A stretch of 64,000 bases of DNA, from positions 1 through 64,000 of IMG/VR virus record IMGVR_UViG_2706796186_000001, one strand, 5' to 3'. The position numbers were made by a program, and so were the translations under genes. Shown here one piece after another: positions 1 through 64,000 of this stretch. Origin of the DNA: a virus. Lineage: Duplodnaviria; Caudoviricetes. The notes beneath the pieces are model-generated. The model saw nothing but the letters and a program-made list of their open reading frames with translations, had not been told where the DNA came from and did not search any database. How positions within the stretch are numbered: the first letter of the stretch is position 1; each line of letters starts with the position of its first letter.

Positions 1-474
1 ATGACCACGATTGCGTACGACGGGAAAACGCTGGCGTCTGATAGCCAGACGACCCAAGACGGTATTCGCCTGTCGAACTCGGCAGTGAAAATCTTTTCAG
101 CCACACATCGTGACTGGGCAGTCGAGGGGAAGCGCATTGTCGCTTTCGGTGTAGCCGGTAATCTCCACGCCGCTAACGACCTCCGCAACGCAATGGAAAC
201 GTTTGCTGGCCACAAAGCCGGTGACCCGTTTGCCAAAGGTGTGACGTTCGCGTTCATCGCGATTGCCGAAGACCGTACCGTGTTTGTTGGCGGGAAGTAT
301 TCCGATGACGACCGTTCGTGGGTCGTACAAGCTGAATCTCCCGTTGCTGTTGGCAGTGGCGGTGATTTCGCCATAGGTGCCATGGCCGCAGGGGCCAAAG
401 CCGAAGACGCTGTGAGGATTGCATCGAAGTTTGATGTGAACACCAACGATTCGGTTACCTCCATCGATTGTTAG
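1..474 (+). CDS. HslV/proteasome-beta-like Ntn-hydrolase (threonine peptidase)
   Basis: N-terminus MTTIA...ASDSQTT (Thr nucleophile after Met removal), GSG motif and terminal D-x-x-T typical of the HslV/proteasome beta fold; the start sits at the window edge. Confidence 0.7.
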   Translation: MTTIAYDGKTLASDSQTTQDGIRLSNSAVKIFSATHRDWAVEGKRIVAFGVAGNLHAANDLRNAMETFAGHKAGDPFAKGVTFAFIAIAEDRTVFVGGKYSDDDRSWVVQAESPVAVGSGGDFAIGAMAAGAKAEDAVRIASKFDVNTNDSVTSIDC

Positions 475-486
475 GGAGTTTCACAG

Positions 487-825
487 ATGTCTTCTCACGA
501 TAAACCGCTGATGCTGATTTACAATATCCAGTACACGCTGGATGAAATCGCCAACGCGTTGGGTAACACCCGGATTCCCAATATCCCGATTCTGAAGGAA
601 GTTGTTAGCAACGTTCAGATTCACCAATGGGATGGGTCTAACCACTGCACCGTAGCCGTCGTTACCACCCGCGGTCATATCTGCACGATGGATACATGGC
701 AAGAACCTAACGCAGAAAACCTGCACCGTGTTCTGAACGGTGCGTTGGAACACGCGTTGAAGAATGCAGCTCGGGCGTGGCTCGGTTCGCAAATCAACGG
801 TCTGTCCGACAACGTAGCGTTCTAA
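487..825 (+). CDS. hypothetical phage protein
   Basis: 112-aa ORF with GGGAG Shine-Dalgarno and phage-like codon usage. Confidence 0.75.
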   Translation: MSSHDKPLMLIYNIQYTLDEIANALGNTRIPNIPILKEVVSNVQIHQWDGSNHCTVAVVTTRGHICTMDTWQEPNAENLHRVLNGALEHALKNAARAWLGSQINGLSDNVAF

Positions 826-858
826 AAAAGTCTAATTACAAGAATACCTTGTGATATG
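826..858 (+). promoter_or_regulatory. putative phage promoter upstream of tRNA cluster 1
   Basis: AAAAGTCTAATTACAAGAATAC (826-847) is repeated exactly at 3997-4018; both copies have a TATG ending 11 nt later. Confidence 0.6.
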
Positions 859-882
859 CTGAGAAGCACGTAAATGAATTTT

Positions 883-959
883 GGGGGAGTAGTTCAATTG
901 GCGAGAGCGTCGGATTCCAAATCCGGTTGTTGCAGGTTCGAGTCCTGTCTCCCCTGCCA
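883..959 (+). tRNA. tRNA-Trp (CCA)
   Basis: GGGGGAG/CTCCCCT acceptor, anticodon loop TTCCAAA, GGTTCGAGTCC T arm, encoded CCA. Confidence 0.95.
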
Positions 960-1022
960 AATTTAGCCAGCAAGAATGTGAGAAACCGCGGAAGACCAAA
1001 TAGTCAATCGCTGGAGAATCTC

Positions 1023-1250
1023 ATGAACCTGTATTTGCTAGAACGTCAAGACGATGTCGGTTACGACGAGTTTGATTCCATAGTCGTTGCAGCTCCTTCG
1101 GAAGCTGTAGCGCGCGCAACGAAGCCCGGCTGGCGAGGGCGTTGGACTGATGTGTATTGCGACGAAGACGGAGTAATCCTGAGATGCGAACTCATTGGTA
1201 CCACGCACTTAGAGGCTGGGGTCGTCCATGCATCGTTCAATGCAGGCTGA
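1023..1250 (+). CDS. small hypothetical phage protein
   Basis: GGAG SD then ATG at 1023 (MNLYLLERQDDVGYDEFDSIVVAA...ASFNAG); the upstream part of the tracked ORF overlaps the tRNA. Confidence 0.75.
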   Translation: MNLYLLERQDDVGYDEFDSIVVAAPSEAVARATKPGWRGRWTDVYCDEDGVILRCELIGTTHLEAGVVHASFNAG

Positions 1251-1280
1251 ATACCGGTGGGCTTCGGCCCACCACACCTT

Positions 1281-1354
1281 GGGGCGCTGGCCGAGTGGTT
1301 AGGCGCTGGATTGCAAATCCTGTTACCGCGGTTCGATTCCGCGGCGTCCCTCCA
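1281..1354 (+). tRNA. tRNA-Cys (GCA)
   Basis: GGGGCGC/GCGTCCC acceptor, U73 discriminator, loop TTGCAAA, GGTTCGATTCC T arm, CCA. Confidence 0.93.
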
Positions 1355-1496
1355 AATCTTCTGTCTCGCCCGACAGATATACTTTACAAAAAAACCCGTA
1401 GAGCCTTTCGGGGGTGAAGCTAGTTGGAGTGGTTGTTCACTCTACGGTCTTCTACTCCTGGGCGCTGGCTCACCCACCTAAAGGATAAAAAGAATT

Positions 1497-1922
1497 ATGT
1501 TCGGTCTTTTCAAAAAACGCGCTAACCGTGCTATGTCTGAAATCAAAAAATTCGACAAACGTGACCTGGCAGAAGCCGTGGTTAACGCCGCTTACCTGAT
1601 TGCGTACGCGGATGGCGAGCTGGAATCTTCTGAGAAATCGAAAATCGATCAGGTGCTGCGTGCCAACCCGGTACTGTCTAACTTCCAGTCCGAGCTGAAC
1701 ACAATTGCTTCTACAATCATCGCTCAGCTGGAAGCGGACATCGACATCGGTCGTCGTGCTGCCCTGCGCCAGATTGCTGATGTGAAAGGCGACCAGCGCG
1801 AGTGTGAAGACGTTCTGGACGTTGCTGTGGCTATTGCCCGTGCTGATGGCGAAATCGAACCGGCAGAAGTTGAAATGCTGAAACAGATCGCCGAAGCGCT
1901 GGGTCTGCGTTACGACGCGTAA
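1497..1922 (+). CDS. terB: TerB-family (tellurite resistance/DjlA N-terminal-like) protein
   Basis: Two A-D-G-x-x-x-x-x-E motifs (IAYADGELESSE, IARADGEIEPAE) in a helical protein; AAGGA SD; high-expression codon bias. Confidence 0.8.
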   Translation: MFGLFKKRANRAMSEIKKFDKRDLAEAVVNAAYLIAYADGELESSEKSKIDQVLRANPVLSNFQSELNTIASTIIAQLEADIDIGRRAALRQIADVKGDQRECEDVLDVAVAIARADGEIEPAEVEMLKQIAEALGLRYDA

Positions 1923-1925
1923 GCC

Positions 1926-2108
1926 ATGAAGCTGAAAACCAAGTTATACATCGGGGCCGCGTTGCTACTGATGCTGCTTGGCAACTTCGTTGGGCGAGCC
2001 TTTACGTTAATCGCCTACGTAGCTGTAATCGGCGTAGTAGCCTATCTGGCCTGGCCTGTCATCAAGAAGTTTGCGGCGAAGTCGCAGGCGAAGGTGAAAG
2101 GCAAGTAG
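1926..2108 (+). CDS. small membrane protein (2 hydrophobic segments)
   Basis: 60 aa with two hydrophobic stretches and a basic tail; starts 3 nt after terB. Confidence 0.7.
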   Translation: MKLKTKLYIGAALLLMLLGNFVGRAFTLIAYVAVIGVVAYLAWPVIKKFAAKSQAKVKGK

Positions 2109-2114
2109 TAATTC

Positions 2115-2150
2115 GGTGCGGGGGTCGTTCCCTCCGCACCACCCTTTTAT
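2115..2150 (+). terminator. putative terminator/attenuating hairpin
   Basis: GGTGCGGGGG/CCTCCGCACC stem followed by a short T run. Confidence 0.45.
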
Positions 2151-2174
2151 TCTCATCTAAAAATAGGTATAACC

Positions 2175-3014
2175 ATGAGAAAGGTGCTTTTCGGAATACT
2201 TGCAGCGTTGACGTTTAGCATGTCCGCAGTCGCGGCAGACGAAGTAGTGATTACCACAGGACAGCAGGGCCTGACCTATAACTCGGTCTATGGCGTTAAT
2301 CTGGCCGGTGCCATCAGCGAGTTCGGTACTCGTGCACGGGTCATCCCGTCGAAGGGGTCGTTAGACAACCTCGATAAAGTTGCCGCCGGTGAAGCCCAGA
2401 TTGGTTTCACGCAGGCAGATGCTTTCCAGTTCTGGCGCGCTAAGCACCCGAACGAAGCGCAGAACGTTGACATCGTCGGTCAGCTGGCCCGTGAATGTGT
2501 CTGGGTCGCTGTCAAGAAAGATGGCAAAGTTAAAGATGCGAAAGATTTAACCGATGGCGTGAAAATCGCAGTCGGTGAACCGGACTCTGGCTCCTACGCC
2601 AGTTGGCAATATCTGCAACAGTTGGTGAAAGAGTATTCCAAAGCGGAAACTTACGCCAAGGGCGGTATCCGTTCGTTGTCCAAAGTGGCAACGGGTGAAT
2701 ACGACGCATTCCTGTGGGTATCTGCGCCGGATAAAAGCAACAAATTCCTCGAAGCGGTCAATCAAGACAGTTCTGGTTTAGAGCTGATTGACATGAGCAC
2801 ATGGAACGTCAACGACAAACTGCCTAACGGCCAGTCTGTGTATACGAAAGAAACGGCCAAGACAGACAAGACCGCGTTCTTCGGTAAGAAAGTTGATGTT
2901 CCGTGCACCACCACACTCGTCGTGGCCAACACTGACGCTGGTGATGATCTGCTCGAAACCGTTTCTACCATCCTCCTGAAAAACAATTCACGAGTGATGG
3001 GGGACAAAAAATAA
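2175..3014 (+). CDS. TAXI-family TRAP solute-binding (periplasmic) protein
   Basis: Sec signal peptide ending AVAA; motifs ITTGQQGLTY, SKGSLDNL, GFTQAD, AVGEPDSGS characteristic of TAXI receptors. Confidence 0.8.
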   Translation: MRKVLFGILAALTFSMSAVAADEVVITTGQQGLTYNSVYGVNLAGAISEFGTRARVIPSKGSLDNLDKVAAGEAQIGFTQADAFQFWRAKHPNEAQNVDIVGQLARECVWVAVKKDGKVKDAKDLTDGVKIAVGEPDSGSYASWQYLQQLVKEYSKAETYAKGGIRSLSKVATGEYDAFLWVSAPDKSNKFLEAVNQDSSGLELIDMSTWNVNDKLPNGQSVYTKETAKTDKTAFFGKKVDVPCTTTLVVANTDAGDDLLETVSTILLKNNSRVMGDKK

Positions 3015-3017
3015 AAA

Positions 3018-3650
3018 TATGTACTGACCCAGTGCATCTTTTCGGGCTGGGTAGGGTTAATGTCCCTACCTGCGCGGTGTTCGTTAAGGCTGGTAACGTT
3101 CGCTAAGACCTATCGCATACCCGTAAGTCGATAGCAGCCGGTTACACAAAGAACTATCCATGTGGTAGGTAACCGACCGTTCACGATCTCATTAGGTGAG
3201 CAAATAATCTATGCAAGGACTTCTAGGATTTGTGCTCGACATGATGGGCAGCTTACGCCGCCTCATCAAGCAGTTACGAATCTGGAAGCTTGCCCATTAC
3301 TGGTTTACAGGCGAAAAGGCATCTCGTGAGAGTGTGCCATGCAAACTGCGTATTTACATTAGTATGTTCACTGCGGTGAGCATAGGTCAAGCCCCGGAAC
3401 GATAAGCCGGTCAGCTACGCCTGTAAAATACAATCTGAAAATCATAATGGGATTAAGTTCCCAGATTTGAAAAGGCGACTGTGTGTCGTCGGCGATAACC
3501 CCCCGTCGTGGACTCGGTTATCCCAAAGGTAATGTGAAAGGGGTTGGTGCTTGGAGGCGCTAAGACCGGCGGATACGCTGGCTCAGAAGAAGAAGAAGTC
3601 CATCAACCCCGTTCTCACCTGAGTAACACCCTTTACAAGGCGTTACTTAT
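3018..3650 (+). ncRNA. putative large, multi-helix non-coding RNA (~630 nt)
   Basis: No credible ORF; more than 12 helices seen by eye, including 3304-3313/3418-3427 and 3540-3549/3601-3610; strand is inferred from the flanking genes. Confidence 0.6.
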
Positions 3651-3671
3651 ATATGCGAAAGCGAGGTGAAC

Positions 3672-3998
3672 ATGGGAATGTATCGTGAAGGCCCTGAAAG
3701 CACGGTGACTCACCGTAATCATGATTACTCTGTGGATGCATTGCTGGATATAGCGGAACGTCATAGCCTCGTTCAAATTCCAGTGTCTAGAATAGAATGG
3801 ATTTTAAACGAGACTACGCTCGATGATGAGCGGGTTAAGAATGCAGATACGGATTATCCAATAATCGTGCTGCACGAAGGAAGTTTGTATATTGTATTAG
3901 ACGGTGCCCATCGCCTTGCGAAGGCGGTAGCCGAAGGCAAAGACACCATCGCAGCCAAGATATTGGTGCCTGCGAATTTACCGAAACCGGTACGATAA
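3672..3998 (+). CDS. ParB/Sulfiredoxin N-terminal domain protein
   Basis: YPIIV...IVLDGAHRLAKA motif (DGxHR); GAGG SD before ATG 3672. Confidence 0.75.
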   Translation: MGMYREGPESTVTHRNHDYSVDALLDIAERHSLVQIPVSRIEWILNETTLDDERVKNADTDYPIIVLHEGSLYIVLDGAHRLAKAVAEGKDTIAAKILVPANLPKPVR

Positions 3999-4029
3999 AA
4001 GTCTAATTACAAGAATACACTGTATTATG
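3997..4029 (+). promoter_or_regulatory. putative phage promoter upstream of tRNA/ncRNA cluster 2
   Basis: Second exact copy of the 22-bp element, with TATG at the same spacing. Confidence 0.6.
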
Positions 4030-4109
4030 TCGGAAACCCGATTTGATGTTGCACAGAGCGTTACGCTGCGGCGTTTGCTGGTGTGCAGGGTTAGGTCGGG
4101 ATTCTGGCA
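4028..4109 (+). ncRNA. long irregular hairpin RNA at the head of the cluster
   Basis: TGTCGGAA/TTCTGGCA, CCCGATTT/AGGTCGGG and TGCAC/GTGCA nested helices. Confidence 0.4.
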
Positions 4110-4116
4110 CCTATTT

Positions 4117-4202
4117 GGCGGGTTACTCAAGCGGTCAACGAGAGCAGACTGTAAATCTGTTGCCTTCGGGCTTCGTAGGTTCAAATCCTTCACACGCCAC
4201 CA
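4117..4202 (+). tRNA. tRNA-Tyr (GTA)
   Basis: Loop CTGTAAA, long variable arm, CCA; one mismatch in the acceptor stem and one in the T stem. Confidence 0.9.
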
Positions 4203-4208
4203 AACAAT

Positions 4209-4428
4209 GGTACCTGTCACAGCAGCCCTTGAGGCTTACGCGATGATGACTGGTCGCCCATTTTACCGGGTAACACATTCCTGCCAGCGCGCTATTGCCG
4301 CGAAGGTTTGCCCCCGGTGTTGTGCGTTATTCGGGTCTACCCACCATCTGCGGATGGTGCGTTGATGTCTCGATATACGCCATAGGGACGCCTTGAGAAC
4401 TCCGTGAAATTCGGAGAGGTACCACCCA
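4209..4428 (+). ncRNA. tRNA-ended structured RNA (~220 nt)
   Basis: GGTACCT/AGGTACC acceptor-like stem stacked on the CTCCG-TGAAATT-CGGAG T-arm, with several internal hairpins. Confidence 0.55.
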
Positions 4429-4430
4429 TT

Positions 4431-4497
4431 CTTGTGTTTCCTTATCCTGAAGACATTCCTAAGACAAATTCATTCATGGTCGAGGAAACACAGAACC
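4431..4497 (+). ncRNA. small RNA motif, copy 1
   Basis: TGTGTTTCCT/AGGAAACACA stem enclosing sequence shared with 5563-5633. Confidence 0.55.
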
Positions 4498-4503
4498 TAT
4501 TCA

Positions 4504-4579
4504 GGTGCTATCGTCTAGTGGCCGAGGATACTACCCTGTCACGGTAGAGACCGGAGTTCGATTCTCCGTAGCACCGCCA
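4504..4579 (+). tRNA. tRNA-Asp (GTC)
   Basis: Canonical cloverleaf, loop CTGTCAC, G73, CCA. Confidence 0.95.
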
Positions 4580-4587
4580 TTTTCAAA

Positions 4588-4663
4588 TGCGTCTTAGCTC
4601 AGTTGGTAGAGCGCACCCCTGATAAGGGTGAGGCCACTGGTTCAAGTCCAGTAGATGCAACCA
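4588..4663 (+). tRNA. tRNA-Ile (GAT)
   Basis: Canonical cloverleaf, loop CTGATAA, CCA. Confidence 0.95.
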
Positions 4664-4670
4664 GTATTGC

Positions 4671-4747
4671 ATTCCCGTCATCTAGTTGGTCCAGGATACG
4701 ACACTTTCACTGTCGGTACACGAGTTCAAATCTCGTCGGGAATACCA
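4671..4747 (+). tRNA. tRNA-Glu (TTC)
   Basis: ATTCCCG/CGGGAAT acceptor, loop CTTTCAC, CCA. Confidence 0.93.
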
Positions 4748-4752
4748 TTTGT

Positions 4753-4843
4753 AGAGAATTGACTGAGTTGGTTTAAGGTGCTCCCCTGCTAAGGGAGTGT
4801 ATGCGAAAGTGTACCATTGGTTCGAATCCAATATTCTCTGCCA
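4753..4843 (+). tRNA. tRNA-Ser (GCT)
   Basis: AGAGAAT/ATTCTCT acceptor, loop CTGCTAA, long variable arm, G73, CCA. Confidence 0.93.
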
Positions 4844-5019
4844 TGTTCTCTTGCTGTGGGAAATAGAAGCGAACGTAGAAACGCCGGTTAGCTCAAAGCT
4901 TAGAGCGTCTCATCTTCGGATGAGAAGGTTGGGGGCGCAACCCGAAATCCCTATCGGCAACGGCCTGCTTGTCAGGATTAGAAACATCTACGTGGATGGG
5001 TACTTCTACAGCAAGAACA
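4844..5019 (+). ncRNA. structured RNA containing an internal tRNA-like domain
   Basis: 13-bp closing helix 4849-4861/5004-5016 enclosing a tRNA-like module at 4882-4960. Confidence 0.55.
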
Positions 5020-5224
5020 AAACAGTGGGAGCATTGTCCACTGTGACACCGGCAAAGGTTTCGACCTTGCGGGTTGGGCGGAAGCCCGATGTTCCCCCGA
5101 ACGCTGGCCTTCTGGCCAATACAGTGAAAGCTTACCCTTGCCGATGATCACCTCTTCTGCTGCTGCCAACACACTGTATAACCAGAATCAGTCCTGCCTT
5201 AAATGGCAAGCGTTCACCCTTTAC

Positions 5225-5302
5225 GTTTCCTCAAGGCGGCTTGGGGTGTTATCTCTCGGCTCTGTTGGGTAACATCGTGGTTCAACTCCATGGGAAACAC
5301 CA
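5225..5302 (+). ncRNA. tRNA-like four-helix RNA ending in ACCA
   Basis: GTTTCCT/GGGAAAC acceptor, GG-TTCAACT-CC T loop, 10-bp arm with a 12-nt loop in place of an anticodon arm. Confidence 0.55.
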
Positions 5303-5308
5303 AACAAT

Positions 5309-5400
5309 GGCTCCGTAGCTAAATCGGTAGAGGCAGACTTTAATTAGTTCTCCAACGATTTTATAATCGCGTGGTGTAGGTTCAAGTCCTACCGGAGCAA
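5309..5400 (+). pseudogene. degenerate tRNA (Leu-TAA-like)
   Basis: Good D and T arms and a long variable arm; broken anticodon stem, G1:A72 mismatch, no encoded CCA. Confidence 0.55.
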
Positions 5401-5477
5401 GAGCACTGCTGTTAAGTTGGTTAACACCCGACCCATACTCGGATATTCGCACGTTCGATTCGTGCCAGTGCTCGCCC
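5401..5477 (+). tRNA. atypical tRNA with CAT anticodon (8-bp acceptor stem)
   Basis: GAGCACTG/CAGTGCTC, TGTTAA/TTAACA D stem, loop CCCATAC, GCACG-TTCGATT-CGTGC T arm; ends GCCC. Confidence 0.6.
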
Positions 5478-5484
5478 TTATTTA

Positions 5485-5560
5485 GACTCTGTAGTTCAGT
5501 TGGTAGAACGGTGGACTGTTAATCCATATGTCGCAGGTTCGAGTCCTGCCAGAGTCGCCA
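5485..5560 (+). tRNA. tRNA-Asn (GTT)
   Basis: Canonical cloverleaf, loop CTGTTAA, G73, CCA. Confidence 0.95.
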
Positions 5561-5562
5561 CA

Positions 5563-5633
5563 TTTTGCATTGCCCGAGTCCCGAATGACATTCCGGAAAA
5601 ATATCATCCATGGTCACGGGCAGTGCAGAACCA
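5563..5633 (+). ncRNA. small RNA motif, copy 2
   Basis: TGCATTGCCCG/CGGGCAGTGCA stem enclosing the shared motif; ends GAACCA. Confidence 0.55.
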
Positions 5634-14000: not shown

Positions 14001-16313
14001 GTGGAATATAACGAACCCTTTCGGCTGTCAAAAGACGAGTACAATCGTGACATTGATGTCATTGATGCGTACTTCGAACAAATGACGCTGTACATCTGGC
14101 ACCAAACCGATCACAAGTACAGCAAAGAATTTATCCGTGCACAACTCGATGAGATGTTTGCGGAAGATGGCGAACTGGCTCACACTTACCCGAGTTGTAA
14201 GCTGTGGGTGCGCGACCAGCAAACGGGTGACCGTAAAGAGAAGTTCACCACCGTGGACAAGCTGCTGCGTGTGGTCATCGATAAGCAGATTATTTCTGCT
14301 CCGTCACTGACCTTCTATTTACCTGAGCATGTCAAGCGTTCGAAGCTCGCGGAATTCACCGCAGAGAACGTGCGTAAACGTGCGGTCATCAAAAACGAGA
14401 TGTACGAAGCGGCAGCAGCCGGTAACGACGTCTTAAAGACCAACAAGAAGAACGAACAGAACGCCGTTAAGACTCTGAACAACGGTATGTCCGGTGCGTT
14501 CTCTTCCCCGTATACTGTTATCTTCAACCAGTCGTCACACTCCGTACTGACCTCCACCTGCCGAACAGCGACGTCGTTTGGTAACGCAGGTAACGAGCGT
14601 CTGTTGGGTGGTAACCGACATTACGATACGCCAGCGCGTGTCATTGAGCACTTCCTCAGCATCGGTACCCTTACCGACTTTGCAGAATTCAAACGCTGTG
14701 TTGAGAAGTACAACCTGCATATCCCAACCGTCCAAGAAACCATGGACGTCATCAACTACTCTGCTAACCTGTACTGGCGTTCTGCCGTTGGGTCAGAGAA
14801 AGTTGAACACTACGTGTCCCGCGTCAGTGAACTCGAACGTGCGGCCTTCGTCTACATGGGTGACTTCTTCCATCTGGCGAAGTACAACGACAAGTTCATG
14901 CGTGGTTTCATCGGTGCACTGATCTCCGAAGAAGAGTTCGGCGATTGCGCCCATTGGACAGACGCTGATTGGTCAGCTGCTGAGAAAACCATCGACGGCG
15001 ATATGAAGATTGTGATTGCTCAGTTCCGTACCGATGTGGTACCGCTGGGTAAATCATTTGGGGATGTGAAGCTCAAAGATGAAGAAACGGAGAAAGCCTT
15101 ACCGTGGAGTGAACAGGCCAAGTATAAAGAACTGATTAGCACCGCGATGTACTTGCAGCGCACTATCGGTGAATACGCTTGTCTGATTCGCAACGTCCTG
15201 ACCACCAAAAACCTGCCAATCAACATTGCCCGTATGCCGGACATGATTCGTCGTGTGGGTGTGGTATCCGATACGGACTCCACCATGATGACCGCGCAGT
15301 GGTGGGCACAGTGGTATACCGGTCAGCATTACGGTCGTGAAGCCACCCGTGTGTCAGATGCAATGATTTACATTGCGACTCAGCACCTGCGTCACCTCAT
15401 GGCCAGTATGTCAGCGAACATCGGTGTGGCGAAAGAACGCCTGTTCCTGTACGCGATGAAGAACGAGTATAAGTTTGACTCGTTTGCACTGACCACGAAA
15501 GCGAAACACTACTTCTCCATTATTACCGGACAGGAAGGTCAGCTCAAGAAAGACCCAGAGTTGGAAGTAAAAGGTGTATCTCTGCGTACATCGAACATTC
15601 CACCGGTTATCATGAAGGAATTCAAGAAAACGATTCGTGAGCTGTGCATGATTGTTGCACGCGGCGACCGCATCGAAATCGTTCCACTGCTGGAGAAAGT
15701 GGCGGCTATCGAGCACAACGTTGTAGACTCACTGCGTGCCGGTAATGCTGGGTACCTGAAAACGACCAACATCAAATCCCGTGATGCTTATCAGGGCGAT
15801 GAGAAATCGTATCACTACCACCGCATGTACAACGCTATCTTTGGGCCGAAATATGGGTATCTGGAAGAACCACCGTATGATGCGGTGAAGCTGCCGGTGA
15901 ACCTCGGGTCTAAAACCGCCATGAAAGATTGGATTGAGTCTATCGAAGACCCAGTCATCCGTAATGGTGCGAAGCAGTGGTTTGAAGACACCAATGGCCG
16001 CACTTACGCAACCTTAATCCTGCCGGAATATCTGGTAGAGAACCACGGTATCCCACCGGAGCTGATTGCCGCGGCAGACTTACGCCGTACTGCGTTTGCC
16101 ACGGTAGAACCGTATTACCACGTTCTTGAGTGCTTGGGCGTCTTCATGATTGATAAGAAGCGCACACGTCTGCTGTCAGACTACTACGGTGAAACACTGG
16201 ATGCCGAAGAAGTGTTGCCAGAACTGAAAGATGTGAAGTACATCAAGAAATCTGAACGTGATGCGGAAGAAAGCGAGGAAGAAGAAGATGGTGAAGAAGA
16301 TGCAGCTGAATAA
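14001..16313 (+). CDS. split family-B DNA polymerase, subunit carrying motifs B and C (phiKZ gp50-like)
   Basis: QNAVKTLNNGMSG (motif B) and VVSDTDS (motif C); GTG start with AGGAG SD; acidic tail. Confidence 0.85.
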   Translation: MEYNEPFRLSKDEYNRDIDVIDAYFEQMTLYIWHQTDHKYSKEFIRAQLDEMFAEDGELAHTYPSCKLWVRDQQTGDRKEKFTTVDKLLRVVIDKQIISAPSLTFYLPEHVKRSKLAEFTAENVRKRAVIKNEMYEAAAAGNDVLKTNKKNEQNAVKTLNNGMSGAFSSPYTVIFNQSSHSVLTSTCRTATSFGNAGNERLLGGNRHYDTPARVIEHFLSIGTLTDFAEFKRCVEKYNLHIPTVQETMDVINYSANLYWRSAVGSEKVEHYVSRVSELERAAFVYMGDFFHLAKYNDKFMRGFIGALISEEEFGDCAHWTDADWSAAEKTIDGDMKIVIAQFRTDVVPLGKSFGDVKLKDEETEKALPWSEQAKYKELISTAMYLQRTIGEYACLIRNVLTTKNLPINIARMPDMIRRVGVVSDTDSTMMTAQWWAQWYTGQHYGREATRVSDAMIYIATQHLRHLMASMSANIGVAKERLFLYAMKNEYKFDSFALTTKAKHYFSIITGQEGQLKKDPELEVKGVSLRTSNIPPVIMKEFKKTIRELCMIVARGDRIEIVPLLEKVAAIEHNVVDSLRAGNAGYLKTTNIKSRDAYQGDEKSYHYHRMYNAIFGPKYGYLEEPPYDAVKLPVNLGSKTAMKDWIESIEDPVIRNGAKQWFEDTNGRTYATLILPEYLVENHGIPPELIAAADLRRTAFATVEPYYHVLECLGVFMIDKKRTRLLSDYYGETLDAEEVLPELKDVKYIKKSERDAEESEEEEDGEEDAAE

Positions 16314-16617
16314 AATTACAGCCCGCTTTATTTCTAACCAACCGTATAAAACCATTAACAACATTATCATACCCCCCAACCAAACCATTGGGCCGGTACC
16401 GGCGGGTTCGACGGCGTCCTACCCTAAGCAGGAAGTAGCCCCTCTCGTTCTTTGGGAGGGTAAGGCTTCTGACATTGACCCGCAGCATGAGCAGGTGGAT
16501 TTTATTCTGCGGACGTGGGTAGGGGTGTGTTTGCAAGAAAAAAGCATCGAACAGGTGCAGGCTGAGGAAGACGCTTATCGTGCACGATACCCTAAGCGGT
16601 TTCCTCCCAGACATTAA
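16300..16617 (+). CDS. hypothetical protein
   Basis: ATG overlaps the polymerase stop; 105 aa. Confidence 0.5.
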   Translation: MQLNKITARFISNQPYKTINNIIIPPNQTIGPVPAGSTASYPKQEVAPLVLWEGKASDIDPQHEQVDFILRTWVGVCLQEKSIEQVQAEEDAYRARYPKRFPPRH

Positions 16618-16622
16618 GGTGG

Positions 16623-16805
16623 TTGGTCGTGTACCATGACATCAAATCGTCAAACGAGCGTATCGCTGAGATACGCCGGGAGTACACCGAAAAGGGGTAC
16701 GAAAACATCACGGTCTGGCGAGCAGGGGAGCGGATACACATTCAGGCATACGACCCGAAGCGGAAACGCGACATTAACTGCTACGCCATTCCCAATCCAT
16801 TGTAG
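16623..16805 (+). CDS. small hypothetical protein
   Basis: Fills the operon gap; non-ATG start is uncertain. Confidence 0.45.
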   Translation: MVVYHDIKSSNERIAEIRREYTEKGYENITVWRAGERIHIQAYDPKRKRDINCYAIPNPL

Positions 16806-16813
16806 GGATTCCC

Positions 16814-17398
16814 ATGGAACAGATATTGTTGGAAAGGTTTAAACAGTTCTGCCGCAATGAACGCCTAAAAAGGATGCGGGAGAATCTCCGTGCAAGCATC
16901 TTAAAGATGGTAAATGATACAAACGAAAAGTCTGGGTATAACGAAGCCCTTCATCGTGAACTCGATGACGACAAACTGATCCCACACTTTCGGATGCCGC
17001 AGGCGAATAAGATTTATCAGCCCGGTGGTAAAGGCTCCACGTTGGTTGTGGAGATGAACCCGAACTGTACGCTCGCCAAACGTCTGCTGAAAGAAGCCCA
17101 GTACCGTTACTTCGCTGTCTGGGATTTCGAAGAGATTGAGATGGACTACGGTTTAGCCGGGCACTGCCGTGTGACCGCATTGGCGGGGTTCCTCAATCGT
17201 TTTCCGGGTTTGAAGGGTAAAGTGTCTGTGGGTGAAGACACCCGTGGTCCAACATTGAATGCACCGAACGATGTGGTTGAGTTGGACTTCGTGGTGATTG
17301 CCCCCGATGGCAAGTATCATCTCCAGCGTTTTACCAACGACAACGTAGGGCATGTGTGTGCGCAATTGCACATCAGCTACTACCAGTCAAAAAAATAA
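16814..17398 (+). CDS. hypothetical protein
   Basis: AGGGA SD, 194 aa. Confidence 0.75.
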   Translation: MEQILLERFKQFCRNERLKRMRENLRASILKMVNDTNEKSGYNEALHRELDDDKLIPHFRMPQANKIYQPGGKGSTLVVEMNPNCTLAKRLLKEAQYRYFAVWDFEEIEMDYGLAGHCRVTALAGFLNRFPGLKGKVSVGEDTRGPTLNAPNDVVELDFVVIAPDGKYHLQRFTNDNVGHVCAQLHISYYQSKK

Positions 17399-17488
17399 AA
17401 TGAGGTAATTGCACCCTTTCGAGTGCAATTACAAGTTATTCCCTATTATATGTAAACCGGAATGGTTTACGGGGGAGGGAGTAAATTC

Positions 17489-18553
17489 TCATTTTTCAGC
17501 ATGGTCTAACAAGGGCTGAATCAGGGTTTGCCGGAAGTGGTTATAGACCGCCTTTGGCAACTTGTTTAAGACCTTGGTATCTGAGTAGCGACCGATCTCA
17601 TACGAGACGTCCTTCAGGTACGCATCCATGTGACCTTTGTTGTACTGGAGACAGTGCAGCATCCAATGCCAGTTGACCAACGTCAGATGCCACGAGCCCT
17701 GGAATGTTAATCCGGGGTCACGGTGAACGATGCGGTCAATCGCACTCCGGTCTCCATCTAATGGAAACTGGAATGGCTGGATGACGTGTGCCAATACGAC
17801 CCCCGGTATTGGATTCCCCGTCAATAGCGACTGACGTGTCTGGGTGGCGTTGCGGATAGCAATATCGCGCAACGGCGGAACCGGAATCGTTCGCAAAGGT
17901 TGATCCGTCTCTATATCTTGACCTGTCGCGACAAAGCGATGGATGTTAAGTAAAGAGATATCCATATAGCTCGGTAGCATACGGCTGATAACGTGTCGCC
18001 AGATATACGTCGGGCTGGTCACTACTTCGTTGGAACGGTTGTAATAGGCAAATGCTTTAACGTGTTGCCACAGCAGCTCTACGAGATTGATCTCGATAAT
18101 ACTCACCCCACGCGGCTTGCCATTCCCGAGTTGCCAGTTTAGATTGGTGTACTCGTGATACAGGTAGCGGGCCGGTGCGTATTCGCGAAAGGATAACTCA
18201 GGATCGATTGGGCGGGCCACGAGCGAGATGATCTCATCTTGGCCTTCGATGAACATACCGTTGAAGACTTTTCCGTATTCACCCATCGAGGTTAAGCGCT
18301 CGGCGTTGCCGATGCCAATCAACCGTCGACGACATGCCCACTCTACGGTTTCGTAGTCGGGGTCTGTTGAGTAACCGATGGCTGAGATTAACTTCGCGAT
18401 GAGGTGGCCGGATTCTACACGGGTCTGTACCGAGTCAAAGTAGTTGCGAATACGTTGGTGGTTATTTTTTACAAGAGCTGCCAATTGTATAGCGGTAGGG
18501 TCGACGTTATGCCCTTTGATTTCCACTTGCTTTAATTCGGCTTGACTGAACAT
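17489..18553 (-). CDS. conserved phiKZ-like protein upstream of chimallin (probably virion-associated)
   Basis: AGGAGAG SD before ATG 18553; divergent from chmA, as recalled for phiKZ-like phages. Confidence 0.65.
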   Translation of the reverse strand: MFSQAELKQVEIKGHNVDPTAIQLAALVKNNHQRIRNYFDSVQTRVESGHLIAKLISAIGYSTDPDYETVEWACRRRLIGIGNAERLTSMGEYGKVFNGMFIEGQDEIISLVARPIDPELSFREYAPARYLYHEYTNLNWQLGNGKPRGVSIIEINLVELLWQHVKAFAYYNRSNEVVTSPTYIWRHVISRMLPSYMDISLLNIHRFVATGQDIETDQPLRTIPVPPLRDIAIRNATQTRQSLLTGNPIPGVVLAHVIQPFQFPLDGDRSAIDRIVHRDPGLTFQGSWHLTLVNWHWMLHCLQYNKGHMDAYLKDVSYEIGRYSDTKVLNKLPKAVYNHFRQTLIQPLLDHAEK

Positions 18554-18606
18554 GATTCTCTCCTGTGTTACCACATAGGAACTAGGTCGTAGTCAAAGAA
18601 ATTACA

Positions 18607-18626
18607 GATGTATATTATCATTGTGA
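18607..18626 (+). promoter_or_regulatory. early-type promoter motif (chmA P1)
   Basis: GATGTATATTATCATTGTGA. Confidence 0.75.
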
Positions 18627-18697
18627 CGGTTCCGGTTATTCTTTCTGTTATGTGTTATTCATTAGGCGACGGCTTAACTGTATCCCACAAATTTACA

Positions 18698-18717
18698 GAT
18701 TGATATTATCACTGTGA
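18698..18717 (+). promoter_or_regulatory. early-type promoter motif (chmA P2)
   Basis: GATTGATATTATCACTGTGA. Confidence 0.75.
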
Positions 18718-18756
18718 ACTTACTCGTACTAATTATCTTTCAAGGATTATATAACC

Positions 18757-20568
18757 ATGGTTAAATATGTTGGCGAAAATAACACTCACGTTGAAGCTCA
18801 AGCTGCTGCTGCGGAGTCTGTAAACGTAACTCAGAACACCACCAAAGCTGCACCGGCTGCTGACTACAGCACTGGTAACCACGTCGATTCTTTCGACCAA
18901 GCGTTTGACTGGTCTTCTTCTTCTTCTAGCGCAAACGACTTCGTGCGTCTGCTGAAAGAAGCCGCTGAGAAAAACGAATACCTGTCCCGTTTCCGTTACG
19001 GTCTGGTAAAAGGCATCTCTGCCGAAATGGGTTCTGCCGCATACGTTGCTGGCGAACTGAACGGCGCATGGCTGTACGGTCTGGTCTTCTTCGAGAAGGG
19101 CCAGTCTATCCGTATCTACGAAACCACCAACCGTCAGGAAGATTACTTCACCCTGTCTAGCCTCATCAATAAAGATGTGCTGGCGAAGGTGTCTGAGTCT
19201 ATCCGTGAAGACCACGGTATCGATAACGTCCACTACATGATCACCAACTGTGTGCCTGACTTCTCCGGCAACGTGGTTGACATCAACTGGGCGAAGTCTC
19301 TGATGGGCCAGCTGCTGCTGGGCGTGTTCGGTCGTGCGGTAGGTTACTTGGGTACCATCGTGCTGAAGAAAACCGATCGCTTCGTAGCGAACGTTGCAAC
19401 TCCGGAAACGGGCGTAGCAACCGACGTCAACGGTCACCCGAACCGTGCGGACATCGCTGTGTACGTTGAGCATACGCCGACCAATCAGGAAAGCGATACT
19501 CCAACGCTGCTGAGCGATAGCATCCCAACTGCGTACCCACCGGTTCGTAGCTGCGGTTATCCGAACCTGCGCTTCACCGGCCTGAAAAAGGCAGTGGACG
19601 GCGTACAGGATCTGAAACAGCTGCAAGGTGAAGTTGTTGTGTCACTGATTGACTCTCAGGCGAAAGGCTCTAAGGCCCCGCTGGAGCGTCAGTTCATCGC
19701 ATTCGGCGCGTTCGCGGATATCGCACAGAACGGCGGCTGGCGTGACCTGTACATCAACACCCTGAACAAACAGGATCGTAAGTTCTCCGCACTGGCTTCT
19801 CATCTGAGCTGGGGTGCAGAGCAGGCTCCTGACCTGGGTAAACTGGATAGCTCTCGTGAGCTGGTTGACCGCGCACTGCGTGTGTTCGCACCAAGCTCTG
19901 CTGCGCTGGTAGTCCGTCATCGTGCGGGTAACGGTGTGGGTGGTCTGTCCAACATGTTCGCTGAGATTGCTCTGCGTAACACCAACACCCTGGGTCAGCT
20001 GCTGAACGTTCTGAACAGCATGTTTGGCGATGTTGATGGTGTGAACTTCACTACCTACCTCGGTCAGCAACTGGGTGTATCTACCATCACCTGTGCACAT
20101 ATCGTTGCAGCCGCAGTGCCGACTCTGGATGGCGTGTACACGTCTACCGCAGCGCATCGCTCACTGCAAGATATGGACCTGACCTCTGTTGCTACCCACC
20201 TGGGTGACAAACAGCAGGAAATGTACCGTTACATGCACGCCCAGTCTTACGCTAACCGTGAGCTGGAAGGTCATGCTCAGCGCATCTACCTGGCTAAGCT
20301 GGCTTCTGCAATGTACGGTAACCGTTCACTGCGCTTCACTGGCGAATCTCTGGATATGGCAATCCATCCGGTGTTCGCACGTTGCGTACTGGATAAGCTG
20401 CGCCAGAAAGCAAGCTTCCAGGTGAACGGCGTCAACGCCAACAACGAGCTGGACAACTCCCTGTTCTACAACCAGGGTGGTGAAACGTTCGTGCTGTCAG
20501 GTAACGGCCAGACTGGTGGTATCGACACATTCGGTCTGGGTGTAACCCTTACCGACTACAAACTGTAA
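18757..20568 (+). CDS. chmA: chimallin, phage nuclear shell protein (ChmA/PhuN)
   Basis: 603 aa, very strong high-expression codon bias, tandem early promoters, immediately upstream of the nvRNAP beta' gene (phiKZ gp54 position); assignment is mainly by synteny and size. Confidence 0.8.
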   Translation: MVKYVGENNTHVEAQAAAAESVNVTQNTTKAAPAADYSTGNHVDSFDQAFDWSSSSSSANDFVRLLKEAAEKNEYLSRFRYGLVKGISAEMGSAAYVAGELNGAWLYGLVFFEKGQSIRIYETTNRQEDYFTLSSLINKDVLAKVSESIREDHGIDNVHYMITNCVPDFSGNVVDINWAKSLMGQLLLGVFGRAVGYLGTIVLKKTDRFVANVATPETGVATDVNGHPNRADIAVYVEHTPTNQESDTPTLLSDSIPTAYPPVRSCGYPNLRFTGLKKAVDGVQDLKQLQGEVVVSLIDSQAKGSKAPLERQFIAFGAFADIAQNGGWRDLYINTLNKQDRKFSALASHLSWGAEQAPDLGKLDSSRELVDRALRVFAPSSAALVVRHRAGNGVGGLSNMFAEIALRNTNTLGQLLNVLNSMFGDVDGVNFTTYLGQQLGVSTITCAHIVAAAVPTLDGVYTSTAAHRSLQDMDLTSVATHLGDKQQEMYRYMHAQSYANRELEGHAQRIYLAKLASAMYGNRSLRFTGESLDMAIHPVFARCVLDKLRQKASFQVNGVNANNELDNSLFYNQGGETFVLSGNGQTGGIDTFGLGVTLTDYKL

Positions 20569-20586
20569 TCCGTTTGTAGTGTAGTC

Positions 20587-20628
20587 GGGGTGGGAGCAAA
20601 TGCTCCCACCCTACCACCATCTTTTTTT
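20587..20628 (+). terminator. intrinsic terminator after chmA
   Basis: GGGTGGGAGCA/TGCTCCCACCC stem, with a T tract. Confidence 0.7.
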
Positions 20629-20641
20629 GGTTGAGGTAAAA

Positions 20642-22234
20642 ATGCAGGCACCAAAGTTTTATGGAATCTCAGGACGATTAGAGGCACAGGATCATTATCT
20701 GCGTGACCTCCTTATCGAGGCCGGAGCGAAACAAATTAAACCTCCGACCATCATCAATGACTTGGCCATTGGTGGTGACCCCATCAAAGTGGCTGAGCAG
20801 ATTGACCTGCTGGTGCAAAACCGCATTATTGATGAACAGCTCAACTCTGCGCCAATTTGTAGCATCACTTGCGATAACCCGATCGCCCACCGTTACAATC
20901 TCGGTAAGCAATGTCCATGTTGTGGATATCGTGTCACCGAAAACCGTATTGAATCAGACGTGTGGTTGCGTGCGCCAGATGAGATTGAGTATTTCATCAA
21001 CCCGCGCTTCTGGGCGATGTTCAATGCGTTCTTTAATAACAACAAGAAACCGCGCAAGTTTGATCGGACAAAAGTTGCCATCGGTAACGGATCTGATCTG
21101 ATGATGTGGTTCCTTGACCCGTATTACCGTGCCGATGAGCCAGACTCAAAACGTGCGGCTGTTGTGAAGCGAATCATGGAAGAACATGGTGTCCGTCGTG
21201 GGATTCATTATTTCACCGGCCACTACAAACAAATCTTTGATATACTTACCCGGCCTGACAACTGGCGTGAGATTTATCCACCGCAACGCAACAATGCGAG
21301 TGAAAGCGAAATCCTGCGTACCCAATGGGTAGAGCTGATCGAAACCCAAGGTAAGGCTATACTCACCAAACATCTGCCGATTATTTCGTCGAAGATGATT
21401 GTGTCCGAGGAAGGTCGCCGTGGTGTGGTGATTGACCCTATCTTCACCGCTGCCATTGACTCGGTGAAAAACATTGCGCAGTTGTACACCCGTAAACGCA
21501 GTATGGAATCACGCTTTGTTATCAGTAAGGCACTGAAAGCAAACCGTCAGTTGACGTATTTCCATATTGACTTCCGTCGTGAGACACTGGAACAAAAGCC
21601 GGGCCACTATCGTGCGAAAGTATCTTCAACGCATGTGTGTAACTCCGGTCGTGCAACAATCTCACCAATTGCCTCTCCGCATGATGCGTGGAAGTTGGTG
21701 GCACCATGGCGTTGGTCAGTTGGCTTGCTCAGCGTAGACATCGAGTCGAAACTGTTGCAGCGTGGCTTCTCCTCACGTCAGTGTGAACGTATTGTTGCAA
21801 AAGCAGCGATGCAGTATGATCCGTTGGTCGATGAAATCTTCAAAGAGCTGATTGCGGAGTCACCGGGTGGCATGGGTATCCTTGTCCTACCACTGCGTAA
21901 CCCAACGTTGGTTCAGCTGTCTGTACAGGCGCTGTGGATTGACCAAATCATCACGGATGTTGACCAGTGTTCGATTCGTATCTCTGACCGCGTCATTAAG
22001 ATGGCTAACGCCGACTTTGATGGTGACCAGCTCATGGTTTACCGTCCGACCGATCAAATCGAAATCGATCTGGCGATGGCGTTCCGTCCAGACAACGGGT
22101 TCATGTCGTCTACCAAAGTCAATGAGGTAGAAAGAGGCATGATTTTACATAGCGAACTTATCAGTATGCAGAACAGCTTCCTCTTAGAGGCCGAAGAGGA
22201 TGATGAAGTAGGTTTAGCACTCGAAGACTTATAA
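20642..22234 (+). CDS. non-virion RNA polymerase beta' subunit, N-terminal/catalytic part (phiKZ gp55-like)
   Basis: NADFDGD catalytic motif, N-terminal Cys Zn site, SGRATISP and LRNPTL motifs; GAGG SD before ATG 20642. Confidence 0.9.
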   Translation: MQAPKFYGISGRLEAQDHYLRDLLIEAGAKQIKPPTIINDLAIGGDPIKVAEQIDLLVQNRIIDEQLNSAPICSITCDNPIAHRYNLGKQCPCCGYRVTENRIESDVWLRAPDEIEYFINPRFWAMFNAFFNNNKKPRKFDRTKVAIGNGSDLMMWFLDPYYRADEPDSKRAAVVKRIMEEHGVRRGIHYFTGHYKQIFDILTRPDNWREIYPPQRNNASESEILRTQWVELIETQGKAILTKHLPIISSKMIVSEEGRRGVVIDPIFTAAIDSVKNIAQLYTRKRSMESRFVISKALKANRQLTYFHIDFRRETLEQKPGHYRAKVSSTHVCNSGRATISPIASPHDAWKLVAPWRWSVGLLSVDIESKLLQRGFSSRQCERIVAKAAMQYDPLVDEIFKELIAESPGGMGILVLPLRNPTLVQLSVQALWIDQIITDVDQCSIRISDRVIKMANADFDGDQLMVYRPTDQIEIDLAMAFRPDNGFMSSTKVNEVERGMILHSELISMQNSFLLEAEEDDEVGLALEDL

Positions 22235-22249
22235 CAGGAGCAAACGAGT

Positions 22250-22837
22250 ATGTCGATGTGGAAGAATCTCTCTACCGCGTTTACGAAACAAGAAACCGGT
22301 AGCGGCTTTCATGATTTCTTTGAAAGCAAATTTAACATCGACCTGATAGCCCCCGACATGCGTGATAGCGTGTTGGAGCATCGTCGTGAGTTAGCGAATA
22401 TGGAAATCTTCCGTAAGACCACTGCGGCCGTACGCAAACTGCGCCATTCCGATGGTACAGAATGCATCCGCCAGCTGGAAACTATTGGGGAATTCCAACA
22501 CGCCAATCCACTGCTGCAACCGTTCTTGGTCGCCATGCCTGAATACCGTAAACCGTATAACGAATTTATGGCATCAGGCTATGAGAAAGGTTTCTCCGAG
22601 CTGGATATCTTCCGTGGTAATGCGTATATGCACACGGACGATAACTATCGTGAGATGACCACTGACGTCTCTACCGAATACGATGAAGATCGTATCTGGC
22701 ATTGGGTAACCAATGAAGACCGTCAGTACCGTCCGGACGCTGTCGCGAAGGTCGAGTTAAATATCAACCGCGTGAGAATGCGAGACTTTGATTGGGAAGA
22801 TGCAGATCCTTGCTCCCAATTCAACGCCTCGATGTAA
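22250..22837 (+). CDS. conserved hypothetical protein
   Basis: AGGAG SD, 195 aa, core block. Confidence 0.8.
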   Translation: MSMWKNLSTAFTKQETGSGFHDFFESKFNIDLIAPDMRDSVLEHRRELANMEIFRKTTAAVRKLRHSDGTECIRQLETIGEFQHANPLLQPFLVAMPEYRKPYNEFMASGYEKGFSELDIFRGNAYMHTDDNYREMTTDVSTEYDEDRIWHWVTNEDRQYRPDAVAKVELNINRVRMRDFDWEDADPCSQFNASM

Positions 22838-22840
22838 TAG

Positions 22841-22876
22841 AAGAAGAGAGGGAGATAAGCACCCTCTCTTTTTTTC
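22841..22876 (+). terminator. intrinsic terminator
   Basis: AAGAGAGGG/CCCTCTCTT plus T tract. Confidence 0.7.
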
Positions 22877-22922
22877 TTCTGTCAGCGCCCAAATCCTATG
22901 TCAGTAACTGGGGAGATTAAAA

Positions 22923-23309
22923 ATGGTCGTTGCAGTCGGAACACTTTCTACGCGGGGTTGGGCAAAAACAACCGGCGATATGATCACGGAACTGATGAAC
23001 CACTATACCGAAGCCGGGTATAGCCAGTCAGTGATTTACCGTGGGAATATCAAATCATTCTCTTTCCGCTGTGCTGCGTTCGCGCAAGACCCTGAGGAAC
23101 TGGCATCCAAAGTCCAACAAGACTTGGTGTCCTTATACGGGGGTGTGTTCACAGCCGGAGTAGAGGTCGAGTGTACTTACGAGTACCTTAACGATTCAGA
23201 CATACGCTACCGTCTGATCATCAGCCTGCGGGTGTTACCAGCAGTGGGCGGTGATTGGGTTGACGCCATGCGTTATGTGAATGTAGATAAAGGAGCTTAC
23301 GGTGGTTGA
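22923..23309 (+). CDS. conserved hypothetical protein (possible gp25-like baseplate/sheath initiator)
   Basis: 128 aa, helix followed by C-terminal beta strands; the fold guess is inference. Confidence 0.55.
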   Translation: MVVAVGTLSTRGWAKTTGDMITELMNHYTEAGYSQSVIYRGNIKSFSFRCAAFAQDPEELASKVQQDLVSLYGGVFTAGVEVECTYEYLNDSDIRYRLIISLRVLPAVGGDWVDAMRYVNVDKGAYGG

Positions 23310-23973
23310 CGAACCGATTAAGTTTGAAAACAACGCCATGTACGACCTGAACAAGATGGGGCCACAGGAAGTCTTCGAGTTTAACCGCGCGATGGATATC
23401 GAAGCGGAGATTCGTGATAACCTCGACCCGTACGCTCGCTTTACCGAGAGCATGTTCCGTCGTCAGGCATTGCCAATTCTCAGCGGTCTGCTGGATGGGT
23501 CATTTGATGACAATGCGTACATCAACTGCATTGGTTCTGCGATGGTACCGTTACAGGTAGTGCAGGACGAAGATCCGACCAAACTGATGTTCACCATTCC
23601 ACCGTTGTTCTTTACCGGACAATCGTTGCTGCATGTGGAAGGACAACAGTCCCTGACCGATGAAGCGCTGGAGATTTCGTCGCGTGCGGAAATTCTGCCG
23701 ATTCTGGGGCCACGCGCCAAACACGATCTCATTGTCAATACGCTGGACGGTATTGAGATGGCGTCGTACGAAACCAATCGTCGTCGCGCTAAGCAAACGA
23801 TTGATCTGCTGAACTGGGTGTTCAAGCGTTATAAGCTGAATGGCCAGATTGCGTATCCTGCGGGCATGGAAGATTTGATCCAAGCCGACGGTAAAGCTGC
23901 TGCACCTGCGGCGGTTGTACAACGCCAGCCGATTATCTCAGACGATGGTATTGAAGATGGTGAAGACCTCTAA
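23302..23973 (+). CDS. conserved hypothetical protein
   Basis: GTG start with AAGGAG SD. Confidence 0.75.
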   Translation: MVDEPIKFENNAMYDLNKMGPQEVFEFNRAMDIEAEIRDNLDPYARFTESMFRRQALPILSGLLDGSFDDNAYINCIGSAMVPLQVVQDEDPTKLMFTIPPLFFTGQSLLHVEGQQSLTDEALEISSRAEILPILGPRAKHDLIVNTLDGIEMASYETNRRRAKQTIDLLNWVFKRYKLNGQIAYPAGMEDLIQADGKAAAPAAVVQRQPIISDDGIEDGEDL

Positions 23974-25126
23974 ATCCTCCATGGCCCGTGCCATTGAGAA
24001 GATTTACAACGTCCCACCGAAACCACTGGATGTGAAGCGCATTTTAGCGTTGAGTGATTTGCACCTGTTGCATAAGCGGGTGCCGACATGGCACTTGGTT
24101 AACGTGACCAAAACACTCATCCTGAAAGCCGGAAATACCCTCGATGCCATTTATATAGCAGGCGACCTCTTTGAGGATTCGCGACAACTTCGTCAGACCG
24201 ACTCCCAAGAAGCAATGGGTTTCCTGTCGTGGTTGTTACAACATTGTAAAGCGAACGATATCGCCTTGCGTGTTGTCGAGGGTACACCATCACACGACCA
24301 TGGCCAATCCAAGGTCATCGTGGAACTGAACGAAGCCATTGGCGCAGATGCGCTGTATTTAGATGGCATCGGCATCTTCTACGACCCGGCGATTCAAGCC
24401 ACAGTGGGTTGGGTGCAAGACGAGTACAAAGACCGTATTGCGGCGAACACCGAAGCTGAGATGGCGGAACTGATGGCAACGCGTGGACTGGAGAAGGTTG
24501 ATTTCTTCTTCATGCACGGGTGCTTTACGTTCCAGCTGCCGGTGGAATCTCCCCGTTCGTTCAATGAAAGTTTTTGGATTCCACGAACGCGTCTCGGTAT
24601 TTATATCGGACACGACCATCGTGAGAAGTTCTTCGACCTGATACGCGTTACGGGAAGCGTTGATAGGTTGTCACAAGGTGAGGAAGAAGACAAAGGGATG
24701 ACCCTTATCGATTTCACACCGACCTTAGCAAGGAACTATTTCCTTGTGAACACGGAAGCCTGTCCACAGCGCTCTGTGGCAGCAAGCTTAGACCATGAGG
24801 CGCAGTACGCCAAATGTCTGGCTGCGTTGGAGTATATCGATACCCACGTCTCATCGGCAATCGGCCGGTTTAAAGTGGAATACTATCGAGACTCTCCTAT
24901 CGAGGAGCACATCAACCGCTGGAAGCGTGAGTACCCATTCCACATCGAGGGAGTGCGTATTAACACCGACGAGGAAGAGAAGGCACTCGAAGCTGTGTTC
25001 TCCACAGAAACAGTTGCGGATGAACGCATCGGCCCCGATAATGTTGAGGCCGTGATGTTGAACGGACTCGAAGGTCAGCAATATGACCTAGAGGTTGTAT
25101 CCGACGTCATTAGGAGCATTGCATGA
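23945..25126 (+). CDS. sbcD: SbcD/Mre11-like metallophosphoesterase nuclease
   Basis: SDLH, AGDLF, GTPSHD, MHG and GHDH calcineurin-like motifs; exact start uncertain. Confidence 0.8.
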   Translation: MVLKMVKTSKSSMARAIEKIYNVPPKPLDVKRILALSDLHLLHKRVPTWHLVNVTKTLILKAGNTLDAIYIAGDLFEDSRQLRQTDSQEAMGFLSWLLQHCKANDIALRVVEGTPSHDHGQSKVIVELNEAIGADALYLDGIGIFYDPAIQATVGWVQDEYKDRIAANTEAEMAELMATRGLEKVDFFFMHGCFTFQLPVESPRSFNESFWIPRTRLGIYIGHDHREKFFDLIRVTGSVDRLSQGEEEDKGMTLIDFTPTLARNYFLVNTEACPQRSVAASLDHEAQYAKCLAALEYIDTHVSSAIGRFKVEYYRDSPIEEHINRWKREYPFHIEGVRINTDEEEKALEAVFSTETVADERIGPDNVEAVMLNGLEGQQYDLEVVSDVIRSIA

Positions 25127-25968
25127 GAACCCCAATAAGCGTTGATCGTGTATTTGGGAACTATCAGATGTCAATCGCCACTTCACTGGCGATGGAAGGT
25201 TTACTCCATACGGGCGAATATGCCGACTGGAAAGGCAAGCTGCCCATCCATGAGTATCAGGAAATTTATCTGAATCTCCGTACGTTGTTCCGTAATGCAT
25301 TTTACGCATTCGAAGATAATCGTGAAAGATTAACTGCTGAAGTTTTAAGAACTTGTGTCGAAGAAGATATAGAACAATTCACTGCCACCGCTGCGGCGGT
25401 GGCCCCCACGGTGGTATGTGTCCCTTATATCTGTCTGTACAAATCGGCCAATAAGCAGTTCCCTCTCGCGAAGTTCCGTAATGCGTTAGGTGGCGACGAA
25501 ACAATGACCCCGAATCAGGCGTTCTTCAATTCCGTTGAGCAGGATTTGTATCACATGCTCACGAACGAAGAGACGGGGATGGAAAACCTTCTGGCGTTTG
25601 ATGTGTTTCCAAAGAACAACAAAGACACCCTGTTGTTAACGCACTATCCGGCCGATCTTATCCACAAAGAGCGGTTCCCGAAACTGGGCCTGCTTGAATC
25701 CCACAGCGGGAAGGTAAAGAAACAACTGGAGTGGTACACGAAGATGTACAACAAGCCGAAGCAGATACCGTTTAACAAAGCGTTTCTGACTCTGTTTGGT
25801 GACCAGTACATGTTCGCGCCACAAGACAGAAAGATTCGTAACGTGTTACTGAAAACGGCTGAGAAATACAACTGGGATCAGACCACGTCGATGGACCGTA
25901 TTTACAACTGCCTGAAGTTGGTCAACGAACCGCACGTTATTGATTACCTGCGCAAATTGAGCCACTAA
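25123..25968 (+). CDS. conserved hypothetical protein (possible nuclease-like fold)
   Basis: ATGA overlap with sbcD, AGGAG SD, 281 aa. Confidence 0.7.
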   Translation: MRTPISVDRVFGNYQMSIATSLAMEGLLHTGEYADWKGKLPIHEYQEIYLNLRTLFRNAFYAFEDNRERLTAEVLRTCVEEDIEQFTATAAAVAPTVVCVPYICLYKSANKQFPLAKFRNALGGDETMTPNQAFFNSVEQDLYHMLTNEETGMENLLAFDVFPKNNKDTLLLTHYPADLIHKERFPKLGLLESHSGKVKKQLEWYTKMYNKPKQIPFNKAFLTLFGDQYMFAPQDRKIRNVLLKTAEKYNWDQTTSMDRIYNCLKLVNEPHVIDYLRKLSH

Positions 25969-26030
25969 CTTTTTACACCACTGGGGTATCCTTTGAGGAT
26001 ACCCAAACATTTTAATTGAAGGACGCCAAC

Positions 26031-26693
26031 ATGGCCATGATCAACAAAGAACTCTTTAACGACAAATGGTGCTACCCGCAGACCGAGCCTGATAATCAGG
26101 GCAACACACGTAAGCTGGGTATCGAGCCGAACTTCTTTAAAGACTCGCCCGATTGCGAAGGTCTGAAGTTCAGCTACTCGTTCGGTAAAGGCGAAGGCGT
26201 TTATTACAACCTCGGCCCGACCATGTGTCAGGTGCTGGTTGATGCTCTGCAAGACATGCTGAAGAAGTCTGAAAAAGACGTTCTCAGTCTGCCATTCTCC
26301 GGCGGTAATAAAGGTACCATTACACTGTCTGTCGGCCGTGGCGATGACCTGATCCCGTTCATGGCGATTGGTGGTGAAATCAATGGTCAGCGTCGCACGA
26401 AGAAGTTCTTCTTCACCACACCGAAAGGTTACGGTATTGTGCGCAACGGTACGCCGGTGTCTGATCTCGAAAATGCGGAACGCATGTGTCGCGCCTTTAT
26501 TGGTCGCTTCCATAAGTTCCAAGAGTGGCTGGATGATAGCTACAAGAAACGCGAATGGAATCAGAATGGCGGCGGTCGTCAGGGTAGTGGTGGTTACAAT
26601 CGTCAAGGCGGTGGTAACAACAACAACTATCAAGGTGGCGGCAACCAGCAGTCTGCTCCGGCAGCAACGGACAATTTTGACGACTACGTTTAA
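26031..26693 (+). CDS. putative single-stranded nucleic-acid-binding protein (SSB-like)
   Basis: Beta-rich body, Gly/Asn/Gln-rich linker and acidic-aromatic tail DNFDDYV. Confidence 0.55.
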   Translation: MAMINKELFNDKWCYPQTEPDNQGNTRKLGIEPNFFKDSPDCEGLKFSYSFGKGEGVYYNLGPTMCQVLVDALQDMLKKSEKDVLSLPFSGGNKGTITLSVGRGDDLIPFMAIGGEINGQRRTKKFFFTTPKGYGIVRNGTPVSDLENAERMCRAFIGRFHKFQEWLDDSYKKREWNQNGGGRQGSGGYNRQGGGNNNNYQGGGNQQSAPAATDNFDDYV

Positions 26694-26767
26694 CTAAAAT
26701 AATGCCCACGGGACAACCCGTGGGCTTAGGATGATTATGTGCTCCGGTTGCATTCGATTCCTTTTTA

Positions 26768-26787
26768 GATAGATTTTATCGTCGTGC
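26768..26787 (+). promoter_or_regulatory. early-type promoter motif (degenerate)
   Basis: GATAGATTTTATCGTCGTGC. Confidence 0.55.
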
Positions 26788-26812
26788 TAATAACAATCGG
26801 GGTTTCGCGATA

Positions 26813-28438
26813 ATGAAAATTGTAAAGAACAAAGAGATTATTACTATCAGCCACAATGGGGAGGAAGTACGGTTTGACCAGATTCCAACCCAGCGTAAAC
26901 GGCAGGGTCCCGAGCCGCGTGATAGTAAGGGTGTCGTGTTAACAGCAGACCGTTTGCTGTTCAGTGAACTGAATCGTTATTGGGGTACGCTGACTGAGGC
27001 GGAACAAGACGAGTTGTTCGGGGCTTATACGTTGTTGTCGGAATTAGCAGTAGAAGGCGATGAGGTTATAAGCGAACATGCACCGAAGGTCATGGAAATC
27101 ATCGCGAAACACCACAAAGCCGAACGTTTCAGAGAGCTGTATCCGCTGAAGAACGTGTTCATTCCGCAGAAGCTGCATGCGTCGATTGCAGACATGTCAC
27201 CGAACTACACGGAGTCCATGACGTACTTTGTCCCGGACTATTATCATCTGATGATTTTGACGTTGTTAATCAAACCGTTTATTCCGGTGTTTGCGGTGCT
27301 TGGGGCATACGTGGCAGGTAAAGGTATCTCGCAGGAAGCTAAGCGTAAGGTTGTGTACAAAATCAACCTCGCGTTCGACCTGCTGTCCGATACAGAAATC
27401 CGCCAGTCCGAAGCTGTTCAGAAGCTGGAGTTGTTCTTACCGAGTCTGGTAGAGAAGTTCCAGAAAGAGATGAGTAACCGTGGCTCAGGTACCAGCCTGT
27501 CAATCCTGTCATCCGTTATGGGGTACGGGTCTGACATGATGGATGAATACCTGTTGTCGTTGACGATTGTTCGTCTACTGGCGCTGCGTCCGTGCTATTG
27601 CGATTTCCCAGACGGGTCACTGGAAGACAGTTCTATCGTCTCCAGCATCTATTTCGGTATTCGCACCGAAGTGGAATCCGGCTTTGCAAACCGCATCGCA
27701 GGTCAGCAGGTTATCTTGAAACAACATCCGACTGCCGTGGTGTTTAATGGGGAAAAGGGGAAGGTCAGTGCCATCGACTTAGTACAAGGTCGTAGCCCTG
27801 CACCAATAAAGGAATATGTGCGTCCAGGCATGACGTTTAAGGATTACCGCCGTTTCATCAAAACGACCGGTTATGATATTGCGCCTGCCAACGCGAAGTG
27901 TCTGATTGATTCGCAAATCGTCAATCACACGGGGCCGACGTACGAACTGCATGAGTGGCTTACCGCCGCGGCTCTGCATCGCTTTACTGACCATCGGTCA
28001 TTCAAAGATATTGATCCAGACAAGTTCCCGTATGGGGTTGGTCTTGCTCAGGCCATTTACCTGTACTACGGAATGCCGCAGTTAGCACAACTGCTCAGCT
28101 GTGAAATGTTGCCGGGGAATATCAGTGGTTATCCGATCGAGCCGATCGATAGCGAACTGAAAATATCTACAGATAGATATTATCCTCAGGCATACCGTTC
28201 ACCCCGTAACGAATCACAGGAGAGTATCGTTCGCACATCGTTAGAGTTGTTGGTGCGTAATCACCTGAACCCGTATCACTTCCATCTCAAAGCGTCTCCA
28301 GAAGCCGCAGAGCTGTTGAAGTGTGAACCGGATATTCCGAACTATCGACCATACGGTCGTATCCTCACGCAGTTAACTGAGTTCCTCGCGATTCAAGCTC
28401 GCCAGAAAGTCAGTGAAGTAAAATGGTTTAATTCATAA
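26813..28438 (+). CDS. nvRNAP promoter-specificity (sigma-like) subunit (phiKZ gp68-like)
   Basis: 541 aa; position in the core block upstream of the nvRNAP beta gene; synteny-based. Confidence 0.6.
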   Translation: MKIVKNKEIITISHNGEEVRFDQIPTQRKRQGPEPRDSKGVVLTADRLLFSELNRYWGTLTEAEQDELFGAYTLLSELAVEGDEVISEHAPKVMEIIAKHHKAERFRELYPLKNVFIPQKLHASIADMSPNYTESMTYFVPDYYHLMILTLLIKPFIPVFAVLGAYVAGKGISQEAKRKVVYKINLAFDLLSDTEIRQSEAVQKLELFLPSLVEKFQKEMSNRGSGTSLSILSSVMGYGSDMMDEYLLSLTIVRLLALRPCYCDFPDGSLEDSSIVSSIYFGIRTEVESGFANRIAGQQVILKQHPTAVVFNGEKGKVSAIDLVQGRSPAPIKEYVRPGMTFKDYRRFIKTTGYDIAPANAKCLIDSQIVNHTGPTYELHEWLTAAALHRFTDHRSFKDIDPDKFPYGVGLAQAIYLYYGMPQLAQLLSCEMLPGNISGYPIEPIDSELKISTDRYYPQAYRSPRNESQESIVRTSLELLVRNHLNPYHFHLKASPEAAELLKCEPDIPNYRPYGRILTQLTEFLAIQARQKVSEVKWFNS

Positions 28439-28449
28439 GGAGAATCAAG

Positions 28450-30147
28450 ATGTTATTACGCGACTTACAGTTATTCCCAGTACGTGAAATCCCACAGCAG
28501 TACCGTCGTCGTATCGCGTTCAACGCCACGACCGGTGCATTAGGCGAGTTGTCTGAAATCATCGAAGAAAATGGCCAATCTGCTTCGGGTACGCAAGCGT
28601 ACCAAGATTCACTCAGTAACATCGTGGGCTTTGATGGTACACCGGACGGTTTCGAACGTCCGTTGGTCAACATCTCCGGCGATGACAAAAAGATTCAACC
28701 TTTCCAGTACGAAAGCCGCGATACTGGTCTGTATAACTTCGTGGCCGTATTGGTGGCAAACCCGATTAACGACACCCGATCTCAGGAGCTGCGTTATATC
28801 GTAACCGGTTATACCTCACAGGCGGAGCAAAGCCTGTTTGGTAATCTGCCGAACGACATGGTGTTGTACATCAACGAAATCTACGGGATGCAAACGGTCT
28901 ATGACCGTACGCCTCTGGGTGAGCGGGTTATCAACCCGAACGGCTTTAAGATGGTGGATAACCTTGTCCTCTCGCGTGCTCTGGCAACGCAGGGTTATCA
29001 TGAATCCAGCATCAACGCCATCACCATCAGCAAAACCGCTGACATGATTAAGAAGATGAACCTCAACCCGGATGAGAAGTTCATGCCGAACGAGGATGAG
29101 ATTTATGCGCCAACTGCCACAGCAGCACCATCGCTGTTGGCAGGCCAACTTAGCCAACCTGAGAACTTCGTGACCGCTATCTCGAACTCTTATCTCCGCA
29201 CTATGGGGATGGACAACGAGTTAACGCAAGTCGAAAGTTTCTTCGAAGGCACCGGCGGTAGTAATGTTGAGAGTGATCTCAACTCACTGGGTGTGGTGCG
29301 TAACTTCTCGAACTACGACCTGATTAAAGCGTTCCGTCAGGCACTGACCAACTCATTGGGCAGCTCAGCTGACGCGTACAACGTGGCATCACGGGCGCAG
29401 TTCCGTCTGGGTGATCTCAAAGCCGCCGTGGCTAACCCAGAAGAAATCGATCGGCAGATTGTGGCATCGCTTGATCTCGCCCGCAAGCTCGGCCTGGGTG
29501 AAATCGAACAGACTGACCAGTGGATTGGCCATAACGGTTATTCCACCATGGGCTCTCTGGTGTCGTACGAACTGGCCATGCAGCTAGGCGCGATTCTGTC
29601 GCGTAACCTTGTGAGCCGTGTGAGCTTTGACTTCGATAACCGTCACAGCGATTTCTTGACCCCGGCGCAGTTGACCGTTCACAGTGATTCTATTTACTCA
29701 CTGAGCGACCGCCAGTTACCGCGCATTCTGGCAGAACGCTTCGAACGTGATATTCATGCGATGTTTGTGAAGGTGACTAAGCACAACCATATCCGTTGTG
29801 CAGTCAGGGTACATGCTCTGCTGGGTACCGTAACGCGTGTGGAAGTGCTCATGGATGGTGAGACGTCCAAAGAGTTCTTCACTTACGCATCGTTCATGTC
29901 TTCTCGTCTGCATAACGGTAACACCACCAGTCTCGCCTATACGGGTCGTCTGGCGAATGATACTTCGAAGCTGATGAAAGCCATCGAGACGGGTTTTCAC
30001 GGTCACACCACCGCCAGCAATCGTAGCAACATCATCACCTCCGCACCGTCATCACCAAATGCGTTCCGCACGGGGAACTCATTGTTAGATGATGATACCC
30101 CGGCAGCAGGCATTCGCCTTGGTACCGGCAACAGCCTGTTAGATTAA
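28450..30147 (+). CDS. picA: phage nucleus protein-import factor PicA/Imp1-like (phiKZ gp69 position)
   Basis: 565 aa directly after the gp68-like gene; synteny-based. Confidence 0.55.
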   Translation: MLLRDLQLFPVREIPQQYRRRIAFNATTGALGELSEIIEENGQSASGTQAYQDSLSNIVGFDGTPDGFERPLVNISGDDKKIQPFQYESRDTGLYNFVAVLVANPINDTRSQELRYIVTGYTSQAEQSLFGNLPNDMVLYINEIYGMQTVYDRTPLGERVINPNGFKMVDNLVLSRALATQGYHESSINAITISKTADMIKKMNLNPDEKFMPNEDEIYAPTATAAPSLLAGQLSQPENFVTAISNSYLRTMGMDNELTQVESFFEGTGGSNVESDLNSLGVVRNFSNYDLIKAFRQALTNSLGSSADAYNVASRAQFRLGDLKAAVANPEEIDRQIVASLDLARKLGLGEIEQTDQWIGHNGYSTMGSLVSYELAMQLGAILSRNLVSRVSFDFDNRHSDFLTPAQLTVHSDSIYSLSDRQLPRILAERFERDIHAMFVKVTKHNHIRCAVRVHALLGTVTRVEVLMDGETSKEFFTYASFMSSRLHNGNTTSLAYTGRLANDTSKLMKAIETGFHGHTTASNRSNIITSAPSSPNAFRTGNSLLDDDTPAAGIRLGTGNSLLD

Positions 30148-30156
30148 GGATAAACA

Positions 30157-31527
30157 ATGCACATCATTAAGTTTTATCAATCCATGTTGGAATCGCTTGG
30201 GTTCAATCGTGACGGTGACCTGATGGTCTATGCGGACGATGGCACTCCGGCGTATTTCACGTACAACAAAGAGAAGCGCCGTCTGGTGCTTCCTACCAAT
30301 GCCATGATTAAAGCGGGCATGGAAGATGCGAACGGCAAAGAATGCCACGCCTTCCATCCGCTGTGTGAATCCGTACTGACCGGGGAATCGGGCACCATCC
30401 GTTTCCTCAAACGTGCGATTCGCATGCGTCTGTGGATGAACAGCTTCGATCTCATCGATGCGATTCTTGACACGGCAGCAGAAGGCAAAACCATCAAGCA
30501 GGCGTCTTACAAGAAGTTCATGACGGATGTTATCTGTCAGGGCATCAAAGATCCGAAGCTCGATGATAAGCTGCGTGCGGCGTGGGTTACTCTGCGTAAC
30601 CACATGATGGAAGTGGAGAACAAGAAGCAAACCAACTTGTTCATTGCCTCCGACATGTCCATCGAAGGTGTGAAGTATGTCCGTGTGGCAAACTTCAAAC
30701 ACATCTTTGAAGAAGAGTCGTACGACGACACCGCAACCTACTTCGGGGTGAAGTTACCGCGTAAGCAGGATAAGGTGATTCTGCATCGCCTGCTGATGAC
30801 CGTGTTCGGTTGGTATCCGAGTATGTGTGGTTCCAATGACAACCGTCCGTACTTCGGCTGTCTGGCACGCGGTTGGGCACAATGGGTCATGAACTACAAC
30901 AACGTAGTGAAAGCCTTACGTGAACACTGCGCGCTGAAACCACTGAGCGATGAATGGATTGGTCAGCTGGATGAACTCCAGCAATACGACAACGTGATTC
31001 AAACGCTGCCGTATAACACCGGTTCATCATCCAAAGACCCGGAACGTGATACCACCGCGCGTGAGTATAGCGTAACGCCAACCACCACGAGTCGTTCAGT
31101 TGATCTGTTAGCCTCCGAGCAGAACAAGCCTGAGCAAGGTAGTCTGGAAGCGTTCTTCGACAAAGCACTGCCGAAGACAGTTACCTCTACCGGACTGGAC
31201 ATCAGCAAGCTGACCCCTGCCCAGCAGAAGTCGCTGCGCGAGAACGGACACCTTAACGGTACGTCTGACCAGTCCATCGTGGGCAAATCTCTGTCTGAAG
31301 CCATGGGCCAAACACCACGTAACCCGTTGGGTCTGACGTCTGAGATTGATCGCCGTAGTCTGCTGTCGACCAGCACTGCGAGTGGATTGTCCAGTAGCGG
31401 TAACTCGTTGCTGAATGATGCCCCGCCGCGTCTGGGTGGACTGGCAGGTCTGGGTGGCGAGACGTCAAGTGGCCCACGTCTGGGTGGTATCGATCCAACG
31501 AAACCGAAAGACGGGTTCCACTGGTAA
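30157..31527 (+). CDS. conserved core protein (phiKZ gp70 position)
   Basis: FHPLCESVLTGES motif, low-complexity C-terminus. Confidence 0.6.
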   Translation: MHIIKFYQSMLESLGFNRDGDLMVYADDGTPAYFTYNKEKRRLVLPTNAMIKAGMEDANGKECHAFHPLCESVLTGESGTIRFLKRAIRMRLWMNSFDLIDAILDTAAEGKTIKQASYKKFMTDVICQGIKDPKLDDKLRAAWVTLRNHMMEVENKKQTNLFIASDMSIEGVKYVRVANFKHIFEEESYDDTATYFGVKLPRKQDKVILHRLLMTVFGWYPSMCGSNDNRPYFGCLARGWAQWVMNYNNVVKALREHCALKPLSDEWIGQLDELQQYDNVIQTLPYNTGSSSKDPERDTTAREYSVTPTTTSRSVDLLASEQNKPEQGSLEAFFDKALPKTVTSTGLDISKLTPAQQKSLRENGHLNGTSDQSIVGKSLSEAMGQTPRNPLGLTSEIDRRSLLSTSTASGLSSSGNSLLNDAPPRLGGLAGLGGETSSGPRLGGIDPTKPKDGFHW

Positions 31528-31569
31528 AAAAATAAAAGAAGGAAGGGACCGAAGTCCCTTCTTTTTTTG
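31526..31569. terminator. bidirectional terminator
   Basis: A tract, GAAGGGAC/GTCCCTTC stem, T tract. Confidence 0.75.
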
Positions 31570-31893
31570 TCAGGTGGTAATGGTGTTCAAAACGTTCTCC
31601 ACAACCACCGGCGATGGAATACGTAGCACCGGATATTTCTCCGGCGTGAAATCCATCGGGTTCGATATCCCATTAATGAGCATAATGGGGTAAACTTGAT
31701 TATCCTGAATCTCGGCAAGTTTGCAGTATGCATAGAAGCTATGTATTTCTGGCCAAGCAAACTCCGCCTTTGTCGGGACATCCACAGTCTCTGGATGATT
31801 CCTAAAGTATTCAGTGTAGTCTTGCATTAGTTTGCGACGTTGACTATCGAGCGAAGGTACAACTTCACCGAGAGTGATCGAGCTGATAAGCAT
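31570..31893 (-). CDS. small conserved protein, possibly LysM/gp53-like baseplate component
   Basis: AAGGAG SD before ATG 31893; IMLINGISNPMDF...LRIP resembles LysM/tail-X motifs. Confidence 0.55.
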   Translation of the reverse strand: MLISSITLGEVVPSLDSQRRKLMQDYTEYFRNHPETVDVPTKAEFAWPEIHSFYAYCKLAEIQDNQVYPIMLINGISNPMDFTPEKYPVLRIPSPVVVENVLNTITT

Positions 31894-31917
31894 GAGGTCT
31901 CCTTGAAAAGATCTACG

Positions 31918-31937
31918 AATATATATTATCTCGGTGA
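31918..31937 (+). promoter_or_regulatory. early-type promoter motif
   Basis: AATATATATTATCTCGGTGA. Confidence 0.75.
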
Positions 31938-31963
31938 AGTAACCAAGAAGGAGTATTAAAGTA

Positions 31964-34177
31964 ATGAGCATGCCCGTACAATTAGTCGGCACCCACGCCG
32001 ACCGTGAGTATTTGATTCGTAACCAATCGGGTGCGCGTGCATCGATGGTAGGTGGCCATATGAAATCGGCTGCACCCATTGACCACCCAACCCCGATGTT
32101 CCATTTCACAGGTGCGGATTCAAACTACCACGACGTCCTCTTCAACGACATCGTTGAGGATTCAGGTAGCGTTTGTATCTATAACGATAATGGCACACAC
32201 AAAAGAGCGGTGTTCACACGCCATGCCCAAATCGGCAGTGGCTCTCCGCTAGAGCATGCAATCTTCTTTCGTCGTAGTGAAACCAGTCCCGGCATGCTGA
32301 ACAAGCCTGTCATGGATGTTATTGAAATAAACCACTATACTTCGCACGATAACGTCTTCACATCTGAGAAGCGTATCACCGATAAACTTCGGGCGATCTT
32401 ACGTGGTGAAACCACCGTGTTGGAAAAGGATGAAATCCTGACCGAAATGAACTCCATGATGAACGGGGAATTTGTTGACGGTGTTGCACTGCCAACAGTG
32501 ACCATGTCGCATCCGGATATCATTGAGGATTCCTACACGATCTCAAAAACCGCCGCCGCGTTAATGCATGCCTATGGTTTCAAAGAAATCTGGATATCGT
32601 TACGCGAAGACGAGTTCTTGCTGGATACTTACGGTTACGACACACCCAACGGTCGTGTGCCGCAGTATTTCCCGAACGTGGGACAAGCAATCCGTGATGA
32701 TGGTTTGGTAATCGCCACGCGTCAATTCGACCCGTTGTACGCGGCTATCAATGCTTCTATCGGTGAGCTACAGCATGTCTCGCCACACTTTGACCACTGT
32801 GAATACGTTGACGCTGATCCGAAGCACTATGAAAACCCAACGGATGAAAACGGTTCACGGGTGATTGACATTCAGGTGTGGCGTGATGATGTTAGCTTTA
32901 GCAATGGTAACAACAACATCAAAGCCACCGAAGAGAACAAACGCGTTCTTGACTCGTATGCTGTGGCGTTGAAAGACTACTACCGCGAAATCGTTCGCTT
33001 CTACTTCCTCGTGAAAGATGATGTGGTGTGGTCACCGAAAGCCTGTGAGTTCTTAGAGAAAGCGTTCGCCTCTGAAACTCATGAAGTGTATCAGGAATTC
33101 CGCGAAGAGATTCGTGGTGTGGTTGAAGCAGCGGTACGCCGTGGTGAGTATAAGAAAGACACCATGGAAACCAAAATCATCAACCGTATCAACCGTCCAG
33201 TGGAACGTTCCCTGCGCGACCCTATCAACACGTACACCATTAAGCTTGTGGTGCGCTATCCGATCCCGGTCACTGTCTCGTCCAAGATTACGGACTTGTC
33301 AGGTACGAAAGGTATCGTTGGCGAAGTGAAAGAAGACGAAGACATGCCACTGAACGAATTCGGACAACGCGTCCATTCAATTCGTTCGATGAATGCTGTG
33401 GTTCGTCGCTCAACGTACTCTGCTCTGTTCCACATGTACTGGTCAGCTGCATCTGAACAACTCAAGATGCGCTTAAAGCCAATGTTGGATGCAGGCAAGG
33501 TGAATGAATCGTGGAATGTCCTGATGGATTATCTCGCACGGTACAATCCCGATTGGGCAAACTGTCTGAACGTGACGCACGATACGCATCAGAAGCGACT
33601 GGAACTCTTCAAAGAGATCTACGACTTCACGATTCGTATCTGGCTACCGCATGAACTAGACAATACGCCGATTGGTATCACCAAAGCGTTGGGTGAATTT
33701 GCACCGAAGAAGTCCCGTCTCCAGATCACCAACTACCAAGGTGAGAAGGAGTGGACGAAGAATGAATTCTACGTGGGTAATGTCATGACCTTGCGTCTTG
33801 ACAAAACCGGCCGTGAGTTCTCGTCTATCTCTTCGATGCACACGAACTATCTGGGCTGTATTGATGCATCAGGACAAGGGCGTGGGTCATATCCCATTAA
33901 CTACAGTCCGAAGAAGTGGGGTGGTGAAGCAGAGCACCGACTGACGGATGGCTACGGTCAAGGTCTGTTCGATGAAGCGCATAACCGTTCCAACTGTCCA
34001 GATGTCCATCGTCAGATTGTTGAAGGGAAGTATGCTTCCGATACCCCAAGTAATCCGGGTGTGTTGGTTGACCGTGAACGTTACCCGCTGGGTGAATCGC
34101 AAGTGGATAAGATGATTGACAACATACACCGCTGTGAAGGGTTTGTGTTAGTGCGCCCCACTCGGGAGGATAATTGA
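31964..34177 (+). CDS. non-virion RNA polymerase beta subunit, C-terminal part (phiKZ gp71-73-like)
   Basis: SGARASMVGGHM, IIEDSY and SKITDLSGTKGIV (analogue of GDK...HGNKG), GGEAE. Confidence 0.85.
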   Translation: MSMPVQLVGTHADREYLIRNQSGARASMVGGHMKSAAPIDHPTPMFHFTGADSNYHDVLFNDIVEDSGSVCIYNDNGTHKRAVFTRHAQIGSGSPLEHAIFFRRSETSPGMLNKPVMDVIEINHYTSHDNVFTSEKRITDKLRAILRGETTVLEKDEILTEMNSMMNGEFVDGVALPTVTMSHPDIIEDSYTISKTAAALMHAYGFKEIWISLREDEFLLDTYGYDTPNGRVPQYFPNVGQAIRDDGLVIATRQFDPLYAAINASIGELQHVSPHFDHCEYVDADPKHYENPTDENGSRVIDIQVWRDDVSFSNGNNNIKATEENKRVLDSYAVALKDYYREIVRFYFLVKDDVVWSPKACEFLEKAFASETHEVYQEFREEIRGVVEAAVRRGEYKKDTMETKIINRINRPVERSLRDPINTYTIKLVVRYPIPVTVSSKITDLSGTKGIVGEVKEDEDMPLNEFGQRVHSIRSMNAVVRRSTYSALFHMYWSAASEQLKMRLKPMLDAGKVNESWNVLMDYLARYNPDWANCLNVTHDTHQKRLELFKEIYDFTIRIWLPHELDNTPIGITKALGEFAPKKSRLQITNYQGEKEWTKNEFYVGNVMTLRLDKTGREFSSISSMHTNYLGCIDASGQGRGSYPINYSPKKWGGEAEHRLTDGYGQGLFDEAHNRSNCPDVHRQIVEGKYASDTPSNPGVLVDRERYPLGESQVDKMIDNIHRCEGFVLVRPTREDN

Positions 34178-36276
34178 TGGATGCTCGCCAAGTACACGTA
34201 CGCGATCTCCGTAACCTGAACTCGGATCAGGTATGGCGACTACGCGGACGTTATGATGTAACGTTTGATGATGGTGTGACTCAACCGATGTCGGGTCGCC
34301 ACATCAAACTCAGTTGGCCGTACTGGGGCATCTCTCGATTCTATCCGCAAGTACCGACGCCTTCCACGATGTGTTATCGTCGTGGAGGTGAGTGGGCAAC
34401 GGATGATCGTCACATCGACCTGATGTCCGAAGCTGCTGTACTCGCCCGCAAAGCGGGCATTGATTTAGCCGATACCCGTTATCTGTTAAGTCAGCACATC
34501 TATGCTGATGCGTTCAACCTGACAGTGAAGAACTTGCTGTCTTATTGTACGACCATCGACATCGATACCATGATGCAGATTTACGACCATCCTGATTATC
34601 AGATTATCCACGAGTGGGCAAAGCAATACCCAAGTGGTTATGATGAAGAAGGGGTCGATAAGGTTAACGAAGCGTACGAGATTATCGAGCGCATCATTCG
34701 TTCACCTGAGCTGTCAGACAACCCGGTGGCAATGTCGGTACTCGACAAAACCATCAAGATGGATCAGGTACTCCAAGCCTACGTGCGTGGTAAAACCTCT
34801 GAAATCGATTCCCGTGTCTATTCGAATCAGGTATGGGAAGGGTTCTTCGGTGGTCTGAACTCGGTTATCAGCCGACTGAAAGAATCGGGTGCAACGTCAC
34901 GTTCGCACCTGTACAACACCGACAAGATTGCGGAAGCAGAATACGGCTCCCGTAAACTCCAGCTCGCTGCAAACGTGCTGACCCACTTCACCTTAGATGA
35001 CTGTGGTACCGAGCACGCTCACGAACATACGTTTCGTGACACCAAAGAAAGCCAGACTCAATACGACGCCATGGTCGGGATGCGTTTCCGCTTCAACGGT
35101 GAAACGGGGCCGTGGCGCGTGTTCGAGAAAGGCCGCTTCGAGGATGTGGTTGATAAGCCGCTCCTGTTCCGATCTGCCATGACCTGTCGCCATATGGCGA
35201 AACAGGGTATTTGTGCAGTCTGTATGGGCGACTTGGTGTACAACCTGTCGGAGAAAACCTCACCGGGCCACTTGGCATCCACCTCCATCTCGGAGAAGGG
35301 TACCCAAGGGATTCTCTCAACGAAGCACCTCGACTTCCTGCGTGAACTGTTTACGCTGGTTATCGGTGGGCGCATCAAAGGCTACTTCCGTGGCTATGAG
35401 AAAGGGTCAGAGAAAGGTCTGCGTTTACTCGACAAGCCGGAGTTCGGTACGTGGAGTGAATACTCACTGGTAGTATCTGAGAAGATGCACTCTGAGCTGA
35501 GTCAGGTGGCGTACTACGACAACCTCGAAGACATTGATGAAACCTCTCTGCCAGATGTCACAGACGTTACGTTTGTGCGTTTGAATGCAGATGGCGAACC
35601 GTGTGGCGGGGAATCACTGGATGTCCGTATGGGCGTCTGCGGGAACTTCTCGAAAGCGTTCTTGGCGTACTTCCTAAAAGTGCGTGACGAGATCCAGTTC
35701 ATCCGCAAAGGTGAGATTCGTATTCCAATGAGTGGCTGGAAGCCGAAAGCGCCGTTCCTCATTTATACTAACCGTTCTGAATCCATGGCAGAGTTCGTTG
35801 CCGGTCTTGAGACCAAGCTGCGTTCTGTTGCTGCGGACAAGAACGAAACACCGATGGACTTCACCACGGATGCCACGGTGAAAATGAGTAAAGATGGTAA
35901 AGTTAAGACGCTTACCTTGGTGGAGATGGGTGGGTCTACCGAACGTCAATGTACCTTTGCGATGTTCGATACCTTCCGCTACATTAACCGTAAGCTGAAA
36001 GGGATTCCGATGACACACATCGGCATCATGCTTGCCATTTCTCGTGTGGAAAGCCCCATCAATCCGTTCCCAGCGGTAGGGTTTGATAAGGAAACTGCCA
36101 TTGATGGTATGGGTAAACGGTTCTTAGACCACAATACGCTGATTGCGATTCGTAGTGCTGCCCCGATGTTGTTCTTCCAAGGTCAGCAAGACAATCTCAA
36201 CCGCGTAGGGTTCTATACCACACGTAAGATTCCGGCGTCGTTGTATGACGGGTCATTCAAAACACGGTTGCATTAA
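34174..36276 (+). CDS. non-virion RNA polymerase beta' subunit, C-terminal part (phiKZ gp74-like)
   Basis: DDCGT, RSAMTC...ICAVCMG Zn site, SEKGTQGILSTKH trigger-loop-like motif. Confidence 0.85.
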   Translation: MMDARQVHVRDLRNLNSDQVWRLRGRYDVTFDDGVTQPMSGRHIKLSWPYWGISRFYPQVPTPSTMCYRRGGEWATDDRHIDLMSEAAVLARKAGIDLADTRYLLSQHIYADAFNLTVKNLLSYCTTIDIDTMMQIYDHPDYQIIHEWAKQYPSGYDEEGVDKVNEAYEIIERIIRSPELSDNPVAMSVLDKTIKMDQVLQAYVRGKTSEIDSRVYSNQVWEGFFGGLNSVISRLKESGATSRSHLYNTDKIAEAEYGSRKLQLAANVLTHFTLDDCGTEHAHEHTFRDTKESQTQYDAMVGMRFRFNGETGPWRVFEKGRFEDVVDKPLLFRSAMTCRHMAKQGICAVCMGDLVYNLSEKTSPGHLASTSISEKGTQGILSTKHLDFLRELFTLVIGGRIKGYFRGYEKGSEKGLRLLDKPEFGTWSEYSLVVSEKMHSELSQVAYYDNLEDIDETSLPDVTDVTFVRLNADGEPCGGESLDVRMGVCGNFSKAFLAYFLKVRDEIQFIRKGEIRIPMSGWKPKAPFLIYTNRSESMAEFVAGLETKLRSVAADKNETPMDFTTDATVKMSKDGKVKTLTLVEMGGSTERQCTFAMFDTFRYINRKLKGIPMTHIGIMLAISRVESPINPFPAVGFDKETAIDGMGKRFLDHNTLIAIRSAAPMLFFQGQQDNLNRVGFYTTRKIPASLYDGSFKTRLH

Positions 36277-36279
36277 TAC

Positions 36280-36305
36280 AGAGGGGCAGATGCCCCTCTT
36301 TTTTT
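36280..36305 (+). terminator. intrinsic terminator
   Basis: AGAGGGGCA/TGCCCCTCT plus T tract. Confidence 0.75.
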
Positions 36306-36317
36306 GTAGAGGGGTAT

Positions 36318-38024
36318 ATGCAGCAGATTAACATCACGCACACCACCATGGGGGTGCGAATTGAAGTTCCTATCCGACCCGTTGAGATTGCTATCAAGAC
36401 ATGGGCGGAACGGAATCTGCACGCCCCGAAAATGGGAAAAGAGCGCGGCAAGATTACCGTGGAACAAGGAGATGGCTACTACGCCCACATGGAAGGCGCA
36501 CGTAGCTTTATCTTTCACAAAGCCCACCTTGAGGAAATCCTCTCCATTATCAAGAACGCTATCATTGAATACCGTCTTGAGGCGGAGGTTAAGCACCACA
36601 AGGTCGAGCGGGCGGAGCCTTACCGTTGCACATTTGAAAACTTCGGCACGCCGATGGTAGTGGACGATCCTGAATCACGCTTCTATTACCAGAACGATGT
36701 GGTAGAGAAAGCGCTTGATCCGAACCGTCTCCAGACCATCTTTGCCATCGATACTGGCCGCGGGAAAACGAAGTCGTTGCAAAAGGTGATGGTGCGTAAG
36801 CAAGTGCGTACTGCCCTCATCATGCGTCCGACGTACGTGGACAAATGGCTGTTCGATATCTGCGAAGACCCGACTGGGTTGCAGATTGACAAAGACAAAG
36901 TTCTGGTCTGTCGTGGCGTCCAAGGGATTATTGAAGCCTACGAGATGGGTATCAGTGGGGAGTTAGACCGTCGGGATATCCGGGCGATTATCTTCCCAAC
37001 CGTTTCGCTGCAATTGTTCCTGAAAGAGTACATCAACACCGGCCACTCAATGGGGATTGACATTGAGCGGTTCTACGATGTGATGGGTGTGGGTCTGATC
37101 GGAATGGATGAGGTGCATGAGCATTTCTATTTGGTGTATCTGGCTGGGATTATCCTGAACCCATGTGCATCGATTGAAATGTCAGCCACCTTAGAACCGG
37201 GTGCCGCGAAGACGTTTATCATCGCGCGCTATCTGGAACGTTTCCCAGTCGACTTACGGCTGTCCGTTGAACGTATTAAGGTTGTTGATATCCGCGCGTT
37301 CTACTACACGCTGGATGATAAGAAGTTGGCGTGGTGGGCGACAAAGATGTCCCCGTACAACCACAAGTTGTTTGAAGGTAAGTTGATTCGCGAAGGCTTC
37401 CACGTTTCGTATTGTGAGATGTGGTGGAATCTGATCGAGAAGGTGTATCTGTCCAATTACCAACCGGGACAGAAAATCATCATCTTGTTCTCAACCGTTG
37501 ACATGTGTGAGTTCTTTACCCAGTTCCTGCATCAGAAGCTGGCGGGGAACGAACAGTTCAGCGAGTTGATGGTGGCGAAGTATAACGGTGGCGATTCGTA
37601 TGATGACTTCATCATGGCGGAGTTTGGTGTCTCTACGCCGAACAAAGCCGGTACCGCGATAGACAAACCGGGTATGGTCCACATGATTGTGACAGTGCCA
37701 GTTGATGACCAACAGCTGAACTTACAGATTGCCGGACGTCCACGTCCTGTGCGTGAGGTGTTCGGTTGGGACATGAACCCAATTGTGTGGTTCGGGCATT
37801 GCATGAACATTGCTAAACACGGTACGTACCTGAACTCACGTATGCGTTCGCTGCGCGACACGGTATTGTCATTCAAGGTTGCGACTTCCCCTTATGTTGT
37901 AAGGAAAACGTATGATAACGCCCCCACTTCCAGCCGCCCCAACAGCCCCTTACGCCGGATTGACGTTGGCAGACTTTCTCGTAAAGGTTCTAAGGGCCTA
38001 TCCCGGCGCAGAAAGCGCCGCTAA
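36318..38024 (+). CDS. superfamily 2 (DExH) helicase
   Basis: Walker A DTGRGKT, MDEVHE, MSAT and QIAGRPR motifs. Confidence 0.85.
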   Translation: MQQINITHTTMGVRIEVPIRPVEIAIKTWAERNLHAPKMGKERGKITVEQGDGYYAHMEGARSFIFHKAHLEEILSIIKNAIIEYRLEAEVKHHKVERAEPYRCTFENFGTPMVVDDPESRFYYQNDVVEKALDPNRLQTIFAIDTGRGKTKSLQKVMVRKQVRTALIMRPTYVDKWLFDICEDPTGLQIDKDKVLVCRGVQGIIEAYEMGISGELDRRDIRAIIFPTVSLQLFLKEYINTGHSMGIDIERFYDVMGVGLIGMDEVHEHFYLVYLAGIILNPCASIEMSATLEPGAAKTFIIARYLERFPVDLRLSVERIKVVDIRAFYYTLDDKKLAWWATKMSPYNHKLFEGKLIREGFHVSYCEMWWNLIEKVYLSNYQPGQKIIILFSTVDMCEFFTQFLHQKLAGNEQFSELMVAKYNGGDSYDDFIMAEFGVSTPNKAGTAIDKPGMVHMIVTVPVDDQQLNLQIAGRPRPVREVFGWDMNPIVWFGHCMNIAKHGTYLNSRMRSLRDTVLSFKVATSPYVVRKTYDNAPTSSRPNSPLRRIDVGRLSRKGSKGLSRRRKRR

Positions 38025-38292
38025 GGCATTGTGTCAGGACCCGGTGATTAACCGGGCCTTTCACTATTACACGATTACGGAACACTTCACATCCTGCTTT
38101 ATCATGCAGCGTGGGTTAACGTATTTCGTCACTCGTACGTCCAGTATTCGTGGTACTGCGGCGTACGAACTTTATTCTTACGAACTGTGGAACAACAATC
38201 CCGCAGGGAATACCGATGAAAACCCGAAGGTGGCCTACCGCCTCTTCTCGGACAAATGGCATGATTGGGTGACTGTACCACATAACGGTTAA
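37912..38292 (+). CDS. hypothetical protein
   Basis: AAGGA SD; overlaps the helicase 3' end by 113 nt. Confidence 0.6.
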   Translation: MITPPLPAAPTAPYAGLTLADFLVKVLRAYPGAESAAKALCQDPVINRAFHYYTITEHFTSCFIMQRGLTYFVTRTSSIRGTAAYELYSYELWNNNPAGNTDENPKVAYRLFSDKWHDWVTVPHNG

Positions 38293-38346
38293 TTACACGG
38301 TTAGTGTATATTGTGTAGAGTCACTTTCATTAATAAGGAATATCCG

Positions 38347-38958
38347 ATGTCTCGTCGTAAAAAGCAGCCTGGTTTTAGCCCGCGTGAAGCAGCACGCGAA
38401 CGTGTCCGTAGCATCATGCGTGGCATGAACACGACTGAGAATGTTTTCCTCGGTCATTCGAAAACGCACGCCGAGAAAATCGACCGTGAGTTTGAACGTA
38501 TCAACTCGCTGATGGGCGAAGACCTGAAAGCGTATTTGACGGAGTGGTTAAAGCACTCACAGGCTGCCTTCTTGGGTGCCATGCACGACTTCAAAACGCG
38601 CCTGTTTGCGGTGCGTACTGATGCCGATGCAAAGGCAACCAAACTGATGGCGGTCATCGACGGCCACAAGTGGGACGAAATCAAAGATGTCGTGATTGTG
38701 GCTGAGCTGGAACTGGCGGACTTTGACATTCAGGTGGACAACGTGGCACAGGAAACCCTGCTGTCTATCGTTGAAGCCGGTGCGGCGTATGAACAGCGTC
38801 GTGAATGTGTCCGCGTGGGCCTGAACAACAACTGGACCCATGAAGCAATCCTGACCAAGCTGCGCGAGCTGGATGCCCAAGCTGCCGCCGAAGCACTGGC
38901 AGCGGCAGAAGCAACAGCTGAATCTGTAGTAGAGCAAGAGGAACCTGCGAATGTCTAA
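38347..38958 (+). CDS. hypothetical helical protein
   Basis: AAGGA SD before MSRRKKQ. Confidence 0.8.
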   Translation: MSRRKKQPGFSPREAARERVRSIMRGMNTTENVFLGHSKTHAEKIDREFERINSLMGEDLKAYLTEWLKHSQAAFLGAMHDFKTRLFAVRTDADAKATKLMAVIDGHKWDEIKDVVIVAELELADFDIQVDNVAQETLLSIVEAGAAYEQRRECVRVGLNNNWTHEAILTKLRELDAQAAAEALAAAEATAESVVEQEEPANV

Positions 38959-40975
38959 CGATCCGCGTCCGTCGTTCGGTGCTGCCGAACCGGAAACGGC
39001 TGAGGTGCGACTTCCTCCGCGTGACACCCTTGTGGGTAAGTCCGCGGAAGAGGTGGCCTTCGAGCTGGTAAAACTCAATCCCACTTTTTCTTTTGCCGAA
39101 GCAACTGAACGCGCGAAAAGTCTGGTGATGTTAAATGCCCCGGTAGAAGATACCCCACCCCCTGTGGTGGATGTACTCGATCAACCGATGATTCGTGAAG
39201 CGTCACCAGAAAACCTGGCGGCCCTGCAAAGCACTGAGAACCAACTGGAGCAGCCGGTCAAACTTGACCTGTCTCAGTCACAATCTCAGCCTGAACCAGC
39301 GCCTGCGGTGCAACCGCGTGCGGAACCCATCGCAAGCATTCCTGCTGCAAGTGCGGAGAATTTCCCTAAGCCTCAGCATGTTCCGGTTAAAGCGGAAGTG
39401 ATTCCTGCCCCAGCGCTCGATGCCGAAGATACTCCGGCTGACCGCGATGAGCAGACGCCGAACCTCTCAAAAGAGAAACGTCGTCAGATTGATTTCGGGC
39501 CAGAACCGCACCGTGCTGAAATTGCCAGCATGGACCCGGAAGACCCACATCGTGTGCTGACTCAAAGTGATGAGCTGGTCGGTACTACATTGCCGCTGGC
39601 AGGTGAGCAGGAAGTCATGCAGTTCTTCGCCAGCATCCCACGTAATCGTGAAGGGCGTCCGATGTTCCGTTCAGCCGCCGAAGAGGAGCGTTATCAGAAG
39701 CTCTTTACGGCGCTGGAACTGACCCCGCCTATCATGATTAACAACCGCGCTGCGTTTGACATGGCGTTGGAGCGTGAAGATACGTCGTGGCAACAGACCA
39801 TCCAACTGTCGAACGGTAAGTATGTCTCTGCGGTCACCGACCGTGGTGCAAATGCCCAAGGTGCGATGGCTGCCCTGCGTCGTCGTCGTGGTTCCGGTTC
39901 TCCGGTCTCAGTGTGGTTGCCTGCAACCGGTATCTTTGTCGGTTTCCGTGCCCCGCATGAAAACGACATGTGTGACTTCGACATTCGTATCACGTCAGAA
40001 CAGTCGAAAATCGGGATGTTCACTTACGGTCTGCTGTTGGCCTCGTCTTCGGGCGTGTATCTCCAGCACATGATCGAACACTCGCTGAACTTTGCGGTGG
40101 ACACCACGTACGACTGTCAGGGTCTGGACATTAAGACCGCCCTGATGGACATCGTGGATGTGGACGACTACTGGCTGCTGGTCATTGGCCCATTGATGGC
40201 GAAGTTCCCAGCGGGTATTCCGTGGAAGCTGCTGTGCCCTAACCACGAATGTGGTCATGAGCGTGAAGTGCGTCTGAATCTGGCCCGCTGTATCCGTATG
40301 GCAGATGGCCTGTTCTCTGACCTACACCGTTCGCTCTGGCTGCGCCAGCGTGGTAAAGGCCCGGATGCAATTATCGGCAACGCCGAGTATCTGGAATACC
40401 GCAAAGAGCTGCCGAAGTCCAAAGCCGCCCGTTTCCATTACGAGCAGCTGGGTATCACGGTAGAGTTCGGTCGTTCGACCATCGGTCAGTTCATTGACAA
40501 CACCAATGCGTGGGTAGAGAAGATTAACAGCTCTGCCACCAACGCACTGGCGAACCATGCAACTGAAACCGAGCGCTCGCAATACATCCGTCTGGCTGCT
40601 GAGAACCGCCGCCTGACCCGTTATGCGACGCACGTTAAAGCCATCATCGTTGAAGAGACGGTGAAAGGTGAACCGGTTGAGACCCGCGAAGAAGATCCAG
40701 ACCGTATTTTCGAAATGTTAGAAGAACTCTCTTCTGACCGCATGTACGTGCTGGCATTTGAAAACGCGCTGTCCACTTACAACGAAGAATCGCGCATGGC
40801 CGTGTTTGGTTACATGGGTCACGCGTGTCCGAGCTGTAAGACCGGCGAGGGTGAAGAAGACGGTCCGTTCCGTGGTATTGTTACCATCAGCCCGGACAAG
40901 GTTTTTTTCGCGCTATCTCGTGTGGTGTTCGAGATACAGAGAGTCTACTTACAACAATTCGAAAATATTGGATAG
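38951..40975 (+). CDS. conserved protein, possible tail/baseplate assembly chaperone (G-type product)
   Basis: Pro/Glu-rich N-terminus, CPxxxC and CPSC Zn pairs, slippery site near the 3' end. Confidence 0.7.
   Translation: MSNDPRPSFGAAEPETAEVRLPPRDTLVGKSAEEVAFELVKLNPTFSFAEATERAKSLVMLNAPVEDTPPPVVDVLDQPMIREASPENLAALQSTENQLEQPVKLDLSQSQSQPEPAPAVQPRAEPIASIPAASAENFPKPQHVPVKAEVIPAPALDAEDTPADRDEQTPNLSKEKRRQIDFGPEPHRAEIASMDPEDPHRVLTQSDELVGTTLPLAGEQEVMQFFASIPRNREGRPMFRSAAEEERYQKLFTALELTPPIMINNRAAFDMALEREDTSWQQTIQLSNGKYVSAVTDRGANAQGAMAALRRRRGSGSPVSVWLPATGIFVGFRAPHENDMCDFDIRITSEQSKIGMFTYGLLLASSSGVYLQHMIEHSLNFAVDTTYDCQGLDIKTALMDIVDVDDYWLLVIGPLMAKFPAGIPWKLLCPNHECGHEREVRLNLARCIRMADGLFSDLHRSLWLRQRGKGPDAIIGNAEYLEYRKELPKSKAARFHYEQLGITVEFGRSTIGQFIDNTNAWVEKINSSATNALANHATETERSQYIRLAAENRRLTRYATHVKAIIVEETVKGEPVETREEDPDRIFEMLEELSSDRMYVLAFENALSTYNEESRMAVFGYMGHACPSCKTGEGEEDGPFRGIVTISPDKVFFALSRVVFEIQRVYLQQFENIG
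40903..40936 (+). other. candidate -1 ribosomal frameshift signal
   Basis: In-frame T TTT TTC heptamer followed by a TATCTCG/CGAGATA hairpin; the -1 frame is open into the next ORF. Confidence 0.7.
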
Positions 40976-41013
40976 ACGCCGACGACGTTCCAGCCGAAGC
41001 TATTATCACTGCC

Positions 41014-41382
41014 ATGAAGCTGGACACCACCTCGCTGTTCAAACGGCGAGACAGTCGACCTATCACGTATCAAGAAGCGCATGACGAGCTACTCTCCACG
41101 TACGACGGGATACTCGGGTTAGAGACCGGTGAGAACAACATCAGTGTCTCTGACTTCGAGAACCCTATCAACCAGAGCTTGTATGAAATCTGGGCGACCA
41201 CGTACGTGCGTGAAGGTATCAAGGAACTGTTTGGTTACGACCTTGATACTTGGCTTGATAGGCCGCGTTGGAAGTTGATGAAGCATCTGGAAATCGCAAA
41301 ACGTCGTCGCGCTGAGCTAGACAATGCTAAGAAAGGCGCAATCCCGCCAGAACTTGAGAAAGAACTGAAAGGGCGCATCTAA
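41014..41382 (+). CDS. conserved small protein; likely C-terminal extension reached by frameshift (GT-type)
   Basis: No evident SD; the frame is stop-free from 40900. Confidence 0.65.
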   Translation: MKLDTTSLFKRRDSRPITYQEAHDELLSTYDGILGLETGENNISVSDFENPINQSLYEIWATTYVREGIKELFGYDLDTWLDRPRWKLMKHLEIAKRRRAELDNAKKGAIPPELEKELKGRI

Positions 41383-41410
41383 GGGAGCTTCGGCTCCCTT
41401 ATATTTTTTT
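41382..41410 (+). terminator. intrinsic terminator
   Basis: AGGGAGC-TTCG-GCTCCCT plus T tract. Confidence 0.8.
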
Positions 41411-41441
41411 GTTGTTATGAGACTCATTTTAGGAAACCGTC

Positions 41442-42296
41442 ATGACTGACTTATACGAAGACTATGCCGACACACTCGGTCTGGTGAGACAAGAAGGCCG
41501 TCTGGCCCCGGTGTTAGACTTAGTGTCGTTAGCTATCGAGTATGGTTACGATACGACGCTGATGGACATTTATACCGGTCAAATCCCGGACATGAACGAA
41601 GAGTGTCTGCGGCTGGAAGCGCTGATTAACCGTTGTGCCTGTGCATTGGCGCAGCGTCTGGGTGTGGGCTTGAACCCACAGGTGGCTTACCGTAAACCAA
41701 AAGAAGTCGTGCGCATCCTTCACGGCCTGACGTCTGCCTTCGAAGAGTTCGAAGACACCGATACCCTGTACGGGATTCTGTTGTCGGGTGAACCGCCTGC
41801 GTACATTCTGGAAAACATGGTGCGTTATGTGTACGGGGATAATGACATCCACTTCGAAGACCTTATTGTCGTGGTGGAGCCGCGTGTCATGAACGTGATG
41901 CGCAACTTCCTTGCAGCTACGTCTGCTGAACAGCAAGCCGAAGGTACCGATAACCCACGCACCCAACGTGTGGTGCAATACCTGCGTGTGTATCCGCAGA
42001 ACCCGTCGGCTTACGTGTTCCTGAACCTGAGCGACACCTCTGACATTAATAGCGTCATCAGTGCGCTGGATTTCAGTGAAGAGGGTGGTGTCGGGGAAAG
42101 TGAACTGCTCACCATCTACGCGGTAGGACTATCCATCATTGAGAACGATACCTTTGATGAAGCCTACGCAGCGCTGGAAGGGATGCTCGAGCTGATTAAC
42201 AGCGATGAAGCCCCAGAAGACCCTATCCTGCGGGATGGCTTAGCAGGCTTGAAATCAATTTACGGGGAAGAGGAGCAAACTGATGAACCGGATTGA
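41442..42296 (+). CDS. conserved acidic protein (probably virion-associated)
   Basis: AGGA SD; precedes the vRNAP subunit gene. Confidence 0.7.
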   Translation: MTDLYEDYADTLGLVRQEGRLAPVLDLVSLAIEYGYDTTLMDIYTGQIPDMNEECLRLEALINRCACALAQRLGVGLNPQVAYRKPKEVVRILHGLTSAFEEFEDTDTLYGILLSGEPPAYILENMVRYVYGDNDIHFEDLIVVVEPRVMNVMRNFLAATSAEQQAEGTDNPRTQRVVQYLRVYPQNPSAYVFLNLSDTSDINSVISALDFSEEGGVGESELLTIYAVGLSIIENDTFDEAYAALEGMLELINSDEAPEDPILRDGLAGLKSIYGEEEQTDEPD

Positions 42297-43581
42297 GTAT
42301 TTGATTGCTGCGTGTAATGCCGAGGCGTGGCGACGACTCGTCTGGCGTATTGGTTTGTTCAACGTCTGTATCTTTCCCGAAGCGCATGAGCGACCGGAAC
42401 AGTATGACCTGAACTTCATTGAAGGGATGGCGCATTACTGGGACGAGGTGAATGGCCACTGGGAGTGGGTGCCGATTAAGGACGCTGTAAAGGACGCTGA
42501 GCTGTTTGTGCCTGAAATGCGATTCCAGCTACCGGTTGGTGGTTATCCGGGCTTAGAGAGCGCGGTAGAGACGTCTGTGGGGCGTTACGTCCTGAACTGG
42601 ATCGTCATCTATTACGCTTTTGAGAAACGGATGCCGTATCTGGAAACTGGCCACCCGATGGACATCCGTAAAGAGATGTACAGTCGTTGTGTGGACTACG
42701 AGGAAGATGACCCGGAGAACGTGGGTGCTATCCGTCCGAGTATGGTTGACCGGTTCGTTAACGGTCTGGCCGAACTGGCCCCACTGGCCAAAGCGATTGC
42801 CCCGACCGGTACACTACGTTCATGGACGGTTCACCCCGACACGTACAAAATCCGTGATGCCCTGCTTGAGAAACACAAAGACGAACTGGATAACCCGGCC
42901 GTCATCGTGAAGATTGAACAGGCGCTGGATGAGCTCGATAGAGAGTGGTTGTCCGGTGACCAGTCTGTGCAGTATTACTCCTCGAAGAAATCCCGCATGC
43001 GCCGTCGTAAGCTGATGCTGATGTACGGGATTGAATCCGCCTTCCAGGAAGGCGCGGACTTTACCCTGATACCGAATGCGCTGGTTGAGGTGGATAAAGA
43101 AGGGCTCAAGAATTTGGTCGCGAAGTATAACTCGATTCGTGACGGGTCATTCTCCCGTGGTGCAGAAACCGCGAAAGGGGGCGAGCAGGTACGTATCATC
43201 CAGATGATTTTCCAGAACCACAAAATCGTGGAAGGTGATTGCGGCACGAAGCTCGTCCATCAGGTCTTTATCACCGAACTCAATGTGAAGCGTTATCTTG
43301 GCATGAACGCCATGGTCAATGGCAGGCTGACACCGATTACCGACGGCTTCCTGAAAGCCAATCTGGGCAAAATCATTAACCTGCGACGCCCCATCCTATG
43401 TCAGATGGGTCACGTTGACTGCTGCGCGGCTTGTGCCTCGAATGAGAAAGCCAAAGAACCGCGCGCAATTGCCGCCGATATTTCTACCGCGTTCTCAAAC
43501 GTCATGGGTGTGGCAATGGCAAAAATGCACGGTTCTGACACCGTGGTCGTCGAGTTCAAACCCAAACTTCACATCACTTAA
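42283..43581 (+). CDS. virion RNA polymerase beta' middle subunit (phiKZ gp80-like)
   Basis: RDGSFSRGAETAKGG bridge-helix-like segment, GDCGT, LRRPILC...CCAAC Zn site. Confidence 0.8.
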   Translation: MNRIEYLIAACNAEAWRRLVWRIGLFNVCIFPEAHERPEQYDLNFIEGMAHYWDEVNGHWEWVPIKDAVKDAELFVPEMRFQLPVGGYPGLESAVETSVGRYVLNWIVIYYAFEKRMPYLETGHPMDIRKEMYSRCVDYEEDDPENVGAIRPSMVDRFVNGLAELAPLAKAIAPTGTLRSWTVHPDTYKIRDALLEKHKDELDNPAVIVKIEQALDELDREWLSGDQSVQYYSSKKSRMRRRKLMLMYGIESAFQEGADFTLIPNALVEVDKEGLKNLVAKYNSIRDGSFSRGAETAKGGEQVRIIQMIFQNHKIVEGDCGTKLVHQVFITELNVKRYLGMNAMVNGRLTPITDGFLKANLGKIINLRRPILCQMGHVDCCAACASNEKAKEPRAIAADISTAFSNVMGVAMAKMHGSDTVVVEFKPKLHIT

Positions 43582-43592
43582 AAGGATATATC

Positions 43593-44102
43593 ATGTCTCA
43601 GCCAGTTAAAGACACGAGCACCCAAAATGCTGCGCGTCCTGAAACCCTTTCCGTCACCGGTCCAACGTATGGCAACGATGAACAGAGTCAAGTTAAACTG
43701 ATTGCCGATATGCTGGACACTGCTGGTAACACCGTTGGCCGTAACAAGTCACCGAGTGCACAGAAGAAAGCGGAAGCGTACGGTCAGCTGCACAATGCGT
43801 TCCGTAACCTGTTCAAACTGCGTGGCCAAGCGTTCCTCGATGGCTTCGCATGTTTCGTAACCGCCGTGAACAAATACCCGGACGGGATTTTCTATCTGCC
43901 ACTGGTTAACGAAAACCTGTCAGACTTCAGCAATCAGGCTGAGCGTGAAGTGTTCATGATCTTCATCAACAACACCGTGCGCTTCGCGCGTTCTGCGAAC
44001 AAAGCGAGCTTCGGCCAGCTTAGCAACATCGATCGTCTGACCTCGCGGATGTCTGACCCGGAACTGCGCAGCTTGCTGCGTGCTGCGTTCCTCGTCGAAT
44101 AA
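43593..44102 (+). CDS. hypothetical protein
   Basis: AAGGA SD, 169 aa. Confidence 0.8.
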   Translation: MSQPVKDTSTQNAARPETLSVTGPTYGNDEQSQVKLIADMLDTAGNTVGRNKSPSAQKKAEAYGQLHNAFRNLFKLRGQAFLDGFACFVTAVNKYPDGIFYLPLVNENLSDFSNQAEREVFMIFINNTVRFARSANKASFGQLSNIDRLTSRMSDPELRSLLRAAFLVE

Positions 44103-44145
44103 AAAATAAAGCTACCTACTCCCGATGGAGTAGGTAGTCTTTTTA
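44101..44145. terminator. bidirectional terminator
   Basis: CTACCTACTCCC/GGGAGTAGGTAG stem flanked by A and T tracts. Confidence 0.8.
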
Positions 44146-45924
44146 TTAAAACCCTTGTGCGTATTCTTCAGCAGGTTCACTGTTGGCCACACGACGGTTA
44201 AACACCTCCAACACGTCATCCTTATCCGGTAACAGGAAGAAGGTGTTGGCAATGTCCATGGCATTCACACGACCGGCTGTCAGGTTCACACCGGTACGAC
44301 GACGTACCTCTTCAGACACCCCATTGATGAACAGCAGTTCAAAGATGGTGGTTTCACGAGACTGGTTCATCATGTTGGTCGCTGACGGATAAGCCTGTGT
44401 CAAGTCCGCATCTGCCGTCTGACCACGGAAGGCAGAATAGAACTGTGGCAGCTCCTTCAAGACATCCAACCCGTTCTCGGCATTCATACACGCCGTTAAC
44501 GTGACGATCCAACCGTCTGTCCCGATAACCTCCTCATCGTAGTTGTTACGCATCTCTGCACCCACACTGCCCGCCACGTAGCCTTGGGCTAACAGGTAGT
44601 AGGTGAAGGCGATACAGATACGCTTCGGTAACGACGGGAAGATGTCGTACATCGAGTAACCGGCCAAAATCGTTATCGCTGAGGAAAGGTCGTTGGTTTT
44701 CTTATCCAACAAGACAATCATCAGGTTATCGAAGATGTTATAGACACAATATTCCAACGGGAACTCTCGTTGGGCTTTTAAGTGCCAATCCAGTTTCTCC
44801 TCGTACGGCAATCCCGGTATGTCAAGTTTGTTCAGGCCCAGCTCTGAATCCAGAATCGCATTCAGTTTATAGCTGGGTCGCTGACCCTCATGCACACGCA
44901 GGGAGCGGAACAACACCATGGCATCCACGCAGAAGAACGACGCCATACAGTACAAGACGTGCCACTGCTGGCTCGGTGCTTTGGTAAGCGACTTGGACTC
45001 CGTCTTCTTCGACGCCAAATCTTTCTTGAACCACACCTTACGGTACTGCCTTGGCACATCCGGGTGACAGAACACGTCTTCCGGCTCGATACAGCCACGC
45101 TCTAACGCTTCCATCATACGGGTGATATCGAACTCGTGGTTCCATGCCACTAACAGGTCAGGCAGACGTGGGTGAATCTCTTCAAACATACGGACGATAC
45201 ATTGCGCCGAGTCTAAGCACTCGTAAGTGAAGATTTTGTAATCGGCAATGACGTTCTTCACTTTGACTTCGGTTTCGCCCGTCTTTTTATTTTTTTCTCT
45301 GAACTCAATCTTGCTCAGCAGTTCCTGCGCTTTGGCAACCAGGCGGTTATCCCAGTTCTTGCCGATACGCGCCACGTAATCCTTCGTGCAGAACATGTGA
45401 ATTTCATCGTCCAGTACAAAGGACATGATCCACGGGTCACGCGATTTGTCTTCTTCGCGTGTTTCTACGTCGTAGACACAGATGCGGTTCGGTGTGGTGC
45501 AGTCTTTGTACTTCGCCATGTACTTCTGTTTAATCCAGCTAGTGACCGGTAAGTCCGCCAGATAAACAAACGGGCTAGTACAGACCTGACGAAGACGCTT
45601 CTTCGGATCAGGGAAACGGGCACCCAGACCCATTTGCAATGTCTTGGCCATTAACGCATCGGTCGTCAATAACTCCTGACAACGCGACTTCAATTCGAAC
45701 TCTTTCTTTTCCTTGTGATTACGGTACGGCTCTTGCGTCACGTACACCGGACGCTTCACATTTTCACGCAGCTGAATACGCGGAATAAGCCGTCCATCCT
45801 TAGTATGGATGACCTCTTTAATGAGGACTAAGTCGTTTTCTCCGCTTTCGTCAGTGGCATAAGCGACGTGCTTACACTCCTTCGCTATGACGTCATCGGG
45901 GCTGAAATACATGTTGGTTTCCAT
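44146..45924 (-). CDS. split family-B DNA polymerase, 3'-5' exonuclease + motif A subunit (phiKZ gp82-like)
   Basis: ExoI YDVET, ExoII AWNHEFD, ExoIII YNIFD, motif A DADLTQAYPS. Confidence 0.85.
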   Translation of the reverse strand: METNMYFSPDDVIAKECKHVAYATDESGENDLVLIKEVIHTKDGRLIPRIQLRENVKRPVYVTQEPYRNHKEKKEFELKSRCQELLTTDALMAKTLQMGLGARFPDPKKRLRQVCTSPFVYLADLPVTSWIKQKYMAKYKDCTTPNRICVYDVETREEDKSRDPWIMSFVLDDEIHMFCTKDYVARIGKNWDNRLVAKAQELLSKIEFREKNKKTGETEVKVKNVIADYKIFTYECLDSAQCIVRMFEEIHPRLPDLLVAWNHEFDITRMMEALERGCIEPEDVFCHPDVPRQYRKVWFKKDLASKKTESKSLTKAPSQQWHVLYCMASFFCVDAMVLFRSLRVHEGQRPSYKLNAILDSELGLNKLDIPGLPYEEKLDWHLKAQREFPLEYCVYNIFDNLMIVLLDKKTNDLSSAITILAGYSMYDIFPSLPKRICIAFTYYLLAQGYVAGSVGAEMRNNYDEEVIGTDGWIVTLTACMNAENGLDVLKELPQFYSAFRGQTADADLTQAYPSATNMMNQSRETTIFELLFINGVSEEVRRRTGVNLTAGRVNAMDIANTFFLLPDKDDVLEVFNRRVANSEPAEEYAQGF

Positions 45925-45996
45925 CGGTTCTCTCTCATCGATCCGCCTCTATATTGATCGGTGGTGACGTAAAAACTTTTTAAAGGAACGTCTGAT

Positions 45997-47355
45997 ATGG
46001 GCTACTGGTCTAAGCACGCACAGAGCGTGAAAGAACTCAAGCGTGTTGCCGCTGAGTCAATTAAGTTTCAAGATAAGAAAAAACTGGCATCACTCGCCGA
46101 TATCGTTGCTAAGTTCCAGGCTGCGGGGGATTTCTCCGTGGCTGCATACGACACCTCCGGTATCAAAGAGTGGATTCAGAAAAACCACGGCATTGGCGTC
46201 GTCTTCACAAACGGGGCTGAACTGGGTCTGGAGTCGGAACTGTTTGCGGCGATTCAACCGCCACAGATTGATGCCAACAACCCGATTGTGGCGCAATTCC
46301 ACCGTGTGGTGTATCAGGGCAATAAAGACCTTGACCTGTACAGCAAGTTTATCAAAGACAACGAGCTGAATGGCGAGTTCGATGATAACAACGCGGTACT
46401 GAAAGGCGACCTGTCGAAAATCACCTCACCGCTTTACGTGACCCCACCGATCTTCAATGGTCGTGCCGAACTGACCGCGTATGAAATCGCCGCCATCATT
46501 CTGCACGAAGTGGGCCACGTCTACTATTACCTGCGTACGCTGATGCGTGGTGTGATAGTGAACCTGTTGGCGGATGCCGCGGCAAACCGCATGATGGAGA
46601 TGGATTCACCGCAAGAGAAACTGCGCGTAGTCAAAGACGTTGAACGTATCCTCGATACGAAAATCAACCAGCCGGAGACTATCTGTGACTCGTTCAAAAA
46701 AGAAAACATCTACATGCACCTCGTTACCCAGACACTGCTTGAGCGTCCGAACATCACCGGCGGTAAAGGGTTTGGTAACCGTAGCTGGGAACGTGCTGCC
46801 GATGACTTCTCTGCCCGAATGGGTGCTGCGCCTTACCTTGCGTCCGCGCTCTACAAGATGGAAATGAGCCAGTGGTGGATTCTGCGTCATAACTCGTACA
46901 CCAACATCTATACGCACCTGTTTGGCGAACTGCTGAACATGGCGGTGTTGATTGTGGGTGCAACTACACCATTCGGTATTGTGTATGCCTCGGTGATGGT
47001 TGCGTTCGGGTTAATCATCAACGACCCGGAAAACACCATTTACGATCCACCGCAGGAACGCTTCGAAACGCTGCGTCGCAATCTGGTCGAGGAACTGAAT
47101 GTCCTCAAAGGGTTGAACACCAAAGCCGCGAACGAACAACGTCAGCGTTGTTTGGACGGTATTGCCGGGCTTGACCAGATTCTGAAGACGGTCAAGGATA
47201 AAGATAACATCTATGCCTTCATCATGAAAACCTTGACGCCTGCGGGTCGTAAGGAACGTGCCGCGGTAGACTACCAGCGTGCCCTTGAAGGCTATATGTC
47301 CAACGACCTGCGTGTTGCCTCTGCGAAGATGTCTCAGCTGGCCAACGCTAAATAA
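45997..47355 (+). CDS. virion head protein with zincin-like HExxH motif
   Basis: IILHEVGH plus downstream ERAADDF; hydrophobic segment; AAE site near the N-terminus. Confidence 0.7.
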   Translation: MGYWSKHAQSVKELKRVAAESIKFQDKKKLASLADIVAKFQAAGDFSVAAYDTSGIKEWIQKNHGIGVVFTNGAELGLESELFAAIQPPQIDANNPIVAQFHRVVYQGNKDLDLYSKFIKDNELNGEFDDNNAVLKGDLSKITSPLYVTPPIFNGRAELTAYEIAAIILHEVGHVYYYLRTLMRGVIVNLLADAAANRMMEMDSPQEKLRVVKDVERILDTKINQPETICDSFKKENIYMHLVTQTLLERPNITGGKGFGNRSWERAADDFSARMGAAPYLASALYKMEMSQWWILRHNSYTNIYTHLFGELLNMAVLIVGATTPFGIVYASVMVAFGLIINDPENTIYDPPQERFETLRRNLVEELNVLKGLNTKAANEQRQRCLDGIAGLDQILKTVKDKDNIYAFIMKTLTPAGRKERAAVDYQRALEGYMSNDLRVASAKMSQLANAK

Positions 47356-47379
47356 CTTGATTACTGACAAGGTAAAATC

Positions 47380-47820
47380 ATGACGCATAAACTTTCTCTG
47401 AATTCCCTCGTGCTCGACTTCAAACGCGACAACGAAGGGAAAGGTGTGCAGGGCTCACAGGCACTGACCGCACTGGTGGCTTTCACGTTGGCTTACTCCG
47501 TCCGTTTGCCGGACAACGGCGCATACGGCTCTACAGAAGCCGCACAGGCGTTCCTCGTACCTATCATGAAGAACATCGTCTCGGATGTGAACGAGTTGTA
47601 CTGCGTTGACCTCGGTACCGTGCTGGACTTGACCTCTGCACTGTACTGCAACCGTTACGACAACGTCTGGGGTGGTCGCCGTGCGCTGGATGCGTTCTCA
47701 CCGAAAGCCGTCATTGACGAAGCGTACGGTGTGGATTGCTACCCGACCGTTCAACTGTGGGCTGAGCGTTTCTTCGAAACCGTTGGCTTCTACATCAGCG
47801 AAACAACTCAGAAGGCGTAA
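47380..47820 (+). CDS. virion structural protein (putative)
   Basis: In the head-protein operon. Confidence 0.65.
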   Translation: MTHKLSLNSLVLDFKRDNEGKGVQGSQALTALVAFTLAYSVRLPDNGAYGSTEAAQAFLVPIMKNIVSDVNELYCVDLGTVLDLTSALYCNRYDNVWGGRRALDAFSPKAVIDEAYGVDCYPTVQLWAERFFETVGFYISETTQKA

Positions 47821-47823
47821 ACC

Positions 47824-49581
47824 ATGACCAGCATGACCGAAGTAGGTGGGCTGGTCTCTACCGCCCCACAGTGGCGTCTCGGTGAAATGGGCAACCTGCT
47901 CCAAGAGCACATGAACCACAAGATTGGCAGCCTCGACCAGCTAAACTTGTACATGCAGCGTAACGACGCTGACTTGCTCTACGGTAGCCGTATCCTTGCG
48001 CAGGTGGAAGCCATTCTGGATGATGTCCGCCGCCATGGGATTTCACGCGACCTTGCGGTTGCCGTGGAGTCTACCCGTCCGGGCACCATTCCAAAGAACG
48101 TGCAGAAAATCCTGACTTCCAACTACACCGGTACCCATCAACAGGAAACGGTTGCGGCACTGGAGTCGTGGAAAGAAGCCGGGCGTATGGGCCTCATTAT
48201 TCTGGTACTGACCGCCATCCTGAAAATCATCAGTTGGATTGTGGAGTCGGGCAAAGGGTATAAAGGTAACACCAACCCGAAAACTGCCGCAGACAAAGTC
48301 GAAGAATACAAAACCAAGACTGACGAGAAATGGCAAGCCGCCGCCGAAACACCTCCTCCGGCTCCGAAGTCCGTTAAGCCGGATGACTGGAAGCGTGAGT
48401 ATGAGTCGCTGGCAGATACCCTGACCTGCGCGTCTGTCAAAGCCGCGTATCTCGACGCTACCAAAGAGCTGTCCAGTCGTAGTCTGTCACAACTGACTGC
48501 GGCCGCACTGCGTTACGACGCGTTGATTAAGAACGCCAACGCAAGCGATTACGTGGACACGGTGACAGCGGTCTCTGGCCGTAACCCTATCGTACCCCTG
48601 CTGAAAGACGTGGCTTCGGGTGAGAAAGGGGCCGGGTCTGTCGGTGGTCTGGTCGCTGAACTGCTGCGCATGAACGTATCCGAAGGTATCTTCACACCGC
48701 AGGCTGCGGCGAAAGCATATTCGATGTTGCCAAAAGGCATGCACGAAGCAGGCGTTCGTATTCCTAACGAATCTGTCTTCCGCATGATGGCTAACCGTGC
48801 ACCAGAACTGAACAACTTCTTCCAAGCTGCCGGTAAAGGGTTCGATGCGCTGTCTTCGATGATGTCGCAGAAGCACGAGCAGAACAAATGGAATGACGAC
48901 GACCTGCACAAGCCGGGAACGGAATTTGCCCACGCGATGCGTTTCCTCAACGACTACCTTGCTACCGTAATTCCGGTCGTGAAAGGCGGGAAGTTCACTG
49001 CGGAAACCTCCCCGACAATTGCTGTGGTTGGCACACTGTCTGGCGGTGGCTTAATCGGTTACGACGAGCCTACGGAATTCCTCGGTAACACGGTGTTGGT
49101 GTGCGCGCAGTACGGTGCCTACCTGAACAGCAGCTTCCTCTCTTCCTACACAGAACGCCGTGGGTTGAACGATGACGAGGCAGGCGGTGTCTTGCAGGCA
49201 TTGGTGGTCATGGCCAACGGCCTGTCAACGAACAGTGGCGTCACAAACTTCAACGCGTACAGCAAGATGGAAGGTGAGGTGAAGACCCTCATCGACCGTA
49301 TTCAGTCGTGGGAGAAGTCCATGTCCCGTAGCCGTGAAGGCGCACATGCGTTGCAGGTGATTGGCGCAGGTCTGCTCAGCGTGATGATGGAAGAACGTTC
49401 CGACAGCCTGAATATGGGCCGTGAACTGTCAGCGGATTACAAAGACCAAGGCTCCGGTGATTTCTGGATGGGTCTGCGTAAGAACCTGAACTACATCCGT
49501 CGTATCTGCATGGGTACGGTTGGGATGCAGAACATCATCAGTAAAAGCCAGAACAACCCGTTCATCAAAGGCAAAAATTAA
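47824..49581 (+). CDS. virion head/ejection protein (putative)
   Basis: ALESW-type processing site followed by a hydrophobic helix. Confidence 0.65.
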   Translation: MTSMTEVGGLVSTAPQWRLGEMGNLLQEHMNHKIGSLDQLNLYMQRNDADLLYGSRILAQVEAILDDVRRHGISRDLAVAVESTRPGTIPKNVQKILTSNYTGTHQQETVAALESWKEAGRMGLIILVLTAILKIISWIVESGKGYKGNTNPKTAADKVEEYKTKTDEKWQAAAETPPPAPKSVKPDDWKREYESLADTLTCASVKAAYLDATKELSSRSLSQLTAAALRYDALIKNANASDYVDTVTAVSGRNPIVPLLKDVASGEKGAGSVGGLVAELLRMNVSEGIFTPQAAAKAYSMLPKGMHEAGVRIPNESVFRMMANRAPELNNFFQAAGKGFDALSSMMSQKHEQNKWNDDDLHKPGTEFAHAMRFLNDYLATVIPVVKGGKFTAETSPTIAVVGTLSGGGLIGYDEPTEFLGNTVLVCAQYGAYLNSSFLSSYTERRGLNDDEAGGVLQALVVMANGLSTNSGVTNFNAYSKMEGEVKTLIDRIQSWEKSMSRSREGAHALQVIGAGLLSVMMEERSDSLNMGRELSADYKDQGSGDFWMGLRKNLNYIRRICMGTVGMQNIISKSQNNPFIKGKN

Positions 49582-49627
49582 AATAAAAAGACCTACTCTC
49601 CTTCGGGAGAGTAGGCTTTCTTTTTTT
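49581..49627. terminator. bidirectional terminator
   Basis: CCTACTCTCC-TTCG-GGAGAGTAGG flanked by A and T tracts. Confidence 0.8.
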
Positions 49628-52574
49628 ATACCGGCGCAGTATCGTGACGGTTGTAGCTTGCAACAATGTCGTCTTTCAGACCGACACGGCCGTTAGCCTC
49701 AATCACCAACTTCTTACCGACAGTGACCTGTGTGGCATCGGACATGACCGTAAACAGACGCATGTCTTGGTCAGGCCCCATCCCACCCACTACCACACCC
49801 AAGATGGTGTCTTTTAACGCATCTTGCAGGGCTTCACCCAACGCCACCGCAGACACGGTGCTGTTGTTAATCAGGTACTGACTGATAACCTCAGAGGTCT
49901 TCTTCTGGATGGCTTTAATCAAGTCCGCATTCTGACGGTTCACCGCAGTCAGGTAATAGCTTACCGTGAACTGTTGCTCAGCAGGGATTGGTGTAATGGC
50001 ACCGTTCTCCGTGCGGGCATCGATGTACCCCATGGTGGTGATAGGCACGAAGTACGCATCGGTACGCTCCAACAGCAGCGGGGTCAGTTGTGGCATGTTC
50101 ACCGTGATTTGGTTGATCATGTAATCAACCACCGATTGGCGGTACGCCGCCACTTCATCACTGTCTGCAAACAGGTAACGGGCATCAAAGACCGCCATCT
50201 CGTTACGGAACCGGATGCTGCGTGGACGGTCAATCACGGAGTTACCGTCACTGTCCTTCACCAACGTCCCTTTCTCGTGCAACACTTCCTGTACCCCGTT
50301 ATCATCAAGCACCGGGTCACCTTTACGGTGTTTGTACGTCAACTGCAACGGCGGTGTTTTGGCTGCGTCGTACGTGTACTCAGGCACACCACGCTCGTTC
50401 GTCTTCACCACATCCGCCTCGTAGAACTTCAGCACATCGGCTTCGTAATACTTGTAGTTGATGCTGTCGGTGATAGGACGGGCTTTACGCCAGTATGCGG
50501 TTAAGGCTTTACCCAGTTCGATTTTGAAAATCTCATGGGTGATGCCAATCGCATCACGAGACGGAGCCACAATCAGGGTGTCCATGTTCGCCCGTTCGTA
50601 GTTCTTCGGATAGTACCCTGTACAGCCATAGAAGATGTTGAAGTCTTCAGTCAGGCTAACCGGGATATTCACCGTTGACGACGACGTGGTGCGGGTGTTG
50701 GTGATAATCATCTCATCGTTACGGTCAACGTCAAGATTGGTCTCCAACAGGAACTCCCACACACGCTCACTGCCCTGCTTACCAACGAGTGTCCCCTGAA
50801 CCCATGCGAGGCTTTCAGAGTTACGCGGTTGGAAGGAGAGTTGGGCGAACACCTGTCCATCGTCCAGTGCTTGGTACGGGGATTCCGACTTGGTCACTGT
50901 GCGCAGGACATAACCTTGGTCGGTCATCAGAATCTGATAGTCGGCCGTGACCACACTCAGTTCAGTTGTGATATTGGTGCTGATGAAGCGCTTCGACACG
51001 AGGCTCGGACGGTCAAGCTGGTAGATACGCACGTCGATGGAGTTGTTGTTGATGTCCAGCACGTAATGGAATGGCGTGAAGAGATACGAACCACCATTCC
51101 CCGCATTCACCAAATCCTCTTTACGCATGGTCTTCAACAGTTCCGTCATCGTGGTTTCCACCGACAACGTGCTACCGTCAAACTTGTACAGCGTATTCGG
51201 CAGTACGGTCATACGGTTATCATTGATACGCACGGTCGAGAGATTCGACAACTCATCCCAGCTGAAGTACAACGCCGATGTCACCGAACCAATCGGCGAG
51301 CTGACGTTCTTCAGGGTGGACGCCGGTAACGGGGCTGACATCAGATACGTACGACTGGTGACATAGTCGATAGCGTTCTGAAGGGTCAGGTTGAAGTCGG
51401 CCGCCACGGCGGTCAGTTGCTTCTCCGTAATCGGTGCTTGACGTAAGCCCACGGCGTTATTCACCACACGGTCGCGCAGTTCCGTAAACGGCAATTCTGC
51501 TCGTCCGCCAGACGTCACACCCACACCGCTCTCTGCCACTATCTGGAAGATAGAGAAGTTACGCAGGGGGTTCACGTAAGACGCGTCGTATTCCCCGTTC
51601 AGGTCACGGAAGTCCCATGAGAACTGGTCAGTGGCATAGCTGGACAAATCCACTCTCAGCACACCCATGGTGGTGTAGACGTCCATACGCACTTCACCTG
51701 ATACCAAACCGGTGGTCAGGTAAATAGAAGGAATGGTACAACGAATGTTCTGGCCCACAACCTGAATGACCGCAGTGGCCACATTCGGGTCATACACGTC
51801 ACGGCTGTGCGTGTGCGGAATCTCCACCCAACCGGTACCAGCAGCATCACGTTGCCAGACACGGGCGTAAAAGAAGCTGTTGGTGAAGCTGCGGATGATT
51901 TGCAGTTCGTTCGTCCCGACGGTGGTGTCGGTGTGGCTCTTGACGTCGTACTGCTTCACCGGAATCTTGATACGCAACAGAATCGAGTTAGTGGATGGGG
52001 ATGAACCCAAGTCCCATTCGAGGGCGTTGGTAGAAACCGGAGCAATCGGTGATTGTGTCTCGGTAATCCACAGCACTTCGAAAGCCGGGTTGTCCGGTGT
52101 CCCGTATGGCAACACACGAATCTCAATCGGGTATTGAATCGAGAAGGTGTAGCCGGACACTTTGAAGACGGTGTCGCGTGGGATAACCAGTTTGCGCACA
52201 CCGGCGTAAACCAGCGGCATGGCTTTGCTCAGTAACGAGTCCACGTCGATAATCAACTGGAGTTCGGCACCCGACGGCTGTGAGAACACATCGACGTAAT
52301 CCACATCCGACATGTGGCGGAAGAGGTCGTCCATGGTCTGAGCCTGAGACGGGTATGTTTTCGGTACTGTTGCCCGACACCCTTCAATCGCAGTGTGTGC
52401 CAACATCACACCGGCTTCGGCTAAGAAGACCACGGGGTCAGTTGGGCTGCGAAGGGTAATGGAGGCGGCGTTGTCGCTGACGTTTTGGAGCTGCTTTAAT
52501 AACAGCGTCTGCATCGCGGCGGGGTTATGCGCCAACAGCAACATATTCGATGCCAGCTTATCATAAGTGTCCAT
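49626..52574 (-). CDS. large virion structural protein, putative baseplate wedge
   Basis: 982 aa, beta-rich; SGGRAELPFTELRDR resembles the baseplate-J/gp6 GG-x-x-E motif. Confidence 0.65.
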   Translation of the reverse strand: MDTYDKLASNMLLLAHNPAAMQTLLLKQLQNVSDNAASITLRSPTDPVVFLAEAGVMLAHTAIEGCRATVPKTYPSQAQTMDDLFRHMSDVDYVDVFSQPSGAELQLIIDVDSLLSKAMPLVYAGVRKLVIPRDTVFKVSGYTFSIQYPIEIRVLPYGTPDNPAFEVLWITETQSPIAPVSTNALEWDLGSSPSTNSILLRIKIPVKQYDVKSHTDTTVGTNELQIIRSFTNSFFYARVWQRDAAGTGWVEIPHTHSRDVYDPNVATAVIQVVGQNIRCTIPSIYLTTGLVSGEVRMDVYTTMGVLRVDLSSYATDQFSWDFRDLNGEYDASYVNPLRNFSIFQIVAESGVGVTSGGRAELPFTELRDRVVNNAVGLRQAPITEKQLTAVAADFNLTLQNAIDYVTSRTYLMSAPLPASTLKNVSSPIGSVTSALYFSWDELSNLSTVRINDNRMTVLPNTLYKFDGSTLSVETTMTELLKTMRKEDLVNAGNGGSYLFTPFHYVLDINNNSIDVRIYQLDRPSLVSKRFISTNITTELSVVTADYQILMTDQGYVLRTVTKSESPYQALDDGQVFAQLSFQPRNSESLAWVQGTLVGKQGSERVWEFLLETNLDVDRNDEMIITNTRTTSSSTVNIPVSLTEDFNIFYGCTGYYPKNYERANMDTLIVAPSRDAIGITHEIFKIELGKALTAYWRKARPITDSINYKYYEADVLKFYEADVVKTNERGVPEYTYDAAKTPPLQLTYKHRKGDPVLDDNGVQEVLHEKGTLVKDSDGNSVIDRPRSIRFRNEMAVFDARYLFADSDEVAAYRQSVVDYMINQITVNMPQLTPLLLERTDAYFVPITTMGYIDARTENGAITPIPAEQQFTVSYYLTAVNRQNADLIKAIQKKTSEVISQYLINNSTVSAVALGEALQDALKDTILGVVVGGMGPDQDMRLFTVMSDATQVTVGKKLVIEANGRVGLKDDIVASYNRHDTAPV

Positions 52575-53842
52575 CAGATGAGACCTGCCCTTTTCAGAAT
52601 GCGTTGGTAATCAGATTGGTATACCCACCACGTCAGTTTCCGGCGTACCGGGTCGATGTGGGGGTAACCGTAATAGTTGAACAGTGGGAGGAACTGTGGA
52701 ATGACCTGCACCAACTGGTCGCGAGCCGTCGGTACGAAGTTACCGGTTTGCAGACTCTCTGGGGTCGGTGACATATCCGGGTTAAAGTAAGACACGGTGG
52801 CGTTAAACATCTCCATGTAAAGCGGGTCGTCGTAACGTGCCCCGATACACTGCCACTGCAACGTGATGTTGGTGTCATCGTTGCTCATCGGTTTGGAGTT
52901 ATCCACCTGTGCCTGTTGCCCGGCGTTGTTGTTCATTGGCCATGCCACGCACGCTGTCCAGAAGCGGGTGATGTTCCCCATGGGGTCGTACTTCATCCCG
53001 TACATGCGGGTTTGGTAATCGATACGGCGTTGAATCGAGTTACGAATCTTCGGCATGAACTGACCACGACGCACCCCAGACATGTACTCCAGCCACACAC
53101 TGGCCATGCGCATAATCGCATTACCGTACGGGTTGGTTAAGGTCGAGGACATGGTGTAGCCGTAGTTCACAAGGTTCGTGGAATCGACCATCCCCCACTG
53201 CTCACGTAACAGCCCCTCGTCCGACATCCAGTTATCCACGGACTCATCCGGCATCCCCGACAAGCTAATCAGCTGTGTGGAAAGCAATGGTATGAAAGCC
53301 TGTAAATTATCGAAGGGGATATCGGGCAGGAACGGGGTTCCCAACCGGTTCTTTCGTAATCCCCTTGCGGTAAGCGGCGAGTCGGAAAACCCCAGTTCGA
53401 AATCAGGGTCGAGGGCTGCCAGAATCGAATAGTCGAGAGACGACTTCGGCTGCATTGCCATGTTTGACATGCGGCGTGAATTCGAAATGTTGTCGTAGCT
53501 AAGGTTAAAATCCGGTCGGGTAAAGAAGGTCATCCCCCCGTATTCCCGGTTCACCGGCACGGGGTTGTTGGCCATCATATGGTTGAACCCCATCAAGGGG
53601 TTGGTCATACGCTGCGCAGCGATACCTAGACCGACTGACAAGCGAATGCGGTCTGCCCACACGGATAACTCATCATCGAAACTCTTCTTTTGAGTGGGAG
53701 CTGTCGATGAAGAACGACCGTCAATGTAACCCGCTAACGAGGGAACGGCATCGGAATTGTTCGGGTTTGGGACGGTATAGTCGATATCCGTATTAGGGTC
53801 GTAACCGGGATCTGTATTCTTCTTTTCAGTCTCGTCACTCAT
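52574..53842 (-). CDS. virion structural protein (tail tube/baseplate-like)
   Basis: FFTRPDFNL and AWP motifs; stop/start overlap with the next gene. Confidence 0.6.
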   Translation of the reverse strand: MSDETEKKNTDPGYDPNTDIDYTVPNPNNSDAVPSLAGYIDGRSSSTAPTQKKSFDDELSVWADRIRLSVGLGIAAQRMTNPLMGFNHMMANNPVPVNREYGGMTFFTRPDFNLSYDNISNSRRMSNMAMQPKSSLDYSILAALDPDFELGFSDSPLTARGLRKNRLGTPFLPDIPFDNLQAFIPLLSTQLISLSGMPDESVDNWMSDEGLLREQWGMVDSTNLVNYGYTMSSTLTNPYGNAIMRMASVWLEYMSGVRRGQFMPKIRNSIQRRIDYQTRMYGMKYDPMGNITRFWTACVAWPMNNNAGQQAQVDNSKPMSNDDTNITLQWQCIGARYDDPLYMEMFNATVSYFNPDMSPTPESLQTGNFVPTARDQLVQVIPQFLPLFNYYGYPHIDPVRRKLTWWVYQSDYQRILKRAGLI

Positions 53843-53871
53843 GAAATTTTTACTCCGGAGTAAAGTATAAA

Positions 53872-55113
53872 ATGGCAGAAAAAACTGTTGAGACGAGTGT
53901 CATCTCGTTTCTCTCTAAATTCCCAGACCTGTTTCGGCAGCGTGCCGACTCGCTGGAAGAGTTCAACCAGATTCTGTATAACGAATACACTACGCTTGTT
54001 GAACAGTCGCTTTTAGGCGTTGATTACCTGCCAGGCATTCTGGATAAGTTGCAGATACTGCTGGCCGCTAACCAATTAACTGCCATCTCCCTGCTGATTG
54101 GCGTGCCTGAGGTGGATGTTATTGGAACGCTGGACAAAATCTCCACGCGCCGTAACAGCCTCGATGCCGCCGCCCGTAGCGGTTCCCGTCTGGCCACAAT
54201 GGCTATCGGCGAACGCCGGGGTCGCTTTGGTTTACCGTCATACGATAGCCTCGCCATCGCGGTGGGTGAATCGAGCCGTCGTGGTAGCCGACCGGTGAAC
54301 CAGAACAACCAGTTCAACGGAAACACCGAGGTTACCAACAACAACGACAACAGCCGTACTGAGAACTTTAACTCGACCACCAACAACTACGACAGCAAAG
54401 CGGGTAAAGTGGCCTCTACGCTACCGACCAACTTCATGAAGCAGATGATGGAGCAGGAAGGTCTGGCGGGTGGTAAGGTGTTCAGCGCGACCTTTGAACG
54501 TAACGGGAACAAAACCGAAGTGCCGATGCGTCTGCGCCTCGATGTGAAGTCTGTGCCGACTGACGGCATGGAAACCCTGATTGCGTTTGCCTCCGAACAG
54601 AAAGACTTCTGGGAGCGTTACATCCGTCTGCAACACAAAGGCGATCGTAACGGGGGTTGGCTGGATAAACTGGCGGCTGCAAAAGACCTCGCGTTCTCTA
54701 ACGACCTGATGGAAGAGTACCGTAAGAATCGCTACCGCGATAAGACGGGCTACTACACCAAGATGATGGAGAAGCGCAACGGTAACTGGCTGTCTGGTCT
54801 GTTGACCCTGTCGCCGTCTATCAACAACGCCTCTGGTGTGATGGTGGTCTCTCAGGAAACCATCGATGGTCTGGAAGCACAGCTCGGCGGTAGCTTCGAA
54901 GACTTCAACGTGCGTCAGCGCGTGTTCCAAGATACCCTGACCGTTTACTACGTCGTGGTTGATACAACGTGGAACCGTGTGACCATCTACACCCGTGGCC
55001 TGAACGGCTCGCAGGAACTGGATAAGTCTGACTTCTCCAAATCGAAATCTGGTGCGGCTGATGTGAACAAAATCATCGAAGCCTACCGCTCTGGCGCACA
55101 GCCGGTTCTTTAA
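53872..55113 (+). CDS. virion head (inner body-region) protein
   Basis: First gene of the head-protein operon; Asn-rich linker. Confidence 0.65.
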   Translation: MAEKTVETSVISFLSKFPDLFRQRADSLEEFNQILYNEYTTLVEQSLLGVDYLPGILDKLQILLAANQLTAISLLIGVPEVDVIGTLDKISTRRNSLDAAARSGSRLATMAIGERRGRFGLPSYDSLAIAVGESSRRGSRPVNQNNQFNGNTEVTNNNDNSRTENFNSTTNNYDSKAGKVASTLPTNFMKQMMEQEGLAGGKVFSATFERNGNKTEVPMRLRLDVKSVPTDGMETLIAFASEQKDFWERYIRLQHKGDRNGGWLDKLAAAKDLAFSNDLMEEYRKNRYRDKTGYYTKMMEKRNGNWLSGLLTLSPSINNASGVMVVSQETIDGLEAQLGGSFEDFNVRQRVFQDTLTVYYVVVDTTWNRVTIYTRGLNGSQELDKSDFSKSKSGAADVNKIIEAYRSGAQPVL

Positions 55114-55124
55114 GGGGTTTAGCA

Positions 55125-56060
55125 ATGCCTATTCCAAATATGCTGTCGGTGCTCTTACCGAGCTTCGAAGCAACGAATCTGAAAAACACGCTGAACGCAA
55201 ACTGCGACGCCATCAGTGAATCACTGCTGCCACAGTTTGAAAACCTGCGTGACCTGGTCGGTACTGAACAGGGCAAACCATTCATCTCCAAGCCGGTGCA
55301 AACACTGAGCGAAGAGTTGGTAAAAATGTTGCGCAGCTCTGGCCTCGAAGTCAAAGGTCTGCGTGACCCATCCGCACTGGAATATATCGTCGCTGCCATG
55401 CGTAACACGCTGGAACTGCGTCCGTTTATTGAACAGTGCATTAACCGTGACATCGGTAAGCAGGTTGTGACTGCTTCACTGACGTTCAACAAATCCACGC
55501 TCCTTCAATTACTGGACCTCATTAACTTCTTTGTTCTTTACAGCGGTACGCTCGTAAACTACATCACCGCCGAAGAACTCGGCGCGGTGAAAGACTCGAA
55601 CATTGCAGTGAAAGGTATCGGTCCAAACGATTTGCAGTACCTCCATGTTCGCATGGTAACGTACGGCATCGCTTGTCGTGTTCTGGCTACGCCTCAGTCG
55701 AAGCTCAAAGCAGACTATGCGGAAATCCCGGAAGCGGTATTTGATGAAGACACCTACAATGATCTGGTTAAGTCTTTCGGCTCGAAAGCGACCGATCCGT
55801 TGGGTCTCTCCGCAGTACCATTCCCGCTGACCATCATTTATCGGATTAATCTGTCGTGGAACGAATGGCAGATGGACAACTACGATGAAGTGTGTGAAGC
55901 GGCGAAAGCAGCCGAGTACCGTATCTTACTGTTCAAGAAACAGCAAGCGGAAGGTAAAGGCGACGCGGCGTTGGAAATCCTTATCGAGAAACACGAGAAG
56001 CGTCTGGATTCCCTGAAACGCAAACGCGAACGTCTGGCGAAAAAGAACGGTCTCGAATAA
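55125..56060 (+). CDS. virion head protein
   Basis: Operon position; coiled-coil C-terminus. Confidence 0.65.
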   Translation: MPIPNMLSVLLPSFEATNLKNTLNANCDAISESLLPQFENLRDLVGTEQGKPFISKPVQTLSEELVKMLRSSGLEVKGLRDPSALEYIVAAMRNTLELRPFIEQCINRDIGKQVVTASLTFNKSTLLQLLDLINFFVLYSGTLVNYITAEELGAVKDSNIAVKGIGPNDLQYLHVRMVTYGIACRVLATPQSKLKADYAEIPEAVFDEDTYNDLVKSFGSKATDPLGLSAVPFPLTIIYRINLSWNEWQMDNYDEVCEAAKAAEYRILLFKKQQAEGKGDAALEILIEKHEKRLDSLKRKRERLAKKNGLE

Positions 56061-56075
56061 CAACAGGAGAGACTG

Positions 56076-56636
56076 ATGAACCCGATTAACAATCCCGACT
56101 TTAACGTGGCCGAACGCCTCGTTAAACGTTACATGGCCAAACTGTCCGAGAACCCGACAGAAGTCCATGATGATGACCTCATTCATGAGACGCTGACCGC
56201 GGCAGCCGTTATCCTGCCTTACTTCCGGCTCTTAGCCGCGGAGTCTGTGCAACAGGTATTATATGACGAATTTCCACAAATCGGTTTTACGTTTAATACG
56301 TTTTACAATGAAACAGTTGCGTTTGTTGTAGACGGAAAGAAACGTCCAACCAATGTCGGTACCTGGTCTGTGCTGATGTCGACGTACATGAATGATGTAC
56401 ACGGCACCAAATACGTTCAGGAGAAAGGCAGCTTGGGCTCGCGTATGATGTCTGCCGCTTTCGGTCAGGCTGGTAAAGTTCGTAACATGGGCACGCAACA
56501 CCAATCCATGCAACCGGATACTCGCCTCTTATCTTATGCAGACCACGAACTGCTTGCGCGGTGGATGACACGTACTAACGGATTGTCCGATATGATTATG
56601 TCGCTGGCAGTATTCTTGAAAATCGCACGTCCCTAA
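56076..56636 (+). CDS. virion head protein
   Basis: AGGAG SD; operon position. Confidence 0.65.
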   Translation: MNPINNPDFNVAERLVKRYMAKLSENPTEVHDDDLIHETLTAAAVILPYFRLLAAESVQQVLYDEFPQIGFTFNTFYNETVAFVVDGKKRPTNVGTWSVLMSTYMNDVHGTKYVQEKGSLGSRMMSAAFGQAGKVRNMGTQHQSMQPDTRLLSYADHELLARWMTRTNGLSDMIMSLAVFLKIARP

Positions 56637-56693
56637 GGGGGCCCCTTTCTAGGGGCGTGTAATTCGGTTATAACCAAACAGGAACTAGAACAA

Positions 56694-58022
56694 ATGGCAA
56701 ATTTTGCACAACGCAGAGCTGCTCGTGAAAGCATCGAAAACACCGAACCGGGTGAAATCGACGGCCTGTCTAACGTAGAACCGGGTGTAGAAAACCTGGA
56801 TACCCAACTGGCTGAAATGGCATCGGAAGATGCACAGCTGGAAGGTCTGGCTGGCGATCAGGATACCCTGGGCGCGGACACCGCACGTACTGAAGACGCT
56901 ATCGACGATGCGCAAGACGCAATCGATAACGGCGAAGAACAAGCTGAAGAGTCTATTGCCCACACCGAAGTGGCGCAAGAGTCTATCCGCCGTCGTTGGG
57001 GTATCGACCGCACCAAACTGGCACGCGAAAGCTTCCGCCGTGGTCGTGGCATGACTGCCGCTGCGCAGGAAGGCTGGAAAGAAACCCTGAAAGATCTGTG
57101 GAAACGTTTCCTTGAGCTGATCAAGTCAATCGTTAACAAGATCAAAGAGCTGAAACTCAAGTACATCAACGTGGGTAAAACTGCGCAGAGCCGTGCTAAG
57201 AAGTATCAGGCTGCAATCAAAAACCTGGGCAGCAAAAAGACCAAAGATGAAATCGGCGGTAGCTGGATCAGCAAACTGTCCATCGAAGGCGCTTTCAACG
57301 TTGACGGTTCTATCGGCATCGCGAAAGAAGTTACTCAGGGCAAAGCCAAAGGCGCGATCGCTGCAATGACCAAACAGGCCGATGCAGCTGCAACCTACGT
57401 CGTGAAAGCGGCTGACGGTGAAGTGTCTGCGTCTAAAGCCTCTGGCGGTTCTTCTGCTTCTGGTCCGGGTGTAATGCTGGCGTCTGACGCACCGACTTAC
57501 GACAAAATCGAACTGTTCGGTACTGCGGCTACCAAACTTCAGAATCTGGAAGAGTTCGCCGATGGCGAATACCAGAAACTGCAAGCCCTGCCGGGCAACG
57601 CCTACATTCAGGCCGGTAACAAGAAACTGGCTGGCGGCGTAGACTTTGCTGCTATCGGTTTCATGACCACTGGCGATGCGACCGAAGACAAACAGGTTGC
57701 AACTCCTGAGCTGGGTAAACTGACTGCCGCTGCACAGGGTCTGGATGCGATCGGTAAAGGTTTCGAGAAAGTCCTGCAAGACTTCCGTACCTTCGATAGC
57801 GAAGTTGAGAAACTGCAACGCGCTGCTGAGAAAGCATCTGGTGCTGTAGATAAAGCTGACGACGCGAACCGCGAAGCGCTGCAATCTGCACGTACTGCTG
57901 CTGACCAGTCTGTGAAGAACTATCAGGTTCTGAACCGCGCTGTGGCTTACGTTGCTAACACCGTAATCGCTGGCCTGAACGGCTACATCGGTGCTGGTAT
58001 CGGTGCGTACGGTAAGAAGTAA
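56694..58022 (+). CDS. abundant head ejection protein, paralog 1 (SPN3US gp53/phiKZ gp93-like family)
   Basis: Acidic propeptide with repeated A-x-E sites (ARE, AQE) then AQEGWKE; strong codon bias. Confidence 0.75.
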   Translation: MANFAQRRAARESIENTEPGEIDGLSNVEPGVENLDTQLAEMASEDAQLEGLAGDQDTLGADTARTEDAIDDAQDAIDNGEEQAEESIAHTEVAQESIRRRWGIDRTKLARESFRRGRGMTAAAQEGWKETLKDLWKRFLELIKSIVNKIKELKLKYINVGKTAQSRAKKYQAAIKNLGSKKTKDEIGGSWISKLSIEGAFNVDGSIGIAKEVTQGKAKGAIAAMTKQADAAATYVVKAADGEVSASKASGGSSASGPGVMLASDAPTYDKIELFGTAATKLQNLEEFADGEYQKLQALPGNAYIQAGNKKLAGGVDFAAIGFMTTGDATEDKQVATPELGKLTAAAQGLDAIGKGFEKVLQDFRTFDSEVEKLQRAAEKASGAVDKADDANREALQSARTAADQSVKNYQVLNRAVAYVANTVIAGLNGYIGAGIGAYGKK

Positions 58023-58098
58023 GCCTTCTTAACCCGTAAACGACCCGACGTTAATCATTGAGGTGGGGCACGCTGCCCCACCTAGAGGAAAAGTGAAA

Positions 58099-59379
58099 AT
58101 GGCAAACTTTGCACAAAAACGCGCTGCTCGCGAATCCATCGAAGGCACCGGTACTGTTGTTCCGGATGGCCTGGAGCTGCCAGCAGAATCGGTTGAAGGT
58201 ATTCTGGCCGAGCTGGCTGAGAAAGAACGTGATATCGATACCACCGACTCTGAGCACGATGTGCTGATTGAAGATGGTAACGAAACTGATGCGCAGCTGG
58301 ACGCGGTAGACGCGGCTGACGACGCAGCAGCAGAACCGGCCGACGACAAAATGGAAGCGGAAGAAGACATGCCTGACGAAGCAGCGGAAGCGCTGGACGT
58401 TGCGCAGGAATCTATCCGTCGCCGTTGGGGCTTCGACCACCGTACCAGCGTAGCGCGCGAAAGCTACGGCAGCCGTAACCGTCGTAGCGTAGCCCGTGAA
58501 AGCCTGTGGGAAGACATCAAAGCCTTCCTGAAGCGTGCGTGGGAATGGCTGAAAGAGCAGGGTCGTAAGATCAAAGACCGCTGGCTGAAATTCAGCAACC
58601 AGGGTAAATCTGTTCAGGGTCGTTCTAAGAAGTTCGGCGAGCAGATCAAAAACCTCGGCAAGCAGAAGTCTGGTAAAGACAAACTGTCTGGCGGCTTTAT
58701 CAAAGATCTGACCATCGCAGGTAAATTCGAAGGCACCAACACTGCTGCTATCGATGCTGTGTTTACTAAACACGGTGACTACGCGAAACTTCAGGACGGG
58801 GTTCTGGGTGAGATGACCAGTGCGGTTGATGAGATGGCCAACGCGTCTGAAGCTGACTTCGCCAAAACTGGTAAGACTGCGAAAGAGCTGGCTACCCTCA
58901 TGTCCTCTGATATCAAAGGCGAGCAGCAGCTGTTCGGCAACCAGGTCTTCAAAGTGGACGTCGAAGTGTCTGATGAAGGTGAAAGCTTCGAAGTGAGCAC
59001 CACCGTTGTTGAAGCTGATCACAGCGTAGAGAGCGATATCTCTACCCCGTCTGTTGCTCAACTGTCTACAGTCAACACCTTCTTCAACAAAGTCGGTGTG
59101 GAGATCGAGAAGAAGGTTAAAGCGTATCACGCAACTAACCAGAAACGCGATCGCTACGAAGCGGCCATCGAGAAACTGCTGAAGAAAGTCGACGGCGTGA
59201 AAATCGATGCTGAAAACGGCGAATTCTCCAAGTGTGTCCGTCTGATCCGTAAGATGATCGGTGCGACTAACCAGTTCCTGGGTGCTGCTGAGCGTGCCGA
59301 TGCTTCTAACACCAAGAACATCGTCTCCGGTCTGAACGGCCTGCTGGTTGCTGGTATCGCGGCTTACGAGAAAAAGTAA
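58099..59379 (+). CDS. head ejection protein, paralog 2 (SPN3US gp54-like)
   Basis: N-terminus MANFAQKRAARESIE nearly identical to the upstream paralog; shared AQESIRRRWG. Confidence 0.75.
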   Translation: MANFAQKRAARESIEGTGTVVPDGLELPAESVEGILAELAEKERDIDTTDSEHDVLIEDGNETDAQLDAVDAADDAAAEPADDKMEAEEDMPDEAAEALDVAQESIRRRWGFDHRTSVARESYGSRNRRSVARESLWEDIKAFLKRAWEWLKEQGRKIKDRWLKFSNQGKSVQGRSKKFGEQIKNLGKQKSGKDKLSGGFIKDLTIAGKFEGTNTAAIDAVFTKHGDYAKLQDGVLGEMTSAVDEMANASEADFAKTGKTAKELATLMSSDIKGEQQLFGNQVFKVDVEVSDEGESFEVSTTVVEADHSVESDISTPSVAQLSTVNTFFNKVGVEIEKKVKAYHATNQKRDRYEAAIEKLLKKVDGVKIDAENGEFSKCVRLIRKMIGATNQFLGAAERADASNTKNIVSGLNGLLVAGIAAYEKK

Positions 59380-59400
59380 GTTAGTGTGCTGACACAGATT

Positions 59401-59435
59401 ACCCTACTCCTTCGGGAGTAGGGTTTTCTTTTTTT
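59401..59435 (+). terminator. intrinsic terminator
   Basis: ACCCTACTCC-TTCG-GGAGTAGGGT plus T tract. Confidence 0.85.
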
Positions 59436-59452
59436 ATTTTAAAAAGTTTTCA

Positions 59453-59472
59453 GATAGATATTATCCTAGTGA
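59453..59472 (+). promoter_or_regulatory. early-type promoter motif
   Basis: GATAGATATTATCCTAGTGA. Confidence 0.75.
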
Positions 59473-59505
59473 CTATTCATCCTATTCACCTTTAAGGAGT
59501 ATCAA

Positions 59506-60138
59506 ATGCAGAAAACAAACCGCCACACCCTCACCGTAAATATTGGCGTGTACCAGAATCCCAAAGTGCGCTATAACCGCCGTGAAGATAAAGTCTCAGT
59601 AACGTCTGGCAAGGCGGAGTTCGTGTGTAGCTATCTCGAATTCTACGCGTTGCTGATGTGGGCACGTCTGTGCTACCACGAAGAAGAACAGATGGCCTTC
59701 GTTGCCGGTAACACCCGTTATGAATTAGACCCGCCGTACGGCACCACACATCGTGACCGTATCAAAGGTCTGCTGGACGCTGCCAAAGGCTTCCTGCCGA
59801 TGCCAACGGATGAACCCGCAACGTATACGTGGGATGACGAAATCATCTACGGTAGCGATTTAGAGCACCTCTATCTGCGTAAGTCGGTCGACTCATGGCG
59901 TCCGGTGTTTGCGCTGCGTGTCACTTTACCGAAGACCCTGAAGCGTGACGATGGTTTAGCCCTGTACCATCAGGCGAAAGAGACCATCAACGAAGGGCGT
60001 GCCCTGCCCGCCGGTACCGAAGACATCAGCATCATCTACCCGAAAGAAGATGCGAAGTCGCCGACATACCGCGGCATCAATAACCGGAAAATCTTTGAAG
60101 AGTTTTCTGGGGTACCTGTGCCAAACGCACCGGTCTAA
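59506..60138 (+). CDS. hypothetical protein (probably early)
   Basis: AAGGAG SD downstream of the early motif. Confidence 0.8.
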   Translation: MQKTNRHTLTVNIGVYQNPKVRYNRREDKVSVTSGKAEFVCSYLEFYALLMWARLCYHEEEQMAFVAGNTRYELDPPYGTTHRDRIKGLLDAAKGFLPMPTDEPATYTWDDEIIYGSDLEHLYLRKSVDSWRPVFALRVTLPKTLKRDDGLALYHQAKETINEGRALPAGTEDISIIYPKEDAKSPTYRGINNRKIFEEFSGVPVPNAPV

Positions 60139-60144
60139 AAGGCT

Positions 60145-60178
60145 ACCCCACCTTCGGGTGGGGTGCTCTTTCTTTTTT
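60145..60178 (+). terminator. intrinsic terminator
   Basis: ACCCCACC-TTCG-GGTGGGGT plus T-rich tail. Confidence 0.75.
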
Positions 60179-60303
60179 ACAAATCCCCTTTTGGTTATGC
60201 GAGGGGGTAGGCCCTTTTATGTCTTTGGCCGATCGATCGGCGCTTGTCGTTCAGACAAGCTGCCTTATTGCTGTTGACCTTTATCGAGAATCGAGGAACA
60301 CGT

Positions 60304-60669
60304 ATGTTGGAAACAACCAGCTTTGCTTTTAAAATGGAAACCATCATCCACCCGGTGATGGTATTCAAATCGCCTACCCGCCCCCAAATCAAGCTGTTTG
60401 TCATGCTGGAAGATTTGGAAGCGGCACTCCTCGAACTGGGGAGTCGTGATTATCGCGGCCCTATCACTATCCGACTGGCTACGCCGTTCTACGGCAAGGA
60501 GACGTACGCCAACAGTCGAATGGATGGGATTGTGTTCGATGTGGAACACCGTACCGTTTCCACTGCGGTGATTACTGACAGTGTTGAGCTGTTTACATTC
60601 TCCCGCAGAACGTTCACCACGTACCTGCGTGAACTTATCAAAGAAATCAATAAGGATAAACAATCATGA
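60304..60669 (+). CDS. hypothetical protein
   Basis: GAGGA SD before ATG 60304. Confidence 0.7.
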   Translation: MLETTSFAFKMETIIHPVMVFKSPTRPQIKLFVMLEDLEAALLELGSRDYRGPITIRLATPFYGKETYANSRMDGIVFDVEHRTVSTAVITDSVELFTFSRRTFTTYLRELIKEINKDKQS

Positions 60670-61208
60670 AGTTGAGTATCATTGCTGCGACCGACCGTAA
60701 GAACGCCATTGGTAAAGAGAACACGCTCCCGTGGCGTTTACCGGCTGACCTCAAGAACTTCAAAGCCTTGACCGACGGCAAGCTCATCATCATGGGGCGT
60801 AAGACGTGGGAATCGCTCGGTTCCAAGTCCCTGCCCAACCGCCAGTCCATCGTCATTACCCGTGACCATACGCGCGTAACGGAAAACAGTCCTAACAACG
60901 AACGCGGTGTGATTATCGCCCCTAACCTTGCGGATGCGATTGGTTGTGCAGAAGCACTGGTCAAACAAGGGACGTACCCGGACGAAGTGTTCATCATTGG
61001 CGGGTCTGAAGTCTATCACCAGACCATCAAAAAAGCTGACCGCATTTACGTCAGTCGGGTGGACACGGTGGTGGAAGGGGCAGATGCGTTCTTCCCGGAT
61101 ATCGACCGTGATTATTATCAGCAGTCTATGTCGGTTCGTCACCTGAAAGACGATGCAGGTAACACGTACGACTGGCATTACCAAATCTGGGACAAGATTA
61201 GGGGTTAA
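60666..61208 (+). CDS. folA: dihydrofolate reductase
   Basis: AIGKENTLPW, DLKNFK, IMGRKTWES, LPNR, IIGGSEVY, GADAFFP motifs. Confidence 0.95.
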   Translation: MKLSIIAATDRKNAIGKENTLPWRLPADLKNFKALTDGKLIIMGRKTWESLGSKSLPNRQSIVITRDHTRVTENSPNNERGVIIAPNLADAIGCAEALVKQGTYPDEVFIIGGSEVYHQTIKKADRIYVSRVDTVVEGADAFFPDIDRDYYQQSMSVRHLKDDAGNTYDWHYQIWDKIRG

Positions 61209-61228
61209 TTACAAACCCTTCTAAAAAG

Positions 61229-61258
61229 TGGGGAGCTTCGGCTCCCTGTTTTTTTTTT
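61229..61258 (+). terminator. intrinsic terminator
   Basis: GGGAGC-TTCG-GCTCCC plus T tract. Confidence 0.85.
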
Positions 61259-61326
61259 GCATTTGCGTTCAGTGATATGTATAAGCACAAGCAATGGCCA
61301 CCATGTGGACGGCCTGAGGGGATGAA

Positions 61327-62853
61327 ATGCAACAGTATTTCGAAGTGCCGTCACTTGATGTGACCATCCGCAAGGCGGTTATTGACGGCATCGTCTATCG
61401 ATTATTAAACGAATCGGGGATGGACAAGTCCGACGCAGTCTTCTTAGACTCGTTCAACACAGCCCACCAACCCGGCTCGACGCTCGGTGATGCAACCGAT
61501 GTGGAATACGCCTCGACTGACCGCGTCTATGTTGAAGTGGACGAAGAACGTGATGAAATGGCACGCATCAATCGCGGTGTGGGTCTGAACATTGAACTGC
61601 CGTTCTTCCACGATGAAACCAACGGTATTAAAGCGTGGCCGATTCGTACCAAATACAAAGTCACCATCACCTTCCGCCGTAACGCCCAGTCTGAGGACGA
61701 ACTGTTACGTTGGACAAACCGTTTGAACAGTTTACTGGACATGGGTCGCTATTCATTAGTGACGGAGTCCGAAGCTTACTTCGTGATTCCCAAACCCCTG
61801 TTCAATCTGCTGAATGCCTGCTGGGTCGCTTCTGAAACCCGTGTGCCCGCGTATCCTACATTTAAGGAATATCTGGCCGCCAACTTCGAAGAGACGGTTG
61901 GGGTAGTGGCCAACGACAGTGGCGGCCAGCAAACGCTGATGGTGCGGTATTCACCGACCCGCGTCGAGATGGTGTACGATGTTAACCCACCGGCATGGAG
62001 TAAGGAAGATAATCACTACGAAGCCACAATGACCGCGAGCTTCGAATATGACCGCCCGGAAGAAGTCGGGTGTGTCTATCCGTACATCATCAATCAGACA
62101 CCGTTGCCGGATGCCTACTTCCCGCAAATCGATCCGCCGTGGATGGAAAACGAAGACGGTGTCGAACGCAGCGAAGTGCAGACATCCTTTGACGGTACGT
62201 GGTGGCAGAATGAACGCCGTCAGTTGATTCGACTGCCTTACCTGTTGTGTCCACCAGAACAACTCCACCGTGTCCATTCGCCGTTAGAGGCAAAGCTTCT
62301 GCGGATGTTCGGTACCGATGTGTGTTTCGGTGAGGAGAACATGTCGAACCCGGTGGTGATGTCAACCTCTGACTTGCCGTATGAGTGGAACCCGGTACTG
62401 CTGCCGTACATCGAGCACTGCCGCACGATTGACCCGACGGGGATGACGGGTGTGTTCCGTACCGAGCTGTTTGAAAACGGTTTACGTATCGAACCCCGGT
62501 TGTACCACTGGCAGGATGATGAGTTCTCCTTAACCCGTGAGATGGATGTGCACAAAGCCTACTTCCTGACCGAGTCAGTGATTTACGACTGGCGGGGATT
62601 AGACCTCTGGCCGCTCCAGAAATACCCGAAGGCCGCAGAGCTGCTCATCAAGTGGTTGTTCCCGAATCTGGACTTCCCGGATTGGTGGTGGGACTTACCG
62701 ACGCTCCCGCCGAGTGCGTGGGAAGAGATAGAAGACAAAACCACCCAAGACGAGACCGGTGCAGGCACCAACCGCAAGCATTTGCTACTGACTGTCTTTA
62801 ACACCACCATCATTGCAATACGAGGTACTTCGAATGCTGCAAGCGAAGGGTAA
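61327..62853 (+). CDS. virion structural protein (tail/neck region, putative)
   Basis: 508 aa; FEYDRP and YPYIINQ motifs resemble phiKZ-like virion proteins; TATG motif upstream. Confidence 0.6.
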   Translation: MQQYFEVPSLDVTIRKAVIDGIVYRLLNESGMDKSDAVFLDSFNTAHQPGSTLGDATDVEYASTDRVYVEVDEERDEMARINRGVGLNIELPFFHDETNGIKAWPIRTKYKVTITFRRNAQSEDELLRWTNRLNSLLDMGRYSLVTESEAYFVIPKPLFNLLNACWVASETRVPAYPTFKEYLAANFEETVGVVANDSGGQQTLMVRYSPTRVEMVYDVNPPAWSKEDNHYEATMTASFEYDRPEEVGCVYPYIINQTPLPDAYFPQIDPPWMENEDGVERSEVQTSFDGTWWQNERRQLIRLPYLLCPPEQLHRVHSPLEAKLLRMFGTDVCFGEENMSNPVVMSTSDLPYEWNPVLLPYIEHCRTIDPTGMTGVFRTELFENGLRIEPRLYHWQDDEFSLTREMDVHKAYFLTESVIYDWRGLDLWPLQKYPKAAELLIKWLFPNLDFPDWWWDLPTLPPSAWEEIEDKTTQDETGAGTNRKHLLLTVFNTTIIAIRGTSNAASEG

Positions 62854-64000
62854 GGGTAAAACCACATTCGAGCCGGTTAAGACGGAACCCGAATACCTGA
62901 ATCAAGCTCAAGACGGCGTCAAGGAAAAAACCAACATCGTCACAGAGCCCACCAGAACGACCGTAGTCGATTTAGAGCGTACGCCTGCCGTTAACCTGCT
63001 TCCTGTCGTTGAAGGCTCCTCGTGGCCGCTGCTGGCGTATTATCGACGGTTAATGGGCAAGAACGACCCGAAGATGCTGTTCGACCCGAAACAGGACACG
63101 CCGGTACAGCAATACGACTGCATCCACTATCTGGAGCTGCGGGTTAACAGTCCCTTGTCGCGTGACCAAGACGGGGGCAACAAAACCTTCACCATGTCGG
63201 GCAGTGCCACCATGGCCACGTCCGTGGTACCGAACGAAAACGATATCTTCACGGCCTCCCTTGGAGATAACCGTGTCGGTATCTTTAACGTCACCACTAC
63301 CACCCGTAATTCGAACAACAAGGTTGCCACCTATTCCATTGAGTACACCTTACTCTTTGAAATGTCACCTGCCCACAAAGCCATACTGGACAAGTGTACG
63401 GCGCATGAGTTCTATTACGTTAAGGAACGTGCGTATACGGGTGGTGACACCTTACTCACCCCGAACGAGTACAACGCGTACTTGGCACTCGGTGAGCATG
63501 TCAAGGGGATTGAGGAGACGTACCTGCGTCGTTTCTTTAACGAGGACGCGCAAACGATTCTCTTCCCGGATGACCGTTACGGGTATGCCTACGATGTGTT
63601 CTTGGCGCAGTTCGTCCGGGACATTGGCCTGCGTATGGTGGGTAAAGATGTGCGTATCTATCCGCACCCAACCAAACCGATTCGTGATATCGAAACGCTG
63701 TTCACGGTCATCATCGCCCAACAACCCCTGTTCCTGCAAGATGTCAATCGCAAGAACAAAGGGTTGTCGGTGCGGTCGTTCCGTACCATGCAGACGTACA
63801 ACAACGTGGGTTGGTCGAAGATTGCAGTAACGCGCTACTTCTCTGACGATGCGCCGTTGCGTCAAATGCCTGCGGAATGGCCGAAGTTCGATGACTTTAC
63901 CAGCATAGATGTGTTGCTGGAAGGCTCGAACGAAACGGTGCCGGGCTTCCTGCCGTTAACGTACACGCCATACCTGCTGACTGACGTGTTTTACAACGGC
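62834..64000 (+). CDS. virion structural protein, runs off the window end
   Basis: GAGG SD, ATG 62834 (MLQAKGK...VEGSSWPLLAYY...VPNENDIF); missing from the ORF track, apparently because no stop lies in the window. Confidence 0.7.
   Translation, partial: MLQAKGKGKTTFEPVKTEPEYLNQAQDGVKEKTNIVTEPTRTTVVDLERTPAVNLLPVVEGSSWPLLAYYRRLMGKNDPKMLFDPKQDTPVQQYDCIHYLELRVNSPLSRDQDGGNKTFTMSGSATMATSVVPNENDIFTASLGDNRVGIFNVTTTTRNSNNKVATYSIEYTLLFEMSPAHKAILDKCTAHEFYYVKERAYTGGDTLLTPNEYNAYLALGEHVKGIEETYLRRFFNEDAQTILFPDDRYGYAYDVFLAQFVRDIGLRMVGKDVRIYPHPTKPIRDIETLFTVIIAQQPLFLQDVNRKNKGLSVRSFRTMQTYNNVGWSKIAVTRYFSDDAPLRQMPAEWPKFDDFTSIDVLLEGSNETVPGFLPLTYTPYLLTDVFYNG

Follow-up and report, generated by a model that had tools for sequence, protein, structure and literature searches.

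Covariation supports a large structured RNA with an embedded small reading frame in the tRNA island of SPN3US-like jumbo phages

Introduction

What is encoded by the roughly 630 nt that separate a TAXI-family solute-receptor gene from a small ParB-like gene near the start of an SPN3US-like jumbo-phage genome? The stretch of DNA analyzed here (the window) covers the opening 64 kb of a genome of 240,761 bp whose nearest relatives are the Erwinia phages pEa_SNUABM_43 and pEa_SNUABM_42 of the genus Machinavirus (blastn, 96.9% identity across positions 2900-3800). An earlier note, made from the letters of the window alone, read positions 3018-3650 as an ornate noncoding RNA of a possibly new class. 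To our knowledge, the large structured RNAs reported from bacteria and phages are very few (ROOL, GOLLD, OLE, raiA, and a small number of others), and we know of no selected reading frame embedded in the known ornate RNAs. ROOL and GOLLD are large (~0.5- to 0.8-kb) multidomain ornate RNAs that are often phage encoded and often lie beside tRNA genes; as far as we know, neither has a conserved open reading frame (ORF). Here, we ask whether the locus encodes a structured RNA, a peptide, or both.

Results

The region lies between the TAXI gene (2175-3014; Pfam NMT1_3) and the ParB-like gene (3666-3998; phrog_17560), with tRNA genes for Trp (883), Cys (1281), and Tyr (from 4117) around it on the same strand (Rfam and ARAGORN). 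Both flanking genes are complete, and the structured RNA interrupts no gene. By blastn, 45 phage records matched the region, and exact-motif scans of IMG/VR and metagenomes added further homologues; once duplicates were removed, 28 distinct versions remained, from Machinavirus, Seoulvirus (SPN3US and relatives), Erskinevirus (Asesino and phiEaH2), and Wellingtonvirus. All 28 place the element in a tRNA island and on the tRNA strand; for the window, the earlier note had already pointed to a tRNA cluster. The neighbors vary from phage to phage: downstream lies a ParB-like gene, a small ORF, or a tRNA, and upstream the TAXI gene, other genes, or a tRNA. The 3' end is adjoined by tRNAs in Asesino, phiEaH2, and uvig15 (in Asesino, tRNA-Gly begins 7 to 8 nt past the last helix, and the tRNA of uvig15 is similarly close), and uvig10 has a tRNA ~80 nt upstream of the element. 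In most homologues, the locus is unannotated, as in the public records of SPN3US, Caitlin, and pEa_4, or has only a short "hypothetical protein" laid across it.

Covariance models of the 3' domain (R1) and of the 5' domain (R2) each gave one significant match in the phage's own genome, where the element is thus single copy. Model R1 found no match in phiKZ, Ea35-70, or CR5, also with filters off on the Ea35-70 locus, and R2 found none in phiKZ or CR5. An exact 3'-domain motif occurred in 0 of 185,579 prokaryote genomes. A blastn search against 5,426 complete E. coli genomes returned no similarity, so there is no sequence-level mimic of a host RNA there.

Next, we looked into whether the region folds and whether its helices are conserved. 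Every helix motif quoted in the earlier note is found where it had been placed, and both strands of a 651-nt stretch folded better than their dinucleotide shuffles (z = -5.0 for the plus strand and -8.25 for the minus strand, with only 20 shuffles per strand). RNAalifold, applied to an alignment of 27 homologues (A1), predicted 71 pairs, of which 30 showed compensatory double changes. We curated this prediction into a 76-pair model by removing dubious long-range pairs (alignment columns 96-97/572-573 and 335-337/361-363) and adding a long-range closing helix and a GNRA hairpin. Standard pairs filled 95.3% of the 2046 cells of this model, compared with 83.0 ± 0.5% in shuffles, and compensatory double changes occurred at 32 of the 76 pairs, a number that none of 500 shuffles reached. 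The covariation score was 0.363, against 0.140 in shuffled alignments and 0.035 to 0.067 when the 3' partners were slid by 1 to 3 columns. G·U cells outnumbered A·C cells (143 versus 19), which indicates that it is the plus strand that folds. The helices have been kept by compensatory evolution across four phage genera, with compensated pairs exceeding all controls. Two further pairings were considered and dropped: a kissing contact between ACACA (3144-3148) and a UGUGU loop (3481-3485), as UGUGU is missing in three lineages, and a pairing of AAUCU with GGAUU (3432-3436/3450-3454), for which support was weak.

Alignment A1, the covariation test, and models R1 and R2 together delimit a conserved element of ~563 nt on the plus strand (3048..3610), shorter than the 633 nt of the original reading. 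It begins with the 5' domain (3048-3180), opened by hairpin H1 (3048..3072, plus strand; nine pairs, five with double changes), which has an invariant GGG/CCC top and a 7-nt loop, YURRURU. The ACCCAG/CTGGGT helix (3027/3047; 3027..3052, plus strand) proposed upstream did not hold up: it is absent in other clades, and it overlaps and competes with the covariation-supported H1. Behind H1 lies a junction domain (3074..3180, plus strand) in which P2, a 5-bp helix of 3074-3078 with 3176-3180, encloses an optional hairpin H1b (3082-3098), H2, and H3. P2 was found by eye; a script paired all five positions in 20 of 23 sequences, the remaining three (uvig13, uvig15, and uvig18) pair after the correct CCG is chosen by eye, and the outer pairs covary. 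The proposed CTATCG/CGATAG helix (3110/3129) corresponds to H2 (3110..3134, plus strand) and gained strong support, with double changes at 6 of its 7 pairs and 99.5% pairing; its loop of 11 to 13 nt (..ACC..UAAGUC) is conserved. Likewise, CGGTTAC/GTAACCG (3139/3169) covaries as part of H3 (3139..3175, plus strand; 7 of 10 pairs with double changes), a hairpin whose internal loop, ACACAAAG (3144-3151), is near invariant and whose tip varies in length, with insertions in pEa6, mg20, and mg21.

The linker that follows the 5' domain is poorly conserved and contains the first half of an ORF. Read from the sequence, a small hairpin CUCA..UGAG (3188..3200, plus strand) with weakly supported pairing holds an SD-like AGGUGAG 11 nt before the AUG. 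The helix ATGGGCAGCTT/AAGCTTGCCCAT (3244/3286), listed in the earlier note, is specific to the window's subgroup.

The same note had stated that the region holds no credible ORF. On the contrary, a 64-amino-acid frame (3211..3405, plus strand) is open in 28 of 28 homologues, which come from ~7 divergent lineages, with lengths of 55 to 69 codons. In all clades, it starts with an AUG in the same area, with SD-like purines 5 to 11 nt upstream, and it ends with the same invariant UAA. Pairwise dN/dS values were below 1 (between two versions, metagenomic and GenBank, for example, 7 of 7 differences were synonymous), and the ratio was lowest in the frame's own register in four clades (0.13, 0.61, 0.45, and 0.44, compared with 0.69 to 2.53 for the other two frames); in the C-terminal half, dN/dS is confounded by RNA-level constraint, and the N-terminal half evolves fast, with a ratio of up to 0.61. 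Summed over clades, variable sites at codon positions 1, 2, and 3 numbered 75, 47, and 89, position 2 being the least variable. By these substitution patterns, the frame is conserved, is under purifying selection in its own register, and is maintained by selection. The picture of an ornate noncoding RNA thus survives as regards a large, multidomain, conserved structure and fails as regards "noncoding," since a selected ORF is embedded in it.

The peptide matches the phrog_26199 HMM over its full length (residues 1 to 64 of 64, E = 1e-49), a PHROG without an assigned function. It belongs to no Pfam family, and a search of 5.8 billion proteins and of the ESM Atlas returned only its own clusters. 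AlphaFold predicted one long helix (residues 2 to 33, pLDDT of ~80) followed by a basic C-terminal tail of low confidence. This tail is encoded by the same nucleotides that form the helices of the central domain.

The central domain (3304..3427, plus strand), seen in single-sequence folds and in the alignment, is a multibranch structure closed by the pairing of 3304-3313 with 3418-3427, and it encloses the last ~34 codons of the ORF and the stop codon. A closed multihairpin domain appeared in the single-sequence folds of 7 of 10 representatives, with four hairpins in the window type, pEa29, and pEa11; the domain folds differently in pEa4, uvig10, and uvig13. The closing helix TTTACAGGCG/CGCCTGTAAA (3304/3418), which had been singled out as a perfect long-range helix, is invariant in 20 of 27 sequences but is replaced in the Asesino-type clade by a shorter GGUU/AACC closure. 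Inside it, and within the ORF, a GNRA-capped hairpin with a GUGA loop (3318..3338, plus strand) changes from CUC/GAG to CCC/GGG elsewhere, with loops GUGA, GUAA, and GCAA. The hairpin UAUGUUCAC-UGCG-GUGAGCAUA (3363..3384, plus strand; TATGTTCAC..GTGAGCATA in DNA letters), also within the ORF and already noticed in the first reading, keeps its position in other clades with unrelated sequences. A third hairpin, AGC-CCGG..CCGG-GCU (3390..3416, plus strand), is 100% paired, with one pair alternating between GC and AU, and holds the invariant UAA stop of the ORF (3403-3405) in its loop. Because the tail codons form the central helices and the stop lies in this hairpin loop, a translating ribosome must unfold the domain.

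The 3' domain (3428-3610, plus strand) consists of two small hairpins, an interchangeable hairpin, and a long irregular hairpin. The first small hairpin, UGGGA-UUAAGU-UCCCA (3448..3463, plus strand), is nearly invariant and 100% paired, with no double changes, and the second, GGCGAC-UGUGU-GUCGUC (3474..3490, plus strand), has double changes at 3 of 5 pairs. The long hairpin (3540..3610, plus strand; 22 pairs, 7 with double changes), whose helix GGGGTTGGTG/CATCAACCCC (3540/3601) had been proposed and proved to covary, is the best-conserved part of the RNA: its invariant internal loops (GGUGCUUGGAG.. and ..GAAGAAGUCCAUC), below a GAUA-capped tip, are identical in four genera. In the pEa4 clade, noncanonical CGCU/AGAA in this hairpin becomes canonical GGUU/AACC. 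Identity to other genera peaks in the 3' domain (61 to 83%) and is lowest in the N-terminal half of the ORF (33 to 46% outside Machinavirus).

Two further observations concern the long hairpin. In two IMG/VR phages (L041:1884-1945, and the reverse strand of L040), unrelated sequence replaces its otherwise invariant interior while the closing helix GGAGGGGAUG...CAUCCCCUCC stays the same. The purine run AGAAGAAGAAG (3583-3585) has one extra AGA triplet in the window, and the same occurred independently in Salmonella phage SPFM4.

The GATAACC/GGTTATC hairpin (3494/3516) of the first reading is also real, and comparison of clades shows it to be a peripheral element that is interchangeable (3494..3522, plus strand; type A in the window). 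In pSal-SNUABM-04 (pSal04, L029) and the metagenomic mg21 (L021), which are ~94% identical to the window elsewhere, an SPN3US-type hairpin takes the place of 3494-3522, and a third type is found in pEa11, uvig18, and uvig11. Three hairpin types circulating among clades suggest recombination of RNA modules. Optional hairpins and tips of variable length are found all along the element; together with the swapped peripheral modules, they are traits typical of an RNA.

A search with the 5' domain alone (model R2) gave a clear homologue in two phages of Agricanvirus, namely, Ea35-70 (77 bits, E = 4e-22) and AH06 (68 bits). In these phages, compensation of P2 is complete (GUAAU/AUUAC), and the 5' domain heads an unannotated, conserved, and apparently structured region of ~930 nt with visible compensatory changes (Ea35-70, L045:1501-2340, corresponding to NC_023557 167306-168145; AH06, L051:439-1905). 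This region has no tRNA within 3 kb and no homologue of the 3' domain, and it lacks a conserved ORF; one frame of 27 codons in Ea35-70 is without an AUG in AH06. The presence of the 5' domain without the ORF shows that it can stand apart as an RNA module, independently of the peptide, an argument for placing the RNA rather than the peptide at the core of the system.

The Agricanvirus region has further features of its own. At L045:~2016-2176 of Ea35-70 and in the aligned part of AH06, we noticed a type I hammerhead-like arrangement, ACUCC-CUGAUGAG-stem II-CGAAAC-stem III (with a ~95-nt insert)-GUC|GGAGU. AH06 retains all core bases of this candidate, and stem III is compensated (GAGG/CCUU to GGGG/CCCC); Rfam did not report it at an E value of ≤10. 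No hammerhead core was found within 3018-3650 of the window. In AH06, a 172-amino-acid gene with weak P-loop/AAA matches only (AH06_219, L051:720-1238) is inserted between the 5' domain and the remaining structured region, and it is absent from Ea35-70.

We also evaluated the ends of the element and possible signals around it. The TATG at its proposed start, taken for a phiKZ late start motif, is not conserved: the TAXI stop codon and H1 are only ~25 to 35 nt apart in phages of the Asesino, uvig13, uvig15, and uvig18 types, and among the clades compared, neither TATG nor another promoter-like motif is conserved upstream. At the other end, the terminal hairpin proposed at 3621-3648 occurs in the closest relatives only and lies outside the conserved RNA; this subgroup-specific hairpin is followed by TTATATATG (3621..3655, plus strand), upstream of the ParB-like gene. 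The 9-mer TTATATATG is not enriched within the window, and a scan for sigma-70 promoters and terminators was uninformative. In the window's subgroup, the ParB-like gene, preceded by a promoter-like TATATATG, is placed between the RNA and tRNA-Tyr.

Elsewhere in the island, a TAT(T)ATGTCGG motif is conserved in all clades ~90 nt upstream of tRNA-Tyr (~4020-4040 in the window; matching sites in L002-L008) and is followed by conserved hairpins; this arrangement resembles a promoter and leader for the tRNA cluster. The gene-free 300-nt gap between tRNA-Tyr and tRNA-Asp (4203-4503) has a strong folding signal (z = -4.16, equaled by 0 of 100 shuffles) and may hold additional structured RNAs of the tRNA island; that of the gap at 4844-5307 is weaker (z = -1.9).

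A hint of expression came from a small rRNA-depleted metatranscriptome (run X19), in which a 175-nt contig corresponds to 3383-3557 with 2 mismatches and nothing else of 2400-4400 is covered. This single low-depth contig is a weak hint that the RNA is expressed and could be DNA carry-over. Run X20 contained only fragments near the tRNA and the gene end, and runs X15 and X16 are probably DNA; stretches that lack RNA coverage are uninformative.

Finally, we compared the RNA with known families. Rfam cmscan at gathering thresholds reported only tRNAs, and at E values of ≤10 it gave no match in 2900-3800 (901 nt), in agreement with the failure of the earlier note to match the region to ROOL or GOLLD. 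The covariance models of ROOL (RF03087) and GOLLD (RF01998) are among those without a match; RNase P RNA, tmRNA, group I and II introns, and known self-cleaving ribozymes have no Rfam match either, and no gene is interrupted as it would be by an intron. ARAGORN found tRNAs and no tmRNA in 1-10000. The 5' and 3' ends do not form a tRNA-like domain with a T arm and CCA, the 3' helix being local, and the frame is not a tag frame lacking a start codon or SD, as AUG and SD-like purines are present in all clades. Resemblances to RNase P CR-I, SRP, the 23S GTPase center, an Hfq (ARN)n site, and an anti-SD site were dropped for want of Rfam support. We found no description of this RNA in the literature, and it may sit unnamed in a catalogue of 10,006 viral candidates (PMC10690425).

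Discussion

On the evidence of comparative sequence analysis, it is reasonably likely that the locus encodes a clade-specific, three-domain structured RNA of ~565 nt in SPN3US-like jumbo phages that is also the mRNA of a small basic peptide, that is, a dual-function RNA. It is most likely a new RNA family, matching no described one. The RNA rather than the protein appears to be the main target of selection, given the identity of the 3' domain compared with that of the N-terminal half of the ORF and the occurrence of the 5' domain without the ORF in Agricanvirus.

The locus might be an ordinary small-protein mRNA in which the 5' and 3' domains are cis-regulatory untranslated regions (UTRs); the SD would be hidden by a leader of the riboswitch-like or protein-binding kind, the 3' UTR would be stabilizing, and together they would control synthesis of the 64-amino-acid peptide. 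A structured junction domain does lie directly upstream of an SD-like run able to pair in a small hairpin, and the ORF is conserved in every SPN3US-like homologue. Nevertheless, we judge this unlikely, since regulation would then serve the part of the locus that is conserved least, the stop codon is followed by ~200 nt of near-invariant structure, and the Agricanvirus 5' domain has no conserved ORF behind it. For the same reasons, we prefer a trans-acting stable RNA, which may form a ribonucleoprotein (RNP) with the peptide it encodes, to two UTRs. The opposite simplification, a purely noncoding ornate RNA with the open frame as a by-product, would suit the strong covariation, the absence of any protein family beyond an unnamed PHROG, and a C-terminal half that is predicted with low confidence and whose sequence tracks the RNA helices. 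It seems improbable to us in view of a frame that stays open for 55 to 69 codons in every version and ~7 divergent lineages, with the same stop, an AUG and SD-like purines, frame-specific dN/dS, and codon-position periodicity.

The genomic setting invites other explanations. The element is always in a tRNA island on the tRNA strand and sometimes abuts a tRNA, as would a leader or spacer in a tRNA precursor that acts in cis to guide how the tRNAs downstream are processed or expressed; we give this little credence, since the neighbors differ between phages, tRNA-Tyr has a separate promoter-like motif before it, and no tRNA occurs within 3 kb of the 5'-domain relative in Agricanvirus. In its size, phage origin, and tRNA neighborhood, the RNA recalls ROOL and GOLLD, but a divergent member of these families, or of RNase P RNA, tmRNA, or group I or II introns, is highly improbable with no Rfam score at E values of ≤10, no tmRNA called by ARAGORN, no interrupted gene, and no blastn similarity in the E. 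coli genomes searched. We attach next to no weight to a DNA-level element (an origin, a packaging site, or a protein-binding array): the minus strand also folds better than shuffles, but compensation preserves pairing, G·U exceeds A·C on the plus strand only, and the GNRA loops are read on that strand.

Known RNAs offer several likenesses to the proposed dual-function RNA. It shares with ROOL and GOLLD an ornate multidomain build in addition to size and setting, and it differs from them in matching neither model, in its occurrence in enterobacterial jumbo phages, and in its conserved ORF. The stable RNAs C and D of phage T4 (species 1 and 2; ~120 to 140 nt, no ORF) lie in the T4 tRNA cluster and are presumably matured with the tRNAs; they too are structured non-tRNA RNAs of a phage tRNA cluster, although far shorter and ORF-less. 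E. coli rtT RNA (Tpr; RF00391), which is ~170 nt long and made of repeats, is released from the transcript of the tRNA-Tyr (tyrT) operon downstream of the tRNA and contains a frame for a small basic peptide. The tRNA-Tyr neighborhood and such a frame are common to both, whereas rtT is much less structured and lies downstream of its tRNA, the present RNA lying upstream and having no Rfam match to it. The likeness to ROOL, GOLLD, T4 RNAs C and D, and rtT/Tpr is one of lifestyle and not of sequence or fold. The dual-function RNAs RNAIII/hld of S. aureus, SgrS/SgrT, and SR1/SR1P act by base-pairing, and tmRNA acts by trans-translation; in these, too, a structured RNA also templates a short peptide, and, as in tmRNA, part of the present frame and its stop lie inside helices. 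They have no homology to the present RNA, and their modes of action are not seen here.

How such an RNA might be made and used can be outlined. The lack of a conserved promoter of its own and a tRNA 7 to 8 nt past the 3' helix in some relatives suggest that it may be cut from a longer transcript by tRNA-processing enzymes; this Asesino-style release cannot apply in the window, where the ParB-like gene and TATATATG intervene before tRNA-Tyr. Acting in trans, the folded RNA would be a stable scaffold or decoy that works by way of its invariant loops and its long 3' hairpin. Each molecule would be either folded or translated, as a ribosome must melt the central domain, and the peptide, with its long helix and basic tail, probably works with or binds the folded RNA.

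A bolder version of this reading is possible, and we hold it only tentatively. It would make the RNA part of an undescribed modular class of ornate RNAs of nucleus-forming enterobacterial jumbo phages, whose 5' module is shared with the ORF-less, apparently hammerhead-containing Agricanvirus RNA of ~0.7 to 0.9 kb and whose SPN3US-type member, an RNP with its own helical basic peptide, is directed in trans at host translation, tRNA metabolism, or an RNA-targeting defense. If the RNP reading is true, the swappable peripheral hairpins would be arms-race surfaces.

The locus is misannotated in public records. It belongs to jumbo phages that are in culture and accessible to genetics (SPN3US, Asesino, and the pEa_SNUABM series, among others), and its RNA combines clear covariation with a modular build and an embedded frame under selection. 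How a nucleus-forming phage uses a large nonribosomal RNA can be tested directly here, and one can also ask how folding and translation of one molecule are reconciled.

Follow-up and report, generated by a model that had tools for sequence, protein, structure and literature searches.

Paralogous hairpin RNAs in the tRNA operon of a Machinavirus jumbo phage belong to a structured-RNA family of SPN3US-like phages

Organization of the tRNA operon

The 64,000-nucleotide stretch of DNA analysed here, called the window, originates from a Machinavirus jumbo phage with a genome of 240,761 bp (240.8 kb). Two copies of a hairpin RNA, c1 and c2, are located 1.1 kb apart within a tRNA operon, with tRNAs in between. 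The + strand carries every tRNA and flanking gene around the two copies, and all tRNAs of the operon have an encoded CCA. The copy c1 (4429–4498, + strand) is preceded by a tRNA-like RNA of about 220 nt (4209–4427, + strand). In the MFE fold of this RNA, nucleotides 4208–4220 pair with approximately 4411–4424, and a hairpin forms at 4400–4416. Its 3′ end (4400–4427, + strand), as read from the sequence, is composed of a T-arm-like hairpin, the 3′ strand of an acceptor-type stem, and A-CCC. c1 starts 4 nt past this tRNA-like 3′ end and terminates 6 nt before tRNA-Asp (4504–4579, + strand). The copy c2 (5563–5633, + strand) starts 2 nt past the CCA of tRNA-Asn (5485–5560, + strand), the last canonical tRNA of the operon, and itself ends in CCA. 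Both tRNAs were identified by ARAGORN and Rfam. The initial annotation had recognised the two copies, with boundaries within 2 nt of those given here, and had noted that each follows a tRNA or tRNA-like 3′ end; both observations hold.

A 21-nt motif at 3998–4018 (+ strand) is a candidate promoter of the operon containing c1 and c2. It is identical to 827–847, which is positioned upstream of tRNA-Trp, and the two copies are the only matches in 64 kb at up to three mismatches, with 0 expected. The trailer 3′ of c2 (5638–5720, + strand) consists of a hairpin at 5638–5700, an ACCA-like tail, and a U-rich run at 5705–5720. The trailer hairpin is seen in the fold of 5558–5725, and a terminator-like site was found there. 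The U-rich run is the likely end of the operon transcript. In relatives of the phage, the trailer hairpins have conserved loops and variable stems. This “tRNA region” is really a chain of structured RNAs.

Structure of the hairpin RNA

The hairpin is composed of a 14-bp outer helix P1, a 3×3 internal loop, an imperfect inner helix P2, an apical loop of 15–16 nt, and a CC(A/C/U) overhang. In c1 (61 bits, E 3e-14 with covariance model R1), P1 is formed by 4429–4442 and 4483–4495, with a bulged U4432. An internal loop (4443–4445/4480–4482) leads to P2 (4446–4453 with 4470–4479), in which A4472 and U4477 are bulged. The apical loop of c1 (4454–4469) has the form designated A, and the 3′ overhang is CCU (4496–4498). 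The c2 hairpin (96.8 bits with R1) has P1 at 5563–5576 with 5617–5630, an internal loop at 5577–5579/5614–5616, and P2 at 5580–5588 with 5604–5613, which contains a bulged U5611 and the mismatches C·A 5582/5610 and A·C 5584/5608. Its apical loop (5589–5603) has form B, and its overhang is CCA (5631–5633). All these elements lie on the + strand. The base of P1 is A/U-rich in both copies, and the apical loops are unpaired in the predicted folds. Both hairpins fold better than their own shuffles, with z of −3.7 for c1 and −4.1 for c2.

This architecture refines the initial annotation. The closing stems were described there as differing in sequence and fully paired, and they do pair; their length is, however, 14 bp including the A/U-rich base, and the stem of c1 has a bulge. 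Two interior boxes that were reported as conserved are so, but they are largely the two strands of P2 rather than free segments. Of the conserved 3′ GAACC, the CC(N) is indeed a conserved unpaired overhang, whereas the rest is mostly the 3′ strand of P1. Taken together as one pattern, the two boxes are found twice in 64 kb, with 0.00 occurrences expected from 100 shuffles. The whole genome of 240,761 bp contains exactly two matches to the covariance model, c1 and c2.

A hairpin family in four genera of jumbo phages

The genes of c1 and c2 are paralogues within a family of structured RNAs in SPN3US-like jumbo phages of enterobacteria, which had not been annotated before. The family extends over four or more genera, with homologues in Machinavirus, Erskinevirus, Wellingtonvirus, and Seoulvirus. 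Members of the family are found in SPN3US, Proteus phage 7, and E. coli phage EC001, and family members in the homologous phages lack any RNA annotation. Orthologues of c1 are present in five relatives of the phage. The c2 sequence is 98.7% identical in relatives, where the surrounding 2 kb are ~92% identical.

The position of the hairpin is invariant. In every phage it lies 0–4 nt past the CCA or CCC end of a tRNA or tRNA-like RNA; in the majority of phages this is the final tRNA of the cluster. Although the flanking sequence diverges, the CC(N) overhang is retained. The overhang is CCA, CCC, or CCU after an A-ended helix in most members, and ACC in pEa_SNUABM_29. CAC replaces CC in the overhangs of Stratton, as seen in the alignment, and of pEa_SNUABM_11, as judged by reading. 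Position and overhang could also be explained by a purely cis-acting processing role of the hairpin. No relative has a tandem arrangement of the hairpin detectable by the covariance-model search.

The apical loop is the best-conserved part of the hairpin and is identical across two genera. Kwan and pEa_SNUABM_11 have the same core inside wholly different stems, and the hairpins of Caitlin and Asesino have identical apical domains and different stems. An invariant motif opens the apical loop, and the remainder of the loop exists in discrete forms. Forms A and B are both found within Machinavirus and within Erskinevirus, and Seoulvirus hairpins carry further forms. Both forms are present in the clade of the window, and the phage studied here combines form A in c1 with form B in c2.

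No Rfam family matches c1 or c2 at the gathering threshold or at E up to 5. A pattern scan of IMG/VR produced 25 mostly chance matches and recovered only the isolates Caitlin and ChrisDB, and a search of IMG/VR for relatives of the protein encoded downstream of c2 found none. E. coli genomes searched with c2 gave no match. The public runs containing the stretch are Logan contigs, probably of DNA, and contribute sequence variants of relatives only.

Selection for an RNA structure on the + strand

Covariation was evaluated in a set of 15 distinct hairpin sequences. P1 is 99% paired over these sequences, with five pairs altered on both sides. The whole structure is 92% paired, in comparison to 34–59% when the partners are slid, and the covariation score was reached by none of 500 shuffles. 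The inner helix is imperfect, with 74% pairing in its variable part. P1 contains 26 G·U cells and no A·C cell among the 15 sequences. On the opposite strand, the G·U cells would fail to pair. Together with the pairing and the two-sided changes, they show that the hairpin is an RNA structure of the + strand rather than a signal in DNA, a promoter, or an ORF. Matches of the covariance model to the minus strand are far weaker.

The hairpin family is thus selected as a + strand RNA structure with a fixed place in the operon. This agrees with the initial annotation, which had proposed a selected RNA of 65–70 nt with a conserved interior and paired stems that are free to vary, on the basis of compensatory stem changes within one genome. 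The orthologues bear out the compensatory changes, and the wider proposal is backed by the occurrence in four genera, the covariation, the G·U pairs possible only on the + strand, and a covariance-model search, which the initial annotation had proposed.

Resemblance to known small RNAs

Phage tRNA clusters have contained unexplained small RNAs ever since T4 species 1 and 2 were sequenced in the 1970s, and the hairpin family is a compact and well covarying addition to them. T4 rnaD (species 2) and rnaC (species 1) resemble c2 in being non-tRNA structured RNAs encoded right behind the last tRNA in a phage operon. In T4, tRNA-Arg is followed by rnaD 1 nt on and by rnaC 6 nt on; in the window, tRNA-Asn is followed by c2 and a second hairpin. 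The T4 RNAs are co-transcribed with tRNAs. There is, however, no homology in sequence or structure, and the folds differ. The T4 RNAs are 119–139 nt long and rnaC has a true T-arm, whereas the c1/c2 family is a plain hairpin of ~70 nt. The T4 tRNA region compared to model R1 with filters off contained no match better than E 0.7. The function of rnaC and rnaD is still unknown (PMC3014915, PMC9697503).

The RNA that the hairpin resembles in layout is the 4.5S type. Listed substrates of RNase P include the 4.5S RNA precursor, C4 RNA of phages P1 and P7, CI RNA of P4, and M3 RNA of phi80 (PMC11143913, PMC2190699). Each is one hairpin closed by its own ends, with a short CC-containing 3′ overhang, and is released from a longer transcript; c1 and c2 share this organization, with their release being predicted by analogy. 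E. coli 4.5S RNA has a predicted fold of one hairpin with a 3′ ACCC overhang. The end-to-end helix of hairpin-type RNase P substrates has its counterpart in the covarying P1 (99% paired in the 15 sequences), and the short 3′ RCC(A) overhang is present in most family members. In RNase P RNA, the P15 loop is the pairing partner of the RCC(A) motif. c1 and c2 have no similarity to the SRP and C4 models of Rfam, and no antisense target was found in the phage genome.

The hairpin also resembles the minihelices of tRNA acceptor and T-arms in that its helix of 12–14 bp is followed by (A)CC(A), and it adjoins real tRNAs. Unlike a tRNA minihelix or tRNA-like RNA, it lacks a T-loop, D-arm, and anticodon arm, and its helix leads on to a second one with a large loop. 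A tRNA or truncated tRNA was rejected, as there is no RF00005 match at E up to 5, and ARAGORN with -ps60, -ps80, and in mitochondrial mode finds nothing at either locus. The 3′ETS-leuZ of E. coli, described by Lalaouna et al. in 2015, is reportedly a tRNA-operon spacer that acts as an sRNA sponge. Like it, c2 is located in a 3′ external transcribed spacer, and c1 occupies an internal spacer of the operon; unlike it, c2 has no sequence similarity to E. coli. Type III antitoxin RNAs of the ToxI kind are tandem short repeats beside a toxin gene, whereas here there are just two copies 1.1 kb apart. The Y_RNA and YrlA models do not match the hairpin, the only hit being a weak YrlA match on the tRNAs at 5447–5509, and the phage genome encodes no Ro protein or TROVE domain, RtcB, or CCA-adding enzyme. 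An SRP RNA tetraloop region, GNRA-receptor motif, kink-turn, CsrA GGA sites, and ToxN sites were compared by eye and dropped because they are not conserved across the loop forms.

Putative excision and function of the hairpin

Since the hairpin always abuts a tRNA or tRNA-like 3′ end, it is most likely excised by host tRNA-processing enzymes. Our preferred explanation, to which we assign a probability of about 0.5, is that the hairpin is a small stable RNA cut from the tRNA precursor and acting through its loop on a partner. c1 and c2 would be transcribed from the + strand within the polycistronic tRNA precursor. Host tRNA-processing enzymes would then excise the hairpin, probably with RNase P cleaving at the 5′ side; the 3′ side would be generated either by exonucleases or by RNase P acting on the tRNA that follows. 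In the case of c1, an RNase P cut at the 5′ end of tRNA-Asp would set the 3′ boundary. The presumed product is a stable hairpin RNA of ~70 nt. Its functional surface would be the apical domain, with an invariant 5′ part and a 3′ part in a few discrete interchangeable forms, which may act on a protein or RNA partner. The maintenance of two loop forms in one phage suggests two non-redundant specificities for such a partner. The imperfect inner helix and the CAC overhangs in two phages speak against this explanation, as do the lack of enriched loop complements and of genes for Ro/TROVE, RtcB, and a CCA-adding enzyme in the phage genome. The initial annotation recorded the adjacent tRNA ends but missed that such constant contact suggests excision by enzymes of tRNA maturation.

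If the loop forms are specificity alleles, the hairpin family would represent a new kind of RNA-based host-interaction locus. We also considered a more far-reaching and rather unlikely version, in which the hairpins represent a new class of phage effector RNA. They would be acceptor-end mimics released by RNase P, whose exchangeable loop “alleles”, that is forms A and B and the Seoulvirus forms, spread between genera, each neutralising or redirecting a different host factor. Such a factor might be, for instance, a defence nuclease directed against tRNAs or a protein that binds RNA and is required once export from the phage nucleus has taken place. A phage with two forms would cover two host variants. 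SPN3US is a jumbo phage that has been studied genetically; its membership in the family, together with the clear fold, defined operon place, and natural loop variants, makes the hairpin open to direct testing.

A serious, if somewhat unlikely, alternative is that the hairpin serves only in cis as a “dummy tRNA”. An RNase P-cleavable helix after a tRNA would allow RNase P rather than RNase E to free the 3′ end of the preceding tRNA, especially the last one of the operon, and would separate the tRNAs from the structured trailer, with the excised hairpin having no further role. The RNase E degradosome is inhibited by some jumbo phages, and the invariable location 0–4 nt past a CCA or CCC end, mostly after the last tRNA of a cluster, fits such a role, as does the analogy of the helix and CC(N) overhang to 4.5S-type substrates. 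In some E. coli operons RNase P alone separates the tRNAs, and structured terminators otherwise require an endonuclease (PMC2190699). A role in cis does not account, however, for an apical loop that is conserved better than the rest of the hairpin, for its discrete forms, or for the presence of two of them in one phage. Moreover, c1 is needless for this job because the RNase P site of tRNA-Asp 6 nt on would already free the upstream RNA. If the hairpin is nevertheless a processing module only, it would show how jumbo phages mature the last tRNA of an operon via RNase P.

The excised RNA could instead be a base-pairing regulator or sponge similar to C4 RNA of P1 and P7, CI RNA of P4, and 3′ETS-leuZ of E. 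coli, which we consider quite improbable. Through its exposed loop it would base-pair with an mRNA or sRNA of either phage or host, each loop form providing a different seed. The layout corresponds to C4 and CI, which are hairpins released from longer transcripts and listed RNase P substrates (PMC11143913, PMC2190699), c2 is situated in the 3′ trailer of the tRNA operon, and the loops of 15–16 nt, unpaired in predicted folds, have discrete variants. The phage genome nevertheless offers no sign of targets. For the invariant loop motif it has five complementary sites, with 3.7 expected, 8-mers complementary to the loop are at chance level, and 12-mers complementary to either loop with at most one mismatch are no more common than for shuffled loops. 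The complementary sites do not cluster at start codons of the phage genome, and there is no Rfam C4 match. The initial annotation had suggested looking for complements of the conserved boxes in host and phage transcripts; complements of the loops are not enriched in the phage genome.

The initial annotation had offered an antitoxin mimic or decoy as the function, in which the hairpin soaks up a host tRNA-directed nuclease, type III toxin, or other defence protein. We give this little credence. Phage tRNA clusters do counter tRNA-targeting defences (PMC10264068, PMC11464382), and a tRNA-acceptor-like end combined with allele-like loop forms across genera would suit an arms-race locus. The hairpin is not a tRNA, however: Rfam and ARAGORN, in relaxed and mitochondrial modes, find no cloverleaf, and there is no 5-bp stem with a 7-nt loop resembling an anticodon arm. 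The suggestion is unsupported, as the hairpin forms no ToxI-like tandem array, belongs to no Rfam family, has no excess of complements in the phage genome, and is tied to no defence system by any evidence.

A DNA-level or coding feature is largely refuted, whether as a promoter, as an inverted repeat bound by a protein such as the product of the ParB-like gene at 3666–3998, or as an ORF starting at the ATG in the 3′ box. Hexamers in the c1 arms resemble parS half-sites, but the arms stay paired through G·U, which would not pair in DNA or on the opposite strand, and differ wholly between phages that keep the interior. Promoter elements at the DNA level, which the initial annotation had named as an outcome that would undermine an RNA, are likewise contradicted by the G·U pairing. 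There is no sigma-70-like promoter at the hairpin, and a promoter within it was rejected; the only repeated promoter-like motif is elsewhere, at 827–847 and 3998–4018. A frame of 344 codons starts with the ATG at 5610 and reaches into the downstream gene, and Asesino gp20 is annotated from the equivalent ATG. This ORF was rejected because its frame is not conserved: in 7 of 11 phages it either terminates ahead of the downstream gene or is out of frame with it, and an ATG is missing from some hairpin copies. SPN3US_0003 and Asesino gp20, whose annotations overlap the hairpin RNA, are probably not real genes.

Organization of the tRNA operon

The virus record comprises 240,761 bp, and the window covers its first 64 kb. 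Positions 3900–5900 share ~92% identity with Salmonella phage pSal-SNUABM-04 and with several Machinavirus phages of Erwinia, which are jumbo phages with genomes of ~240 kb. The + strand carries a tRNA cluster at 4117–5560, with tRNAs Tyr, Asp, Ile, Glu, Ser, and Asn, an odd Ile(aat) call between the last two, and gene-free stretches of 100–460 nt between the tRNAs. The "tRNA-Ile (aat)" call (5308–5401 in the window; 4297–4416 in L032, the record of a relative; 4378–4498 in L035, phage Asesino) is 94–121 nt long, has a weak score (31 bits in the window), and is either an insert-bearing tRNA or another tRNA-like RNA. An additional tRNA at 5402–5473, missed by ARAGORN, was identified using Rfam (38.9 bits). 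Its counterpart in phage SPN3US (L045, ~1415–1497) has a CAT anticodon and a GCCC end instead of CCA, and is positioned immediately 5′ of the hairpin RNA described below.

Two identical copies of a 21-nt motif precede tRNA-Trp (827–847) and the tRNA-Tyr cluster (3998–4018). No third site is present in the 64-kb window when up to three mismatches are allowed, and the motif is a plausible candidate promoter specific to tRNA transcription units. At ~5700–5720, a hairpin gives way to a U-rich run. Given the candidate promoter at 3998–4018 and this U-run, both copies of the hairpin RNA would belong to one presumptive tRNA transcript.

Structure of the hairpin RNA

The initial annotation described two copies of a 65–70-nt RNA motif, and both exist. 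The joint pattern of their two interior boxes occurs twice in the window and in none of 100 shuffles. Across the whole genome, the covariance model of the hairpin RNA matches exactly copy 1 (4429–4498, + strand) and copy 2 (5563–5633, + strand). Both fold more stably than their own shuffles (z-scores of −3.7 and −4.1). Copy 2 starts 2 nt past the CCA of tRNA-Asn and itself ends in CCA. Copy 1 starts 4 nt past the A-CCC end of a ~220-nt RNA (4209–4427), and its 3′ end is 6 nt from tRNA-Asp. The ~220-nt RNA consists of a ~185-nt structured insert enclosed by a stem of acceptor type, a T-arm-like hairpin, and the A-CCC end; the 3′ part of this RNA is kept in relatives. The overall layout matches that of T4 rnaC, which contains a true T-arm.

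The anatomy of the hairpin was read from the alignment of the copies to the covariance model. The closing helix P1 is composed of 14 pairs on the + strand, formed by 4429–4442 with 4483–4495 in copy 1, where one U is bulged, and by 5563–5576 with 5617–5630 in copy 2. A 3×3 internal loop leads to the inner helix P2 (+ strand; 4446–4453 with 4470–4479 in copy 1, 5580–5588 with 5604–5613 in copy 2), in which CC/GG pairs are followed by four and then two more pairs, with single-nucleotide bulges. P2 is capped by an apical loop of 15–16 nt. The interior boxes are conserved as proposed, but are largely paired together as P2 rather than free. Of the "GAACC" tail, only CC(N) is unpaired at the 3′ end; the remainder had included three or four A-U/G·U pairs from the base of P1. 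The CC(N) overhang is retained where the flanks diverge.

Eighteen model matches, representing 15 distinct sequences, were used to evaluate covariation. P1 is 99% paired, and in five of the 14 pairs both partners have changed among the distinct sequences. The whole structure is 92% paired, compared to 34–59% when the partners are slid by 1–3 columns, and none of 500 shuffles matched the observed covariation score or the count of doubly changed cells. In phages Kwan and pEa_SNUABM_11, the stems are wholly different and the core is identical. P2 is less regular (74% paired in its variable part), yet one of its positions varies among U-A, U·G, and C-G, and a second between A-U and G-C. P1 contains 26 G·U cells and no A·C cells; therefore, the helix is complete only in the + strand RNA. 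The hairpin is an RNA structure of the + strand, and this strand dependence rules out a cruciform in the DNA or an inverted repeat bound by protein. The case for a real RNA family is strong.

Distribution among related phages

Both copies are retained in the five nearest phages. A single copy after tRNA-Asn is present in Machinavirus phages Caitlin, ChrisDB, pEa_SNUABM_4, and pEa_SNUABM_9, and in Erskinevirus phages Stratton/phiEaH2 and Asesino. Wellingtonvirus phages have a longer form, located directly after tRNA-Asn in Kwan/Wellington and separated from it by a tRNA-like RNA in pEa_SNUABM_11. The Seoulvirus carriers are pEa_SNUABM_29, SPAsTU, MET_P1_082_240, SPN3US, SEGD1, Proteus phage 7, and E. 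coli phages EC001 and Lh1B. In every case, the 5′ end of the hairpin RNA is 0–4 nt downstream of the CCA/CCC end of a tRNA or tRNA-like RNA.

None of the carriers' GenBank records annotates the hairpin as an RNA, and in most the locus is blank except for the end of the adjacent tRNA. Small "hypothetical protein" calls overlap the tRNA-like and hairpin RNAs in SPN3US (SPN3US_0003, L045 1361–1597, minus strand) and Asesino (gp20, L035 4713–4874); these are probably spurious, because their frames are not conserved among relatives. No Rfam family matches either copy, E. coli genomes contain nothing resembling the hairpin RNA, and a pattern scan of IMG/VR yielded isolates only. Public sequencing runs with the stretch consist of contigs, probably of DNA, which hold relatives' variants only. 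Near the end of the record of Salmonella phage SPFM1 (L048), pieces of the hairpin, a second hairpin, and the CAT-tRNA occur in scrambled order, which suggests an assembly error or a rearrangement.

Proposed release and function of the hairpin RNA

With its self-closed helix and CC(N) overhang behind a tRNA 3′ end, the hairpin RNA is laid out like the hairpin-type substrates of RNase P. Listed RNase P substrates include the precursor of 4.5S RNA, the phage RNA M3, and the P1/P7 C4 antisense RNA (PMC11143913, PMC2190699). E. coli 4.5S RNA folds as a single hairpin with an ACCC overhang. From this layout, we infer that RNase P would cut at the 5′ base of P1, which would also leave the upstream tRNA with a 0–4-nt trailer. 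The 3′ side of copy 1 would be set by the RNase P cut at tRNA-Asp, and that of copy 2 by exonucleases halting at the helix.

The best-conserved part of the RNA is the apical domain, not the stem. Caitlin and Asesino, from different genera, have apical domains identical end to end on differing stems. The apical loop has an invariant 7-nt start followed by discrete forms: form A in copy 1, Caitlin, pEa_SNUABM_4, and Asesino; form B in copy 2, ChrisDB, pEa_SNUABM_9, Stratton, Kwan, and pEa_SNUABM_11; and additional forms in Seoulvirus. The forms are separated by many simultaneous changes, A and B are both present within two genera, and the window's clade maintains one copy of each. The apical conservation, the discrete forms, and the retention of both argue that the freed hairpin has a job of its own. 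The pattern is consistent with a surface that recognizes a candidate protein or RNA partner with alternative specificities. We favor a released RNA acting through its loop, with a probability of about 0.5.

The main alternative, possible but distinctly less probable, is that the hairpin serves only in cis as a "dummy tRNA" through which RNase P would release the operon's last tRNA. Some E. coli operons rely on RNase P alone to separate their tRNAs, and structured terminators otherwise require an endonuclease (PMC2190699). Such a role accounts for the position and overhang of the hairpin, but leaves unexplained the loop conservation, the loop forms, and copy 1, which would be dispensable for processing because tRNA-Asp follows directly.

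Antisense or sponge, decoy, and DNA-level or coding readings share the remaining probability. In the phage genome, complements of the loops are no more frequent than expected by chance, start codons included. Against the antitoxin mimic initially suggested, the two copies in the genome do not form a tandem array of the type III antitoxin kind. An open reading frame from the ATG in the 3′ box of copy 2 enters the next gene in the window phage, but is not conserved: in seven of 11 phages it is terminated early or shifted to another register, and some copies lack the ATG. No promoter-like site was found in the element, a tRNA or armless tRNA is ruled out, and Y RNA models do not match; genes for a Ro protein, RtcB, or a CCA-adding enzyme are absent from the phage genome.

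Comparison with known RNAs and a second hairpin

The nearest RNAs by position are T4 rnaD and rnaC, which come after the last T4 tRNA at spacings of 1 and 6 nt, and whose roles are not established (PMC3014915, PMC9697503). Their folds differ from that of the hairpin RNA, and the covariance model detected no homology to them. The nearest by architecture are 4.5S, C4, P4 CI, and M3 RNAs. We rate the hairpin RNA as a new family within a known kind of RNA, the small structured RNAs carried in the tRNA operons of phages.

A second hairpin family is located immediately 3′ of the post-Asn element (window 5638–5720; SPN3US, L045 ~1583–1650; and relatives' records L042, 2803–2869, and L030, ~4355–4420). 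Its stems vary, and across Seoulvirus, Caitlin, and pEa_SNUABM_29 it keeps a conserved loop of ~22 nt. The second hairpin of the window is diverged, with a 7-bp stem closing at 5638/5694, an ACCA-like tail, and then the U-run.
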